From positions 192,882,001-192,946,000 of the forward strand of contig OX597815.1 of NCBI GenBank assembly GCA_951406725.2: a DNA stretch of 64,000 bases, written 5' to 3'. Origin of the DNA: Octopus vulgaris (Eukaryota). The notes beneath the pieces were generated by a model that saw only the letters and a list, made by a program, of their open reading frames with translations, was not told the DNA's origin and searched no databases. A program made the translations under genes and the position numbers. Below are positions 1 to 64,000 of this stretch, in pieces (positions within the stretch are counted from its first letter, which is position 1; each line of letters opens with the position of its first letter).

Positions 1-152
1 CTTTCAGTTTTCATCTACCAAATCCACTCACGAGGATTTGGTCGGCCCGAGGCTATAGTAGAAGACATTTGCCCAAGGTACCATGCAGTGGGACTGAACC
101 CAGAACCATGTGGCTGGGAAGCAAACTTCTTACCACACATCCACGCATCCGC
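1..152 (-). mobile_element. tRNA-derived SINE family 1, 5' part
   Basis: Reverse complement of the head of the copy at 370-790. Confidence 0.85.
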
Positions 153-369
153 GATCGCAACGTTTTTTCCGAATGACATTGTAGGGTGGGTGTAAAAAGC
201 CGAATCCGGCCAATTTGGGCAGAAAACAGGTAGAATATTCGGGCCGCATATACCTGATTTAAACGCTAAAGAGCTTAGACGATAACTTCGATGTATCTGA
301 TATTCCTTCATAAACCAATTTCCGATGATGGTTCCTTCAGCAATCCGAAGGGTTATGAATTAATACATA

Positions 370-790
370 GGCGCAGGAGTGGCTGTGTGGTAAGTAGCTT
401 GCTAACCAACCACATGGTTCCGGGTTCAGTCTCACTGCGTCGCACCTTGGGCAAGTGTCTTCTGCTATTGCCCCGGGCCGACCAATGCCTTGTGAGTGGA
501 TTTGGTAGACGGAAACTGAAAGAAGCCTGTCGTATATATGTATATATATGTATATATATATATGTGTGTGTGTTTGTGTGCCTGTGTTTGTCCCCCCCCC
601 CCCAACATCGCTTGACAACCGATGCTGGTGTGTTTACGTCCCCGTCACTTAGCGGTTCGGCAAAAGAAACCGATAGAATAAGTACTGGGCTTACTTACAA
701 AGAATAAGTCCCGGGGTCGATTTGCTCGACTAAAGGCGGTGCTCCAGCATGGCCGCAGTCAAATGACTGAAACAAGTAAAAGAGAAAGAG
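370..790 (+). mobile_element. tRNA-derived SINE family 1, full length
   Basis: A box (tggctgtgtggt), B box (ggttcagtccc), CORE-like ccttgggcaagtg, internal TA/TG microsatellite and gactgaaacaagtaaaaga tail. Many copies in the window. Confidence 0.9.
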
Positions 791-1139
791 AACTGTTCTC
801 CATTCCCGTCTGTAGACCCCACTCTCTCTCCTTCTCTCTCTTTCTCTCTCTCCCTTTCTCTCTCTCTCTCTCTTTTTCTCTCTCCGTCTCTCAAGACCTT
901 ATAGCAGAATTTAATTCGGTTCTGTTCTGAAATCAAAAAGTCGGTCGAAAGGCTTGTTTCGTTGTTTGCAAATAATTCGTTGAAAAAAGAAAAAAGAAAG
1001 GGGGGGGGTGATAATGATAGGTGAAATGTAGCGTGAATATGATTACAATCAATATATAACTACAATAAACGAACATAAACAGAAATTATATCTCCTCTCT
1101 CAGTGTGTGGGGGGCGTGGGGCGTTTATGCGCGGCTGTA

Positions 1140-2763
<1,624 letters not shown>

Positions 2764-2948
2764 GAACAAACGTACAACTGGACCTCATTACCTAATTTTC
2801 TACAGACATTGGAATGAAGTTTGGTGGGTTCAAACGTTCATTTTTGACAATAAAACGCGATGAAATTGTGCCCTCCTCTGCAAATCTAAAAATGAACGGC
2901 ATGAAAATACAATCTCTTCAGTCAGGTAACTATTATACATATCTTGGA

Positions 2949-3790
2949 AAGGCGGCGAGCTGGCAGAAACGTTAGCACGCCGGGCGAAATGCTTAGCAGT
3001 ATTTCGCCTGCCGTTACGTTCTGAGTTCAAATTCCGCCGAGGTCGACTTTGCCGTTCATCCTTTCGGGGTCGATAAATTAAGTACCAGTTACGCACAGGG
3101 TTGATGTAATCGACTTAATCCGTTTGTCTATCCTTGTTTGTCCCCTCTGTGTTTAGCCCCTTGTGGGTAGTAAAGAAATAGGTATTTCGTCTGTCTACGT
3201 TCTGAAATCAAATTCCGTCGGGTCGACTTTACCTTTCATCCTTTCGGAGTCGATAAATTAAGTACCAGTTGCGCACTAGTTTCGATGTAATCAACTTAAT
3301 CCGTTTGTCTGTCCTTTTTCGTCCCCTGTATGTTTAGCCCCTTGTGGGCAATAAAGAAATAAGAAACGTTAGCATGCCGGGTAAAATGCTTAGCGGTATT
3401 TCGTCTGCGTTACGTTGTGAGTTCAAATTCCGCCGAGGTCGACTTTGCCTTTCATCCTTTCGGGGTCGATAAATTAAGTACCAGTTACGCACTGGGGTCG
3501 ATGTAATCGACTTAATACCTATGTCTGTCCTTGTTTGTCCCCTCTGTGTTTAGCCCCTTGTGGGTAATAAAGAAATAGGTATTTCGTCTGCCGTTACGTT
3601 CTGAGTTCAAATTCCGCCTAGGTCGACTTTGCCTTTCATCCTTTCGGGGTCGATAAATTAAATACTAGTTATGCACTGGGGTCGATGTAATCGACTTAAT
3701 CCGTCGTCTGTCCTTGTTTGTCCTCTCTGTGTTTAGCCCCTTGTGGGTAGTAAAGAAATAGGTATTTCGTATGTCTTTATGTTCTGAGTG
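2949..3790 (+). mobile_element. SINE family 2, head-to-tail multimer (about 4 units)
   Basis: aaggcggcgagctggcagaa head, then repeated gttcaaattccgccgaggtcgactttgcctttcatcctttcggggtcgataaattaagtacc...aaagaaatagg units. Confidence 0.9.
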
Positions 3791-4653
3791 TAAACTGTTC
3801 AGTGTTGCAGGAAACTTCACCATCCGTGGAGATGTGGACAGGCTATACTTCCCATGCGAGGATAACTGTCCTGGTCTCGAATCCGTACTGATGTCATATG
3901 AAGCAAGTATTGTGAAACTGAAACATTTCCAACAGAGGAAGAGACCAGTAACTATCTGGGCCGAGTTTGTGACCATGAGAGGGGGAGGGAGGGAGGAAGA
4001 TAGGGAAAGGGAGGTAGGAAGAGAGAGAGAGTGAGAGAGAGAAAGAGAGAGAGAGAGAGCATTGCCGACTAAATGTCTGCAAGGCCAAGGCAGAATTTCA
4101 AGTTCAAATAATTTGTCTAACCCTTCATTGATCTTCTCCACCTTACTGTTATGTTTTAGAGACAAGCCAAAGTAAGATAGTTGTTTGTGAATAAAGATTA
4201 ACGGTTTAAATATGAGGAAGCGTCACGTTCTTTAACTGGTGCTGAAGAGTGATAAAAAGAGCTGAAATCATTTCCTTGACAAGCCTTTTTTATATCAGTA
4301 TAACCTTTTTGTGATAGGGTTCAACAAAGCTGAGGATTAACTCCTTCTCGGTGATATTACAGCGCGCCAAACAGGATTTTCTAAATCTCTGATACATCTT
4401 TTTTTTTTATAAGTTTGAAATTCAATGTCAAGCTGGCAAGTCATGACAGACCGACGAAGGTACATGATAACCCTTATACAAAAGAATAAGCTAGAAATAT
4501 AAACACAAAATCTAGCAAGACGAACATACATACATACATACATACATGCATACATACATACATGCATACATACATACATACATACATTCATACATACATA
4601 CATACATACATACATACATACATACATACATACACACACATACATACATATAT

Positions 4654-4723
<70 letters not shown>

Positions 4724-4839
4724 TAATCAGCCGAAACTGCGAGGATGATCCGGTTCTTGACTGAAGATTAAAGGCTTCGAATGACCCATCCGTGTTTTTT
4801 GTATCGTCTATCTGGATGTTTTGCGTTCTTGTCCCATTT

Positions 4840-4919
<80 letters not shown>

Positions 4920-4920
<1 letters not shown>

Positions 4921-5070
4921 AGAGGCTTCTTTCAGTCTCCACCTACCAAGTCCACTCACAAAGCTCTGGTCGGCTCGTGGCTATAGTAAAAGACACTCGA
5001 CCAAGGCGTCAGGCAGTGAGATTGAACCCGGGCCTATGAAGTTTGAAATTAAGCTTCTTACCACACAGCC
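4920..5070 (-). mobile_element. SINE family 1 fragment
   Basis: Diverged reverse complement of the family 1 head. Confidence 0.75.
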
Positions 5071-5244
5071 TTCCACTAAATAATCATCTATTTTTAGAAG
5101 ACTTCAGTTATGTTAATCCGGCCTCTTTTTTTTTATTAGAATAGTTCTGTGTTCAAAAGATTATCAGCGAAGAGAAAATCTTAGTATTTCTTGACCAGAA
5201 TTTCTCTAATGCAATCATGGTTGACATCGATAACAACAATACTA

Positions 5245-5697
5245 CCAATTTTGGCTTCCCATTTTGGCACAAGGCCAGCAATTTGGGGATAGAGTTTAAG
5301 TCGACTACATTGACCCCAGAGTTTAACCGGTACTGATTTTATCGACCCCGACAAGATAAAAGGCAAATTCGACCTCAATAGAATTTGAACTCAGAACGTT
5401 AAGATAGACAAAACACTGCTAAGCATTTTACCCAGTGTTCTAACGATTCTGCCAGCTCACCGCCTTACAATACCTCCAATTGGTTTCAAATTTTGGCACA
5501 AGGCCAGCAATTTCGGGAGCGTGGGTAAGTCAATTACATCGATCTCGGTGTTCAATTGGTCCTTATTTTATCGATCCCGAAAAGATGAAAGGTAAAGTCG
5601 ATTTCGGAAGAATTTGAACTTAGGACGTAAAACCGGACGAAATGCCGGTAAGTATTTTGTCCGGCGTGGCAATGATTTTGCCAGCTCGCCGCCTTAC
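5245..5697 (-). mobile_element. SINE family 2, older subfamily, two adjacent copies
   Basis: ttttggcacaaggccagcaatt tail and gccagctc(a/g)ccgcctt head, twice. Confidence 0.82.
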
Positions 5698-6196
5698 GAT
5701 ACCACCAATAATGACATCAACACCTCTAGCACATGTGTGAGTTATCTGTGGAACCGCATGTGCCTCTCTGATCTTACTTGGTTTTGGAATTAAACCAATA
5801 TGTTTTGCAATGGTATGAAAAAGCCTACTATCTGCTACAGGAAGTAGTTAAAAGAATTCTGGGACGGATATCACTCACAACAGAAACCACTTCATAGCCA
5901 AGCAACTGCGGCAACAGATGTCTTTGTTTACCCAGAAAACGTGTGTTACAGATAGCACTAGATGTTTTGATTCTTGTAATACAGTTCATATTCTTAACAA
6001 TATTGCAAAACCTACCACTGAGTCCTGCAAGAACGAAGATAAACTGGTACTGTCAGCGTTATCATCACACGACTCTATCTCCGTGGATAGATCCGACAGA
6101 GACGGTTGTAGAATTATACGCAGCTGGAAAACATTTTGCAACCACAGTTGGAAAATAATTTCACCAGCTTCTGGAAGCTATCCTGAAGCATTAGAC

Positions 6197-6267
<71 letters not shown>

Positions 6268-6943
6268 TTGACGAGAATAGGAAGAAAACCATCCTCTCTC
6301 ATGATAAAAGTTATTGACGATATCACTGGAAAATGTATTAAAAATGTGATAACACACATCGGAATATTAATACCTGCCTGTATACTGCTTCTGTTATACC
6401 GAAGTTACACCTGAGAGATACTTGCAAAGCACACAGCTATGAAATAACACATCACAAGCAAATCAGGTGTATTACGATTTCAGAAAAGAAAAAAAACCCC
6501 CAAAAAAACAAAGCGAATTACGCCGTAGGATAGGGCCGTTAAATACCATTGCAAAGTATAAAGCTAGCAATAAGTACACATCTCACCAACAGTATCTCTG
6601 GAGAAAACCAACGAAAATGTACAGAGATCACGCGGGAAAATATATAATGCTGAAGCATGAACTTTTAGTGTGGGTATTAGGGTTGTTAAATAGTTATTGA
6701 TGAATGCATTTAATGGGTTTCGTGTTGCATTCATAATGAAAACACAAATATTTATATAAGTTTTCATATTTTTTTTATTAATCCAGAACATTTGCATTTA
6801 CACAGCACAGCATTCAAGAGATATCTAATGTAATAAGCACAAGTTTTTCACTGTATAATATGTTAAATAATCATACGATGATAGTTCGTAATTAATGCTT
6901 TCAGATTTTGGTACAAGGCCAGGAATTTCAGAGAAGGAGGAAT

Positions 6944-7205
6944 TTCAACCGTGTTTCGTGGTCTGCTACCACAACAGCTAGGATCCAGTTAGCTCAAGAC
7001 ATCATCAGGAGGAATCACGTCCGGTTTCGGCCCCTACTCCTCTACCGTTTTGTCGTGGCGCGACCCCACCCTTTCGGAGGCGTCTTCAGTTCTGGTGTTG
7101 AGTACATGTCTTCTTTCTTCTTCTTTCTTCTGTTCCCTGGCCTCTTCGATGTAGCGTCAACGAGTGTGAGCGGGCGACTGACTGACTTGACAAATTTTTC
7201 CCTTT
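6944..7205 (-). mobile_element. Penelope-like retroelement terminal fragment inside a family 2 SINE
   Basis: Two CTGA(A/T)GA...GAAAC cores on minus, flanked by SINE halves at about 6905-6940 and 7207-7305. Confidence 0.55.
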
Positions 7206-7334
7206 AAAGTCGATTATGTTGATCCCAGCGCTCAAATGGTGTTTATTTTATCGACCGTCGACGGAATTTGCCCACCGTGTTATTAATTCTGCCCGATCAC
7301 CGCTTTATAGTTCATTATTAAAATAAAGAATTAA

Positions 7335-7563
7335 ATGTTCCCTTCTCGAGCCATGCTAGGCTCATAAGGGCCGGTTTCAGTGGCATATATATCCTCCATC
7401 TAGACGGGACGTTGGTCCATCGCAGGATAACTAATTTTCGCCAGCTGAGTGAACGGGGGCAACGTGAAATGAAGTGTTTTTCTGAAGAACACATCTCGTC
7501 GCCCGGTGCAGGAATCGAAACTGCAATCTTACGATTATGAGTCACTAAGCCACGCGCCTCCAC
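7335..7563 (-). mobile_element. tRNA-derived SINE family 3 variant
   Basis: gtggaggcgcgtggcttagtg head, gtttcgattcc B box. Confidence 0.75.
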
Positions 7564-8026
7564 TTATAGTCCATGGTTACTGAGAACAAATTATGTTGAA
7601 AGAATTAGAACGCCTTATCAAAAAGCGACTGACATAGCTTCGAGTAGCGTCTGAGGTCGTTCTGTGCAAAAACAAGCAGAGAAAACCAGAACACTTATCA
7701 CCATAATGCAACATGGCTAAATACAATAAATATAAGAATATTGCATCAACATTTGAGTATGGTACAATATTAATCAAATTTTAAACTTTACCCATAGCTG
7801 TGGGAAAGCTTTCTAATGAAGGGCAGCATGTTCAGATCTAATTGTTTGAGACTGGTATGTTGACATTCAACAAAGTCAGCGAATTTTATATTCAAAATAT
7901 CAAAGGAAAAGCCAGACTGACAATTTGCTATCGTAAATTTGTCTGCTACATCACGAATGAATCTTGCGGCGAAGAATGAAAACACTGACTTGTCATAAAA
8001 CTATAGGCCTATTGCTTGCTTAAATA

Positions 8027-8722
8027 TTGGTTTTTAAAGTTTGGTACGAGGCCAGCAAATTCGGGAGAAATTCGATTACATCGACCCCAATGCTTAACTG
8101 GTACTTATTTTACCAATCCCTAAAGGATGAAAGGCAGAGTCTGTCTCGACGGGATTTGAACTCAGAATGCAAAGTCGGAAGAAATTCCCCAAAGCATTTT
8201 TCCCTGCGCGGTAACGATTCTGCCACCTCGCCACCTTATTGTTAGTTTAAATATTGGTTTCAAATTCTGGCACAAGGCCAGAAATTTTGGGGGAGGGGAT
8301 AAGTTGGTTACATCGACCCCCAGGGCGGCGAGCTGGCAGAATCGTTAGCACGCCAGACGAAATGCTTAGCAGTATTTCGTCTGCCGCTACGTTCTGAGTT
8401 CAAATTCCGCCGAGATCGATTTTGCCTTTCATGCTTTCGGGGTCGATTAAATAAGTACCAGTTACGCACTGGGGTCGATGTACTCGAATTAAAACGCAAG
8501 TCTGTCCTTGTTTGCCCCCTCTATGTTTAGCCCCTTGTGGGTAATAAAGAAATAGGTTACATCGACCCCTGTGTTCAACTGGTGCTTGTTTCATCGACCC
8601 CGAAAGAATGAAAGGCAAAGTCTCAACCTTGGCGAAATTTGAACTCAGAACGTAAAGACAGACGAAAATGCCGCAAAACATTTTGTCCGGCGTGATTGCG
8701 ATCCTCCCACCTCACCGCCTTG
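8027..8722 (-). mobile_element. Cluster of family 2 SINEs; a young plus-strand copy (8321-8554) is nested in an older minus-strand copy
   Basis: 15-bp duplication ggttacatcgacccc at 8306-8320 and 8555-8569. Confidence 0.88.
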
Positions 8723-10457
8723 TTGCTAACTTAAATATTAAATTTTATACCCGCAGTCTTAACCAATTCCTTCAAGAGTTCAACAATGTGGTGAGTGCGA
8801 ATCAAAAGTAGTGACTGATAAACGGGCAGATAAAAAGAATAGGGTATAGGGGAACAAACTTTGACAAATAAAGCTGCAAGAAAACATCGCAGAAACCTTG
8901 TGACAAAATGGCTTAAGTGCAGAAAAAGCAGTCTATTATGTTCTTCACTCATAGTCTTTGAAGTTTCTTCGTTAAACAAAAGTAGCAGATGCCTTAGTTG
9001 CTGCTATTGAAAGGCTCACAAAGACCTGGTCAACACACTTGCAACTATAAAAAAAACAAGAGACGATGAGCGATGGCTAGAAGAATATTGAGCTTTATTT
9101 GATAACCAGCTGATCTTGCAAGCGGGGCTTCATATCAGTGAACGGGGCCGGTGTGCATTGATGCCGTCGAGAGGTAGGCCCCGAAATGGCACGCATTCTC
9201 TCCTATAGACCCCATACACTTACTGGCTTCCGGTATGCGGAGTTTTTGACTGGTAGTACTTGCATGTGCAAGTTGTTTGCAAGATATGATATAATAAATA
9301 TTTTAAACGATGTATTTCAAGGAAACTCTGTACTTTTCTTTACTTTGGCACTAAAATCACTGCCTTCTCTTTTATAAAACCTAGGGCTTACGTGTTAGAT
9401 CTACAACTGTAAGAGATACAAATCTAATCCATAATATCTTCGTGGATGGGAAAGTCTAAAGATCTACACTGGAAATATTTACGATTCCGAGAAACTGCTA
9501 GATTTAGTAACATTTTCACTTGATATAGCAATAAATTTGACCCAAAGCAATATTCATGTTTGAGTTAGAGTGCACAAAATCTGTTTTCTAAGCCTTTGTG
9601 TGATATATATAATACATACATACATACATACATACATACATAATACATACATACATACATACGTACGTACATATATAGAAATATATAATTGCGAGTATAA
9701 TCGACTAAGCCACACGTGTGTTTGACGTTATGTTAAAATTTAGCGAGCGGTTTAGTAAATTGTATTCAAGACAAATTCTACTAATGACCTATGGATATGT
9801 TATGTAAGTAAAATTGCATAATACATTAATAGCGAAACAATTGTCTAGAGTTAATCTACATTTTTGTTATCTTTCATTTGCCCTGCTCGTTTACGTTAAA
9901 TGTTGTGCTGATTCTCCTTGGAAACAATTTTTAGTGGTTGATACCACACCGGATCTACGTTTAGCGAAAGAGTCGACCATATAGTGGTCACTCTCTTATA
10001 TTTGTGTATAAATGTTTACTGTATCCCTGGTTTTTATGCGCTAAGCCACTTGGTGTTAAATTGATGGTATTATTAAATTAATATCCAATTTTTTCACCCT
10101 TATTTTTGATTATATATATATATAATATATCATAATAATATTTCATTCTCCAATTTCAAGCGACAATTTTTAGATACAAATAAATAACTGAAAAATTTGT
10201 GTATTTAAAAACTGCCGCTTCAAATCGGAGAATAAAATATTATTTGAGATATTATAATGAAATATTTTAATGTAGTTATTATTATACTATGAGTCTTCCA
10301 TAGTAGCTTTCTCTCTGGAACTTACAAAGCCATTCGCGTTTGTTTACAAATATATGTAATATAAATACACACACATTCACACACATACTCACACACACAG
10401 AGACACACACACACACACACACACATACATACACACACACACACACAAGCACACACA

Positions 10458-10495
<38 letters not shown>

Positions 10496-10565
10496 TACAG
10501 CGTGGAACTTTGTCAGTAAACAGGTCACGGTCTCAAGGAGACGAAAATATATGCGTGTGTGTATG

Positions 10566-10599
<34 letters not shown>

Positions 10600-10618
10600 T
10601 ATGTATATGTATATATAT

Positions 10619-10679
<61 letters not shown>

Positions 10680-10724
10680 TGTATACATATATATATACAT
10701 ACATATATATACACATATTCTTTT

Positions 10725-11082
10725 ATTCTTTTACTTGTTTCAATCGTTAGACTGCAGCCATACTGGGACACCGCCTTGGGAAATTTTTAGTCGAACTAAT
10801 CGACTCCAGTACTTATTCTATCGGTCTAATTTGCCAAACCGCTAGGTTATGGGGATATAAACGCACCATCACTGGTTGTCGATCGGTGGTATAGGACAAC
10901 CGCAGACACAAAGACACATACACACACATACATACATATACGATGAACTTATTTCAGTTTCAGTCTAGCAAATCCACTAACAAGGCTTTGATCGGCCCGA
11001 GTATCGTAGAAGAGTGGGACTGAACCCAGAACCAATGTGGTCGGAAAGTAAGCTTCTTACCAGACAACCACGCCTGCGCCTA
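10725..11082 (-). mobile_element. SINE family 1, diverged
   Basis: cttttacttgtttc tail to cacgcctgcgcct head, reverse complement. Confidence 0.8.
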
Positions 11083-11907
11083 TGTCTGAAGAAAAGATGA
11101 TGGCAAGGTCTAGACAACGTTTGAGTCTCGTATGGTACCGTTCAGGAAATATCTATTAAATAACAGCACTAAAAATAAATGCCTCAACCAAGTTATCCAA
11201 ACTGAAGAGAATAATATACTATGAGTCGGCTGTGAATTCCTCAATAAATATTCATTTCCTGACGGATTCCCACTGGATCTTTTTAACTAGCGGACTTCAA
11301 GAAAGACCTTGAAGAGAAGCACTTTTCATATTAAAAAGGTGTTATGTATTTTTTTTCTCTAGTTTCAGCTCAGAGCTGCGGCCATGCTGATGCACCGCCG
11401 TTTTGTGCTACACTGTTATTACGAAGAACCTCGTCTAATATGTGGCACTCGGTGAAGAATGGAATTGATATAGCTACTCTCATTTGCACCTCTTGCCGTG
11501 AGGTAGGTTCGTCATAAATTTTGTAAACTTGAGGATAATACTAACCTCAACAGGAAATATAGCTTATTTTTGACTGGTGACAGTCACATCACGTTACATT
11601 ATGAAGAATATGCTTTTGCTATCCAAGAATAAGAATTAGTTATAGAATACCCAATGAACAAAAGACACAATGAAGCGCTTTCAGTATTGTATCGACAATG
11701 CTGTTGCTAAAAAATATTCAATGACATCCGTAGGAAAGACTTCTCTATGATAGATACAGAAAATAATCCTTTTACTAAGCATATTCATGTGTATAAACAT
11801 CAGAAATATTGGTGGTACATTTCCATTGAAATGTTTGCCAAGCGGTGATACAGCAGGTTTGATGAAGTTGTTTGGTACAGAATATAAAAGCCAATATATA
11901 TGTGGCT

Positions 11908-12262
11908 CTCCGTCGGTTACGACGATGCAGGTACCAGTTAATCTGATCAACGGAACAGCCTGCTCGTGAAACTAACGTGCAAGTGGCCGAGCTCCTCACA
12001 GACACGCGTATCCTTAATGAAGTTTCTCAGGGGAGGTTCAGCGTGACACAGAAGGTGACAAGACTAATCATTTGAAACACAAGTACTATTTATTTTTGCG
12101 AGCAGAGTGGACTGAAACAACATGAAATGAAATGTCTTGCTCAAGGACTGGAGCAACGTGAAATAAAGTTTCTTGCTCAAGAACACAACGCGCCGCCAGG
12201 AATTCGAACTTACAACCTTAGGACCGTGAGCTGAATACCCTAACTGCTAAGCCACGCGCCTT
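11908..12262 (-). mobile_element. SINE family 3 variant
   Basis: Shares the ccgtcggttacgacgatg...aacggaacagcctgctcgtgaaa tail with 27558 and 38778. Confidence 0.8.
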
Positions 12263-12679
12263 GGGGATGCTGGCGTATCATTGCCTGAGAAATTTGCCTT
12301 GGATGTGGGTGAGAGTGTATTTATGATGTGAGTGGTCTCTGTGTGAGTATTTTTTGGGGGTAGAAAGGGCTCCTTAGCCGTAGTGAAGGCAATCTATCTA
12401 GGGAGATAACCTTACAATAAATCACTCGGTCCGTAGCTTAGAAATACTGGGTTGACGTCCAGCAGGAACAGCTTTGTTTCATGGAAGAGGAAAGATCTTC
12501 TTTAGTACTTGGTTGTACAATGCTTTCCAATGTGTGTAGTAGTGACGCGCGCACACATTATTAGCCATTTGAAAATACTATGAGTCTCGACCACGGTCGG
12601 TCGTGAGTATTTTTAGAGCTGCGTTGTCAGAGCCCCTGGGTGCATTTAATATCCGTTATTTTTCTTCCTCTTGCTGCAG

Positions 12680-13000
12680 GTGGTATGATAAATGTAAAAG
12701 GTCAGCTAGCCACATTGCAGATGTGCACACATTTCTTTCAAAATATGTAGCAAAAACAATATCCATGATAACTGCTTCGAAACCAACAGCTTCTCTTCCC
12801 GGATTATAAATTTTACGTTTGTATCCATAGTTATTGAAGTACTTGGCTGTGTTAGTAAATATCTTAGCAACAATCTTGGAAATTGGGGTTTCCAGGAAGA
12901 AAGTGTTCAGCTAACATGCACTGGCAAATACAATTTGCACAAGCTGAGCATTGAAAGTATGCAAAATTTTTCTAATCTTCAGCAAGAGTAAATTTTGCCA
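12680..13000 (+). pseudogene. Degenerate RLE-type non-LTR retrotransposon fragment
   Basis: Broken frame reads LLRNQQLLFPDYKF, matching the fragment at 28802-29170. Confidence 0.55.
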
Positions 13001-13094
13001 ATTGTTATCTCTCAAACAAAAAGGCATAGTTATGCGCTCGCACACACACACACACACACACATATATATACATATATTCATAAAGATATATATT

Positions 13095-13153
<59 letters not shown>

Positions 13154-13156
13154 TTA

Positions 13157-13204
<48 letters not shown>

Positions 13205-13350
13205 CATATATAAGTGCATGTAAATATACAAACGTACATTATTTATCCATTAATTCGTCCATTCATCCATCTATCCATCCATTCATCGATCTACACATAC
13301 ATACACACATTCATACATACATACATACATACATACATACATACATACAT

Positions 13351-13381
<31 letters not shown>

Positions 13382-14505
13382 TACATACATACATACATAC
13401 ATACATACATACATACATACATACATACATACATACATACGTACGTACGTACATACATTCTACCTATTTGGTTTTGTCGAAATTCCGATGAAAGGATCTT
13501 GTTTCTTGGGTTCTTTCTTATTTGTGAGAGATTGTGGAAATAAACTCGGAAAATGAACAAACGGAACCTATGCATTTAATACGCGCATACGTTCGTACAC
13601 ATATGCACACACATCCATACATTCACATGCAACCATGCATACAGACATATATATTTACCAATAAACGTACATATATATTTATTCATGTATGCATGCACAC
13701 ATACGTACATGTACATAAATTTAATAGTTGTTGTGAGACGTAGCTTTAAGATTCAGAAGATAAACTTTTACGTGAAATTATATATAAATATGGAGAAATC
13801 GTTCTATAGCTGAAAACATTTAAGCTCTTATATATATATATACATGACTCCCATACTGAATTATAAATGAATTTACTCGAAAATGCGTTTTCCTTTCTTG
13901 TGTTTCTTTACTTATTTATATGGTTATGTTGTTGCAGATGTTGTTGTTGTTGCTGCTGTTATTCCATACAAGACCAACATGTTATTAAGTTACTTAAGTT
14001 GTCGCCATTTTAAAATTCTTACACAAAAGTTTACATAGAATATTGAATCGATTCTTGAAAGGAATTGTGCACCACTGACAACCAACATCTGTTTGATCAA
14101 TTATTCTAGGTTTAATTATCGCAGTATCAGAGAATATACATATTTGTCCACAGTTGTTGCATCTTTAGTTGCTGTTCTTTAAACCCAAGTTATTCCTGAT
14201 CAAGACCTATAGCAAAATCGTGACCTTCGCATCTTATTCCAGATGGCATCACCAGAGAATGTGTACTGCTCTTCATTCGGTGTATAAGATTGGGAGGGAG
14301 ATCTAGTTGCTATTTTTAGCAGATCAAGTGACCACGTAGGAATTCCTTCGTTGGCATAGATGTTCCCTCGTGGTCCTCTGTACAGAGAAATACTAGACCT
14401 TGCTCTACTGGATTCATAAGTTCCGTTTATGAATACTAAAGTCAATGATGGGAATTGTTGCAGGCTGCTGGCGCAAGATATTATAGGACATTGATAGAAT
14501 GTAAA

Positions 14506-14740
14506 TATATTTCTTTACTACCCACAAGGGGCTAAACACAGAGGAGACAAGCAAGGACAGATAGACGGATTAAGTCGATTATATCGACCCCAGTGCGTAA
14601 CTGGTACTTAATTTATCGACCCCGAAAGGATGAAAGGCAAAGTCGACCTCAGCGGAATTTGAACTCAGAACGTAACGGCAGACGAAATACGGTCACGCAT
14701 TTCGCCCGGCGTGCTAACGTTTCTGCCAGCTTGCCGTCTT
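14506..14740 (-). mobile_element. SINE family 2, full length with TSD
   Basis: 17-bp duplication cattgatagaatgtaaa at 14489-14505 and 14741-14757. Confidence 0.93.
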
Positions 14741-15240
14741 CATTGATAGAATGTAAAGGCGTTACTTAGATGCAAGCGAAGCAACCCGATCAAAATTAGC
14801 TTACATTAAATAAAGGATCTATTCCATGCTATTTCTCTGGTTGTGACATCGATGCTGGAAGTGGTATTGTCTTGGCAGGCATAGCCAACCATAACCTTTT
14901 GTACTTTGAAGAGATTAAGGCATTCCTGTGTAGTTTGAAACTGATATTACAAAAGATGTGAAATTTCTGGCCATATTTGTAGTGACGTCTAAGATATGGG
15001 ATAGGTGAACTAGATTCCGCTTCCTAAATCTCGTTCAATATTGGATGGGTGGAGATTGCTCCATGTAAACTAACTTCTCACTAAACACTCTCTTGACTAA
15101 CCTCGTTATAGCAAGAGTTGCTTTACCAAAAATTTCCTTATCGAATGATAGTTTAAAGCTCTTCTTGCTTATACTTTCTGCCAGATTCTTACTTATAGCT
15201 GGGGCATCACTGGGATTACTATGGATATATACAATACATA

Positions 15241-15654
15241 GGCGCAGGAGTGGCTGTGTGGTAAGTAGCTTGTTTACCAACCACATGGTTCCGGGTTCAG
15301 TCCCACTGCGTGGCACCTTGGGCAAGTGTCTTCTACTATAGCCTCGGGCCGACCAAAGCCTTGTGAGTGGATTTGGTAGAGGGAAACTGAAAGAAGCCCG
15401 TCGAATATATGTATGTATATATATATATATATGCGTGTGTGTGTTTGTGTGTCTGTGTTTGTCCCCCTAGCATTGCTTGACAACCGATGCTGGTGTGTTT
15501 ATGTCCCCGTTACTTAGCGGTTCGGCAAAAGAGACCGATAGAATAAGTACTGGGCTTACAAAAGAATAAGTCTCGGGGTCGAGTTGCTCGATTAAGGGCG
15601 GTGCCCCAGCATGGCCGCAGTCAAATGACTGAAACAAGTAAAAGAGTAAAAGAA
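15241..15654 (+). mobile_element. SINE family 1, full length
   Basis: Near-identical to 370-790. Confidence 0.92.
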
Positions 15655-16070
15655 TACCATTTTTTGACTTCTTATAATAGCATTGCTAATATGGTTTAAC
15701 ATCTAATGCAGCACCTAGGAAGTTAGTTATCGTTAGATTGGTAATAGTAGTGATGTTTAAATCAGACTTCAGTTTTTTTTCGGTTTTAACCTGGCGCGGC
15801 CGCTCATATTGAATGAGATTGCTAAACTTTTATTTCTTATAAAACTGAGATGTGAGAGACATCTTTAATTCCCTTCCTAATTCTAAAAATATGAAGACTA
15901 AAAAAAAAAACAGAAACAAAAACAACGAAACCAACTATCTCCATTTCGTCATAGATTCTTATTGAAAAAACCAAGCAGAAAGTCTCTTCCGTTTCTGACC
16001 CCTTTCTGGTGTTCATTGTTATTCTAACGTCTGATTGTACTAAACCGCTTTCCGAAATACAATACTTTGA

Positions 16071-16071
<1 letters not shown>

Positions 16072-16121
<50 letters not shown>

Positions 16122-16205
16122 AAGGAGAAGGAGAAGTAGTGGTAGTAGTAGTAGTAGTAGTAGTAGAAGAAGAAGAAGAAGAAGAAGAAGAAGAAGAAGA
16201 AGGAA

Positions 16206-16241
<36 letters not shown>

Positions 16242-16260
16242 AAGGAGAAGGAGAAGGAGA

Positions 16261-16334
<74 letters not shown>

Positions 16335-16338
16335 AAGG

Positions 16339-16373
<35 letters not shown>

Positions 16374-16377
16374 AAGG

Positions 16378-16409
<32 letters not shown>

Positions 16410-16413
16410 AAGG

Positions 16414-16454
<41 letters not shown>

Positions 16455-16458
16455 AAGG

Positions 16459-16490
<32 letters not shown>

Positions 16491-16494
16491 AAGG

Positions 16495-16529
<35 letters not shown>

Positions 16530-16533
16530 AAGG

Positions 16534-16568
<35 letters not shown>

Positions 16569-16572
16569 AAGG

Positions 16573-16629
<57 letters not shown>

Positions 16630-16661
16630 GCTGGTGCTGGTGGTGCTGGTGGTGGTTGTGG

Positions 16662-16693
<32 letters not shown>

Positions 16694-16711
16694 GTGCTGC
16701 TGCTGCTGCTG
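16072..16711. repeat. Compound trinucleotide repeat: (AGT)n punctuated by AGAAGGAGA, ending in GGT/GCT
   Basis: Seen directly. Confidence 0.97.
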
Positions 16712-19700
16712 GGAATTCGAAATTGCTGGATAAAAATTCGCAATATGAAATTGGATGAGTTTTCGGGCGATTCTATTTTCAAAGCTGCGAAACTACTTGA
16801 TTGCTTCAGCTCTGCAGTTTCATTGATCAAACCTCGAAGCACATCTAATTACATGATTAATGGTGTTGAAAATGCGTTTAGTAACTATTCTCAATTCGCT
16901 TTCGGTGGTGGGAATATTAGCCTGCATTTGAGATTGGTGAATAAATTAAGTTTGTGGTCCTTAAAGGTGATTCATTGATGGCATGTGTCGTTTGGTGAAG
17001 CAATTCATTTGGCAGTTTTATTTTTAACAGAGTAGCTCGTTCTCTTGCTATGAAGTTCGTGGTGTACTTATATCAAGGGGATATTTTCTTTGAATGTTTT
17101 GGTAATGCACTTTGTTATGAGTTGATTGTGCCTTGTAATGCCTCTTTCGCATAGGCCCCTCTTTGTCTGCAAGAATATAAATGAGAAAGTATTATTTTAA
17201 CAGTATCATGTAATTGTTCAAAGATTTTAGGAATGCATTTGTACAATGTTGAAATCTCGTTTTTATCGCGTTAATGAGGTTGGATTTAAAATTCTCGCGA
17301 TACACTTCCTTGATTTAAATCCGTATTTATCCATAGACGTTTCTATGATGCCATTTTTGATGAAGTAGATTTTCCAGATACATCTGCTTGACATTAATTA
17401 AGCTTCTTGTCTTCTTAATCGGTATGTGATATAAGGCTTTCTGTACAGAATCTGCTTCTTCTTCGGGATATATGGAAAGTAGTGCTTCTCCATAGCAAAC
17501 CACTAATATTCAGTTTGTTGATAGGATTCAACAAGATTTGTTATACGTAAATATGTAAAATCGGCAATGAATCTTGTAGGTGGAGTATAGAGGCTGCAAA
17601 GCAGGTGCAATTTAAGACAGTATTTTTGCGGCATATAAAGGAACATCTTTATTAATAATTTAATCGAATGAACAGATGCTTTTTTATATGGTATAAAAAT
17701 ACACTATTAAACCATATATCTATATGTCACCACTATACACCATCCACAAGATGAACAAAAAAACAACAAATAGCTTGGAAAGCAGGAACATTTTACATCT
17801 GACAAAAGCAAGTGAACCGAATCGTTGATGTCACTATAAACCTTCCCTTGTTGAAATGAAAAGAAATATACTTTACTTAAACATATTCAATAAACAATGT
17901 TTTTACATTACGTATACATTAATAGAATAAACTGTCGGTTTTCCGAGTAGCGAATTAAAACTTAAAAGAGAAATTGAGACACTTTGCAAAGGAAAATGGT
18001 ATACTCCGCAGTGAATGCAATGAATATTTGTATTTGCGAGAAAATGGAGTTAAAAATTCAATAAACTTGAGAAATCGAAATTATAGGAAATTTCTTAGAA
18101 CATGAATTCATAAAAATATTTCAAGATGGTCAAACCCTTTAATAATTGCTTTCTTTTAGTATTTTTAGTAATTGTTACATACCTAATTAATAAGCAGCTT
18201 TCTCTATTATAGTATAGATGCTTCAGTTGGTTTCGTTAAACCTTGTGATGTACGACCAATTGCTGTGATAGAAAAAATATTCCCCACAAATGGTTTCAAT
18301 AAAGAAAAATTTGGAAGAATTAGATGAAAGTTCTCCGGTAATTTTCTTTCATGTGAATAAATGTTCATTTATAAAATTTGCCCACAAAATCTTATAAAAT
18401 GACAATGTTCTAAAAGTTGTAAATTTTTATGTTATATATGAAAATAAAAATTTTATATTTCTTATGTGAACATACTTTTGTCACAGAGAAACAATTTAGC
18501 ACAACATAAGATACTTGTGCATAGTAACTATTATACATTAAAGGAATTATTACCCTCTGTCCATCATGGTTTATAACTTTTATTCTCTAAATTTTGTGAG
18601 TCATAGTTATAAAACAGCAATGATATGCATAGATAAAACGCTGAATATCTCCCGAATAGAGAGGAACGTACGCTGGACGGCTGGGGTTTATTTCTGGTGT
18701 CAAGAAATAGATGAGAGATAATTACTGCTTGTAAATAAGGCGCAGTCTATCGCAGATAAATTTTCAAGATGATCCGAAGTGAGTGAATAAAGTGTTCTGT
18801 GCAATGGGGTTTATATTCCCATACTCGGGGTTAGCTATAGATGTTACACAATCTGACTTTTTTTTTCCTTCATAACTTTCAGGAAGATGGGTATATTTTA
18901 ATGAATATTTATACAAATCCCTTTCAAACGGCATAGATTACCATTACAAGGAAATTTGTGAGGAAAATTTTTTCGAGAATTTTCCCCCGCTATTTTTAAA
19001 CTACAACCTTCGAAATGATGGGTTGGGGTGGGGGACATCTTTTTTTACATCCCCTCCCTCATCATTCCACTCCAGACCTATTTTGGCCGTTTTTTCAATA
19101 TGCAGTTTCACCCCATCCTCATCGCACCGTTAATCTCGTTCATGTTTCTATTCACATTTAGGAAACTATGAGAATATGAAATCAGCCCCAGTACATTTAC
19201 TAGTATTTTAAATTAGTAATGCCAGAAAGCGCGTGACCTAGTGGTTAAGCTGTTACACTCACGATCGCTAGATCGTGGGTTCGATTTCCTCAAAAGGCGG
19301 CGCGTCCTGTTCTTGAGCAAAACACGTCATTTCACATTGTTCCAGTCCTCCTTCGATCAGTAGGGATTGTTGGCCTGCACACCTAGCCAGCGGGGTGGCG
19401 TCATTTAAAGGCTAAAACAATTCAAAAAAGTGCATTGTAACCAGCGATGTATAACGACATCTGAAGATGAAAGATAAAAAACAGTCCAGTTGTAAACATA
19501 CCATTTATTTTTCTTGTTTTCAGAGAGAGTGTGCCCAGGATTGAAGTATCCAACATGTTTTTCTTTTTATAAAAATGGTAAGCTGTGATTTGAAGGAGAA
19601 CTGGCTACTATTCCAACCAATTAAACCAATATATAGAGACTCTACCATTGTCCCAATAATAAAGGTGTCTTCTATCGAGTCCTGAAATCGTTATTCTGTG

Positions 19701-19984
19701 AACTTCTGGTGCAGAGAAGATTCATGATATGAAAATAAGAAAAAATATATATTATGTTCGCTAAGAAAGAAAGGAAAGAATTTTGGTACACAAAGTTAAG
19801 TTTACTACTGCCAACAGCAGTTATATATAAGGAAACAAATTGTATCTTATGGGTTATTTTAGAAACGGAATATACAGTTGATAGAGCTCGTGGGATGAAC
19901 TTCGTATTAAAAAATATATATGGGGACGAACAAAAATATGTATCAAAAATATGGTTGCGGGAAAGCTGGTATCTCAAATGACAA

Positions 19985-20290
19985 TTTGAGACCCCCTTCA
20001 GTCATGACTGACCGTGGGATTGCACCTAGAAAGTTACCCCCCCCCCAGGCACAAGTCCGGGCAAGATTGTTTATGGAAGACCAGCAGTCGCCCATGCATA
20101 CCGGCCTCCCTTCTCCACGCTACCAGTGTTACCCAAGGCAAAGGCAAAGGGGCCGATACAGCTTGGCACCTGTGACGTCGCAACTCATTTCTACAGCTGA
20201 GTGAACTGGAGCAACGTGAAATAAAGTGTCTTGCTCAAGAACACAACACGCAGCCCGGTCCGGGATTCGAACTCACAACCTCACGATCAT
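19985..20290 (-). mobile_element. SINE family 3 variant with alternative tail
   Basis: B box gttcgaatccc on minus; tail shared with 25001-25203. Confidence 0.78.
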
Positions 20291-20953
20291 GACAATATTC
20301 TGTCGTAATTCTTATGGCTTTCATTGTATGAAAATTAGCGGATATTTTAACTTCACGTGAGAGATTATCACACATACACACATGGTCTCTCTCTCTCTCA
20401 CACACACACGCGTAGACAAATCGTATTCACAATAAACATACATATACACACACTCATGTATATAAACAAAGCAAGATCCAATATTTGTTACTTGTAAAGA
20501 AGCATCTTTTTAACAGAATAAAACATTTTCCCCTGTAGTCCAAACAAAGTTGTATTATTTATTTCCTTGGCTTGTCGGGGAGTAACCCCGGCATTTATAA
20601 CAGTCAATCTTATGCTGTTTTCTCTTCATATTTAAAGAAACAAAGTATGAGACGGAGCCGCAGGCCGTAGGCAGAAAACAGCGCAAGAATATATGATTTG
20701 TTTAAAGCACAAAGGTATAAATTATAATACAATGACTTTCCCAGATATATTTCAGAGAAACCATACAATGAATGCAAGCCTTTGATCTGATGTCTAGTCA
20801 GAGCTGACCCGAGGCTAAACAACAACTGCAACTACTACTACTACTACTACTACCATGCACACATAATCTACCAAATGGCGTTTATAATTCGAACATCTAT
20901 TATAATTCCATTTACGTCTAAGACGTCTTTATAGGAATATACTTGACTTCGTA

Positions 20954-21376
20954 AAGGCGGCGAGCTGGCAGAACCGTTAGCACGCTGGGCGAAATGCTTA
21001 GCAGTATTTCGTCTGCCGCTACGTTCTGAGTTCAAATTCCGCCGAGGTCGACTTTGCCTTTCATCCTTTCAGGGTCGATAAATAAAAGTACCAGTTTCGC
21101 ACTGGGGTCGATGTAATCGACTTAATCCCTTTGTCTGTCCTTGTTTATCCTCTCTGTGTTTAGCCCCTTGTGGGTAGTAAAGAAATAGGTATTTCGTCTG
21201 CCGTTACGTTCTGAATTCAAATACCGCCGAGGTTGACTTTGCCTTTCATCCTTTCAGGGTCGATAAATAAATGTATCAACGGCCATTCGCACTGGGGTCG
21301 ATGTAATCGACTTAATCCCTTTGTCTGTCCTTGTTTGTCCCCTCTATGTTTAGCCCCTTGTGGGCAGTAAAGAAAT
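20954..21376 (+). mobile_element. Dimeric SINE family 2 with a single TSD
   Basis: 17-bp duplication atatacttgacttcgta at 20937-20953 and 21377-21393. Confidence 0.93.
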
Positions 21377-21720
21377 ATATACTTGACTTCGTACACAACT
21401 TCGATCCTCTCTGCTGTTGTAAATCAGTACTTAATCTAATGATTGATAGTTTACGAAAAGAAAAGTTTTATTTTTAATTTTTTTATGATATTAATTAACA
21501 TACCGCTATTAATCAGGGATTGGTTGTAGAGGCTGTTAGGTACGTTGTTGTGTGCTTTTTCACATCAGCGTTTACTGCGTGCCTTACTGTATCTTTTCTG
21601 GTGTTAGGGCTTCAAGAATTTTTTTATCGTCTCCAATTTTCGTCGACCAATATTTCTGAGCTACAGATTATGTCTTAAATACATTTGAAAGCCAATAAAC
21701 TTCTTATAAAATCTTCGAAA

Positions 21721-22035
21721 GTGGATGCGCAATGGCCCAGTGGTTAGGGCAGCGGACTCGCGGTCGGAGGATCGCGGTTTCGATTCCCAAATCGGGCATT
21801 GTGTGTGTTTATTGAGCGAAAGCACCTAAAGCTCCTCGAAGCTCCGGCAGGGGATGGTGCCGACCCCTGTTTAACTCTTTTGCCCCTACTTTCTCTCACT
21901 CTCTCTTCCTGTTTCTTGAGTAACGCTGCGATGGACTGGCGTCCCGTCCAGCTGGAGTGGAAGACATGCGCCACAGAAACCGGGAAACAGGGCCCATGAG
22001 CCTGGCTAAGCTTGAAAAGGGCGCATAAATAAATA
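21721..22035 (+). mobile_element. tRNA(Arg)-like SINE family 3
   Basis: tggcccagtggttagggcagcggactcgcgg head (TCG anticodon-like) and ggtttcgattccc B box. Confidence 0.85.
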
Positions 22036-23951
22036 ATATGATCTCCGAAATATGATAATGCGAAGCTAAAATGCAGAGATACTGCCATGCGCATTCAACT
22101 CGAACTGCGAAACCGCTTCAAGTGGCTTCAATGCATTTTTGATGAGCCTAATCCACACCCCAAAACGAGTGAAACAACCTCAAGCATCTTTGGCAAAAAG
22201 CATCAAGATAAGAACTGTGGTTTACCAAGCATAATCGAAATTAGTAGATATCGGGACACACCGTAAAACTTTCTAAGTGGGCTATATGTGCTCAAAATTA
22301 ATTACTCAGGCGACAAAAGACCTATTCTGTCCGTACCGATTGTAATGAATCGGCGCATCGTGGATTTAGACATGCAAAATGCGTCTATAATCGAAAACTT
22401 ACGAAAACTTTTAAAGTCGATCACAAGTGCCTAGTAACAAGTGAAATGACTTTCAATGCTCAATGAGCCATTATTTTGGAATTTAGATAATGGTCTCACT
22501 TGATGGTGTAACCATTTTTCAAACCCATAACCATGACATGCTTAATAACCGGCCGCAATTAGACTCTCCTGGTACCGTTCTTTATACATGCAATTTGGAG
22601 GATTGATCATTCACAGAATTGCAGTCGGTTACGTGGGTCCACTCATTCGTTGAACTCCTCAGCAGGTTGGTCCTAGCAGCATTATAGAACAAACTTTATT
22701 GAGGTATTTAGCATGAAATAAACTCTCATTTAGGCTTTTAGTGCAAAACGCACGCTTGTTTATATCGTTAGCGGGGAGATAACTCCCCACCAACTCCAGT
22801 GCCGAGGCCACCAGATCACGTTATTTCGATCTTCCTTAGTCTCATCGGTGATAGGCACTCGACCGCTAGAAATAGCAGCAATTTTAGAAAATCAGTGCCT
22901 GAACAGTCACTGGTGTCACGATTAGCCAGTAAGCTTATTAAAAATATTTTATTAGCATCAGCGGTAGTATTAATACGGAGAGGTAATATTTATTACCACT
23001 TAAACGTGGATGTTCAGTTAGATAAAAACAAGCATGTGTATTTAACACCAAAAGCCGATATGAGAGTTTCTTTCATGGCATCTACCGCAGTAAAGTTTGA
23101 TCTAAGTGGGAATAAATATTACTTATAAGTTTATACATCAGAGCATCATCAACAAAATGGCAGAAAGAAGAGATGATTACTTTAAACAAGTGTATAGCAA
23201 GAATAACAAAAGTCCTAGATCTAAACACTTTGATATCCCTGATATTATCGGGGTTGCTATTGATTTCAAGACCATTCAGCAACATCTGTAGCACCCTGTC
23301 ACTAAACAAGGCTCCTTCCTACCACATATAATTCTTATTGATTCTCTGTATTAGTTTACTTGAAGATATCGCGTTGAAAACTTTGGTAATATCTTGAACT
23401 ATTACACTCATACTGATATATTTTGTCCCAGATTTCGATCAGATTTTGTTAAAAGATAGGATTTACAGTTATGACGTGTTCTAAAACCATGCAGGTATTC
23501 ATTGATCGTTTTACTAATATCGATAATCTTTTGACATTACAACAATTTATTCTGTTCTCTATCTAGGGATTTAAGATATAGTATGACGTAGGGATTATCA
23601 AGACGAATTACATAAACTTTGGTAGCTCTGTGTGTGATGCTTTGGTCAAAAACGAATCACGTAAACATCTGGCGTATCAACCGCCATTCGCTGTCTTTCA
23701 TAATTTAGTTAACTGATACTTTACATTTTATGCTTTCGATCACAACTAGTGAATTAAGATATTTAGATAAAAGAAAATAATGTCTAAGATTGTAATACTT
23801 GTTGCAAAGCTTAAACACAGGAGCAATTACAAAATTAAATTTATTTGGACAATGTTGCATTATTGAGAATATTAGTTGAAACACTATCCACTAAGCGCTT
23901 ACGTTCAAATCTACGTAAAGTACATACATACATACATACATATATACGTAC

Positions 23952-24045
<94 letters not shown>

Positions 24046-24754
24046 CTCTATCTCTCTCTCTCTCACTCCTCCCCATCTTTGTCACTGCTAGCCAAAACTA
24101 CTTCTTTTTACATGCGGACTTCAAACTGTGAACACACATTTGCATTCCCTTGCGCTGCCAGAATCTCCTCCGTCTAAGCCAGAAAAAGGCCTTTTCGTTT
24201 GTTTTCTTGTTTATTTTTATTTCTCGTATTGTATTTTCTTGTACATGTATTTTTATCTTGTAATTTATTTTGTATTTTTATTTTCATTTGTATCGTTTTT
24301 ACGTCCTGTTTGTGTTACATTTTTTTTTTCTTTCTTGTTTTTACCCCTCTGCGAAGTAATTTTATTTTAATTCTCTCGCAGGAAGGGCTAGTTTCGACGA
24401 GTCGTGTTCTGTCTTACCTTCGAAACACGCTAGAGTTGAACTAGAGACAGCTGATGAAGGGGGGTTTTCCTTGTGTAGTTTGTCTTGTACTCTGTTTTTC
24501 TGTTGTAAAAAAATGGTTTGTTCCATGCTTGTTTTTCCGTTTTCGTTTCTCGTTGAGTTCTAAGTATAGTTGTGGTGTCCTGTACTCACGTATATATATT
24601 TATATATGCATGTATATGTACATGTAGATGTAGGTACGTACATATATGTTTGTATGTATGCATATATCTTATTTATTACACTATTGTTTGACAGCGTCCT
24701 CGCGTCGATTCGATTCGATTCGTTCATTTCGTTCCGTTCTTATTCTCCAAGTAC

Positions 24755-24811
<57 letters not shown>

Positions 24812-25000
24812 CACACATACATATGTATGTGTGTGTGTGATTACATAAAGCAAAAATGTACACAAACAGACAACTAAATAGATACATAGACATACATGTT
24901 AAGTCTGGGGAAGGGAGATCAATGCCTATGATCTCAGCAGGTCCTCTTTCTGTCTAAAGACACTCTTGCCAAGCCTTTCAGAAATCCATGGTTCCCTATT

Positions 25001-25485
25001 TTTTTGCGACCCCATTCGGTCATGAATGACCATTGGATTGCACCTAGAAAGTTACCCTCCGAGGCACAAGTCTGGGCAAGATTGTTTTATGGAAGACCAG
25101 CAGTCGCCCATGCATACCAGCCTCCTCTCTCCACGCCACCGATGTTATCAAAGAGAGAGGTAATGGCCGATACAGCTTGGCACCAGTGACATCGCAGCTC
25201 ATTTATTAACGTGTAAGTGGCTGAGCACTCCACAGACACGTGTACCCTTAACGTAGTTCTCGGGGAGATTCAGCATGACACAGAGTGTGACAAGGCTGGC
25301 CCTTTGAAATACAGGTACAACGAAACAGGAGGAAAGAGTGAGAGAAAATTGTAGTGAAAGAGTACACTCGTGGAACTTTAGATGTTTTTGCTCTATAAAC
25401 ACTCACAATGCCCGGTCTGGGAATCGAAACCGCAGTCCTACCACCGCGAGTCCGCTGCCCTAACCACTGGGCCATTGCGCCTCCA
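25001..25485 (-). mobile_element. Chimeric SINE family 3 with TSD
   Basis: Flanked by ggttccctatt (24990-25000 and 25489-25499). Confidence 0.85.
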
Positions 25486-26008
25486 CACGGTTCCCTATTA
25501 GAATATCTAATATGACAGTTTTTTTTTTATTCAACATCAATATTACAAAACTTTGTCCCTGGATAATAAAATCTGTGTATGAAAACTATGTCCCTGGAAT
25601 TGATAATAAAAACAATATCTTTATTTCACCGTCGACGGCGAGCAGGAAAGATGAAGGCTTCCTCTGCAGGGTACTGCTCATAGAACCTTAGTATATTTTG
25701 CAAAGTGGGGATAATAAGAAGACTGTAAGATTGGTGAAAATCGCTTTGGCAATAGACTTACTGACGTGATTTATTATATTTGATAACATAGGTTCGAGAA
25801 CAAGGGGTGAAAGGGTGCCAATGTGTCCCTAAAATTTTGCGTAGGTAATGAAAACGCTTTGAACATCCTCCTGGAAAACTTTATCGCCGAAACGAACGAG
25901 TTTAGAAACATTTTTGAACTGATTTGAAACATTACTTTTCCATAATTGGGTTTATCTGATTTGATAAATGCGTAAAAATAATGATTATTACTAATATACT
26001 TGTATTTA

Positions 26009-26220
26009 AGGCGCCGAGCTGCTAGAATCGTTAGCACCGCAGAGAAAATGCTTAGCAGTATTTCATCCATCTTTACGTCCTGACTGCAAATTCCGCCGAG
26101 GTTTACTTAGCTTTTCATCTTTACGGGTTCGATAAAATAAGTACCAGTTGAATACTGGGGTCGATATAATCAACTCCCTCCCGGCACACGAAAAATTGCT
26201 GGTTTTATGCCAAAATTTGT
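26009..26220 (+). mobile_element. SINE family 2, older copy
   Basis: Diverged family 2 head, core and tail. Confidence 0.75.
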
Positions 26221-27157
26221 TTGTTTTGATATTAAGATTGAAAAAAATCGACCTTGCTTGTAAAAAAAAATTGGTCTTAGATTTACGCCCATTAAGCAAA
26301 TTTCGTTCCCGCATTTATGTTCCACAAGGAGTTGTTCTTGGGATAGAAAATAACTATGGGCTCGACATGCCACATGCTTCATCGGTGTTTATTTTTAGGA
26401 AACAGATAAGATAGTCCTCATATTTCCTATATTTAACATTTTGTCTTAATATATTAAATCATAAAATGTGTTCGATAGGAATAATATTTCCAAAGAAAAC
26501 AGATATTTCCCCCATATATCGTCATATGATGCACTTGGACACATCATCAGAGATGCTTCCTGGAGTCACTAGGTGTTTCCGGGTCTTTCATCCAGGCGAC
26601 TCAACTAGGGTTGACCAGCGTCCAGTTAGTTCTACCTCTGAGAGCACTTCCCCTTCCAGGATTCGCACCTCTTGTCCCACAGTCAGCTTGAAGCATCCTA
26701 TGCCACCTCCACAGCTAATCTGATGGCCTTCCACTTGATGACCCTTGTAACGCCAAACATGCTGTAAAAGTCTGTAGAGGAACTGGCCAGCAAAACTCCT
26801 GCATCCTGTCTCGAAAGGATCACATCTCGATTGCCATCCACTTGCTCAGCATATTTCCTCCTTTTCCATAGAATCAGAAATACCGTTTTTGGCACCAAGA
26901 TAAAAATTCCTGAATCTGAGATCCAGACAATTAGAAAATTTACTGACAATTCTTTGTTTAGTTGAGTCTGTTTTTTTTTTCGCAAGATTAATAATAATTT
27001 TTAATAGTTAGTTTTCGTTGAAACTATTTTTATTTTTTAATGTTTATATAATTATTGTTTTTAATTCGAATTAAAATATTTTTAATTGTTTCTTTGATTT
27101 AAAAATTTTCCAATATGATTTAGGTCAAATGTTAATAATGTGTAGCAGAATTTTAGA

Positions 27158-27368
27158 TTTTGGTACAAAGTCAGCTATTTCGGGGGAGGGGTAAGTCGAT
27201 TCCATCGTCCCCCCAGTGCTTAGCTTATACCAATTTTTTCAACCTCGATAAAATGAAAGTCAAAGTCAAAGTCGACTTCGGCGGAATTTGAACTCAAGAT
27301 GTGAAGACGGATGAAATGCCGTTAAGCATTTTGACCGGCGTGCTAACGATTCTAATAGCTTGCCCTCT
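27158..27368 (-). mobile_element. SINE family 2, older copy
   Basis: gtcgacttcggcggaatttgaactc core. Confidence 0.78.
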
Positions 27369-27557
27369 TTAATAATGCGAAAATACTATTATAGATAGCG
27401 GTCCGTGGTGCATTGTGCGCGTTCCATGTCGGGTCACCAATTATAGATAGTGGTTCGTAGTCCACGTCGGGTCAACAGTTATAGATCATTAAGGTGATGT
27501 GTAGTGTGACCATCTAATAACGATTCATATCAGAAGGCTGAAACAATGCATATTAGG

Positions 27558-27940
27558 AGCACTCCGTCGGTTACGACGATGAGGGTCCCAGCTGATACGA
27601 TCAACGGAACAGCTTGCTCGTGATATTAACGTGTAAGTGGCTGAGCACTCCACAGACACGTGTACCCTTAACGTAGTTCTCGAGGATATTCAGCGTGACA
27701 CACAGAATGTGACAAGGCTGGCCCTTTGAAATACAGGTACAAGAGAAACAGGAAGAAAGAGCGAGAGAAAGTTGTGGTGAAAGAGTACAGCAGGGATCAC
27801 CACCATCCCCTGCCGGAGCCTCGTGGAGCTTTTAGGTGTTTTCGTTCAATAAACACTCACAACGCCCGGTCTGGGAATCGAAACCGCGATCCTATGACCG
27901 CGAGTCCGCTGCCCTAACCACTGGGCCATTGCGCCTCCGC
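27558..27940 (-). mobile_element. SINE family 3, full length
   Basis: Near-identical to 38770-39156. Confidence 0.9.
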
Positions 27941-28109
27941 ACACAACCGAGTAGAATGTTTGGAGAGAGATTTTATTGGTATGTTAACATGTACATGTCA
28001 TGTATATAAAAATAAATGACAGGCCGTCATAAGAACAAAGTGTATGTGTGTCAGTGTGTGCGTTAAGTACATATAAGAACAATGAAGAGGAAGAAAGTGA
28101 AAGTCTAAT

Positions 28110-28264
28110 AGGCATAAAAGTGGCTGTGTGGTAAGTAGCTTGCTTACGAACCACATGGTTCCGGGTTCAGTCCCACTGCGTGGTACTTTGGGCAAGTGTC
28201 TTCTACTATAGCCTCGGGCCGACCAAAGCCTTGTGAGTGGATTTGGTAGGCGGAAACTGTTGTG

Positions 28265-28354
<90 letters not shown>

Positions 28355-28572
28355 GTGTGTATATGTTTATGTGTCTGTGTTTGTCCCCCGCCCAACATCG
28401 CTTAACAACTGACGTTAGTATGTTTACGTCCCCGTCACTTAGCGGTTCGGAATGAGAGACCGATAGAATAAGTACTAGGCTTACAAAGAATAAGTCCTGG
28501 GATCGACTCGCTCGACTAAAGGCGGTGCTCCAGCATGGCCGCAGTCAAATGACTGAAACTAGTAAAAGAAAA
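28110..28572 (+). mobile_element. SINE family 1 with expanded internal (TG)n
   Basis: Matches 370-790. Confidence 0.9.
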
Positions 28573-28579
28573 AATAAAT

Positions 28580-29270
28580 ATACAAAAGAGACAGTGGAGC
28601 CACTGGAGCTCCAAGATGCAACCGAAAATGTGGATTCTGTCATATTCCTGTGGAAGATATCATACCTGTGATTAGCAGCTTCCCAAAAATGCCATTAAGC
28701 TACTATCTCCTTACGTGACATTACTTTGTCGCAGAGACAATATACGCTGACATTCGGAGAAAAAGACGGTATTGGAATAAAGATAAACAATCCCCCTGTT
28801 ATTGAATACATACTCAATAGTCAACACAAGGAATACTGGGGGGATATTCCCATCAAAGTCATCTGACAAGTGTAAACATAAGGGGCAAGATATTGTTGTT
28901 TGGGACAAACAAGAAAAAGTATATACCATCATGGAGATCAGTGGTGCTACTGACGTGAGTATCTCTTTGAAAATCAAAGAGAAAGCGGATAACTATGGAC
29001 AACTGCTTCGAAACCTTCAACTTCTATTTTCAAATGATAAATTCCCATTTATACTAATAATAATTGGTCCACTTGGTTTTGTGAGTAAATGTCTAAGTGA
29101 TAATTTGGATAAGCTAGGGGTTTTAGAAAAAGAAATCAACAAACTCGCACATTACAGATACGATCTGTAAGTGGAACAGTAAAGATATGCAAGACTTTTC
29201 TCAAGTTCAAAATTGTTCACATTGTTTTTGTTATTTACATTCAAACGTTGGAGTTTTGTATCTTTGTAAG
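28580..29270 (+). pseudogene. 3' fragment of an RLE-endonuclease non-LTR retrotransposon (R4/NeSL-like)
   Basis: Degenerate CCHC knuckle (CGFCHIPVEDII.VISS.PKM), then KHKGQDIVVWDKQEKVYTIMEISGATDVSISLKIKEK...IIIGPLG, resembling the RPD...D...K RLE motif. Confidence 0.75.
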
Positions 29271-29329
29271 AATCCAGCTCCTCCCTTAGAGAAATGGTCA
29301 AAGCAATTAAAAATAGATGAGAGCAAACA

Positions 29330-29965
29330 TACAAACATACATACATACACACACATACATACACACACATGCAAACATACAAACATACATACATACATAC
29401 ATGCATACATGCATACACACACACGCACATACATACATACATACATACATACATACATACATACATACATACATACATACATACTAGCCACTACACATAT
29501 TTTTTCTGTGTCCCTTTCTGTAGAAAAGCGTAGGCTCGAAACATTATACATCAATACATACATACATACATACATACATACATACATACATACATACATA
29601 CATACATACATGCATACATACATACATACATACATACATACATACATACATACATACATGCATATATACATGCATACATACATACATACATACATACATA
29701 CATACATACATACATACATACATACATACATACATACATACTAGCCACTACACATATTTTTTCTGTGTCCCTTTCTGTAGAAAAGCGTAGGCTCGAAACG
29801 TAAAAGACTTTTTCAATTCCTGAGCGTTATACTAATACATCTGTTTGTTTTGTACACTACCTGTCTTCGTCTTTTGTTTTTTTTTCGTGAACTCTCCCCC
29901 TACATACATACATACATACATACATACATACATACATACATACATACATACATACATACATGCAT
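29330..29965. repeat. (ATAC)n tracts interleaved with Penelope-like terminal fragments
   Basis: Block ctagccactacacatat...taggctcgaaac occurs twice (about 29484 and 29741). Confidence 0.85.
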
Positions 29966-29967
29966 GC

Positions 29968-30318
29968 ATTATGGCGGCCCCCTCGTTATCGAGTATGGCC
30001 ATTGCACGAAGCTTAACTGTTACTGGTGCTGTGATCGAATGTGACTTTTTAGCCCAGCTAAAGATCTAGAATGTCTTGTACAAAATTGGCAACTAAGACC
30101 TTTACTGGTAATAGCCGGCTGTAGTTGTAACTGGGCTTCATGTACTTTTGCATGCCGTTTAAGTCCTCCTGCCGAATTACACTCTCTTCCACATGCCCGA
30201 CAGATATGATTAGTATGGTGTGTTACACCACCACCAGTGGCCAGGTTGTCACTCATCTGTCTCGTTTTATGACTACGAAGATGACTCATGTGTCCAGCTT
30301 TACTGAGGCAGGGTTTTA
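29968..30318 (-). mobile_element. 5'-truncated LINE 3' end (RTE-like) with C-terminal C2H2 fingers
   Basis: KPCLSKAGHMSHLRSH, CRACGRECNSAGGLKRHAKVH and CQFCTRHSRSLAGLKSHIRSQH, then stop, short 3' UTR and (TATG)n tail. Confidence 0.72.
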
Positions 30319-30319
30319 C

Positions 30320-30350
<31 letters not shown>

Positions 30351-30409
30351 CATACATACATACATACATACATGCATGCATGCATACATACATACATACA
30401 TACATACGT

Positions 30410-30612
30410 TGATTCGCTAGCTTCTGCACGCATTTTTTTCTCTCCTTGTTTCTCTCCTTGTTTCTTTTCTGTGTGTCTTTCTGTTGAAGAGCGTAGGCTC
30501 GAAACGTAAAAGACTTGTTTTATTTATATTCCTGAGCGCCACACTAATACAATTGTTTGTTTGTATTCCACCTGCCTTCGTCTTTTGTTTATTTTCATAA
30601 AGCTTCCCGTTA
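30410..30612 (+). mobile_element. Penelope-like terminal repeat fragment with a minimal hammerhead-like motif
   Basis: gtcttt-CTGTTGA-A-GAGCgtagGCTC-GAAAC-GTA-aaagac; paralogous to 29745-29900. Confidence 0.7.
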
Positions 30613-31311
30613 CATACACACATACATAAAGTGAAGTTGAATTAACATGAGCATGTCTAGCTCTTTTTCAGTTGTGGAATTAGAAATCGTCAGCTTCCAT
30701 AGCTATCGGCCCTTACAATATCAGCGTGAGATGCTGGCTTGCGAAATTACCTTGTGAGAGAACGTTTTCTAAACCTTTCTTTCCGTATTCAAAAAACCAA
30801 AATACAAACAAACAAAAGCATAAGATCTTTGTTTTACTTATGTGAATACACATTGTATTAATTCCTAAAGTCTTTTCACGTAACTTATTATCTCCTGAAT
30901 AATTAAAAGAATAACAGCAAAATTTTAAATATTCCAGTAAATATTGCTGGTATTTTTTTTCTTCTTATTAACATCAAAGGCTGGCGTACTGCAAAATTAA
31001 TGAGTTATTATATAAATTCGAAACTCTCTATAATATGAATACAATAACTCTTAAACTGGTCTCTTCAAACTTGTAGTAATAAACTTAAATTATAAAAACG
31101 ATAATTACATTAAATTAAAATACTGATTTAAATATTACCTTCCATTATTTTTTTTTTAATCTTTTCGTTCGCCTTTTCAATTTGCGCGAAGGAAACCATA
31201 ACACAACGCAAACACGCAGAGATGAAAGTGAAATATATCCCTATGATGGTAGCTAATTGCTTAAAAATAATTATGTGCATGCATACACGTATATATATGC
31301 GTATGTCTATA

Positions 31312-31461
<150 letters not shown>

Positions 31462-31894
31462 TATATATATATATGTACGCACACATACAAAAATACATAC
31501 ACACACACATATATAGGCATAGTGTGTGTGTGTGTGTACTTACATTAATATCACATATATAAACTTGTTGTAAAAAGGGGCTGTGTTGTGATTGGACGAA
31601 ATGTTCTTGCGTTCCTAATGCAGAATGATGTCAAATTATGGAAATATTCCCTGTTACGCCCACGCCTTTATGACACGAAGAAATTTCCCTAGCTTCATAA
31701 AAGTAAAGATTATATTATATATGACTGATTAGTTAAATTTAAAACATTTGTAGTTCGACTTTTTTCGACCTCTTGAACATTGGAGACCTCCCAAAATGTT
31801 TCCAACCAATTTTTCTACCTCCAGCATAATTCTCTTGCCAATGGAAGTTTATGCTGACCATTTGGAAATCCGTGCTTTAGAGCAAGAATGCCTA

Positions 31895-32260
31895 GGATCT
31901 TTTCGCTTTGACCGGCAGATTTTTAAAATAATTTCTTTGTAACTAAACACTTTTAAACTTCGTATACTGGCAGAATGTATTTATAAAACATTTTTTTCTC
32001 ATGGTTTTCTTGAGAAAATTAATTTCTTGCATTTCGGCAATTTCAACCAATCAATGACGTCTATTGAGGTGAATTCAATTTCTGCCGTAATGTGTCAACA
32101 ACAAAATCAAAGACCAAATATCTTACAAACTACAGAATTTTCTCAAGAAAGCCAAAAGAAAAAGATGTTCTATAAACACATTCTACCACTATACGAAGTT
32201 TAACATTTTTAGTTACAAAGAAATTATTTTAAAAATCTGCCGGTCAAAGCGAAAAGATCC
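31895..32260. mobile_element. MITE with ~125-bp TIRs (GGATCTTTTC...)
   Basis: Long inverted arms. Imperfect 8-bp flanks aatgccta/aatgcccc. Confidence 0.88.
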
Positions 32261-33159
32261 AATGCCCCAGAGATGTTCTGTTATAGTTAGAACCACATTT
32301 AAGATGCTGCACAGGAATGTCAAATCGACTGCAGTACTTGATGGGTACTTTATTTTCCCGACACTAGAAAAGTAAAACGCAAAATTTATCTCGGTACGTG
32401 AATGGCCAACAAAAACTGAAAATATTTTGTCTGTGCGTCTACGGAAACAACGCGAAATAAACCTGGTTCAGTCATCGAGAAAGTCTCAATTTCTAGTTCT
32501 ACAATCTTTACATTATCGCTTAAGCTTTCGTAAGCAGGATGGTGAAGTAAAATTATCCAAATATGTTCATTAAGATGAAGGAAGATCGATTACCAGGAGC
32601 GTAACTTGGAAGGCGAACTCCTAAAGAAGATATTTTTATCAACATTATTAAACCGATCTTCTTTCTTTTTTATTAACAACAATGAAAGATCGCCGTCCCC
32701 AGTTTTGTACAACTTGCGTTTCCAGTCAGCAATATTTTGTCCACTTGTTAAGCTTAACCCTGTTAATGCACGTTAGGCATTATTTGAAACTGATTTAATA
32801 TTTTTCCAGTGTCTTCGAAACACAAAATTATTTTGCTGCAAAACAGTTAAGTGTTTTTCTGAATTTTTAATAACATTCAGTTTAAATAAAGTAGTATATT
32901 GTTATGCTTATTCTGTTCGGTAATTTTTATTCAAGGTAATGGATAAATTATAACACTACAATACGAGGTAATAGTGCCCCAGGAAAGCTGATTTCAGCTG
33001 TTCTGAGCATAAAAAAGAATGAAAAAGATGTACAATATGTAGATGTGTCAAAGACAAGATGAAGAAGATAAAGACATAATTAAAATAATTAAAATGCACA
33101 CACATACACACGCATACAGACAGACACATACGTATGGAAGAATAAAAAATAAAAAGAAC

Positions 33160-34107
33160 ATGCATTATTTATTTTACATTGCAGTTAGTTTCAAGAATAT
33201 TATTGTAATCAAAACGTTTCAAAATACGATAATATGTACTCAAAAATAGATTATAGAAATCAAATTATTTCAAAATACATTATTACATGTTCCAAAATAG
33301 CATATCATATCCAAAATACATCACTTAAATAAAATCATTACACTATTACATTCAAATCATTTCAAAATACATGATTAAACACTCCAAAATACATAATTAC
33401 AATAACACATAACTGCAAATCCCAAAGTATACTATTTCAAACCGGTTTCATTTCTTATAGGAGATATTCATTGCAATGAATTTGTGCAATGGCTTGCTAC
33501 AAGCCTTCATTTGACACATTTTGTGGTTACAGGAAGGAAGTAACAAATGCAATAATATTATGTTAGTTTTATTTATTTATGTTTCGCATGGAAAAATATA
33601 TTTCCCCATAATATTTGAATAGTTGAAGTACGTAAAGGTACTTCCCAGCTTTCTTTGTGTCTACTAACGTATATACTATCTCCTTTGTTGTCATGTGAGT
33701 CTGCAACGAGGTTGCACTATGTATTCAATGAAAGCTAGTAGTATGCCATTACACACGTACAGCGCAATGAATATCTCCTATAAAAAGTGAAACTGGTTTG
33801 TAATTATGCATTTTGGAATTTTTAATTATATATCATTATTATTATGTAGTTCGGTGTGTTTAACCATGTATTTTGAAATAATATGAATATAAAAAATGTA
33901 CTTTGGGATTCATAATATACATAATTTAATTGTAGTAATGAATTATGGATAGGATATGATATTTTGGAATATGCAATAATGAATTTTGAAATAATTTGAT
34001 TGTGATAACATTTTTGAATGCGTTTTATTGTATTTTGAACAAATTTGAATGTAATAATGTACTTTGGAATTAACTAACTGCAATGTAAAACGACTAGTCC
34101 ATCTCTG
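33160..34107. mobile_element. Foldback/hAT-like non-autonomous element with ~300-bp arms rich in CAAAATAC subrepeats
   Basis: Inverted pairs ttttacattgcagttagtt/aactaactgcaatgtaaaa and ttataggagatattcattgc/gcaatgaatatctcctataa. Confidence 0.8.
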
Positions 34108-34167
34108 TTTTATTTTTACTCTTCATATCTCTCAACTTGTAAGGGATATTTTTACCATTATATATAT

Positions 34168-34616
34168 ATATTTCTTCATTGCCCACAAGGGGTTAAACAT
34201 AGAGGAGACAAACAAGGACAGACAAGGGTATTAAGTCGATTACATCTACCCCAGTGCGTAACTGGTACTTTATTTATCGACCCGAAAGGATGAAAGGCAA
34301 AGTCGACCTCGGCGAAATTTGAACTCAGAACGTAGCGGCTGACGAAATACCGCTAAGCATTTCGCCCGGCGCGCTAACGTTTCATATTTCTTTATTGCTC
34401 ACAAGGGGCTAAACATATAGGGGACAAACAAGGCCAGACAAACGGATTAACTCGATTACATTGACCCCAATGCGTAACTGGTACTTTATTTATCGACCCC
34501 GAAAAGATGAAAGGTAAAAATCGACCTCGGTGAAATTTGAAGTCAGAACGTAACGGCTGACGAAATACGGTTACGCATTTCGCCCGGCGTGCAAACGTTT
34601 CTGCCAGCTCGCCGCC

Positions 34617-34618
<2 letters not shown>
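34168..34618 (-). mobile_element. Dimeric SINE family 2
   Basis: Two family 2 units ending in gccagctcgccgcctt. Confidence 0.9.
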
Positions 34619-34665
<47 letters not shown>

Positions 34666-34723
34666 CTGTGTGTGTGTGTGTGTGTGTGTATCTGCCATGA
34701 TATCAATTAAGCACTCAATATAA

Positions 34724-35065
34724 AAGAATATGGTTAAATTTCCAAACAAACAGATACCAGTAAATGTAATTAGAATACAAATCCCAGGTAAATCCTCATG
34801 CATGACAGGTAAATCCAACAGTCCTTTTGTAGAATTTTAAGAAATTCAGAATATTTTCCAACGGTCGCTGGATTTTTAATGTGAGATCTAAAATAATGAT
34901 ATAATTTCATTCGTACGTAATATTTGTTGTTGATAAATACATTGAATTTCTTAAAATTCTACAAAAGGATTATTGGATTTACCGATCAAGCATAAGATTT
35001 ACTTGGGATTTGTACTCTGCTTATATTTACTGGTATCTGTTTGTTGGAAATTTAACCATATTCTT
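34724..35065. mobile_element. Palindromic MITE, ~120-bp arms
   Basis: aagaatatggttaaatttccaaacaaacagataccagtaaat versus atttactggtatctgtttgttggaaatttaaccatattctt. Confidence 0.87.
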
Positions 35066-35094
35066 GTGTGTGTGTGTGTGTGTGTGTGTGTTTG

Positions 35095-35450
35095 TATGGT
35101 AAGACGATTCCTTCCCAACCATATGATTACGGGTTCAGTCTATCAGTCCAACTGCGTGGCACCTTGGGCAAGTGTCTTCGATTACAGTCACAGGCTGACG
35201 AAAACCCTGTAAGTGGATTTGGTAAGCGGAAACTGAAAGAAACTCGTCGTATATATATGTGTGTGTGTGCGTGTGTGTTTGTCACCCACCACTGCTTGAC
35301 AGCCGGTGTTGGTGTATTTATATGTCCGTAACATAGCTGTTCAGCAAAAGATACCGATAGAATAAGTATCAGGCTTTAAAATGTACTGGTGTCGATTAAT
35401 TCGACAAAAAGCTTTTAAAGACAGAGCATGAAACAAGTAAAAGATAAAGG

Positions 35451-35485
<35 letters not shown>

Positions 35486-35747
35486 TGTATGTATGTATGT
35501 ATGTATGTGTATAAATGTATATATACATATATCTAAGTTCATAAATATATCTGTTTATACACTCACACACACATTTATATGTATATCTGTATATATATAT
35601 ATAGGCGCAGGAGTGGCTGTGTAGTAAGTAGCTTGCTTACCAACCACATGGTTCTGGGTTCGTGTCTAGTACTGTAGCCTCGGGCCGACCAAAGCCATGT
35701 GAGTGGATTTGGTAGAAGGAAACTGAAAGAAATCCGTCGTATATATG

Positions 35748-35800
<53 letters not shown>

Positions 35801-35990
35801 GTGTGTGTGTTCGCACCCTCCAACATCGCTTGACAACCGATGCTGGTGTGTTTACGTTCCCGTAACATAGCAGTTCGGCAAAAGAGACCGATAGAATAAG
35901 TACTAGGCTTACAAAGAATAAGTCCTGGGGTCGATTTGCTCGACTAAAGGCGGTGCTCCAGCATGGCCGCAGTCAAATGACTGAAAGAGA
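35095..35990 (+). mobile_element. Two SINE family 1 copies (about 35095-35450 and 35603-35990)
   Basis: Family 1 head, core and tail motifs. Confidence 0.85.
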
Positions 35991-36010
35991 ACGTATGCGT
36001 GTATATACAT

Positions 36011-36061
<51 letters not shown>

Positions 36062-36367
36062 ACAGCTGCAGCAGTAGGAAGTGGCGCAATAATGGGAAAG
36101 TATCTTTAGTAGAGGTTCTTACAATTCCTTTTCAAGATATTTTTTCACATGACACCCTGATCACACTTGCGACCCTACGATCTGTCTGCACGCGGCAGTG
36201 TTCAATCATGTGGACAACATCATTGACAAACTGGGCTAAGCTAGGCTGGCAGGGAGCCGACGTCATTCTACGTATGCAATGAGTGGATTGCCGGCGGACA
36301 ATGTGGAGGAAACCTAATCGCGTGGAGTCAAGGTTTCATTGGTAAGAAGGCGATGTCCAGCAACCTA

Positions 36368-36740
36368 GGCGGCGAGCTGGCAGAAATGTTAGCACGCCGG
36401 GCGAAATGCGTAGCCGTATTTCGTCTGCCGTTACGTTCTGAGTTCAAATTCCGCCGAGGTCGACTTTGCCTTTCATCTTTTCGGGGTCGATAAATTAAGT
36501 ACCAGTTACGCACTGGGGTCGATGTAATCGACTTAATCCGTTTGTCTGTCCTTGTTTGTCCTCTCTGTGTTTAGCCCCTTGTGGGTAGTAAAGAAATAGG
36601 TATTTCGTCTGCTGCTACGTTCTGAGTTCAAATTCCCCCGAGGTCGACTTTGCCTTTCACCCTTTAGGAGTCGATAAATTAAGTACCAGTTACGCATTGT
36701 GGTCGATGAAATCAACTTAATCCATTTGTTTGTCCCCTGT
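36368..36740 (+). mobile_element. Dimeric SINE family 2
   Basis: Family 2 units. Confidence 0.88.
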
Positions 36741-37546
36741 TGAACTTGTATTGTCAGAGCACGGCGAGACACTTAGATCATTATGATCACGCCATTGCAT
36801 CCTTAGTATACTTTCAGCAATCTCAGTCTAGAAAGTCATAGAGAAAAGCCTGGTCGTGTGGTTCTGGCCTCCCACACGATAACGTCAGTCTAGCGCGAGT
36901 CAGGACTTTTACGTCTCGGAAGTACAGACAGACAGCGGGCCTTTCGTTGCGACGTCTGGAAATATCACGATCGTCTGCTACAACGAAATGTCATCACAGA
37001 TGTTGTTCCCCGCTTGTTGGGGCGGACGGAATGTGTAGTGTAAGCGGACGGAGACAGTTGCATTTTTCCGGTCGCTTGCGTGGCTGCATCCTCCATTACC
37101 GATGCACTTTCAGAAGTGCTACTGGTATTTAGGAGATGGAGTCTTCGAAAACAAAAACAAGCAAAACTAGTATTTAATTCAAATAATTTCCACAACTTAA
37201 GATTGCACGAAATAAAATATGGCTGTCATTGTTGTTATTAGCCACAGACGTACTCCTTAAATTTCAATAGAATTTTAAGTTTCTTTGATACAAATTATTA
37301 TATAAATGTAAAAACACATATCAACATTGGAGAAAAATATTTCCTCGTCATAATCTTTGTCGATCTGTTATGCTTGAAAACTCATTAGGTAAATTCTAGT
37401 TAGCTATTTCTTGTCAAAAATAGCTGACTCTTTTTATTATACGTGAGTGTGGCTTTTACTAACGTCTGTTCGGTTGATGTTTCAAGTGGAGATACGGGGG
37501 ATCGGAGAAAATCTCGAAAGGGCAAATGTCTATAATAAGAAAACTC

Positions 37547-38127
37547 GGATCTTTTCCTTTTGAACGGCAGTCTTCAACACAATTTCTAGTTAACTAAAGA
37601 CTTTTAAACTTCGTATACAGGTAGAATGTGTTTATAAAACATCATTTTTTTCTTGGCTTTATTGAGAAAATTCTATATGTTGTAATATATTTCGACTTTA
37701 ATTTGGAGTATTTGACACCGCTAGAAAAAAATTCCAATTTCCGTAGCAGTGTCGTAGAAATTGTCACCCATAATGACAACCCTAGTATCGATCTATTGCA
37801 TTTCAATCTATTTTAGGGTTAGGTTTAGAATTATGGTTAGGGGTGGGGGAAGGGTATCTGTTTTTCTTCGCAAATGTAAATAAACCCAATCTGTTTCTTA
37901 AACGAGGGGCATATCCATACAGCACGGAATGTTTTCACCCCAAATGGAGGTCAGCGATTGGTTAAAATTGCCGAAATGCTCGAAATAGGTTACAACATAT
38001 AGAATTTTCTCAATAAAACCAAGAAAAAATGATGTTTTATAAACACATTCTACCAGTATACGAAGTTTAAAAGTCTTTAGTTAACTAGAAATTGTGTTGA
38101 AAACTGCCGTTCAAAAGGAAAAGATCC
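37547..38127. mobile_element. MITE with ~140-bp TIRs and 8-bp TSD, related to 31895-32260
   Basis: GGATCTTTTCCTTTTGAACGGCAG...CTGCCGTTCAAAAGGAAAAGATCC; flanks gaaaactc/gaaaattc. Confidence 0.92.
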
Positions 38128-38769
38128 GAAAATTCATATGTTGGATTAATTACCATTTGATTAGTTTTAAGCGTGAATATTTTGAATGCTCTTTAATGGT
38201 TCTCTTAAAAAGATTCTGCATTTGTTATACAGATAACGTGCGAAAAGAATTAATAAAATCAAAGGAAAGGACTTTCTCTCCAAGTTTACTGAAAATTTTG
38301 TTCTTCCAAATACGTTCTTAGAGCTTCAGCTGATCTTTTACAAAATGAATGAAAACAATTGCAGAATGGTAGGCTTCTTCTAAAAACTACTTGCCGAAAC
38401 CTAAACTACCCATCCCACCCTGAAAAAATAAAAATCTACACATATTTTGCATTCTGTGTATCATACTTAAAGTACATACATCGTCGAAAGCCTGATAAAA
38501 TACCGCATTTGTCTCAAGAAAGCATCTCTTATAATGTTAAAAATCCTCTGAAATAATGGTAGGAAACTCTCAAGAGAGCTGTACAGCAAAAGTTCTTCAG
38601 AGAAGAAACCCCCACACAGGTAAGTGTTTCGGCCCTTAACTTCTTAGTTTCTAAAGGGACCGGGCTACATCAAGATCATGCTTCTTGGGTGCAGTTCGGC
38701 TGATTAGTTTTCAGCCACTTGGAAATCCCATCACGATGTAACACTCTTTCTTTGATTTAACTTTCAATT

Positions 38770-39156
38770 TATGATGGCACTCCGTCGGTTGCGACGATGA
38801 GGGTTCCAATTGATTCGATCAACGGAACAGCCTGCTCGTGAAATTAACGTGCAAATGGCTGATCACTCCACAGACACGTGTACCCTTAGCATAGTTCCCT
38901 GGGGAGATTCAGCGTGACACAGAATGTGACAAGGCTGGCCCTTTGAAATACAGGTACAACAGAAACAGGAAGAAAGAGTGAGAGAAAGTTGCGGTGAAAG
39001 AGTACAGCAAGATTCGCCACCACCCCCTGCCGGAGCCTCGTGGAATTTTAGGCGTTTTCGCTGAATAAATATTCACAATGCCCGGTCTGGGAGTCAAAAC
39101 CACGATCCTAAGACCGCGAGTCCGCTGCCCTAACCACTGGGCTATTGCGCCTCTAC
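38770..39156 (-). mobile_element. SINE family 3, full length with TSD
   Basis: actttcaatt at 38760-38769 and 39157-39166. Confidence 0.9.
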
Positions 39157-39487
39157 ACTTTCAATTCATACTGAAAGAAGAAATAACATTCGTTGTCAAA
39201 GTAGCGTTGAACTATATTAATAGCAAACGAAAATCATCCAGAAATACCTACAACGTTGCTGGATGATCTCCTGCATTGCAGATATATTTCTATGTTGTTT
39301 TTTAAACATAAGTCTAGGAGGGCGTGCTGAAAAGTTCCTGGCTTTGGGTAAGAGAAGATACTGGAAGATCAGTTATTTATTATTTTATTCAACAAATTCA
39401 AAACGTAGAAATGGAACAGCGACTGCTGATTTCGTTATTCTAAACAGAAAGCCTGAACGCAGAATTGCCATTAGAACAGCTGAAATA

Positions 39488-39990
39488 AGGCGGCGAGCTG
39501 GCAGAAACGTTAGCACACCGGGCGAAATGCGTAGCGGTATTTCGTCTGCCGTTACGTTCCGAGTTCAAATTCCGCCGAGGTCGACCTAGCCTTTCATCCT
39601 TTCGGGGTCGATAAATTAAGTACCAGTCACGCACTGGGGTCGATATAATCGACTTAATCCGTTTGTCCTCTCTGTGTTTAGCCCCTTGTAGGTATTTCGT
39701 CTGCCGTTACGTTCCGAGTTCAAATTCCGCCGAGGTCGACTTTGCCTTTCATCCTTTCGGGGTCGATTAAATAAGTACCAGTTACGCACTGGGGTCAATA
39801 TGATCGACTTAATCCGTTTGTCTGTCCTCTCTGTGTGTAGCCCCTTGTGGGCAGTAAAGAAATAGGTATTTCGTTTGCCGTTACGTTCCGAGTTCAAATT
39901 CCGCCGAGGTCGACTTTGCCTTTCATCCTTTCGGCGTGGATAAATTAAGTACCAGTTGCGTACTAGGGTCGATCTGATCGACTGTCCCCC
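39488..39990 (+). mobile_element. Trimeric SINE family 2
   Basis: Three gttcaaattccgccgaggtcgac units. Confidence 0.88.
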
Positions 39991-40139
39991 ACCCCACCAC
40001 GAAAAAATACTGGGTAAATTACCCGAGCAAAGCGGACAAATTTATCAAGAAACAAACGCTTATGAGAAAAAAAAATGTTTCTTTATATTTATGCTTGGTT
40101 ACTTAGCGTCTAAAATTGCGAATGAATTTTTCAGCAGGT

Positions 40140-40545
40140 AGTGCTCCAGCATGGCCGCAATCAAATGACTGAAACAGTAAAAGAGAGAGAGAGAGTGGCT
40201 GTGTTGTAAGAAGATTGCTTACCAACCTCACAGTTTCGGGTTCAGTCCCACTGCGTGGCACCTTGAGTAAGTGTCTTCTACTATAGCTTCGGGTTGACCA
40301 AAGCCTTGTAAGTGAATTTGGTAGACAGAAACTGTAAGAAGTCCGTCGTATATATATATTAATGTATTTGTGAGCCTGTTTTCCCCCACCGATGTTGGTG
40401 TGTTAAAGTCCCCCGTAACTTAGTCGTTCGGCAAAACAAACCGACTTACAAAGAGTAAGTCTTGGGGTCGATATGTTCGACTAAAGGCGGTGCTCCAACA
40501 TGGCCGCAGTCAAATGTCTGAAACAAGTAGAGGAATAGAAGAAAA
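40140..40545 (+). mobile_element. SINE family 1 preceded by the tail of another copy
   Basis: Family 1 motifs. Confidence 0.8.
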
Positions 40546-41077
40546 GAACCTTATTTGTATCATATAGTACACATTTCGAGGCTAAAAAAAAAGTTAGTTT
40601 AATATTTATACACGTAGAAAGCCTAAAATTTGAAGGATGCTGTTAAGTCGATATCATCAACTCCAGAACTTGAACCATTATTTTATTTTATTGACCTCGG
40701 CAGAATAAAAGGCAACTTTGACCTAGGGATGATTTGAACTCAAAACACGAAGAACCGAAAGGATATTATAAATGTCACTTATAGGTATTAAAGAGATATA
40801 ATTTCGCATTTCTGAAATGCTAGATACAAAGTTATATGGGAGTTGTTCCCCTTGAACGAAAATATAGCGTCTTCATCCTTTTATTTATATTTTATAGTTA
40901 AAGAAGGAATGAAATGGTTTTCTTTTACAAAATATTGTGAATCGTTCATCATATTTCTGTCCCACACACAACGAATATTACAAACCACCCAGATAGGGTT
41001 AGAATCTCTATACGGTCACTTAACTGGCTGTGCATATTATTATTCTATTGTGCATATAATCATTTTATTCAACACAT

Positions 41078-41614
41078 GTCACGCTGGTGAGACCCATATT
41101 GGAGTACGGGATTCAAGCCTCTTCTCCTTATCTCCTCAAAGACATACAGCATCTCGAAAGAGTCCAGAAGCTGGCTACCCGCATGGTTCTTGGTCTCAAG
41201 AATTTGTCTTATGAAGAAAGGCTGAAGACGCTCGACCTTTATTCTCTAGAAAAACGACGACGCCGTGGAGATCTTATTCTTGCTCACATCATAAGCGGAA
41301 AGTGTAACCTCTCGAAAGAGCTGTTCTTCACTCCTGCTCCAGAGCATCGGCTGCGGGGTCATTCCAGAAAGCTCTATCTGCGACGATTTCATCTCAATGG
41401 AAGGAGAGGGGCTCTCTCCGTCCGGGTTGCGGATCCGTGGAATAAGCTGCCAGACGAGATGGTGAAGATGCCGACGACCGCTCGGTTCAAAGTCTCCCTT
41501 GACCTCAAGTGGCCTGAACTCCTTACATGAACTCCACCCTGTACATAACTCCATGTCCCCCTACATGGCCTTGCTTTTTGCTTTTTGAGTTAAAAAATCA
41601 ACTAACTAACTAAC
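41078..41614 (+). mobile_element. 5'-truncated CR1-clade LINE 3' end (ORF2 C-terminus)
   Basis: LVRPILEY...KDIQHLERVQKLATRM...LSYEERLKTLDLYSLEKRRRRGDLI, 3' UTR and (TAAC)n tail. Confidence 0.9.
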
Positions 41615-42049
41615 ATTCCCTTCTCAGATTCATACTTATTGCAGCGGTCGTTCAGTTTGTTCTAAGCTCTGTTAAAGAACTTAGAAGGTTGGGTCTGAAA
41701 CCAGGCCTTTCGCGACACCCTTAAAGCCAGGAACTTTTCAGCACCCTTCGTATACGAGATGCTTTCTTGAGACAAATACTCTGTAAATTTATGCTTGTTC
41801 CTTCTCAAGTTATATCTGGCTCATGGGGCTGGTTCCCCACCTGGATGGGACGCCGGTCCGTCGCAGGTGAGCTGCAAGATGCAGGAGGAAAGAGTGAGAG
41901 AAAGTTGTGACAAGTTCGCCATTACCTTCTGCCGGAACCGCGTGGAGCTTAGGTGTTTCGCTCATAAACACACATCGCCCGGTCTGAGATTCGAACCCGC
42001 GAGTCTGCTGCTCTAACCGCTAGGCTATATACCTCCGTAAATTCATATA

Positions 42050-42610
42050 CTGGTTTCAAATTTTGACACAAGGTCAGCTATTTCGGGGAGCAGGTAAGTG
42101 GATGACATCCACCCCAGTACTCAACTGGTACTTTATCGATCCCGAAAGAGAGGAAAGACTAAGTCGACCTCGGGGGAATCTGAACTGAAAACGTTAGGAC
42201 GGGCGAAAAGCTGTTGAGCATATATAAATCGGTTTCAAAATTTGGCACAAGACCAGCAATTTGGAGGTAAAAGGTAAGTCGATATCGACCCCAGCTCTCA
42301 ACTGGTACTTATTTTATCGACCCCGAAAGGGAGGAAATGCAAAGTCAACTTCAGCGGAATTTGAACTCAGAACGTAAAGACGGGCGAAATACCTATTTCT
42401 TTACTACCCACAAGGGGCTAAACATAGAGAGGACAAACGGATTAAGTCGATTATATCGACGCCAGTACGTAACTGGTATTTATTAATCATCCAAAAGGAT
42501 GAAAGGCAAAGTCGACCTCGGCGGAATTTGAACTCAGAACGTAGCGTCAGACGAAATACCGCTAAGCATTTCGCCCGGCGTGCTAACGATTCTGCCATCT
42601 CGCTACCTTA
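42050..42610 (-). mobile_element. Cluster of three family 2 SINEs
   Basis: Repeated aaagtcgacctcgg...gaactcagaacgt units. Confidence 0.85.
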
Positions 42611-43628
42611 CGTATATCTTTATATTACTATTTTAAAAAATAGAAAAGAGATACATTGTTCAACGCAATACTTCCTGGTATACAAAAAAAAAAAAAAAAA
42701 AAAAAAAGCGGCCTGTTCAGACACAAGTGTAGCTAGAGTGTATGCCGCCCGCCGGACCGCTCCCACCACCCACACCCCAGCTACGCTTATGTGTTCAAGG
42801 CTGGAATACATTTTATCACGTGTGATCGATCGGCATCTACCTGACGCTAACCACAAGAATATTAATATAAGCAAGATCTACAAGCTGTCGTTTTCACCTA
42901 AATTAAAGATAAAAGCATTTCGATGTCCACCACAGGAAACAGTTTACCTTTGATTTGTTTCAGTCATCGGAATGCAACCATGCTGGGGCACCGCGTTCAA
43001 GAAATTTTAGTCGCATGAATCGATCCCAGCAGTTTTAGCTTTTCAAAGCCTGGTTCTTATTCTATCGGGCTTTTTTTTTACTGAACTGTTAAGTTATTGG
43101 GACGTAAACACATCAACACCGTATCTGTGTGTGTTTCGTCCCTCTACCCACCATTTGGTAACCGGTGTTGGTTCGTTTACACCCATGTAACTTAGCGGTT
43201 TCGCCAAAGATCGATAGAATAAGTACCAGCCTTTAAAACAAAAATATATAAGTGCTGGGGTTTATTTGTTCGATTAAACTCTTCAGAACAGTGCTCCAGC
43301 ACGGCCGCACGCCTGAAACAAGTAAAAGATAAAAGACGAATGGTGTCTGAGTAATATTCTACGTTGGTTATTTCTATGGGTTTTGCTTCACAATCCTGGT
43401 TGTGGGTTTTGATTCCACTACGAAGCACTTTAAGCTGCACCAAAAAAATTACGTGCACAAGTCAAAGAAAAATTTATATTTATAGAGGAAAGACCATTGG
43501 GGGCTACAAGCAGCCCTGGGAACTGTGGCTGAGAGCGGTTGCTGTAGCACATGTCATTTCTCTGAGAACCATAGTAGATAAGAGTTAATGGTTTAACAAC
43601 ATTTTAGAATGAAACAAAACCCTCTAAC

Positions 43629-43808
43629 ATCATCATTTAACGTCCGTTCTCCATGCTAGCATGGGTTGGACGGTTCGACCGGGGATCTGGGAAGCCAGAA
43701 GGCTGCACCAGGCTCCAGTCTTATCTGGCAGTGTTTCTACAGCTGGATGCCCTTCCTAACGCCAACCAATCCGCGAGTGTAGTGGGTGCTTTTTACATGC
43801 CACCTGCA
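43629..43808 (-). mobile_element. SINE family 4 3' part with (GAT)n tail
   Basis: catcatttaacgtccgttctccatgctagcatgggttggac...ggatgcccttcctaacgccaacc; same family as 48130, 57546, 58090, 58890, 59640 and 60455. Confidence 0.85.
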
Positions 43809-43950
43809 CAGAAAATCTGTGCTAAAATAAAACATCTGTCCTAAAATAAAAATTCAATTCAAAATACTACTGGTAAAAATAACTGAAGCTAAATACGAAG
43901 ACTATAAAGTGAAAACAAGAGTCAAAAATAAGAAAAGTTATCGACAGAAC

Positions 43951-43956
43951 TTTATT
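43951..43956 (-). terminator. Probable CCT7 polyadenylation signal (AATAAA); 3' UTR about 43935-44538
   Basis: tttatt on plus, about 590 nt after the stop, followed on minus by a U-rich tract. Confidence 0.55.
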
Positions 43957-44538
43957 TTAAACATATTTATCCATATTCTTCAGTTGGTATAAGCATTGTC
44001 AAAGAATTGCAAAGAAAGCAATGAGTAAGGTAGCACAAGGAAAGATCTCTCAGTAGATTGAAGAGGGAGAACAATAACATGATGAAGCAAAAGTTATATC
44101 TTAATTATCAATGGGCTAATTAGAAATAAATTACATAAATAGGAAACTGATGACCTTCAATATGAGAATGCTCATTGCAGTAACAGAACCATACAAGTTT
44201 AGGTATGCAATCAAAAAAGACTTACCTTAAAAGATATGATAAAAGATTACTAGTAGTAGGTATAAACCTAAATGTACATATAGATTTATAATTTTAATAG
44301 ACTGTAAATGCAGACTGTGGCTAACTGAGAGGCATATATTGACTTATGTGTTCAGTTCATTTAAGTTATTATTACATATTGGTTTTGAACAAGGCTACAG
44401 AGCACAAGATATGAAAGGAGACAGCCAACTCTTTAGCGAAAGTTGACCTCAGTAATAATGTTCAATGTGAAAACCAGTGGAAAGTGTGTTACAAATGGCA
44501 AACTATCTGGTGATATATTAAGGAGATGTAATATGTTA

Positions 44539-44750
44539 TTATGCTGGTCGTCCTCTTCCTCTGCCTCCACTAGCATCAGGTGCTTCGGATTTGGGATTTT
44601 TGATAGTTTCATCAACAGACAACAGTAGACAAGTTGCTTCTACAGCTGATAGAAGAGCGTTACATTTGACAACAGCAGGTTCCCAAATACATGCTTCAAA
44701 GTTATCTGTAATATCTTCATTCATCACATCGACTCCGTACCACATACCAC
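44539..44750 (-). CDS. CCT7: CCT7 terminal coding exon ([70 protein letters not shown])
   Basis: gtag acceptor, TAA stop at 44539-44541. WEP and SVDETIKNP motifs, and the GRGRGRP tail typical of CCT7. Confidence 0.98.
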
Positions 44751-45129
44751 CTACAAAATCAAAAGGAACAATTTCAATAAAGTTCTAATTTAATTTATAA
44801 GTAAGTCCTATAAAGCTTAACACAGCACGTAAAATTTTATTTACAGTAAATTTAATCCCCAAAGGATTCAATACAGATTTTTAAATATTTTTATGCTCTC
44901 CATGTCAGATCATTCTAATTTACTATTTTCTAAGTTTCCATATAAAAAAAAAAATTCCTTACTTCACCAGTATCATCATCATTTAACATTCGTTTTCTAT
45001 GCTGGTATGGCCAGGAACCACACTAAACTCAAATGTCTCTTTTGGCACATTTTTTACAGCTGGATGCCCTTCCTAACACTCACCACTTTACAGGGTGGTT
45101 TTACATGGCACCATAACCATTCCAGATGA

Positions 45130-45905
45130 AATCTTGAGGTCAAAGGAGATGTCCAATTATTCTGGATGGGTTATCTATGTATAATGATAAGCACAAAGCT
45201 TCTCATGGAGTGTCTTCTTTTCTTTTAGTCTACGCCACATCACTTATGAACATCAACCCCAACTCAAGAGCAAATTTCCCTGCAGGCTGCATGAGATGAC
45301 ATTGAGCATACCAACTCTGAGATAGTCCCTCATAAGACATATGCCATGTGGGCCTGAACATCAGACTTGAATGTATCCACGAGGTTACAGAAAAAAGTGC
45401 AGTGACAGGTCAATCTGACAAAAACAGTGGCCAGCAAATTTTAACCATCTTTGATTGATTGTCTGTCTGATGAGCAGTAAAGATCCATACAGTGACTTAA
45501 TTGATGTATGGTCATCATAAGAAATATTAAAGGACTTGTATAAAAGTTGAGTGTATATGCTGTCTGACGTACAACTGCAAATGCTCCACATCTCACAAAC
45601 CAGGAGTTGGCTGTCATTGAAGTCGATCTCTCAATAAACTGTTTGAAGATAAAGACCATCATCATTGGTGAAAATGATGGTGAGTGTGTGGTGATACACT
45701 TACATTAGGACACATCAATTCAGATGCTTAATTTCTGGTACCTGGGCTCTTGTATTCATTCTACCAGTACAATCAGCAGTCAACAAGATATGGAAAATTT
45801 GGAAAGGACCACAACTGTAAAGTGACCAAAAACCAAGCCTATTTCATGCCACAGTAGAATCTGTTCTGCTCTATGGCTCTGAATGTTTGTCCCTTATGGT
45901 GACTC
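45130..45905. pseudogene. Degenerate RTE-like LINE RT C-terminal fragments in opposite orientations
   Basis: Plus: FWYLGS and FHATVESVLLYGSEC. Minus: DSIYTQLL...QRWLKFAGHCF. Confidence 0.7.
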
Positions 45906-46390
45906 TATAGTGATTATCCATGAAGTATGCTTTACTGTTAAATCCAAATACAGAAGATGAATAAAAACTGCACCTATTTGAACTGGTGTCTATTCACAAT
46001 ATTTAAATAAAACTGAATCTCGATATAAAAGTGTTCCGAAGAAAAATATGAGATGTTAATTCATGATCCCCGAGCAGAACATCTAATATCTTAGCAACCA
46101 ATCTATCCATTTGTGTGTGTGTGTGTGCATAATACACACACACAATGCAAAATGGAATTTTAAATAATCCAGAAAGGAGCAGATAAATTCACTATTATTT
46201 TACAAAATCTTGGGAAGAAAAAAAGAGAGAGTACAGAAAAACCTTAATTTTCATATTGAAATTATAAAGAAACAGTCTACGCAATTTTAAATCCCTTCAT
46301 ATGGAAAATTTATGGTTAAAATACACTACACAGAAGGATTTATAGATTATATGTACTATTTCAGAAAGTTTATTTTATCTTTTTACTTAC

Positions 46391-46579
46391 CTTGAGCATG
46401 TTTTTGTCTTAGTTTATTCAAGATGTTGGTAGAATCAAATCCAGCGTTATCACTTAATTGACGTGGAATTATTTCTAATGCTTTTGCTATGGCACCAATT
46501 AGTAACTGGTCTTTCCCGGCAATTGTTCGAGAATATTCTCTCAAGTAACGACTCAATTCTATTTCTATAGCACCACCGC
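46391..46579 (-). CDS. CCT7: CCT7 coding exon ([63 protein letters not shown])
   Basis: 189 bp, ttag/gtaagt. Chaperonin motifs GGGAxE and [16 protein letters not shown]. Confidence 0.98.
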
Positions 46580-47275
46580 CTAAAATAAAATATCACACAA
46601 CATTAAGATTCAACCGTACTTACAATTTCATTTAAATCTTTTTTAATATGATTCTTTTTTTTTTTTTACTTTCTTAAAAACGATGACTATGATATATCTT
46701 TGACAACTAAAATGTCACAACATCAGAACAAGATTGGCAAACAGCCAATCATGAAAGACCTTGTGACTGTAACCTTCCTCAAGAAAACCCATTTATATAT
46801 TCACTTACCATAGAAATTCAATATATGGAACAACTAAGATAATTTTTTTTTTTAATATTTAGCTCTAATAGCTAATTAAAAATCACCCTAGCCCACACAC
46901 CTCTTGAAAACGATGGTTTATTACTTATGGCCAACCTCATCTAAAAGACAAATTTGAAGGCTTTGTTACAAGATATTGAAAATACTGGGAAAAAATACAA
47001 GAAAGAAATGAAGTGATCAATGCCAGGCCATAAAAGGGTTTTCAGAAACCACACAAAATTTCAGACACAACTGGCACAGTACAAGACTATGCAAGAGAAA
47101 GAAAGCCAACCAAGGTCGCTTAAAACAGGGCAAGCAACATGTGTAAGTTACTAATTATAGCACTTGCCAGATAAATGTGTGTGAGTATATATATATAAAA
47201 AAAAAAAAGTGCCCCAGCATGGCCACAGCTTGTGAGCTGAAACTAGATTAAAAAAAAAAAAAGCGTGTTTGCATG

Positions 47276-47420
47276 TGGAGGCACATGGCCTAGTGGTTAG
47301 AGCAGCAGACTACGGTTGAGGGATCGCCAGTTCAAATCTCAAATCGGGCGATGTGTGGGTGTTTATGAGTGAAATACCCAAGCCCCACGTAGCTCCAGCA
47401 GAAGGTAATGGCGAACTTCT
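47276..47420 (+). mobile_element. SINE family 3 5' fragment
   Basis: gtggaggcacatggcctagtggttagagcagc head. Confidence 0.75.
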
Positions 47421-47842
47421 GTAAATATGACAGGTTCAACAACTCAGTCTGCTTGGTCTAAAGGGGTGGTTTCCAACCAGGGTGCACATGACCCTTGGCA
47501 AGTCCATACAAGATTTTGTCGTTAAAATCTATGTGCAATCTTTTTTTATACAATTTCCAATAATATTTCAATTATTGAAATATAATATATATTTTTTCTT
47601 AAAACATCGAATGGTTGCGATCAAGGGGAGATAAATCGAGTTAAGAAACTAGTTGCAAATAATTAGTGATGGACGATATGTAATAGCTGCTGTTTTGTTA
47701 TTTACAGTGAAATTCTGCAAATACTAATAAAAAACAAAATGCAAGTAAAATGTTTCATATTATCAAGTTTACTTTGACAACAGAAGACCTTGCTTAAGAC
47801 ACTATTATAATAAGAACAAAATGAAATCTGAAAGTATCTCAC

Positions 47843-47994
47843 CAGCGACAACAGCATCATTTTTCAAAGCCCTTCGCACAATCATAATGGCATCATGGAG
47901 AGATCTTTCGGTCTCTTCAATAAATTGTTCGGCACCACCTCTCAGAATCATTGTGCAGGTTTTCGCTTGGGGACATCCAGTGAAAATGTTATAC
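47843..47994 (-). CDS. CCT7: CCT7 coding exon ([50 protein letters not shown])
   Basis: 152 bp, ttag/gtgag. Motif [27 protein letters not shown]. Confidence 0.98.
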
Positions 47995-48129
47995 CTAACA
48001 TCAAGTACAGCAATAAGAAAACATTAGTATCACTAACCTTAATAGTCAATTCTCAAAATTATCAGTGTGACCACTTCACTGAGGATACAACCTGCTTTTG
48101 AACTAACAAAATTTATTACTAAACAGAGT

Positions 48130-48392
48130 CATCATCATCATCCTCATCGTCGTTTAACGTCCGTTCTCCATGCTAGCATGGGTTGGACGGTTCGACCGGG
48201 GATCTGGGAAGCCAGAAGGCTGCACCAGGCTCCAGTCTAATCTGGCAATGTTTCTACAGCTGGATGCCCTTCCTAACGCCAACCACTCCGTGAGTGTAGT
48301 GGGTGCTTTTTACGTGCCACCTGCACTGGTGCCAGGCGAGGCTGGCATCGGCCACGGTCGGATTGGTGCATTTTACGTGCCACCTGCACGGA
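48130..48392 (-). mobile_element. SINE family 4, young copy
   Basis: Near-identical to 43629-43808. Confidence 0.87.
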
Positions 48393-48643
48393 ACCCAGTT
48401 GAGAAGAAAAGTGAGAAATTTACATTTATTTTACTTTAATATTTTATGTCTTGCAATGCAGTAATATATCTGGATATATTGTGAAGTAAATAACACAATA
48501 AAAAGACCATTTTTTATTAACTTTCATTGCGAATGAAAGCTGTAGTCTATATGTTCTTTTTGCTGTAGCATAGTATACACATAATTACAATTCGAAAGAA
48601 TCAACCAACAAACTGTATGTTGTAAAAGAATCGATATATTGAG

Positions 48644-48824
48644 ATATGTTGGTTTCAAAGACTAAGTTCTACCAAATAAATTTGACAGAACAACTCTCAT
48701 GAAACCAAAATAGTATCAAAGTAAAACCAGAACAGTTCGACTTGTTGATACAATAGTTTTAGTATCCCACAAATGTAACACTGTATGACAATAGCAGACA
48801 TCCAGTTGACTTGTATGTGGTATT
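48644..48824 (-). ncRNA. SNORA74: Box H/ACA snoRNA, U19/SNORA74 (snR191)-like, copy A1
   Basis: 5' hairpin CCACA/UGUGG with pocket AGUCA...GUUAC and H box AUACUA 14 nt later. Middle hairpin GUAUCAA/UUGAUAC. 3' hairpin GGUUUCA/UGAAACC with pocket GAGAGU...UAGU and ACA 15 nt later. Pockets pair with 28S helix 69 GUAACUAUGACUCUC. Confidence 0.9.
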
Positions 48825-49223
48825 CCAGAAAAATGAGTTTTGGAAATTGTTATTCATAAACCAATTCTGATGTCTAATATATTTGAGATAATAGTGGAGC
48901 TAACAACAGCAATTCATGCACCAGTATTACTATATTACATTTGAAATTCAATGTATTCAAAAATCTTTGGTGAAACCCAGTATTTTGTGATTCATGCACT
49001 GTAAAAGAAAGCTGGTAATCAAGGTGTATGTTTGATAAGCTGCAACTAAACGAGAATGATTAGAGCAAAGCATTCAGATGAAAACCATGCCAAATCAGAC
49101 TGGAGTCTGAGGTAGCCTTCCTCTGTGCCAGCCCAGTCAATCCGTTCAAATGGACATTAAATGATGACGACGATGATGATAAGAATTATACCAATACAGT
49201 TGGGTAAGAATATTAATAGAATG

Positions 49224-49362
49224 TTATGTAGGTTTCATTTATCAAGTTCTACCATATTATGTTTGATAGAACAACTCTCGTGTAACCAGATTAGTTTTAA
49301 TATTCCACAAACGCAATACTGTATGACAATATTAGGCATCCAGTTGTCTTAAACTGTGGTAC
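49224..49362 (-). ncRNA. Two-hairpin H/ACA snoRNA-like derivative of U19, copy B1
   Basis: Aligns to the A copies but lacks the 43-nt middle hairpin. Keeps CCACA/UGUGG, ACUG/CAGU and GUUCUAUCA/UGGUAGAAC stems, H box AUAUUA and ACA at the same 14/15-nt spacing. Antisense elements altered. Confidence 0.7.
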
Positions 49363-50133
49363 ACTTTATATATAAAAAACAAATCATATTATTAATGAAC
49401 ATTGTTAATCATAATGATGTATATACAAAATTATTAGTTAATCAATAACACTGTGTTAAAGGTACAAGGTTTATTAAATACAGTTAGATAAGTCTTTAAT
49501 TAGCTCAAAGCATTCATTCAATATTTTCAAAAACAAATAATTCTAAAGACTAAGAAAGGAAACACCACCCATAGTGTTACATTTAATACTGAACAAGATA
49601 TTATTTAATAAATTCATATCAATTAATAAAAGTCTACTAAAAATTATATTTTGTGTAAAAATTTTTGGCTTAACACTTTAGCATTCAACCTGGCCATATC
49701 CAGCCCAAATATTCCACCTGTTTTATGTTCAAATCAGCCAGAACTGGCCTCTCACACCTATCCTACTATGTCATTCTAAAAATAAACAATGTAAATAAGC
49801 ATTACATTTGATAGAGTGATGTGGATGCTAAAGGCTTAAGGAAGATATTGACTAAATCCCTAAAAATTCTTTACTGATTTTCAAATTAACCGGAACAGAT
49901 GTATTTTAATAGAAGTAGGAGAAATGAAAGGTAAAAATGACCTTTTGATATAATTTTATCACCCAGCACTAAGTTTTCTGATGATAAGGTATCACCCATA
50001 AATTCAGATTCCTTGTAAGATCTAAGCACAAAATACCAACTCAGTCATAAAGAATCAGATAAATATTTTTATTAGTTTTATGGACGAATCAAAAAATTCT
50101 ACAAATGTAGAGGAGTAAAGCTTAGCACAGAGG

Positions 50134-50314
50134 CAATGTTGGTTTCAAAGACTAAGTTCTACCAAATAAATTTGACAGAACAACTCTCATGAAACCAAAA
50201 TAGCATCAAAGTAAAACAAGAACAGTTCGACTTGCTGATACAATAGTTTTAGTATCCCACAAATGTAACACTGTATGACAATAGCAGACATCCAGTTGAC
50301 TTGTATGTGGTATT
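50134..50314 (-). ncRNA. SNORA74: U19/SNORA74-like H/ACA snoRNA, copy A2
   Basis: Same three-hairpin fold, boxes and antisense elements as A1. Confidence 0.88.
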
Positions 50315-50968
50315 TCAGATAAATAAGCCCTTTTGAAATTGTCAGTCATAAACCAATTCTGATGTCTAATACATTTGAGATAATAGTGACGCTAACAACG
50401 ACAATTCATGTACCAGTATTACTATATTACTTATGAGATTCAATGTATTCAAAAATCTTTAGTGAAACCAAGTATTTTGTGATTCATGCACTGTAAAAGA
50501 AAGCTGGTAATCAAGGTGTATGTTTGATAAGCTACAAGTAAACGAGACAGACAATCAACTTAATATGTAATAAATTAGAAAGGTTAAAATAATTGACCAC
50601 AATATCATCATCATAATCATTTTAACAACACAAGATATAAATTAGTGAGATGACCAGGAAATGAAATATTAGATACAGCAAATATATTCATCCCATCACA
50701 CACACATTCAGCTGCCTTACAAGATCAAAGCAATGAAGCACCAATTCGTGCTGGTGGCATGTAAATGCACCCATTACACTCTTGGAGTAGTTGGCATTGG
50801 GAAGGGCATCCAAACGCAGAAAACCATGCCAAATCAGACTGGAGTCTGAGGTAGCCTTCCTCTGTGCCAGCCCAGTCAATCTGTTCAAACAGACATTAAA
50901 TGATGACGATGATGATGATGATGATAAGAATTATACCAATACAGTTGGGTAAGAATATTAATAGAATG

Positions 50969-51107
50969 TTATGTAGGTTTCATTTATCAAGTTCTACCAT
51001 ATTATGTTTGATAGAACAACTCTCGTGTAACCAGATTAGTTTTAATATTCCACAAACGCAATACTGTATGACAATATTAGGCATCCAGTTGTCTTAAACT
51101 GTGGTAC
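50969..51107 (-). ncRNA. Two-hairpin H/ACA snoRNA-like derivative, copy B2
   Basis: Essentially identical to B1. Confidence 0.7.
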
Positions 51108-51995
51108 ACTTTATATATGAAAAATAAATCATGTTATTAATGAACATTGTTAGTCATAATGATGTATATACAAAATTATTAGTTAATCAATAACACTGTG
51201 TTAAAGGTACAAGGTTTATTAAATACAGTTAGAAGATAAGACTTTAATTAGCTCAAAGCATTCATTCAATATTTTCAAAAACAAATTTGGTAATTATGAA
51301 TAAATAATTCTAAAGCCTGAGAAAGGAAACACCATCCATAGTGTTACATTTAATACTGAAAAGATAATATTTAATAAATTCATATCAATTAATACAAAGT
51401 TTACTAAAAATTATATTTTGTGTAAAAACATTTGGCTTAACATTTCAGCATTCAACCTGGCCATATCCAGCCCAAATATTCCACCTGTTTTATGTTCAAA
51501 TCAGCCAGATCTGGCCTTTCCTACCTATCCTACAATGTCATTCTAAAATAAACAATCACATCATTGAAATATTGAATGCATAAGTAATTTAAACCAATGT
51601 GAATAAGCATTACATTTGACAGAGTAATGTGGATGCTAAAGGCTTAAGGAAGATATCGACTAAATCCCTGAAAATTCTTTACTGATTCTCAAATTAACCG
51701 GAACAGATGTATTTTAATAGAAGTATGAGAAATGAAAGGTAACAATGACCTTTTGATATAATTTTATCACCCAGCATTGTTTTATAATTAGACTATTTAA
51801 TAAAGTAGATAAGTGAATGCACACGGGGCACTAAGTTTTCTGATGGTAAGGTATTACCCATAAATTCAGATTCCTTGTAAGATCTAAGCACAAAATACCA
51901 ACTCAGTCATAAAGAATCAGATAAATATTTTTATTAGTTTTATGGACGAATCAAAAAATTCTACAAATGTAGAGGAGTAAACCTTAGCACAGAGA

Positions 51996-52176
51996 CAATG
52001 TTGATTTCAAAGACTAAGTTCTACCAGATGAATTTGACAGAACAACTCTCATGAAACCAAAATAGCATCAAAGTAAAACAAGAACAGTTCGACTTGTTGA
52101 TACAATAGTTTTAGTATCCCACAAATGTAACACTATATGACAATAGCAGACATCCAGTTGACTTGTATGTGGTATT
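51996..52176 (-). ncRNA. SNORA74: U19/SNORA74-like H/ACA snoRNA, copy A3
   Basis: Same as A1. Two stem substitutions convert G-C to G-U. Confidence 0.86.
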
Positions 52177-52855
52177 TCAGATAAATAAGCCCTTTGGAAA
52201 TTGTCAGTCATAAACCAATTCTGATGACTAATATATTTGAGATAACAGTGGAGCTAACAACAGCAATTCATGTACCAGTATTACTACATTACTTATGAAA
52301 TTCAATGTATTCAAAAATCTCTAGTGAAACCCAGTATTTTGTGATTCATGGACTGTAAAAGAAAACTGGTAATCAAGGTGTATGTTTGATAAGCTGCAAC
52401 TAAACGAGAATGATTAGATCAAAGCATTCAGGGTTTTAAAAAATAATGACAGACAATCAACTTAATATGCAATGAATTAGAAAGGTTAAAATAATTGACC
52501 ACAATATCATCATCATAATCATTTTAACAACACAAGATATAAACTAGTGAGATGACCAGGAAATGAAATATTAGATACAGCAAATATATTCATCCCATCA
52601 CACACACATTCAGCTGACTTACAAGATCAAAGCAATGAAGCACCAATTCGTGCTGGTGGCATGTAAATGCACCCATTACACTCTTGGAGTAGTTGGCATT
52701 GGGAAGGGCATCCAAACGCAGAAAACCATGCCAAATCAGACTGGAGTCTGAGGTAGCCTTCCCCTGTGCCAGCCCAGTCAATCTGTTCAAACGGACATAT
52801 GATGATGATGATAAGAATTATACCAATACAGAGGGGTAAGAATATTAATAGAATG

Positions 52856-52994
52856 TTATGTAGGTTTCATTTATAAAGTTCTACCATATTATGTTTGATA
52901 GAACAACTCTCGTGTAACCAGGTTAGTTTTAATATTCCACAAACGCAATACTGTATGACAATATTAGGCATCCAGTTGTCTTAAACTGTGGTAC
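52856..52994 (-). ncRNA. Two-hairpin H/ACA snoRNA-like derivative, copy B3
   Basis: As B1, with one change in the 3' pocket (UUUAUA versus UUGAUA). Confidence 0.65.
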
Positions 52995-53785
52995 ACTTTA
53001 TATATAAAAAACAAATCATGTTATTAATGAACATTGTTAGTCATAATGATGTATATACAAAATTATTAGTTAATCAATAACACTGTGTTAAAGGTACAAG
53101 GTTTATTAAATACAGTTAGATAAGACTTTAATTAGCTCAAAGCATTCATTCAACATTTTCAAAAACAAATTTGATAATTATGAATAAATAATTCTAAAGC
53201 CTGAGAAAGGAAACACCACCCAGTGTTACATTTAATACGGAACAAGATATTATTTAATAAATTCATATCAATTAATACAAAGTCTACTAAAAATTATATT
53301 TTGTGTAAAAATTTTTGGCTTAACATTTTAGCATTCAACCTGGCCATATCCAGCCCAAATATTCCACCTGTTTTACGTTCAAATCAGCCAGATCTGGACT
53401 CTCCTACCTATCCTACTACGTCATTCTAAAAATAAACAATCACATCATTGAAATATTGAATACATAAGTAATTTAAACCAATGTGAATAAGCATTACATT
53501 TGACAGAGTAATGTGGATGCTAAAGGCTCAAGGAAGATATCAACTAAATCCCTAAAAATTCTTTACTGATTCTCAAATTAACTGGAACAGATGTATTTTA
53601 ATAGAAGTAGGAGAAATGAAAGGTAAAAAATGACCTTTTGATATAATTTTATCACCCAGCATTGTTTAATAATTAGACTATTTAATAAAGTAGATAAGTG
53701 AATGCACACGGGGCACTAAGTTTTCTGATGGTATGGTATTACCCATAAATTCAGATTCCTTGTAAGATCTAAGCACAAAATACCA

Positions 53786-53966
53786 AAATGTTGGTTTCAA
53801 AGACTAAGTTCTACCAGATGAATTTGACAGAACAACTCTCATGAAACCAAAATAGCATCAAAGTAAAACAAGAACAGTTCAACTTGTTGATACAATAGTT
53901 TTAGTATCCCACAAATGTAACACTGTATGACAATAGCAGACATCCAGTTGACTTGTATGTGGTATT
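53786..53966 (-). ncRNA. SNORA74: U19/SNORA74-like H/ACA snoRNA, copy A4
   Basis: Same as A1. A flanking spacer deletion stops a few nt outside the ACA box. Confidence 0.87.
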
Positions 53967-54512
53967 TCAGATAAATAAGCCCTTTTGACTTATGAGATTC
54001 AATGTATTCAAAAATCTTTAGTGAAACCAAGTATTTTGTGATTCATGGACTGTAAAAGAAAACTGGTATTCAAGGTGTATGTTTGATAAGCTACAAGTAA
54101 ACGAGACAGACAATCAACTTAATATGTAATGAATTAGAAAGGTTAAAATAATTGACCACAATATCATCATCATAATCATTTTAACAACACAAGATATAAA
54201 TTAGTGAGATGACCAGGAAATGAAATATTAGATACAGCAAATATATTCATCCCATCACACACACATTCAGCTGCCTTACAAGATCAAAGCAATGAAGCAC
54301 CAATTCGTGCTGGTGGCATGTAAATGCACCCATTACACTCTTGGAGTAGTTGGCATTGGGAAGGGCATCCAACTGCAGAAAACCATGCCAAATCAGACTG
54401 GAGTCTGAGGTAGCCTTCATGTGTGCCAGCCCACTCAATCTGTTCAAACGGACATTAAATGATGACGATAAGAATTATACAAATACATTGGGGTAAGAAT
54501 ATTAATAGAATG

Positions 54513-54651
54513 TTATGTAGGTTTCAGTTATCAAGTTCTACCATATTATGTTTGATAGAACAACTCTCGTGTAACCAGATTAGTTTTAATATTCCACAAA
54601 CGCAATACTGTATGACAATATTAGGCATCCAGTTGTCTTAAACTGTGGTAC
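54513..54651 (-). ncRNA. Two-hairpin H/ACA snoRNA-like derivative, copy B4
   Basis: As B1. Confidence 0.68.
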
Positions 54652-55542
54652 ACTTTATATATAAAAAACAAATCATGTTATTAATGAACATTGATAGTCA
54701 TAATGATGTATATACAAAATTATTAGTTAATCAATAACACTGTGTTAAAGGTACTAGGTTTATTAAATACAGTTAGGTAAGTCTTTAATTAGCTCAAAGC
54801 ATTCATTCAATATTTTCAAAAACAAATAATTCTAAAGACTAAGAAAGGAAACACCACCCATAGTGTTACATTTAATACTGAACAAGATAATATTTAATAA
54901 ATTAACCTATTTCATATCAATTAATACAAAGGCTACTAAAAATTATGATGGAAAATTAAATTTTGTGTAAAAACTTTTGGCTTAACATTTCAGCATTCAA
55001 CCTGGCCATATCCAACCCAAATATTCCACCTGTTTTATGTTCAAATCAGCCAAAACTGGCCTCTCCTACCTCTCCTACTACGTCATTCTAAAAATAAACA
55101 CTCACATCATTGAAATATTGAATACATAAGTAATTTAAACCAATGTGAATAAGCATTACATTTGACAGAGTAATGTGGATGCTAAAGGCTTAAGGAAGAT
55201 ATCGACTAAATCCCTAAAAATTCTTTACTGATTTTCAAATTAACTGAAACAGATGTATTTTAATAGAAGTAGGAGAAATGAAAGGTAAAAAATGACCTTT
55301 TGATATAATTTTATCACCCAGCATTGTTTAATAATTAAACTATTTAATATAGTAGATAAGTGAATGCATACGGGTCACTAAGTTTTCTGATGATAAGGTA
55401 TCACCCATAAATTCAGATTCCTTGTAAGATCTAAGCACAAAATACCAACTCAGTCATAAAGAATCAGATAAATATTTTTATTAGTTTTATGATCGTATCA
55501 AAAATTTCTACAAATTTAGAGGAGTAAAGCTTAGCACAGAGA

Positions 55543-55723
55543 CAATGTTGGTTTCAAAGACTAAGTTCTACCAAATAAATTTGACAGAACAACTCTCATG
55601 AAACCAAAATAGCATCAAAGTAAAACTAGAACAGTTCAACTTGTTGATACAATAATTTTAGTATTCCACAAATGTAACACTGTATGACAATAGCAGACAT
55701 CCAGTTGACTTGTATGTGGTATT
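55543..55723 (-). ncRNA. SNORA74: U19/SNORA74-like H/ACA snoRNA, copy A5
   Basis: Same as A1; boxes and pockets intact. Confidence 0.88.
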
Positions 55724-56226
55724 TCAGATAAATAAGCCTTTTGGAAATGATATCGAACCAAGTAAGAGACATTACCGACAATTCAGTTACTAGTACTATA
55801 ATAGAGCTTACTAAACAACACTGCGATCAAAACAAATTACAGTTGAACAACAATATTTCAAGTACTTTTAAAGTAAAATCACCAGGAAACACTTTCATGC
55901 AATATCTAATAACCAGTAATAGAATGTGAAGAATGTTGAAAACCTTGCTGAGCGTATATATTATGTATTTGATTATTGTGATGCAGATGATTTATTTACT
56001 CAAAACATCTGTTCAATATAACCTTTATCCATTTGTAAACATTAGATAAGCTACAGATTAGTAATAACTATGAATATGAATGATTATCATATGCAGCAAA
56101 ATGTAAAGATTTTCAGAGGATTAAAAAGAAATAATAATAATAATAATAAAAAAAGGGAGGGTCTGTCATTCACATGACTTAAAAAATTATCTATTTTCAC
56201 TCATTTCACTTCAAGTATATCATATA

Positions 56227-56580
56227 CTAACACTACGACCCGGCGTTGCCGGGTCATAGTCCTAGTGCATGCATGTGTGTGCACATACACGCGAGTACTG
56301 TCCAAATCTCCGACCAATCATATACAGCGCTAGCTGGCATTCAATTGGCGTATAAAGTTTCGGGCATTTTGATTGGGTTTTGGATAGAAAATTCACAAAA
56401 AAGTCACTTCCATTGATTTTTTAATGGCTTTGCAGGGTGACTGGAGAAATGTAAAGATGTGCACAACCACCCTTGGACGGTTTTGAATGACCATAGAAAG
56501 TACGAGCCCTCTAACTGAAAAATTGTGGATTTGTATAAAGGACACACATGCAGACATCTTGCCGTTTATATATATAGAGA
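56227..56580 (-). mobile_element. Non-autonomous Helitron
   Basis: On minus it starts A|TCTCTATATATATAAA and ends with a 13-bp GC hairpin (actatgacccggc-aac-gccgggtcgtagt) then TTAG|T; no TSD. Confidence 0.8.
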
Positions 56581-57127
56581 TCATATAATAATGGAGTCTA
56601 TTCACTATGTAAAATGTAAATAGAAAGAAAACGAAGACAAATCGGTTGAATAGAACTATATTTAAGGAGCCATCTAATAAACAAAACTATGGTTTACGAG
56701 TTGTTTTATGTATTCAAACAACCATAACAAAAATTGCAAAATTTATGCAAGAACTTTTGGCGAAGTCGTGACTGAAACATCAGCTTAATAAACAAGCTTT
56801 ATGAAATCAGTCCAAATTCACAAGTATTTTGGAATTTAAATTAAAACGCAGAAGGGTGAGATAAATTAGAAACATAATAGTAAATGGGTTAATTCATATC
56901 GGACTCAACCAATCAAGTTTATAGATTTCCAATGCCAAGCATATTTTTTTTGTGGAAGGTGTTGTGTCTTCAGGTAAAGATGTTTAAGATAGTTTTACTG
57001 TTAACCAACACATTTGGTAGCAATATTAAAGGAAAAGAAAACATATTCCTGTTATATACATAAACACAAGAATTTCTTTAGAGGATAGAGTTAAGGCTGC
57101 ATAAAACACAATAAGTTAATCAGTTAC

Positions 57128-57280
57128 CTGTCGCCTCCAATTTGCTGTTCTTCAAAATGTTCACATTTTCCAAGATTTTTCTCAGTCATCTTTTGAACTG
57201 ATGTTAAGATGGCACCACCACAAGCTTTCATGGTTCGATGAAGATCATCCTCAACTACACGGCCAGCACAAAACATGTCT
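57128..57280 (-). CDS. CCT7: CCT7 coding exon ([51 protein letters not shown])
   Basis: 153 bp, ttag/gtaac. DMFCAGRV motif; phases match both neighbours. Confidence 0.97.
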
Positions 57281-58027
57281 CTAAAAAATAAAAGTTGTAT
57301 TGTCAGACGACAGAAAGAGAAAATACTTCCATATTAAATCGACTCAACGCTGTGCTATGTATTCCTTTCACTACTCCCACAACCTTTAAAACTACACACA
57401 CACACCAACAACAATTTCTCCACTTAACTGTATTATATAAACTCCCACCACTAATGGTTCCGCAATTCATTATTTTTCACTTCAATCAAAGGTTTACGAC
57501 TACACTAAATACTTTGTCTTAATTACTTTCTCTCAAGCTGTATACATCATCATCGTTTAACATCCGCTTTCCATGCTGGCATGGGTTGGACGATTTTGAC
57601 TGAGGGCTGGCGAACCAGATGGCTGCACCAGGCTCCAATCTTGATTTGGCAGAGTTTCTACAGCTGGATGCCCTTCCTAACATCAACCACTCGTGGAGTG
57701 TAGTGGGTGCTTTTTACGTGCCATCTTATATATTAAACCTTCACACATTATATTTTATAGCAGAGAAGAATGATTATAGTCTTACAAGTTTGATTATTTG
57801 TTCAACCAATGAAGAAGTGTTTAGCTGAAAATAACCACTCAATAATTGGTACGCACATATTAAATCAAAGGCATCATATATTTGGAAGTGTCATAAGCAA
57901 AACAGATGAGTTTCAGAAATAATTCTTCACAACCAAAGAATTAGTAAACTGTTATAAAATCCTATACATACAAACACACACACACACACACACACTAACT
58001 CCCTCATAATATGAACACAGTATCACA

Positions 58028-58480
58028 TCAATCCTTCAGCATTTAAACCAGCCATATGCTGCCCAAATACTCTAGCCTTTCCTACTTTACAATGCCATTT
58101 TAAAAATAATCGTAAGGCGACCTGCTGTGCTTGAGGAGACCTATCGAGTCAAGTACATCAACATCAAAAAAGTCAAATGGAAATTGTAGTTGTGATACCT
58201 GTGCCGGTGGCACATAAAAAGCACCTACTACACCCACAGAGTGGTTGGCATTAGGAAGGGCATCCAGCTGTAGAAACTCTGCCAGATCAGACTGGAGCCT
58301 GGCACAGCCTCCTGACTCCCCAGACCCCAGTTGAACCATCCAACCCATGCTAACATGGAAAACGAACGTTAAACGACAATGATGATGTATCAAAGTCTTG
58401 CTGCTATGGGATAATGCACAATTCATTCAAAACTACCTGAGTAAATAAACATTACATTTGACCTGAATGATAAAGGGTTA
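58028..58480. mobile_element. piggyBac-like MITE interrupted by a family 4 SINE (about 58095-58388)
   Basis: cagcatttaaaccagcc left part and taaagggttaa right end, same family as 60932-61142. Confidence 0.7.
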
Positions 58481-58506
58481 ATGTTTGTGTTTATAGAAAG
58501 ACATAC

Positions 58507-58640
58507 CTATCAGCAAAATATTGTGTTGCTACATCTCCAATTGGTAATTTAGACAAAACTACATTGGCCCCACTTTTATGGATAGCTTCCAATTTATCGT
58601 AGAGAATAGACCATTCTGCATCCACAATAGACTGATATTC
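58507..58640 (-). CDS. CCT7: CCT7 coding exon ([45 protein letters not shown])
   Basis: 134 bp, acag/gtatgt. Apical-domain motif [19 protein letters not shown]. Confidence 0.98.
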
Positions 58641-60165
58641 CTGTAAGGGGAAAAAATTTTAAATTCAATATTACATATCAAATTGACTTTAAATATTAAC
58701 AGATTATAATAAATGGACTTCAATCTGGAATTAATTTAAATAACAAGTTTATGTTTCTTAATTACTTATTTACATATTTTTATGCTTCATCTGTTGTAGA
58801 TGAATTATTTTTAGTTTACAACTACTAATCAATCAGAATTATATATTTTTTCCTCAAAGACAATGAAAAGTAAAAGAAAAATATGTGTAAGATCAAGATT
58901 GAAGCTTGGTGCAGCCATCTGGTTTGCCAGCCCTCAGTCAAAATCGTCCAACCCATGCTAGCATGGAAAGCGGACGTTAAACAACAATGATGATGCATGC
59001 ACACACAAAAACAGTTCTGTTAGATGGCTTAGCTGAAGATATGCCTGCGTCAGTTGTTGACTGCCATGACACTGCATCCTTTAAGGCCCTCATGCTTTCT
59101 GAAATCCGTCGAAACTACACCTGATTATATATGCACTTTAGATGAGTTGTAGTGCACCTGAGCACTGTACACAATGTTTATTATTATTATTATTATATTG
59201 CTATGTCCTGTAACATTGAAAAGTTCTATATCACGGATAAATCTGCAGGTCTCTAAATCCCGAACTATAATTCAAATAGTGCTGTTTGGGAATAAAAACC
59301 TGAAACTAAATGTTCTTTTGTATGAGTAAGTTTAACTCCATTTTAGGAAAAACATTCTGTTTGTACCATGTGTGTATATTTTTTTGCCTTTTATCAAGAA
59401 AATTTCTCCAAATCTTTTTTCTTCTTTTGACTTTCAAGCACAACATCAGTTAATGCTGCAAGTGATAAGTTAAAACTCACTGATACAATCTGTTAATGAT
59501 TTAATTAGGAAACAATGCCCAAATATCAATATCTGGTGACCGTGTGTGAAAACACAGGTCGTCAAATCTTCACAACGAACACCAACAATCACTGTATCAG
59601 CAAATTTCATTCAAATTCACACAACAAGTATATTTTCATAAGACACCCGTGCCGGTGACAGCACCGCCTGACTGGCATCCGCGTTGGTGACCCGTAAAAG
59701 CACCAACCAATTGTGGCTGTTTGCCAGCCTGTTCTGGCACATAAAAAACACCCACTACACTCTCGGAGTGGTTGGCGTTAGGAAGGGCATCCAGCTGTAG
59801 AAACACTGCCAAATCAGACTAGAGCCTGGTGCAACTTCCATGGCTTCCAGACCCCTGTCAAACTGTCCAACCCATGCTAGCATGGAAAACGGACGTTAAA
59901 CGACAATGATAAGCTTGATACTGGACTGTCTGCATTTCTTTTGAATCTCTCGTTTCTAACAGGACAGTCATTTACATTGAGAAAGCATCTGAGAACATCA
60001 TGACTACTAAACACATCTCGTATAGTCATGGAATTTATAATATAAGACTACCAGGTCATTGGTTAAAAGTAAACTTCACAGAATACAAAAAAAAAATTAC
60101 CAAAATTCAACACAAAACCACAGCTAGAGCTGTGTGATAGATTAACAATAAAAATTAATAATTAC

Positions 60166-60330
60166 CTCTACATTATCAACTCTCACTTCAGCATTTTCTT
60201 TTTCAGCTTTCAATTCAAGTTCTACATTTAATAAAGCAAGCTTTGGACTTTCATAACTCTTCCGCTGCATCTCAAATCCAGCATAACTGAAGGTTTTTTT
60301 AAATGCTACTCCAGCAAACAATTTAGAGTC
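60166..60330 (-). CDS. CCT7: CCT7 coding exon ([55 protein letters not shown])
   Basis: 165 bp, gtag/gtaat. Contains the CCT7-specific [16 protein letters not shown] and [12 protein letters not shown] motifs. Confidence 0.98.
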
Positions 60331-60931
60331 CTACAAATAAAAAAAAACAATTTACAATATCTTCAAAAACTATGTACAAATACAGGTTGTCTTGGAATTA
60401 AATTTTTCACTAAAGCAGATTTATGTCAGCTGAGATGGATTAGCTAATTAAATACTGGCACGTAAAAGCACTCACTACACTCTCGGAGTGGTTGGCGTTA
60501 GGAAGGGCATCCAGCTGTAGAAACTCTGCCAGATCAAGATTGAAGCCTGGTGCAGCCATCTGGTTCGCCAGCCCTGAGTCATACGTCCAACCCATGCTAG
60601 CATGGAAAGCGGACGTTAAACGATGATGATGAGGATAAAAAGACTTTCCTAGTAGGTTTCTGTTCAGGAAAACAGAAATCACCCAACATAATTTCAATAA
60701 ACCTTATCCAACAATTAATTTCTCAGTTTTTCAAATAAATCAGAAAGTGTTCTTGTACCATTAGACAGACAACATCTAGAATACTGCACCATTCTAATAA
60801 TGAGCTTATTTAGTAAATTTGAAATTAAGCTTATTGAAAAGGTGATGGTAAATAGCAATATTTTAACCTCTTAACATTAGAGAACAAGAGAAATGGTTCA
60901 ATTAGAAACTGAAACCATGGCATAGATTTAA

Positions 60932-61142
60932 CCCTTTAGCATTTAAACCGGCCAAAAGTATTCTGCTTGTTTTATGTTCAAACTGGCCAGATCTGGTCTT
61001 TCACACCAACCCTACAATATCGTTTTAAAAATTAACAGCTACCTCATCAAAATCTCATAGCTACAAGGTAATGCCTGATTAATTCAAAACAATGTAGATG
61101 AAGAAGCATTAATTTTGGCAGAATAATGCAAACACTAAAGGG
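60932..61142. mobile_element. piggyBac-like MITE
   Basis: TTAA|CCCTTTAG...CTAAAGGG|TTAA. Confidence 0.88.
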
Positions 61143-61322
61143 TTAATTTACCAAGAATGTAAGGGCATCAAGAGACCAATCAATAATTGAAATTAGGCTT
61201 TACTGATAACATACTGGCATAAGATAATAGCATCTTAAAGGTTAAGTGTAAATGTTTATATAACAAAGGAACAAATAGATCAAATTTCCAACGTAGCCGA
61301 ATTACAAAAGATGAATATTTAC

Positions 61323-61494
61323 CTCAAGTGCACCTCCAGGCACTTTCTTCTTGCCAATCATATTTAAAGGTAGTAAGTCATCAAGCAACATAACAGCATC
61401 GACAACCATCTTAGCAAAGAATTCCTTCTGGTGAGCAACAAGTTTGGAACTAAGAGAAGTGGCAGCACATTTCTCCAATAAATTGCGTAATTCC
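61323..61494 (-). CDS. CCT7: CCT7 coding exon ([57 protein letters not shown])
   Basis: 172-bp exon, cctag/gtaaat. Near-identical to CCT7 motifs [15 protein letters not shown] and GGALE. Confidence 0.97.
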
Positions 61495-61612
61495 CTAGGC
61501 AAAAACATATATAAATAGATGAAGCATCAAGCAGGAAATAGTCATTCATTACTTTGTGAAACAAAGTGTATACAAGTGTAAGTTCCAATAACGAGTCCTA
61601 TAATACTCGTGT

Positions 61613-61775
61613 TTTATCAACAGTGCAAAAGTGAGCAGCTGGATTTAAGAGGCAATGGAAGAGTCCTGAAGACGACCCAAGGTCTTGACATCCTGCAACT
61701 GCCAGCACTGAAGAAAACATTGATCATGTTCACTACATGGAGATTGAAAACAGGCAATTGACTATAAATCAAAAA
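61613..61775 (+). pseudogene. mariner transposase N-terminal fragment
   Basis: LSTVQK*AAGFKR...EDDPRS*HPATASTEENIDHVH...RQLTINQ, with stops. Confidence 0.8.
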
Positions 61776-61951
61776 TCATATAAGGGTCAAGTGACACATC
61801 ACAAATTTTTGGCAGTAATTGAGTAAAAATGTACATCCAATGAATTATAACAAATACATCAAACTCAAAACTCCATTAACACCATATATTTCAACTCTCA
61901 TTTCTTTACAATGACAAAATCTCTTTATATATATATATATATAAATGTTAT

Positions 61952-62226
61952 AAGAAAATGGAGATAAGGATGTTAATTATTTATGATTAACAAATTAGTC
62001 ATCTTCAATTCTTACAGCTGTTTCAATTAATACTCAATAATTTAATTACAAATTTGTACATTAATTTTGCATTTATGTGACAAAAGCGTAGTTTCATCAG
62101 AGGGGGAAAAAATGCAAATTTGATGTACAAATCTGTAATTAGATTATTAAGTATTAATTGAAATGGCTGTAAGAGGTGATGACCAATTAGTTAATAAATA
62201 ATTAACTCCCTTATCTCCATTTTCTT
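61952..62226. repeat. Intronic inverted repeat, ~120-bp arms, probably Penelope-derived
   Basis: aagaaaatggagataagg...ttttgcattt versus aaatgcaaat...ccttatctccattttctt. Confidence 0.85.
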
Positions 62227-62526
62227 TTCTTCTTTTAAATAGATATAAACTATATGCTTAATATATATATACCTATTGTTTTAAGGGTATTTCATTCCCC
62301 AAAAATACTAGGTATTGAACCAGTATTTCTTTGGATGTAACCACCCCTTCATGTGGTTAACATAACCTCTAATTAAATTTATATATATATATATATTTAA
62401 GTATGTGAATGAATTATCCTAGTATTGATAATTCGGTTAATCGATACCTGGGTAGCAAATTCACGTCAGAAGTCACGGTTGAAGCTACATGCCAAGGGCA
62501 GAAACACACCGTGTTCTTGTGTGGTA

Positions 62527-62575
<49 letters not shown>

Positions 62576-62653
62576 TATGTATCAACAACAAACACTAACA
62601 AGTTCAAAGAAATTTTATGAAAAAAATGTAGGCATATTACAATTGAAACTTAC

Positions 62654-62706
62654 TTTTGGTCATCTTTCTTTACTTTCACTGCAATTTCTTTACATTTAGC
62701 AACAGC
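62654..62706 (-). CDS. CCT7: CCT7 (TCP-1 eta) internal coding exon, first in window (AVAKCKEIAVKVKKDDQK)
   Basis: 53-bp exon between ttttag and gtaagt. Translation aligns with human CCT7 AVNKIKEIAVTVKK. Phase 2 end joins the next exon. Upstream exons are not in the window. Confidence 0.92.
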
Positions 62707-64000
62707 CTAAAATAAAAAGTTAATGAAAGTTATTTTAATATTCTCAAACAATACTATATTCATGAGTATTTAAATCATGTTTTTAAGCACCAAATTAATT
62801 CTATTTGCCCTCTCTTAGCTGCTCAATGACCAAGTATTTATACAATTTTTATAAGGTAAAGTGTGTCTTGTTCTGTGTATATATATTGCCGCCCAACAGA
62901 AATGGAAGAAAAAAAAAAAAAAAAAAAAAAAGTTGCAGAATGTCATGTGCAGTTGCCAGTAAATGACCATAATATGGTGTAGAGTAGTTAACCTGGAACA
63001 GGGTCTCCCAAAGTGTTCTGCAAAACCCCAGGGTTCCCTGAAAGTTATCAGGGGTTCCATGTCTTTAAAAATAATGCCGAAAGAATCCACTACAAAAAGA
63101 GTTTAGAGAACCACTGATCTAGCAATTAACTAAATATTTTTAGGCTTACCCAAGTCATACAGGGGTGTTTGCAGTTGTTCACTGATATAGTTGTCTGTGA
63201 AACAAGTTTCTCACCATGTAAAAAGACGAACATATGGCGCATCTTTTATTGTATTTGGAGGTGAGGAAAATATAATGGTTGTATGGGAACCACTGATCTA
63301 GCAATTGATTGAATGTTTTCAGGTTTACCTAAGCCATGCCTTTGTATGAATTCAGACAGTGCTGTTTGTCAATAGTGCCGTCAGTGGAACACGTTTCTCA
63401 CCAAGTATGATGCATGTGTTTATTGTGTTTGAAGATGTATATGCATGCTTGCAGCATATCCTGTGCATTCATTTTAGTAATGGTGATGTAGCTTCCATCA
63501 ACAGATGTGTAGTGCTTGCTATTAAATGGTGCTTTACTATCAGCACCAAGCATTCCACCTATAGAGCAGGCTACAGTAAGGTAGCCACACAATTTTGTAA
63601 CAGTGTTATTTCTACATACAGGATAATACACTACCTTGACCCACAAATGTTATACTAGGGTTGGCTTTTATATGGGACCAATAGAAAATTCCCAATTTTT
63701 TGTCCATAAATAGTGGTGGTGGGGGTCACTTTTACATGAAATCGACTATTACTCGAGTAAATATGGTAATTGCAAAGGAAACTTTAATGGCATGCAATCA
63801 TGCCATGTCTGAATCCATTATTTATTATCAGTTTCAGTAAATTTCTTTCATATATGAAGTTAATTGGATCAATTTTCTGCAGTTTTAGAGAGAAACTACA
63901 TATAAAATACCATAAACTGTCTCATGTAAAAGTAACACCCCCACCCCACTATTTTAGGCGTTTACCAAAATTAAATCAGCCTAGTTTAAAACTTTTAATT

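Follow-up and report, generated by a model that had tools for sequence, protein, structure and literature searches.

Five predicted U19/SNORA74-type H/ACA RNA copies alternate with an orphan paralogue in one CCT7 intron of Octopus vulgaris

The window analysed here is a 64,000-nucleotide stretch of the Octopus vulgaris genome whose minus strand carries exons of the chaperonin gene CCT7. TCP-1 eta was the top match of two exons (E 2e-29 vs 2e-15 for the next chaperonin), and eta was the sole chaperonin matched in a second protein comparison of the CCT7 exons. The exons flanking one intron are directly joined in one contig of sequencing run X1, which, together with the protein match, confirms the host gene proposed in an earlier note on this DNA. 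Inside this single GT-AG intron lie all nine RNA copies described below, five of a three-hairpin RNA (U) and four of a shorter relative (P) (Table 1). They stand in tandem on the minus strand between 48644 and 55720 in the order (U-spacer A-P-spacer B)x4-U, with units of about 1.5-1.9 kb and spacers of 400-900 nt that contain transposon pieces. The MITE-like element of spacer A is a high-copy sequence with short terminal inverted repeats, very high contig depth and contig joints marked as going back. The SINE-like fragment of spacer B is antisense to the transcript, and with the SINE-like repeat of the 3' flank these fragments could form an imperfect duplex of about 150 bp (-192 to -201 kcal/mol for three spacers, -108 kcal/mol for the fourth). 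No credible snoRNA match was found in the other CCT7 introns or in the 20 kb upstream. CCT-family genes are already known as snoRNA hosts (chicken TCP1 and CCT6A); no record of CCT7 as a host of the U19 family was found.

Table 1. Features of the CCT7 intron and its RNA array, as positions in the window
Feature	Positions	Strand	Remarks
CCT7 exon upstream of intron	57128..57283	minus	
CCT7 host intron	47995..57127	minus	9,133 nt, GT...AG; between exons for ...QIGGDR and YNIFTG...
U_a, predicted three-hairpin U19/SNORA74-type H/ACA RNA, first in transcript order	55543..55720	minus	48 bits; H box 55664-55659, ACA 55548-55546
Spacer A (U to P; one of four)	54652..55542	minus	MITE-like element ~54990-55190
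P_a, two-hairpin U19 paralogue, orphan pockets	54513..54649	minus	H box AUAUUA 54592-54587, ACA 54518-54516
Spacer B (P to next U; one of four)	53964..54512	minus	truncated SINE-like repeat ~54322-54470
U_b, U19-type copy	53786..53963	minus	SNORA74 40.5 bits
P_b, paralogue copy	52856..52992	minus	
U_c, U19-type copy	51996..52173	minus	SNORA74 34.6 bits; two G-C to G-U stem changes
P_c, paralogue copy	50969..51105	minus	
U_d, U19-type copy	50134..50311	minus	SNORA74 45.1 bits
P_d, paralogue copy	49224..49360	minus	
U_e, last U19-type copy	48644..48821	minus	SNORA74 47.9 bits
SINE-like repeat, unique 3' intron flank	48126..48345	minus	inverted relative to spacer-B fragments
CCT7 exon downstream of intron	47833..47994	minus	

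All five U copies are predicted to fold as hairpin, H box, hairpin, hairpin and ACA, with an H box AUACUA (ANANNA type) after hairpin 1 and an ACA 3 nt from the predicted end. In every copy, 14 nt separate the H box from pocket 1 and 15 nt separate the ACA from pocket 2. This agrees with the earlier note in number, fold, boxes and spacing; the length from the first stem through three bases past the ACA is 178 nt in all five. The middle hairpin, which follows the H box and precedes the last hairpin, is a 14-pair helix that is fully paired in each copy and contains two wobble changes. Ten columns vary among the five copies, none of them in pockets or boxes and four in stems, where pairing is kept each time. 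Of 302 stem cells, 99.0% are paired, compared with 35-41% when the structure is slid along the sequence; no stem pair carries a change on both sides among the five copies. The RNAs are 93-98% identical, yet U_a and U_e have diverged in their outer flanks, and the similarity of U_e to the other copies stops one base past the ACA.

The Rfam SNORA74 model (RF00090) aligned with all five U copies over its positions 1-201 at 34.6-48 bits (E 1.5e-9 to 1.3e-5), and a narrower Rfam scan gave E values down to 1.8e-11. All these scores lie below the gathering threshold of 71 bits, so formal RF00090 membership is not reached, and a scan of the whole window at gathering thresholds gave no Rfam match. A search of the whole genome with the SNORA74 model also returned nothing, but it missed the window copies as well and is uninformative. 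The last U hairpin reached 27 bits with the mir-981 precursor model (threshold 51), and this assignment was rejected; the true mir-981 locus lies on C4 with 63.3 bits. A pattern scan of metagenomes gave 27 loci, none with the full U19 layout or a match to the CCT7 region, and the three best were rejected, standing beside a plant-like gene and lacking a SNORA74 match. The full-length alignment and the helix-69 pockets described below uphold the proposed U19/SNORA74/snR191-type identity, and the U copies are classed as a U19/snR191-type guide and as a likely orthologue of the SNORA74 family.

The two pockets of U, AGUCA/GUUAC and GAGAGU/UAGU, are invariant in all five copies and form 5+5 and 6+4 Watson-Crick pairs with the 28S rRNA of the same genome; a U-U pair stands at the base of the pocket-2 stem. 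The best site of pocket 1 is 28S U3355, top-ranked among 1643 U sites with -14.4 kcal/mol, a value reached by none of 25 shuffled target sets. The best site of pocket 2 is U3357, two bases further on and again first of 1643; taken alone it is not significant, its value being attained in 6 of 25 shuffled target sets. With a cruder score, shuffled pockets reach the observed value in 7/60 cases for pocket 1 and 14/60 for pocket 2. U3355 and U3357 are numbered on the 28S used here and correspond to yeast 2258 and 2260. Both pockets thus rank first at neighbouring sites in the helix-69 loop, where the earlier note had placed their targets, and the predicted pairing makes it very probable that U is a U19-type helix-69 guide. 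Dyskerin snoRNPs assembled on U would convert U3355 and U3357, in the manner of human U19 and yeast snR191, and U8 of the U3 snoRNA may be a further target of pocket 2. A DNA search of the genome, with the best candidates scored, found no further U copy outside the CCT7 intron, so a working guide is probably made from this intron.

The P copies are 137 nt long (n=4), lack the middle hairpin and share 77-83% identity with U over hairpins 1 and 3. Boxes and the 14/15-nt spacing are kept in all four, and their stems are compatible with the structure of U; folded by itself, P takes a different minimum-energy structure, and its Rfam E values are 0.66-1.7. An A-A mismatch lies in the lower stem of the last P hairpin. 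Relative to U, P has changed at 2/58 stem, 0/6 box, 12/31 pocket and 10/36 other positions, and the stem and pocket rates differ strongly (Fisher p=3e-5). The Rfam scan gave no SNORA74 match to P, and with the middle hairpin deleted and the helix-69 pockets altered, P does not qualify as U19-type. No P target beyond chance was found in 28S, 18S, 5.8S, U1, U2, U3, U4, U5 or U6, the best pocket matches being equalled by shuffles in 21, 16, 9 and 11 of 25, and none was found in U12, 20 kb of the rDNA repeat or the CCT7 pre-mRNA within 44001-64000. The first P pocket strand matches 10/11 bases at the U12 5' end when paired by eye; there is no uridine upstream of this match, and a guide interaction was therefore rejected. 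Both P pockets carry a G-to-A change facing the same helix-69 C, so a C-to-U variant 28S was sought as a target, and none of 17 28S matches (at most 2 mismatches) carried it. Judged from sequence, the P RNAs are U19 paralogues with altered pockets, and neither a separate family nor independent guides. The nine snoRNA genes claimed earlier are therefore nine H/ACA-like copies in one intron, four of which represent a single orphan paralogue with no target found and unproven function.

The units differ from each other by 3.2-5.0% with unit-specific indels, and their 2:2 splits (8/8/7) form a mosaic pattern. The four-unit alignment contains 20 indel events, all of them outside U and P. Variation within the unit is lowest in P (3/137 variable columns vs 117/1522 in spacers, p=0.015, the columns not being independent), and the lower variation of U, with 9/177, falls short of significance against the spacers (p=0.29). 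Contigs of 4 of 24 sequencing runs (X1, X6, X12 and X18) were compared with 53995-57400, that is, one unit plus flank. Letters of internal units are present in all four, and spacer B and the unique 5' flank both occur in X6, X12 and X18. The U contig of X6 has a depth of 80.6 compared with 12.8-16.9 in the unique flanks, which is a hint only, as depth is not copy number. In X1, which is RNA by guess only, the repeat unit is covered at a depth of about 6-8.5 and the unique intron flanks are uncovered; this pattern is explained equally well by a stable RNA and by a collapse of copies at low depth. P is uncovered in X6 and X18, a gap that does not prove absence, and it is present in organism B. 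From contig depth ratios there is a hint that related species have fewer units.

These data bear on whether the array is real and how it arose. An assembly artefact of a single-copy locus would fit with the finding that no contig of the four runs, compared over one unit and flank, spans the whole stretch. The mosaic 3-5% differences between units and the internal-unit sequence in other samples argue against it, as does, by way of a hint, the depth of the X6 U contig; an artefact is extremely improbable, the array is very probably real, and the five-fold tandem amplification of the earlier note is retained. In its proposed history, an old duplication of U would have given U-P-U, after which P would have shed its middle hairpin while its pockets drifted or were retargeted and its scaffold was retained. 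Recent unequal exchange between flanking U repeats would then have produced n+1 U and n P, with n=4 here, and expansion by this route is probable. The array could instead have arisen neutrally as a side effect of local unequal crossing-over, in a genome rich in repeats. In that case only one copy would matter, the internal U and all P would be passengers, and P would be a decayed pseudogene whose copies are kept alike by gene conversion. That U does not significantly exceed the spacers in conservation would suit passengers, as would the A-A mismatch of P, its want of a target among 28S, 18S, 5.8S, U1-U6, U3 and U12, the tandem arrays of snRNA and U3 genes that also occur in this genome, and the hint of fewer units in related species. 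Yet neutral decay is expected to affect stems and pockets equally, P has changed far less in its stems and boxes than in its pockets, its columns are the least variable of the unit, and it is found in organism B. This neutral account is considered improbable.

Processing is the least certain part of the mechanism. Endonucleolytic opening of the spacers would free the internal copies, exonuclease trimming after the cuts would give mature RNAs, and incompletely cut intermediates with snoRNA ends would arise as by-products. Among the spacer hairpins, none was conspicuous as an RNase III site. A motif scan found no recursive site or strong acceptor common to all units, which leaves extra splicing unsupported. 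The earlier note had held that debranching and trimming could not release all nine RNAs and that endonucleolytic cleavage or extra splicing would be needed; this argument is incomplete, as it omitted sno-lncRNAs, a known outcome, and included a splicing route that the scan does not support. If exonucleases act alone, trimming would halt at U_a and U_e and leave a sno-lncRNA of about 7.1 kb with H/ACA ends (48644-55720), or a shorter ladder. Such an RNA would carry up to nine snoRNPs, P would be a protein-binding scaffold module, and the long RNA, or else rare introns that are singly loaded, would be the source of guide activity. Both outermost elements are intact U copies, P retains stems and boxes in preference to pockets, the units lack repeated splice sites, and this outcome is described as standard for two snoRNAs per intron, including the H/ACA-ended SLERT. 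Against this, helix-69 modifications are reported to be highly conserved and only one locus was found, which favours efficient release of mature guides, and clustered intronic H/ACA loci are reported for insects. Processing by exonucleases alone is considered rather unlikely, and it is judged by analogy that internal copies are slightly more likely than not to be released as mature RNAs. U guides and orphan P, multiplied by unequal crossing-over and freed by spacer cuts and exonuclease trimming, make up the best overall explanation, held with slightly better than even confidence. A bolder proposal is a multivalent invertebrate sno-lncRNA of about 7 kb with H/ACA ends and nine snoRNP modules, varying in copy number between related species, with U guiding helix 69 (and U3) and P a lineage-specific guide for a non-ribosomal RNA; this is considered improbable.

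At this locus lies what is likely to be the mollusc guide for a highly conserved pair of rRNA pseudouridines, a guide that the Rfam cut-off leaves undetected. The diagnostic letters of nine copies in one intron could separate fly- or plant-like endonucleolytic opening from mammal-like sno-lncRNAs. In addition, P offers a clean case of a snoRNA duplicate that kept its scaffold and changed its guide pockets.

The guide type is well known, and the multi-snoRNA intron is a variant of an arrangement reported for Drosophila. Human U19/SNORA74 (RF00090, clan CL00043) shares the three hairpins and the H box after hairpin 1. The U pockets GUCA/GUUAC and UGAGAGU/UAGUCU match the Rfam SNORA74 consensus letter for letter, and both RNAs have 28 nt between the pocket-2 strands. 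Octopus U is shorter (178 nt vs 201 positions), as is its middle hairpin. The human U19/SNORA74 host locus is SNHG4/MATR3. Additional U19 copies in human are scattered retrogenes; the five of octopus stand in tandem inside a single intron. Octopus U is hosted by the protein-coding CCT7, in contrast to the human U19 host transcript, which is reported to have little coding potential. Nematode ceN81 (RF01658) has the same AGuCA/GUUaC pocket in hairpin 1 (27.4 bits vs U, 17.4 bits vs P, both below its cut-off of 50), but it has two hairpins and its second pocket is unmatched. Yeast snR191 is a single-copy RNA in the NOG2 intron. Its model is not among the Rfam matches listed for U, from which one lower-scoring match of the same clan was omitted. 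As reported for yeast, snR191 directs pseudouridylation at both conserved helix-69 positions, 2258 and 2260.

Drosophila H/ACA loci are described as 'generally clustered' in introns, with endonucleolytic release presumed for single-intron clusters, and such clusters are also reported for plants and Plasmodium. As described, these clusters resemble the octopus intron in holding several snoRNAs, against the one-per-intron rule; the octopus cluster differs in its 400-900-nt spacers with transposon pieces, its recent ~1.5-1.9-kb duplication and its alternation of guide and orphan. In mammals, two snoRNAs in one intron are reported to give sno-lncRNAs and not free snoRNAs. The Prader-Willi (PWS) sno-lncRNAs and SLERT are alike in an internal intron segment that is terminated on each side by an intact snoRNA; these examples are mammalian and have two snoRNAs, whereas the octopus intron has nine predicted ones.

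The five 178-nt copies on the minus strand (U) are predicted H/ACA RNAs of the U19/SNORA74/snR191 type, and all five align end to end with the Rfam SNORA74 model in E-value mode (48.0, 47.9, 45.1, 40.5 and 34.6 bits; E-values 1.5e-9 to 1.3e-5). The covariance-model hit anticipated in the earlier note stands in this end-to-end match and fails at the Rfam cut-off of 71 bits, below which every copy scores; at Rfam's own cut-offs, zero matches occur in the whole window. The U pocket letters match the SNORA74 consensus, and in each copy the H box and ACA stand at the canonical distances from the pockets, 14 and 15 nt, as claimed before. The three-hairpin structure pairs 99.0% of 302 cells, compared with 35–41% when slid. 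The U copies vary at ten columns, of which the four in stems each retain a pair; pockets and boxes are invariant, and no base pair shows two-sided changes. The last hairpin (55536–55619) reaches 27 bits with the mir-981 model, which is probably chance because the true mir-981 lies on contig C4. In the nematode model ceN81 (RF01658), for which no clan is listed, the first hairpin has the letters of U19 pocket 1; the model may be a split U19 homologue.

The target scan covered 1643 uridines in the 28S (4,892 nt), 18S (2,649 nt), 5.8S, U1, U2, U3, U4, U5 and U6 of the same genome. rRNAs of this length, together with the repeats seen here, suggest an octopus-like cephalopod. The top target of pocket 1 is 28S U3355 (GUAAC[U]A-UGACU, -14.4 kcal/mol), which 0/25 shuffled target sets equalled, and that of pocket 2 is 28S U3357 (ACUA[U]G-ACUCUC, -15.3), equalled by 6/25. 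Under a cruder score, shuffled pockets did as well as pocket 1 in 7/60 cases and as pocket 2 in 14/60. A single pocket is not overwhelming; two top predicted targets lying two bases apart at the family's known site are. The helix-69 targets proposed earlier for both pockets are upheld, each pairing being predicted first among all uridines scanned. For pocket 2, U8 in the octopus U3 is the runner-up (AAGACCA[U]G-CUUUUAAGG, -11.5, with mismatches). U8 of U3 is a predicted target of human U19. In pocket 2, the 3' strand UAGUCUU (last hairpin, 55543–55600) has more complementarity to the U3 5' end (L041:1501-1520) than 28S needs.

P, present as four 137-nt two-hairpin copies, is by sequence comparison a U19 paralogue. 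It is 77–83% identical to U over the first and last hairpins, lacks the 43-nt middle part of U by deletion, and in all four copies retains the ANANNA box 14 nt, and the ACA 15 nt, from the pockets. Fixed P–U differences affect 2/58 stem, 0/6 box, 12/31 pocket and 10/36 other positions (stem versus pocket, Fisher p = 3e-5). Within the unit, P varies least (3/137 columns versus 117/1522 in spacers, p = 0.015), and U varies at 9/177 (p = 0.29); columns are not independent in either test. One lower-stem pair is broken in P, and its unconstrained fold is weak and differs from the U structure. Its best Rfam scores are ceN81 (E 0.66) and SNORA41 (E 1.7). No P target rose above shuffles in 28S, 18S, 5.8S, U1–U6 or U3, and none was found in U12 or the scanned rDNA; in U12, the first pocket strand is complementary to 10/11 bases at the 5' end (L091:1501-1512), with no upstream uridine, probably by chance. 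The most fitting description of P is an H/ACA-like orphan paralogue whose scaffold is conserved. The nine snoRNA genes claimed for the intron comprise five of U19 type, as stated, and these four orphans. Both P pockets carry a G-to-A change (alignment A1, columns 47 and 165) facing the same helix-69 C. No matching rDNA variant was found among the genome's helix-69 matches, ten of which lie outside the main rDNA array and are probably dispersed rDNA fragments. A-to-I editing at the two sites would restore helix-69 pairing.

The host gene is CCT7, with TCP-1 eta as the best match for two exons. The exons bordering the intron encode ...QIGGDR (upstream) and YNIFTG... (downstream). A contig of sequencing run X1 (RNA by guess; depth 620) joins them directly, and therefore the array sits in one intron of the main CCT7 mRNA. 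Repeat search and self-alignment gave four units of ~1.5–1.9 kb and an additional terminal copy, in transcript order (U-spacer A-P-spacer B) ×4, then U, in agreement with the five-fold tandem amplification reported previously. A DNA search of the genome (2.8 Gb, 227 contigs) returned at least 13 matches to one U copy, all inside this intron. Units diverge by 3.2–5.0% with 20 indel events, and 23 informative sites divide 8/8/7 over the three possible groupings, a mosaic that is typical for repeated unequal exchange or conversion. Similarity ends one base past ACA in the last U copy and fades ~28 bases upstream of the first. An older U-P-U arrangement may have expanded via its flanking U repeats, which would leave precisely n+1 U for n P. 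U1–U6 and U3 also form tandem arrays (spacing ~1–8 kb, many further copies dispersed); therefore, local small-RNA gene amplification is common in this genome.

Coordinates of the host intron and of related features (G000, genome; C, contig; unprefixed positions are those of the window)
Feature	Position	Strand	Remark
Window	G000:C2:192882001-192946000		
CCT7 host intron	57127 to 47995	minus	9,133 nt, GT...AG
SINE-like copy, 3' flank of intron	48126-48345		inverted versus spacer B fragments
SINE-like fragments, spacer B	49080-49175, 50754-50910, 52656-52810, 54322-54470		one per spacer B
U1 tandem array	G000:C18		
U2 tandem arrays	G000:C3 and C23		
U3 and U5 tandem arrays	G000:C25		
U4 tandem array	G000:C4		
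U6 tandem array	G000:C1		
rDNA	G000:C20:23.95-24.07 Mb; also C1, C3, C9, C16, C20, C29		repeat ~18.3 kb, long 18S and 28S; sites outside the main array are probably dispersed rDNA fragments
mir-981	G000:C4:149549756-149549835		

An assembly artefact is highly improbable. Contigs of 4/24 runs were compared over 53995–57400; none spans the whole interval, and internal-unit letters (e.g., at 55492–55516) are present in all four. Depth over U was 80.6 versus 12.8–16.9 in unique flanks in run X6 (organism A) and 9.2 versus 6.6–7.7 in X18 (organism D); in X12 (organism B) it was 146 for U, 114.5 for P and 84.8 for spacer B versus 45–49. Depth is not copy number and hints at ~5 copies in A, ~3 in B and 1–2 in D. 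The array is real and the main identification correct. Release of internal copies from the intron is modestly favoured by our analysis; both this outcome and a sno-lncRNA have precedents in the literature. A motif scan for recursive splice sites and strong acceptors found none that recurs in every unit, and the spacers hold no standout hairpin. Each spacer B fragment is predicted to pair over ~150 bp with the inverted 3'-flank copy in an imperfect duplex, which is a possible, unspecific entry for a double-strand nuclease and a possible ADAR or RNase III substrate. A dominant sno-lncRNA as the product is rather doubtful; it is the mammalian outcome for two snoRNAs sharing an intron, H/ACA-ended SLERT included (available parts of PMC11028025 and PMC5054931). 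That one copy works and the others are passengers is unlikelier still. The locus is valuable for the orphan paralogue P and for a processing question open to direct test.

The U19/snR191 guide type and chaperonin hosts of snoRNAs are already known, the latter from chicken TCP1 and CCT6A (PMC2653536, in part). No mollusc U19 or CCT7-hosted cluster was found in the mostly open-access literature, including the accessible portions of PMC6984369, PMC12205218 and PMC11014333; supplementary snoRNA tables or annotations could list the locus. Yeast snR191 resembles U, guiding positions 2258 and 2260, equivalent to the predicted U3355 and U3357 and said to be conserved to humans (10.1101/2024.02.02.578723, excerpts). 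Drosophila H/ACA loci, 'generally clustered' in introns (PMC3089462), and single-intron clusters of plants and Plasmodium (PMC2656528) resemble the CCT7 array in placing several snoRNAs in one intron, as far as the available text of both sources describes them. In contrast, additional human U19 copies are retrogenes (PMC1802619, in part), whereas those of the CCT7 array are tandem within a single intron.
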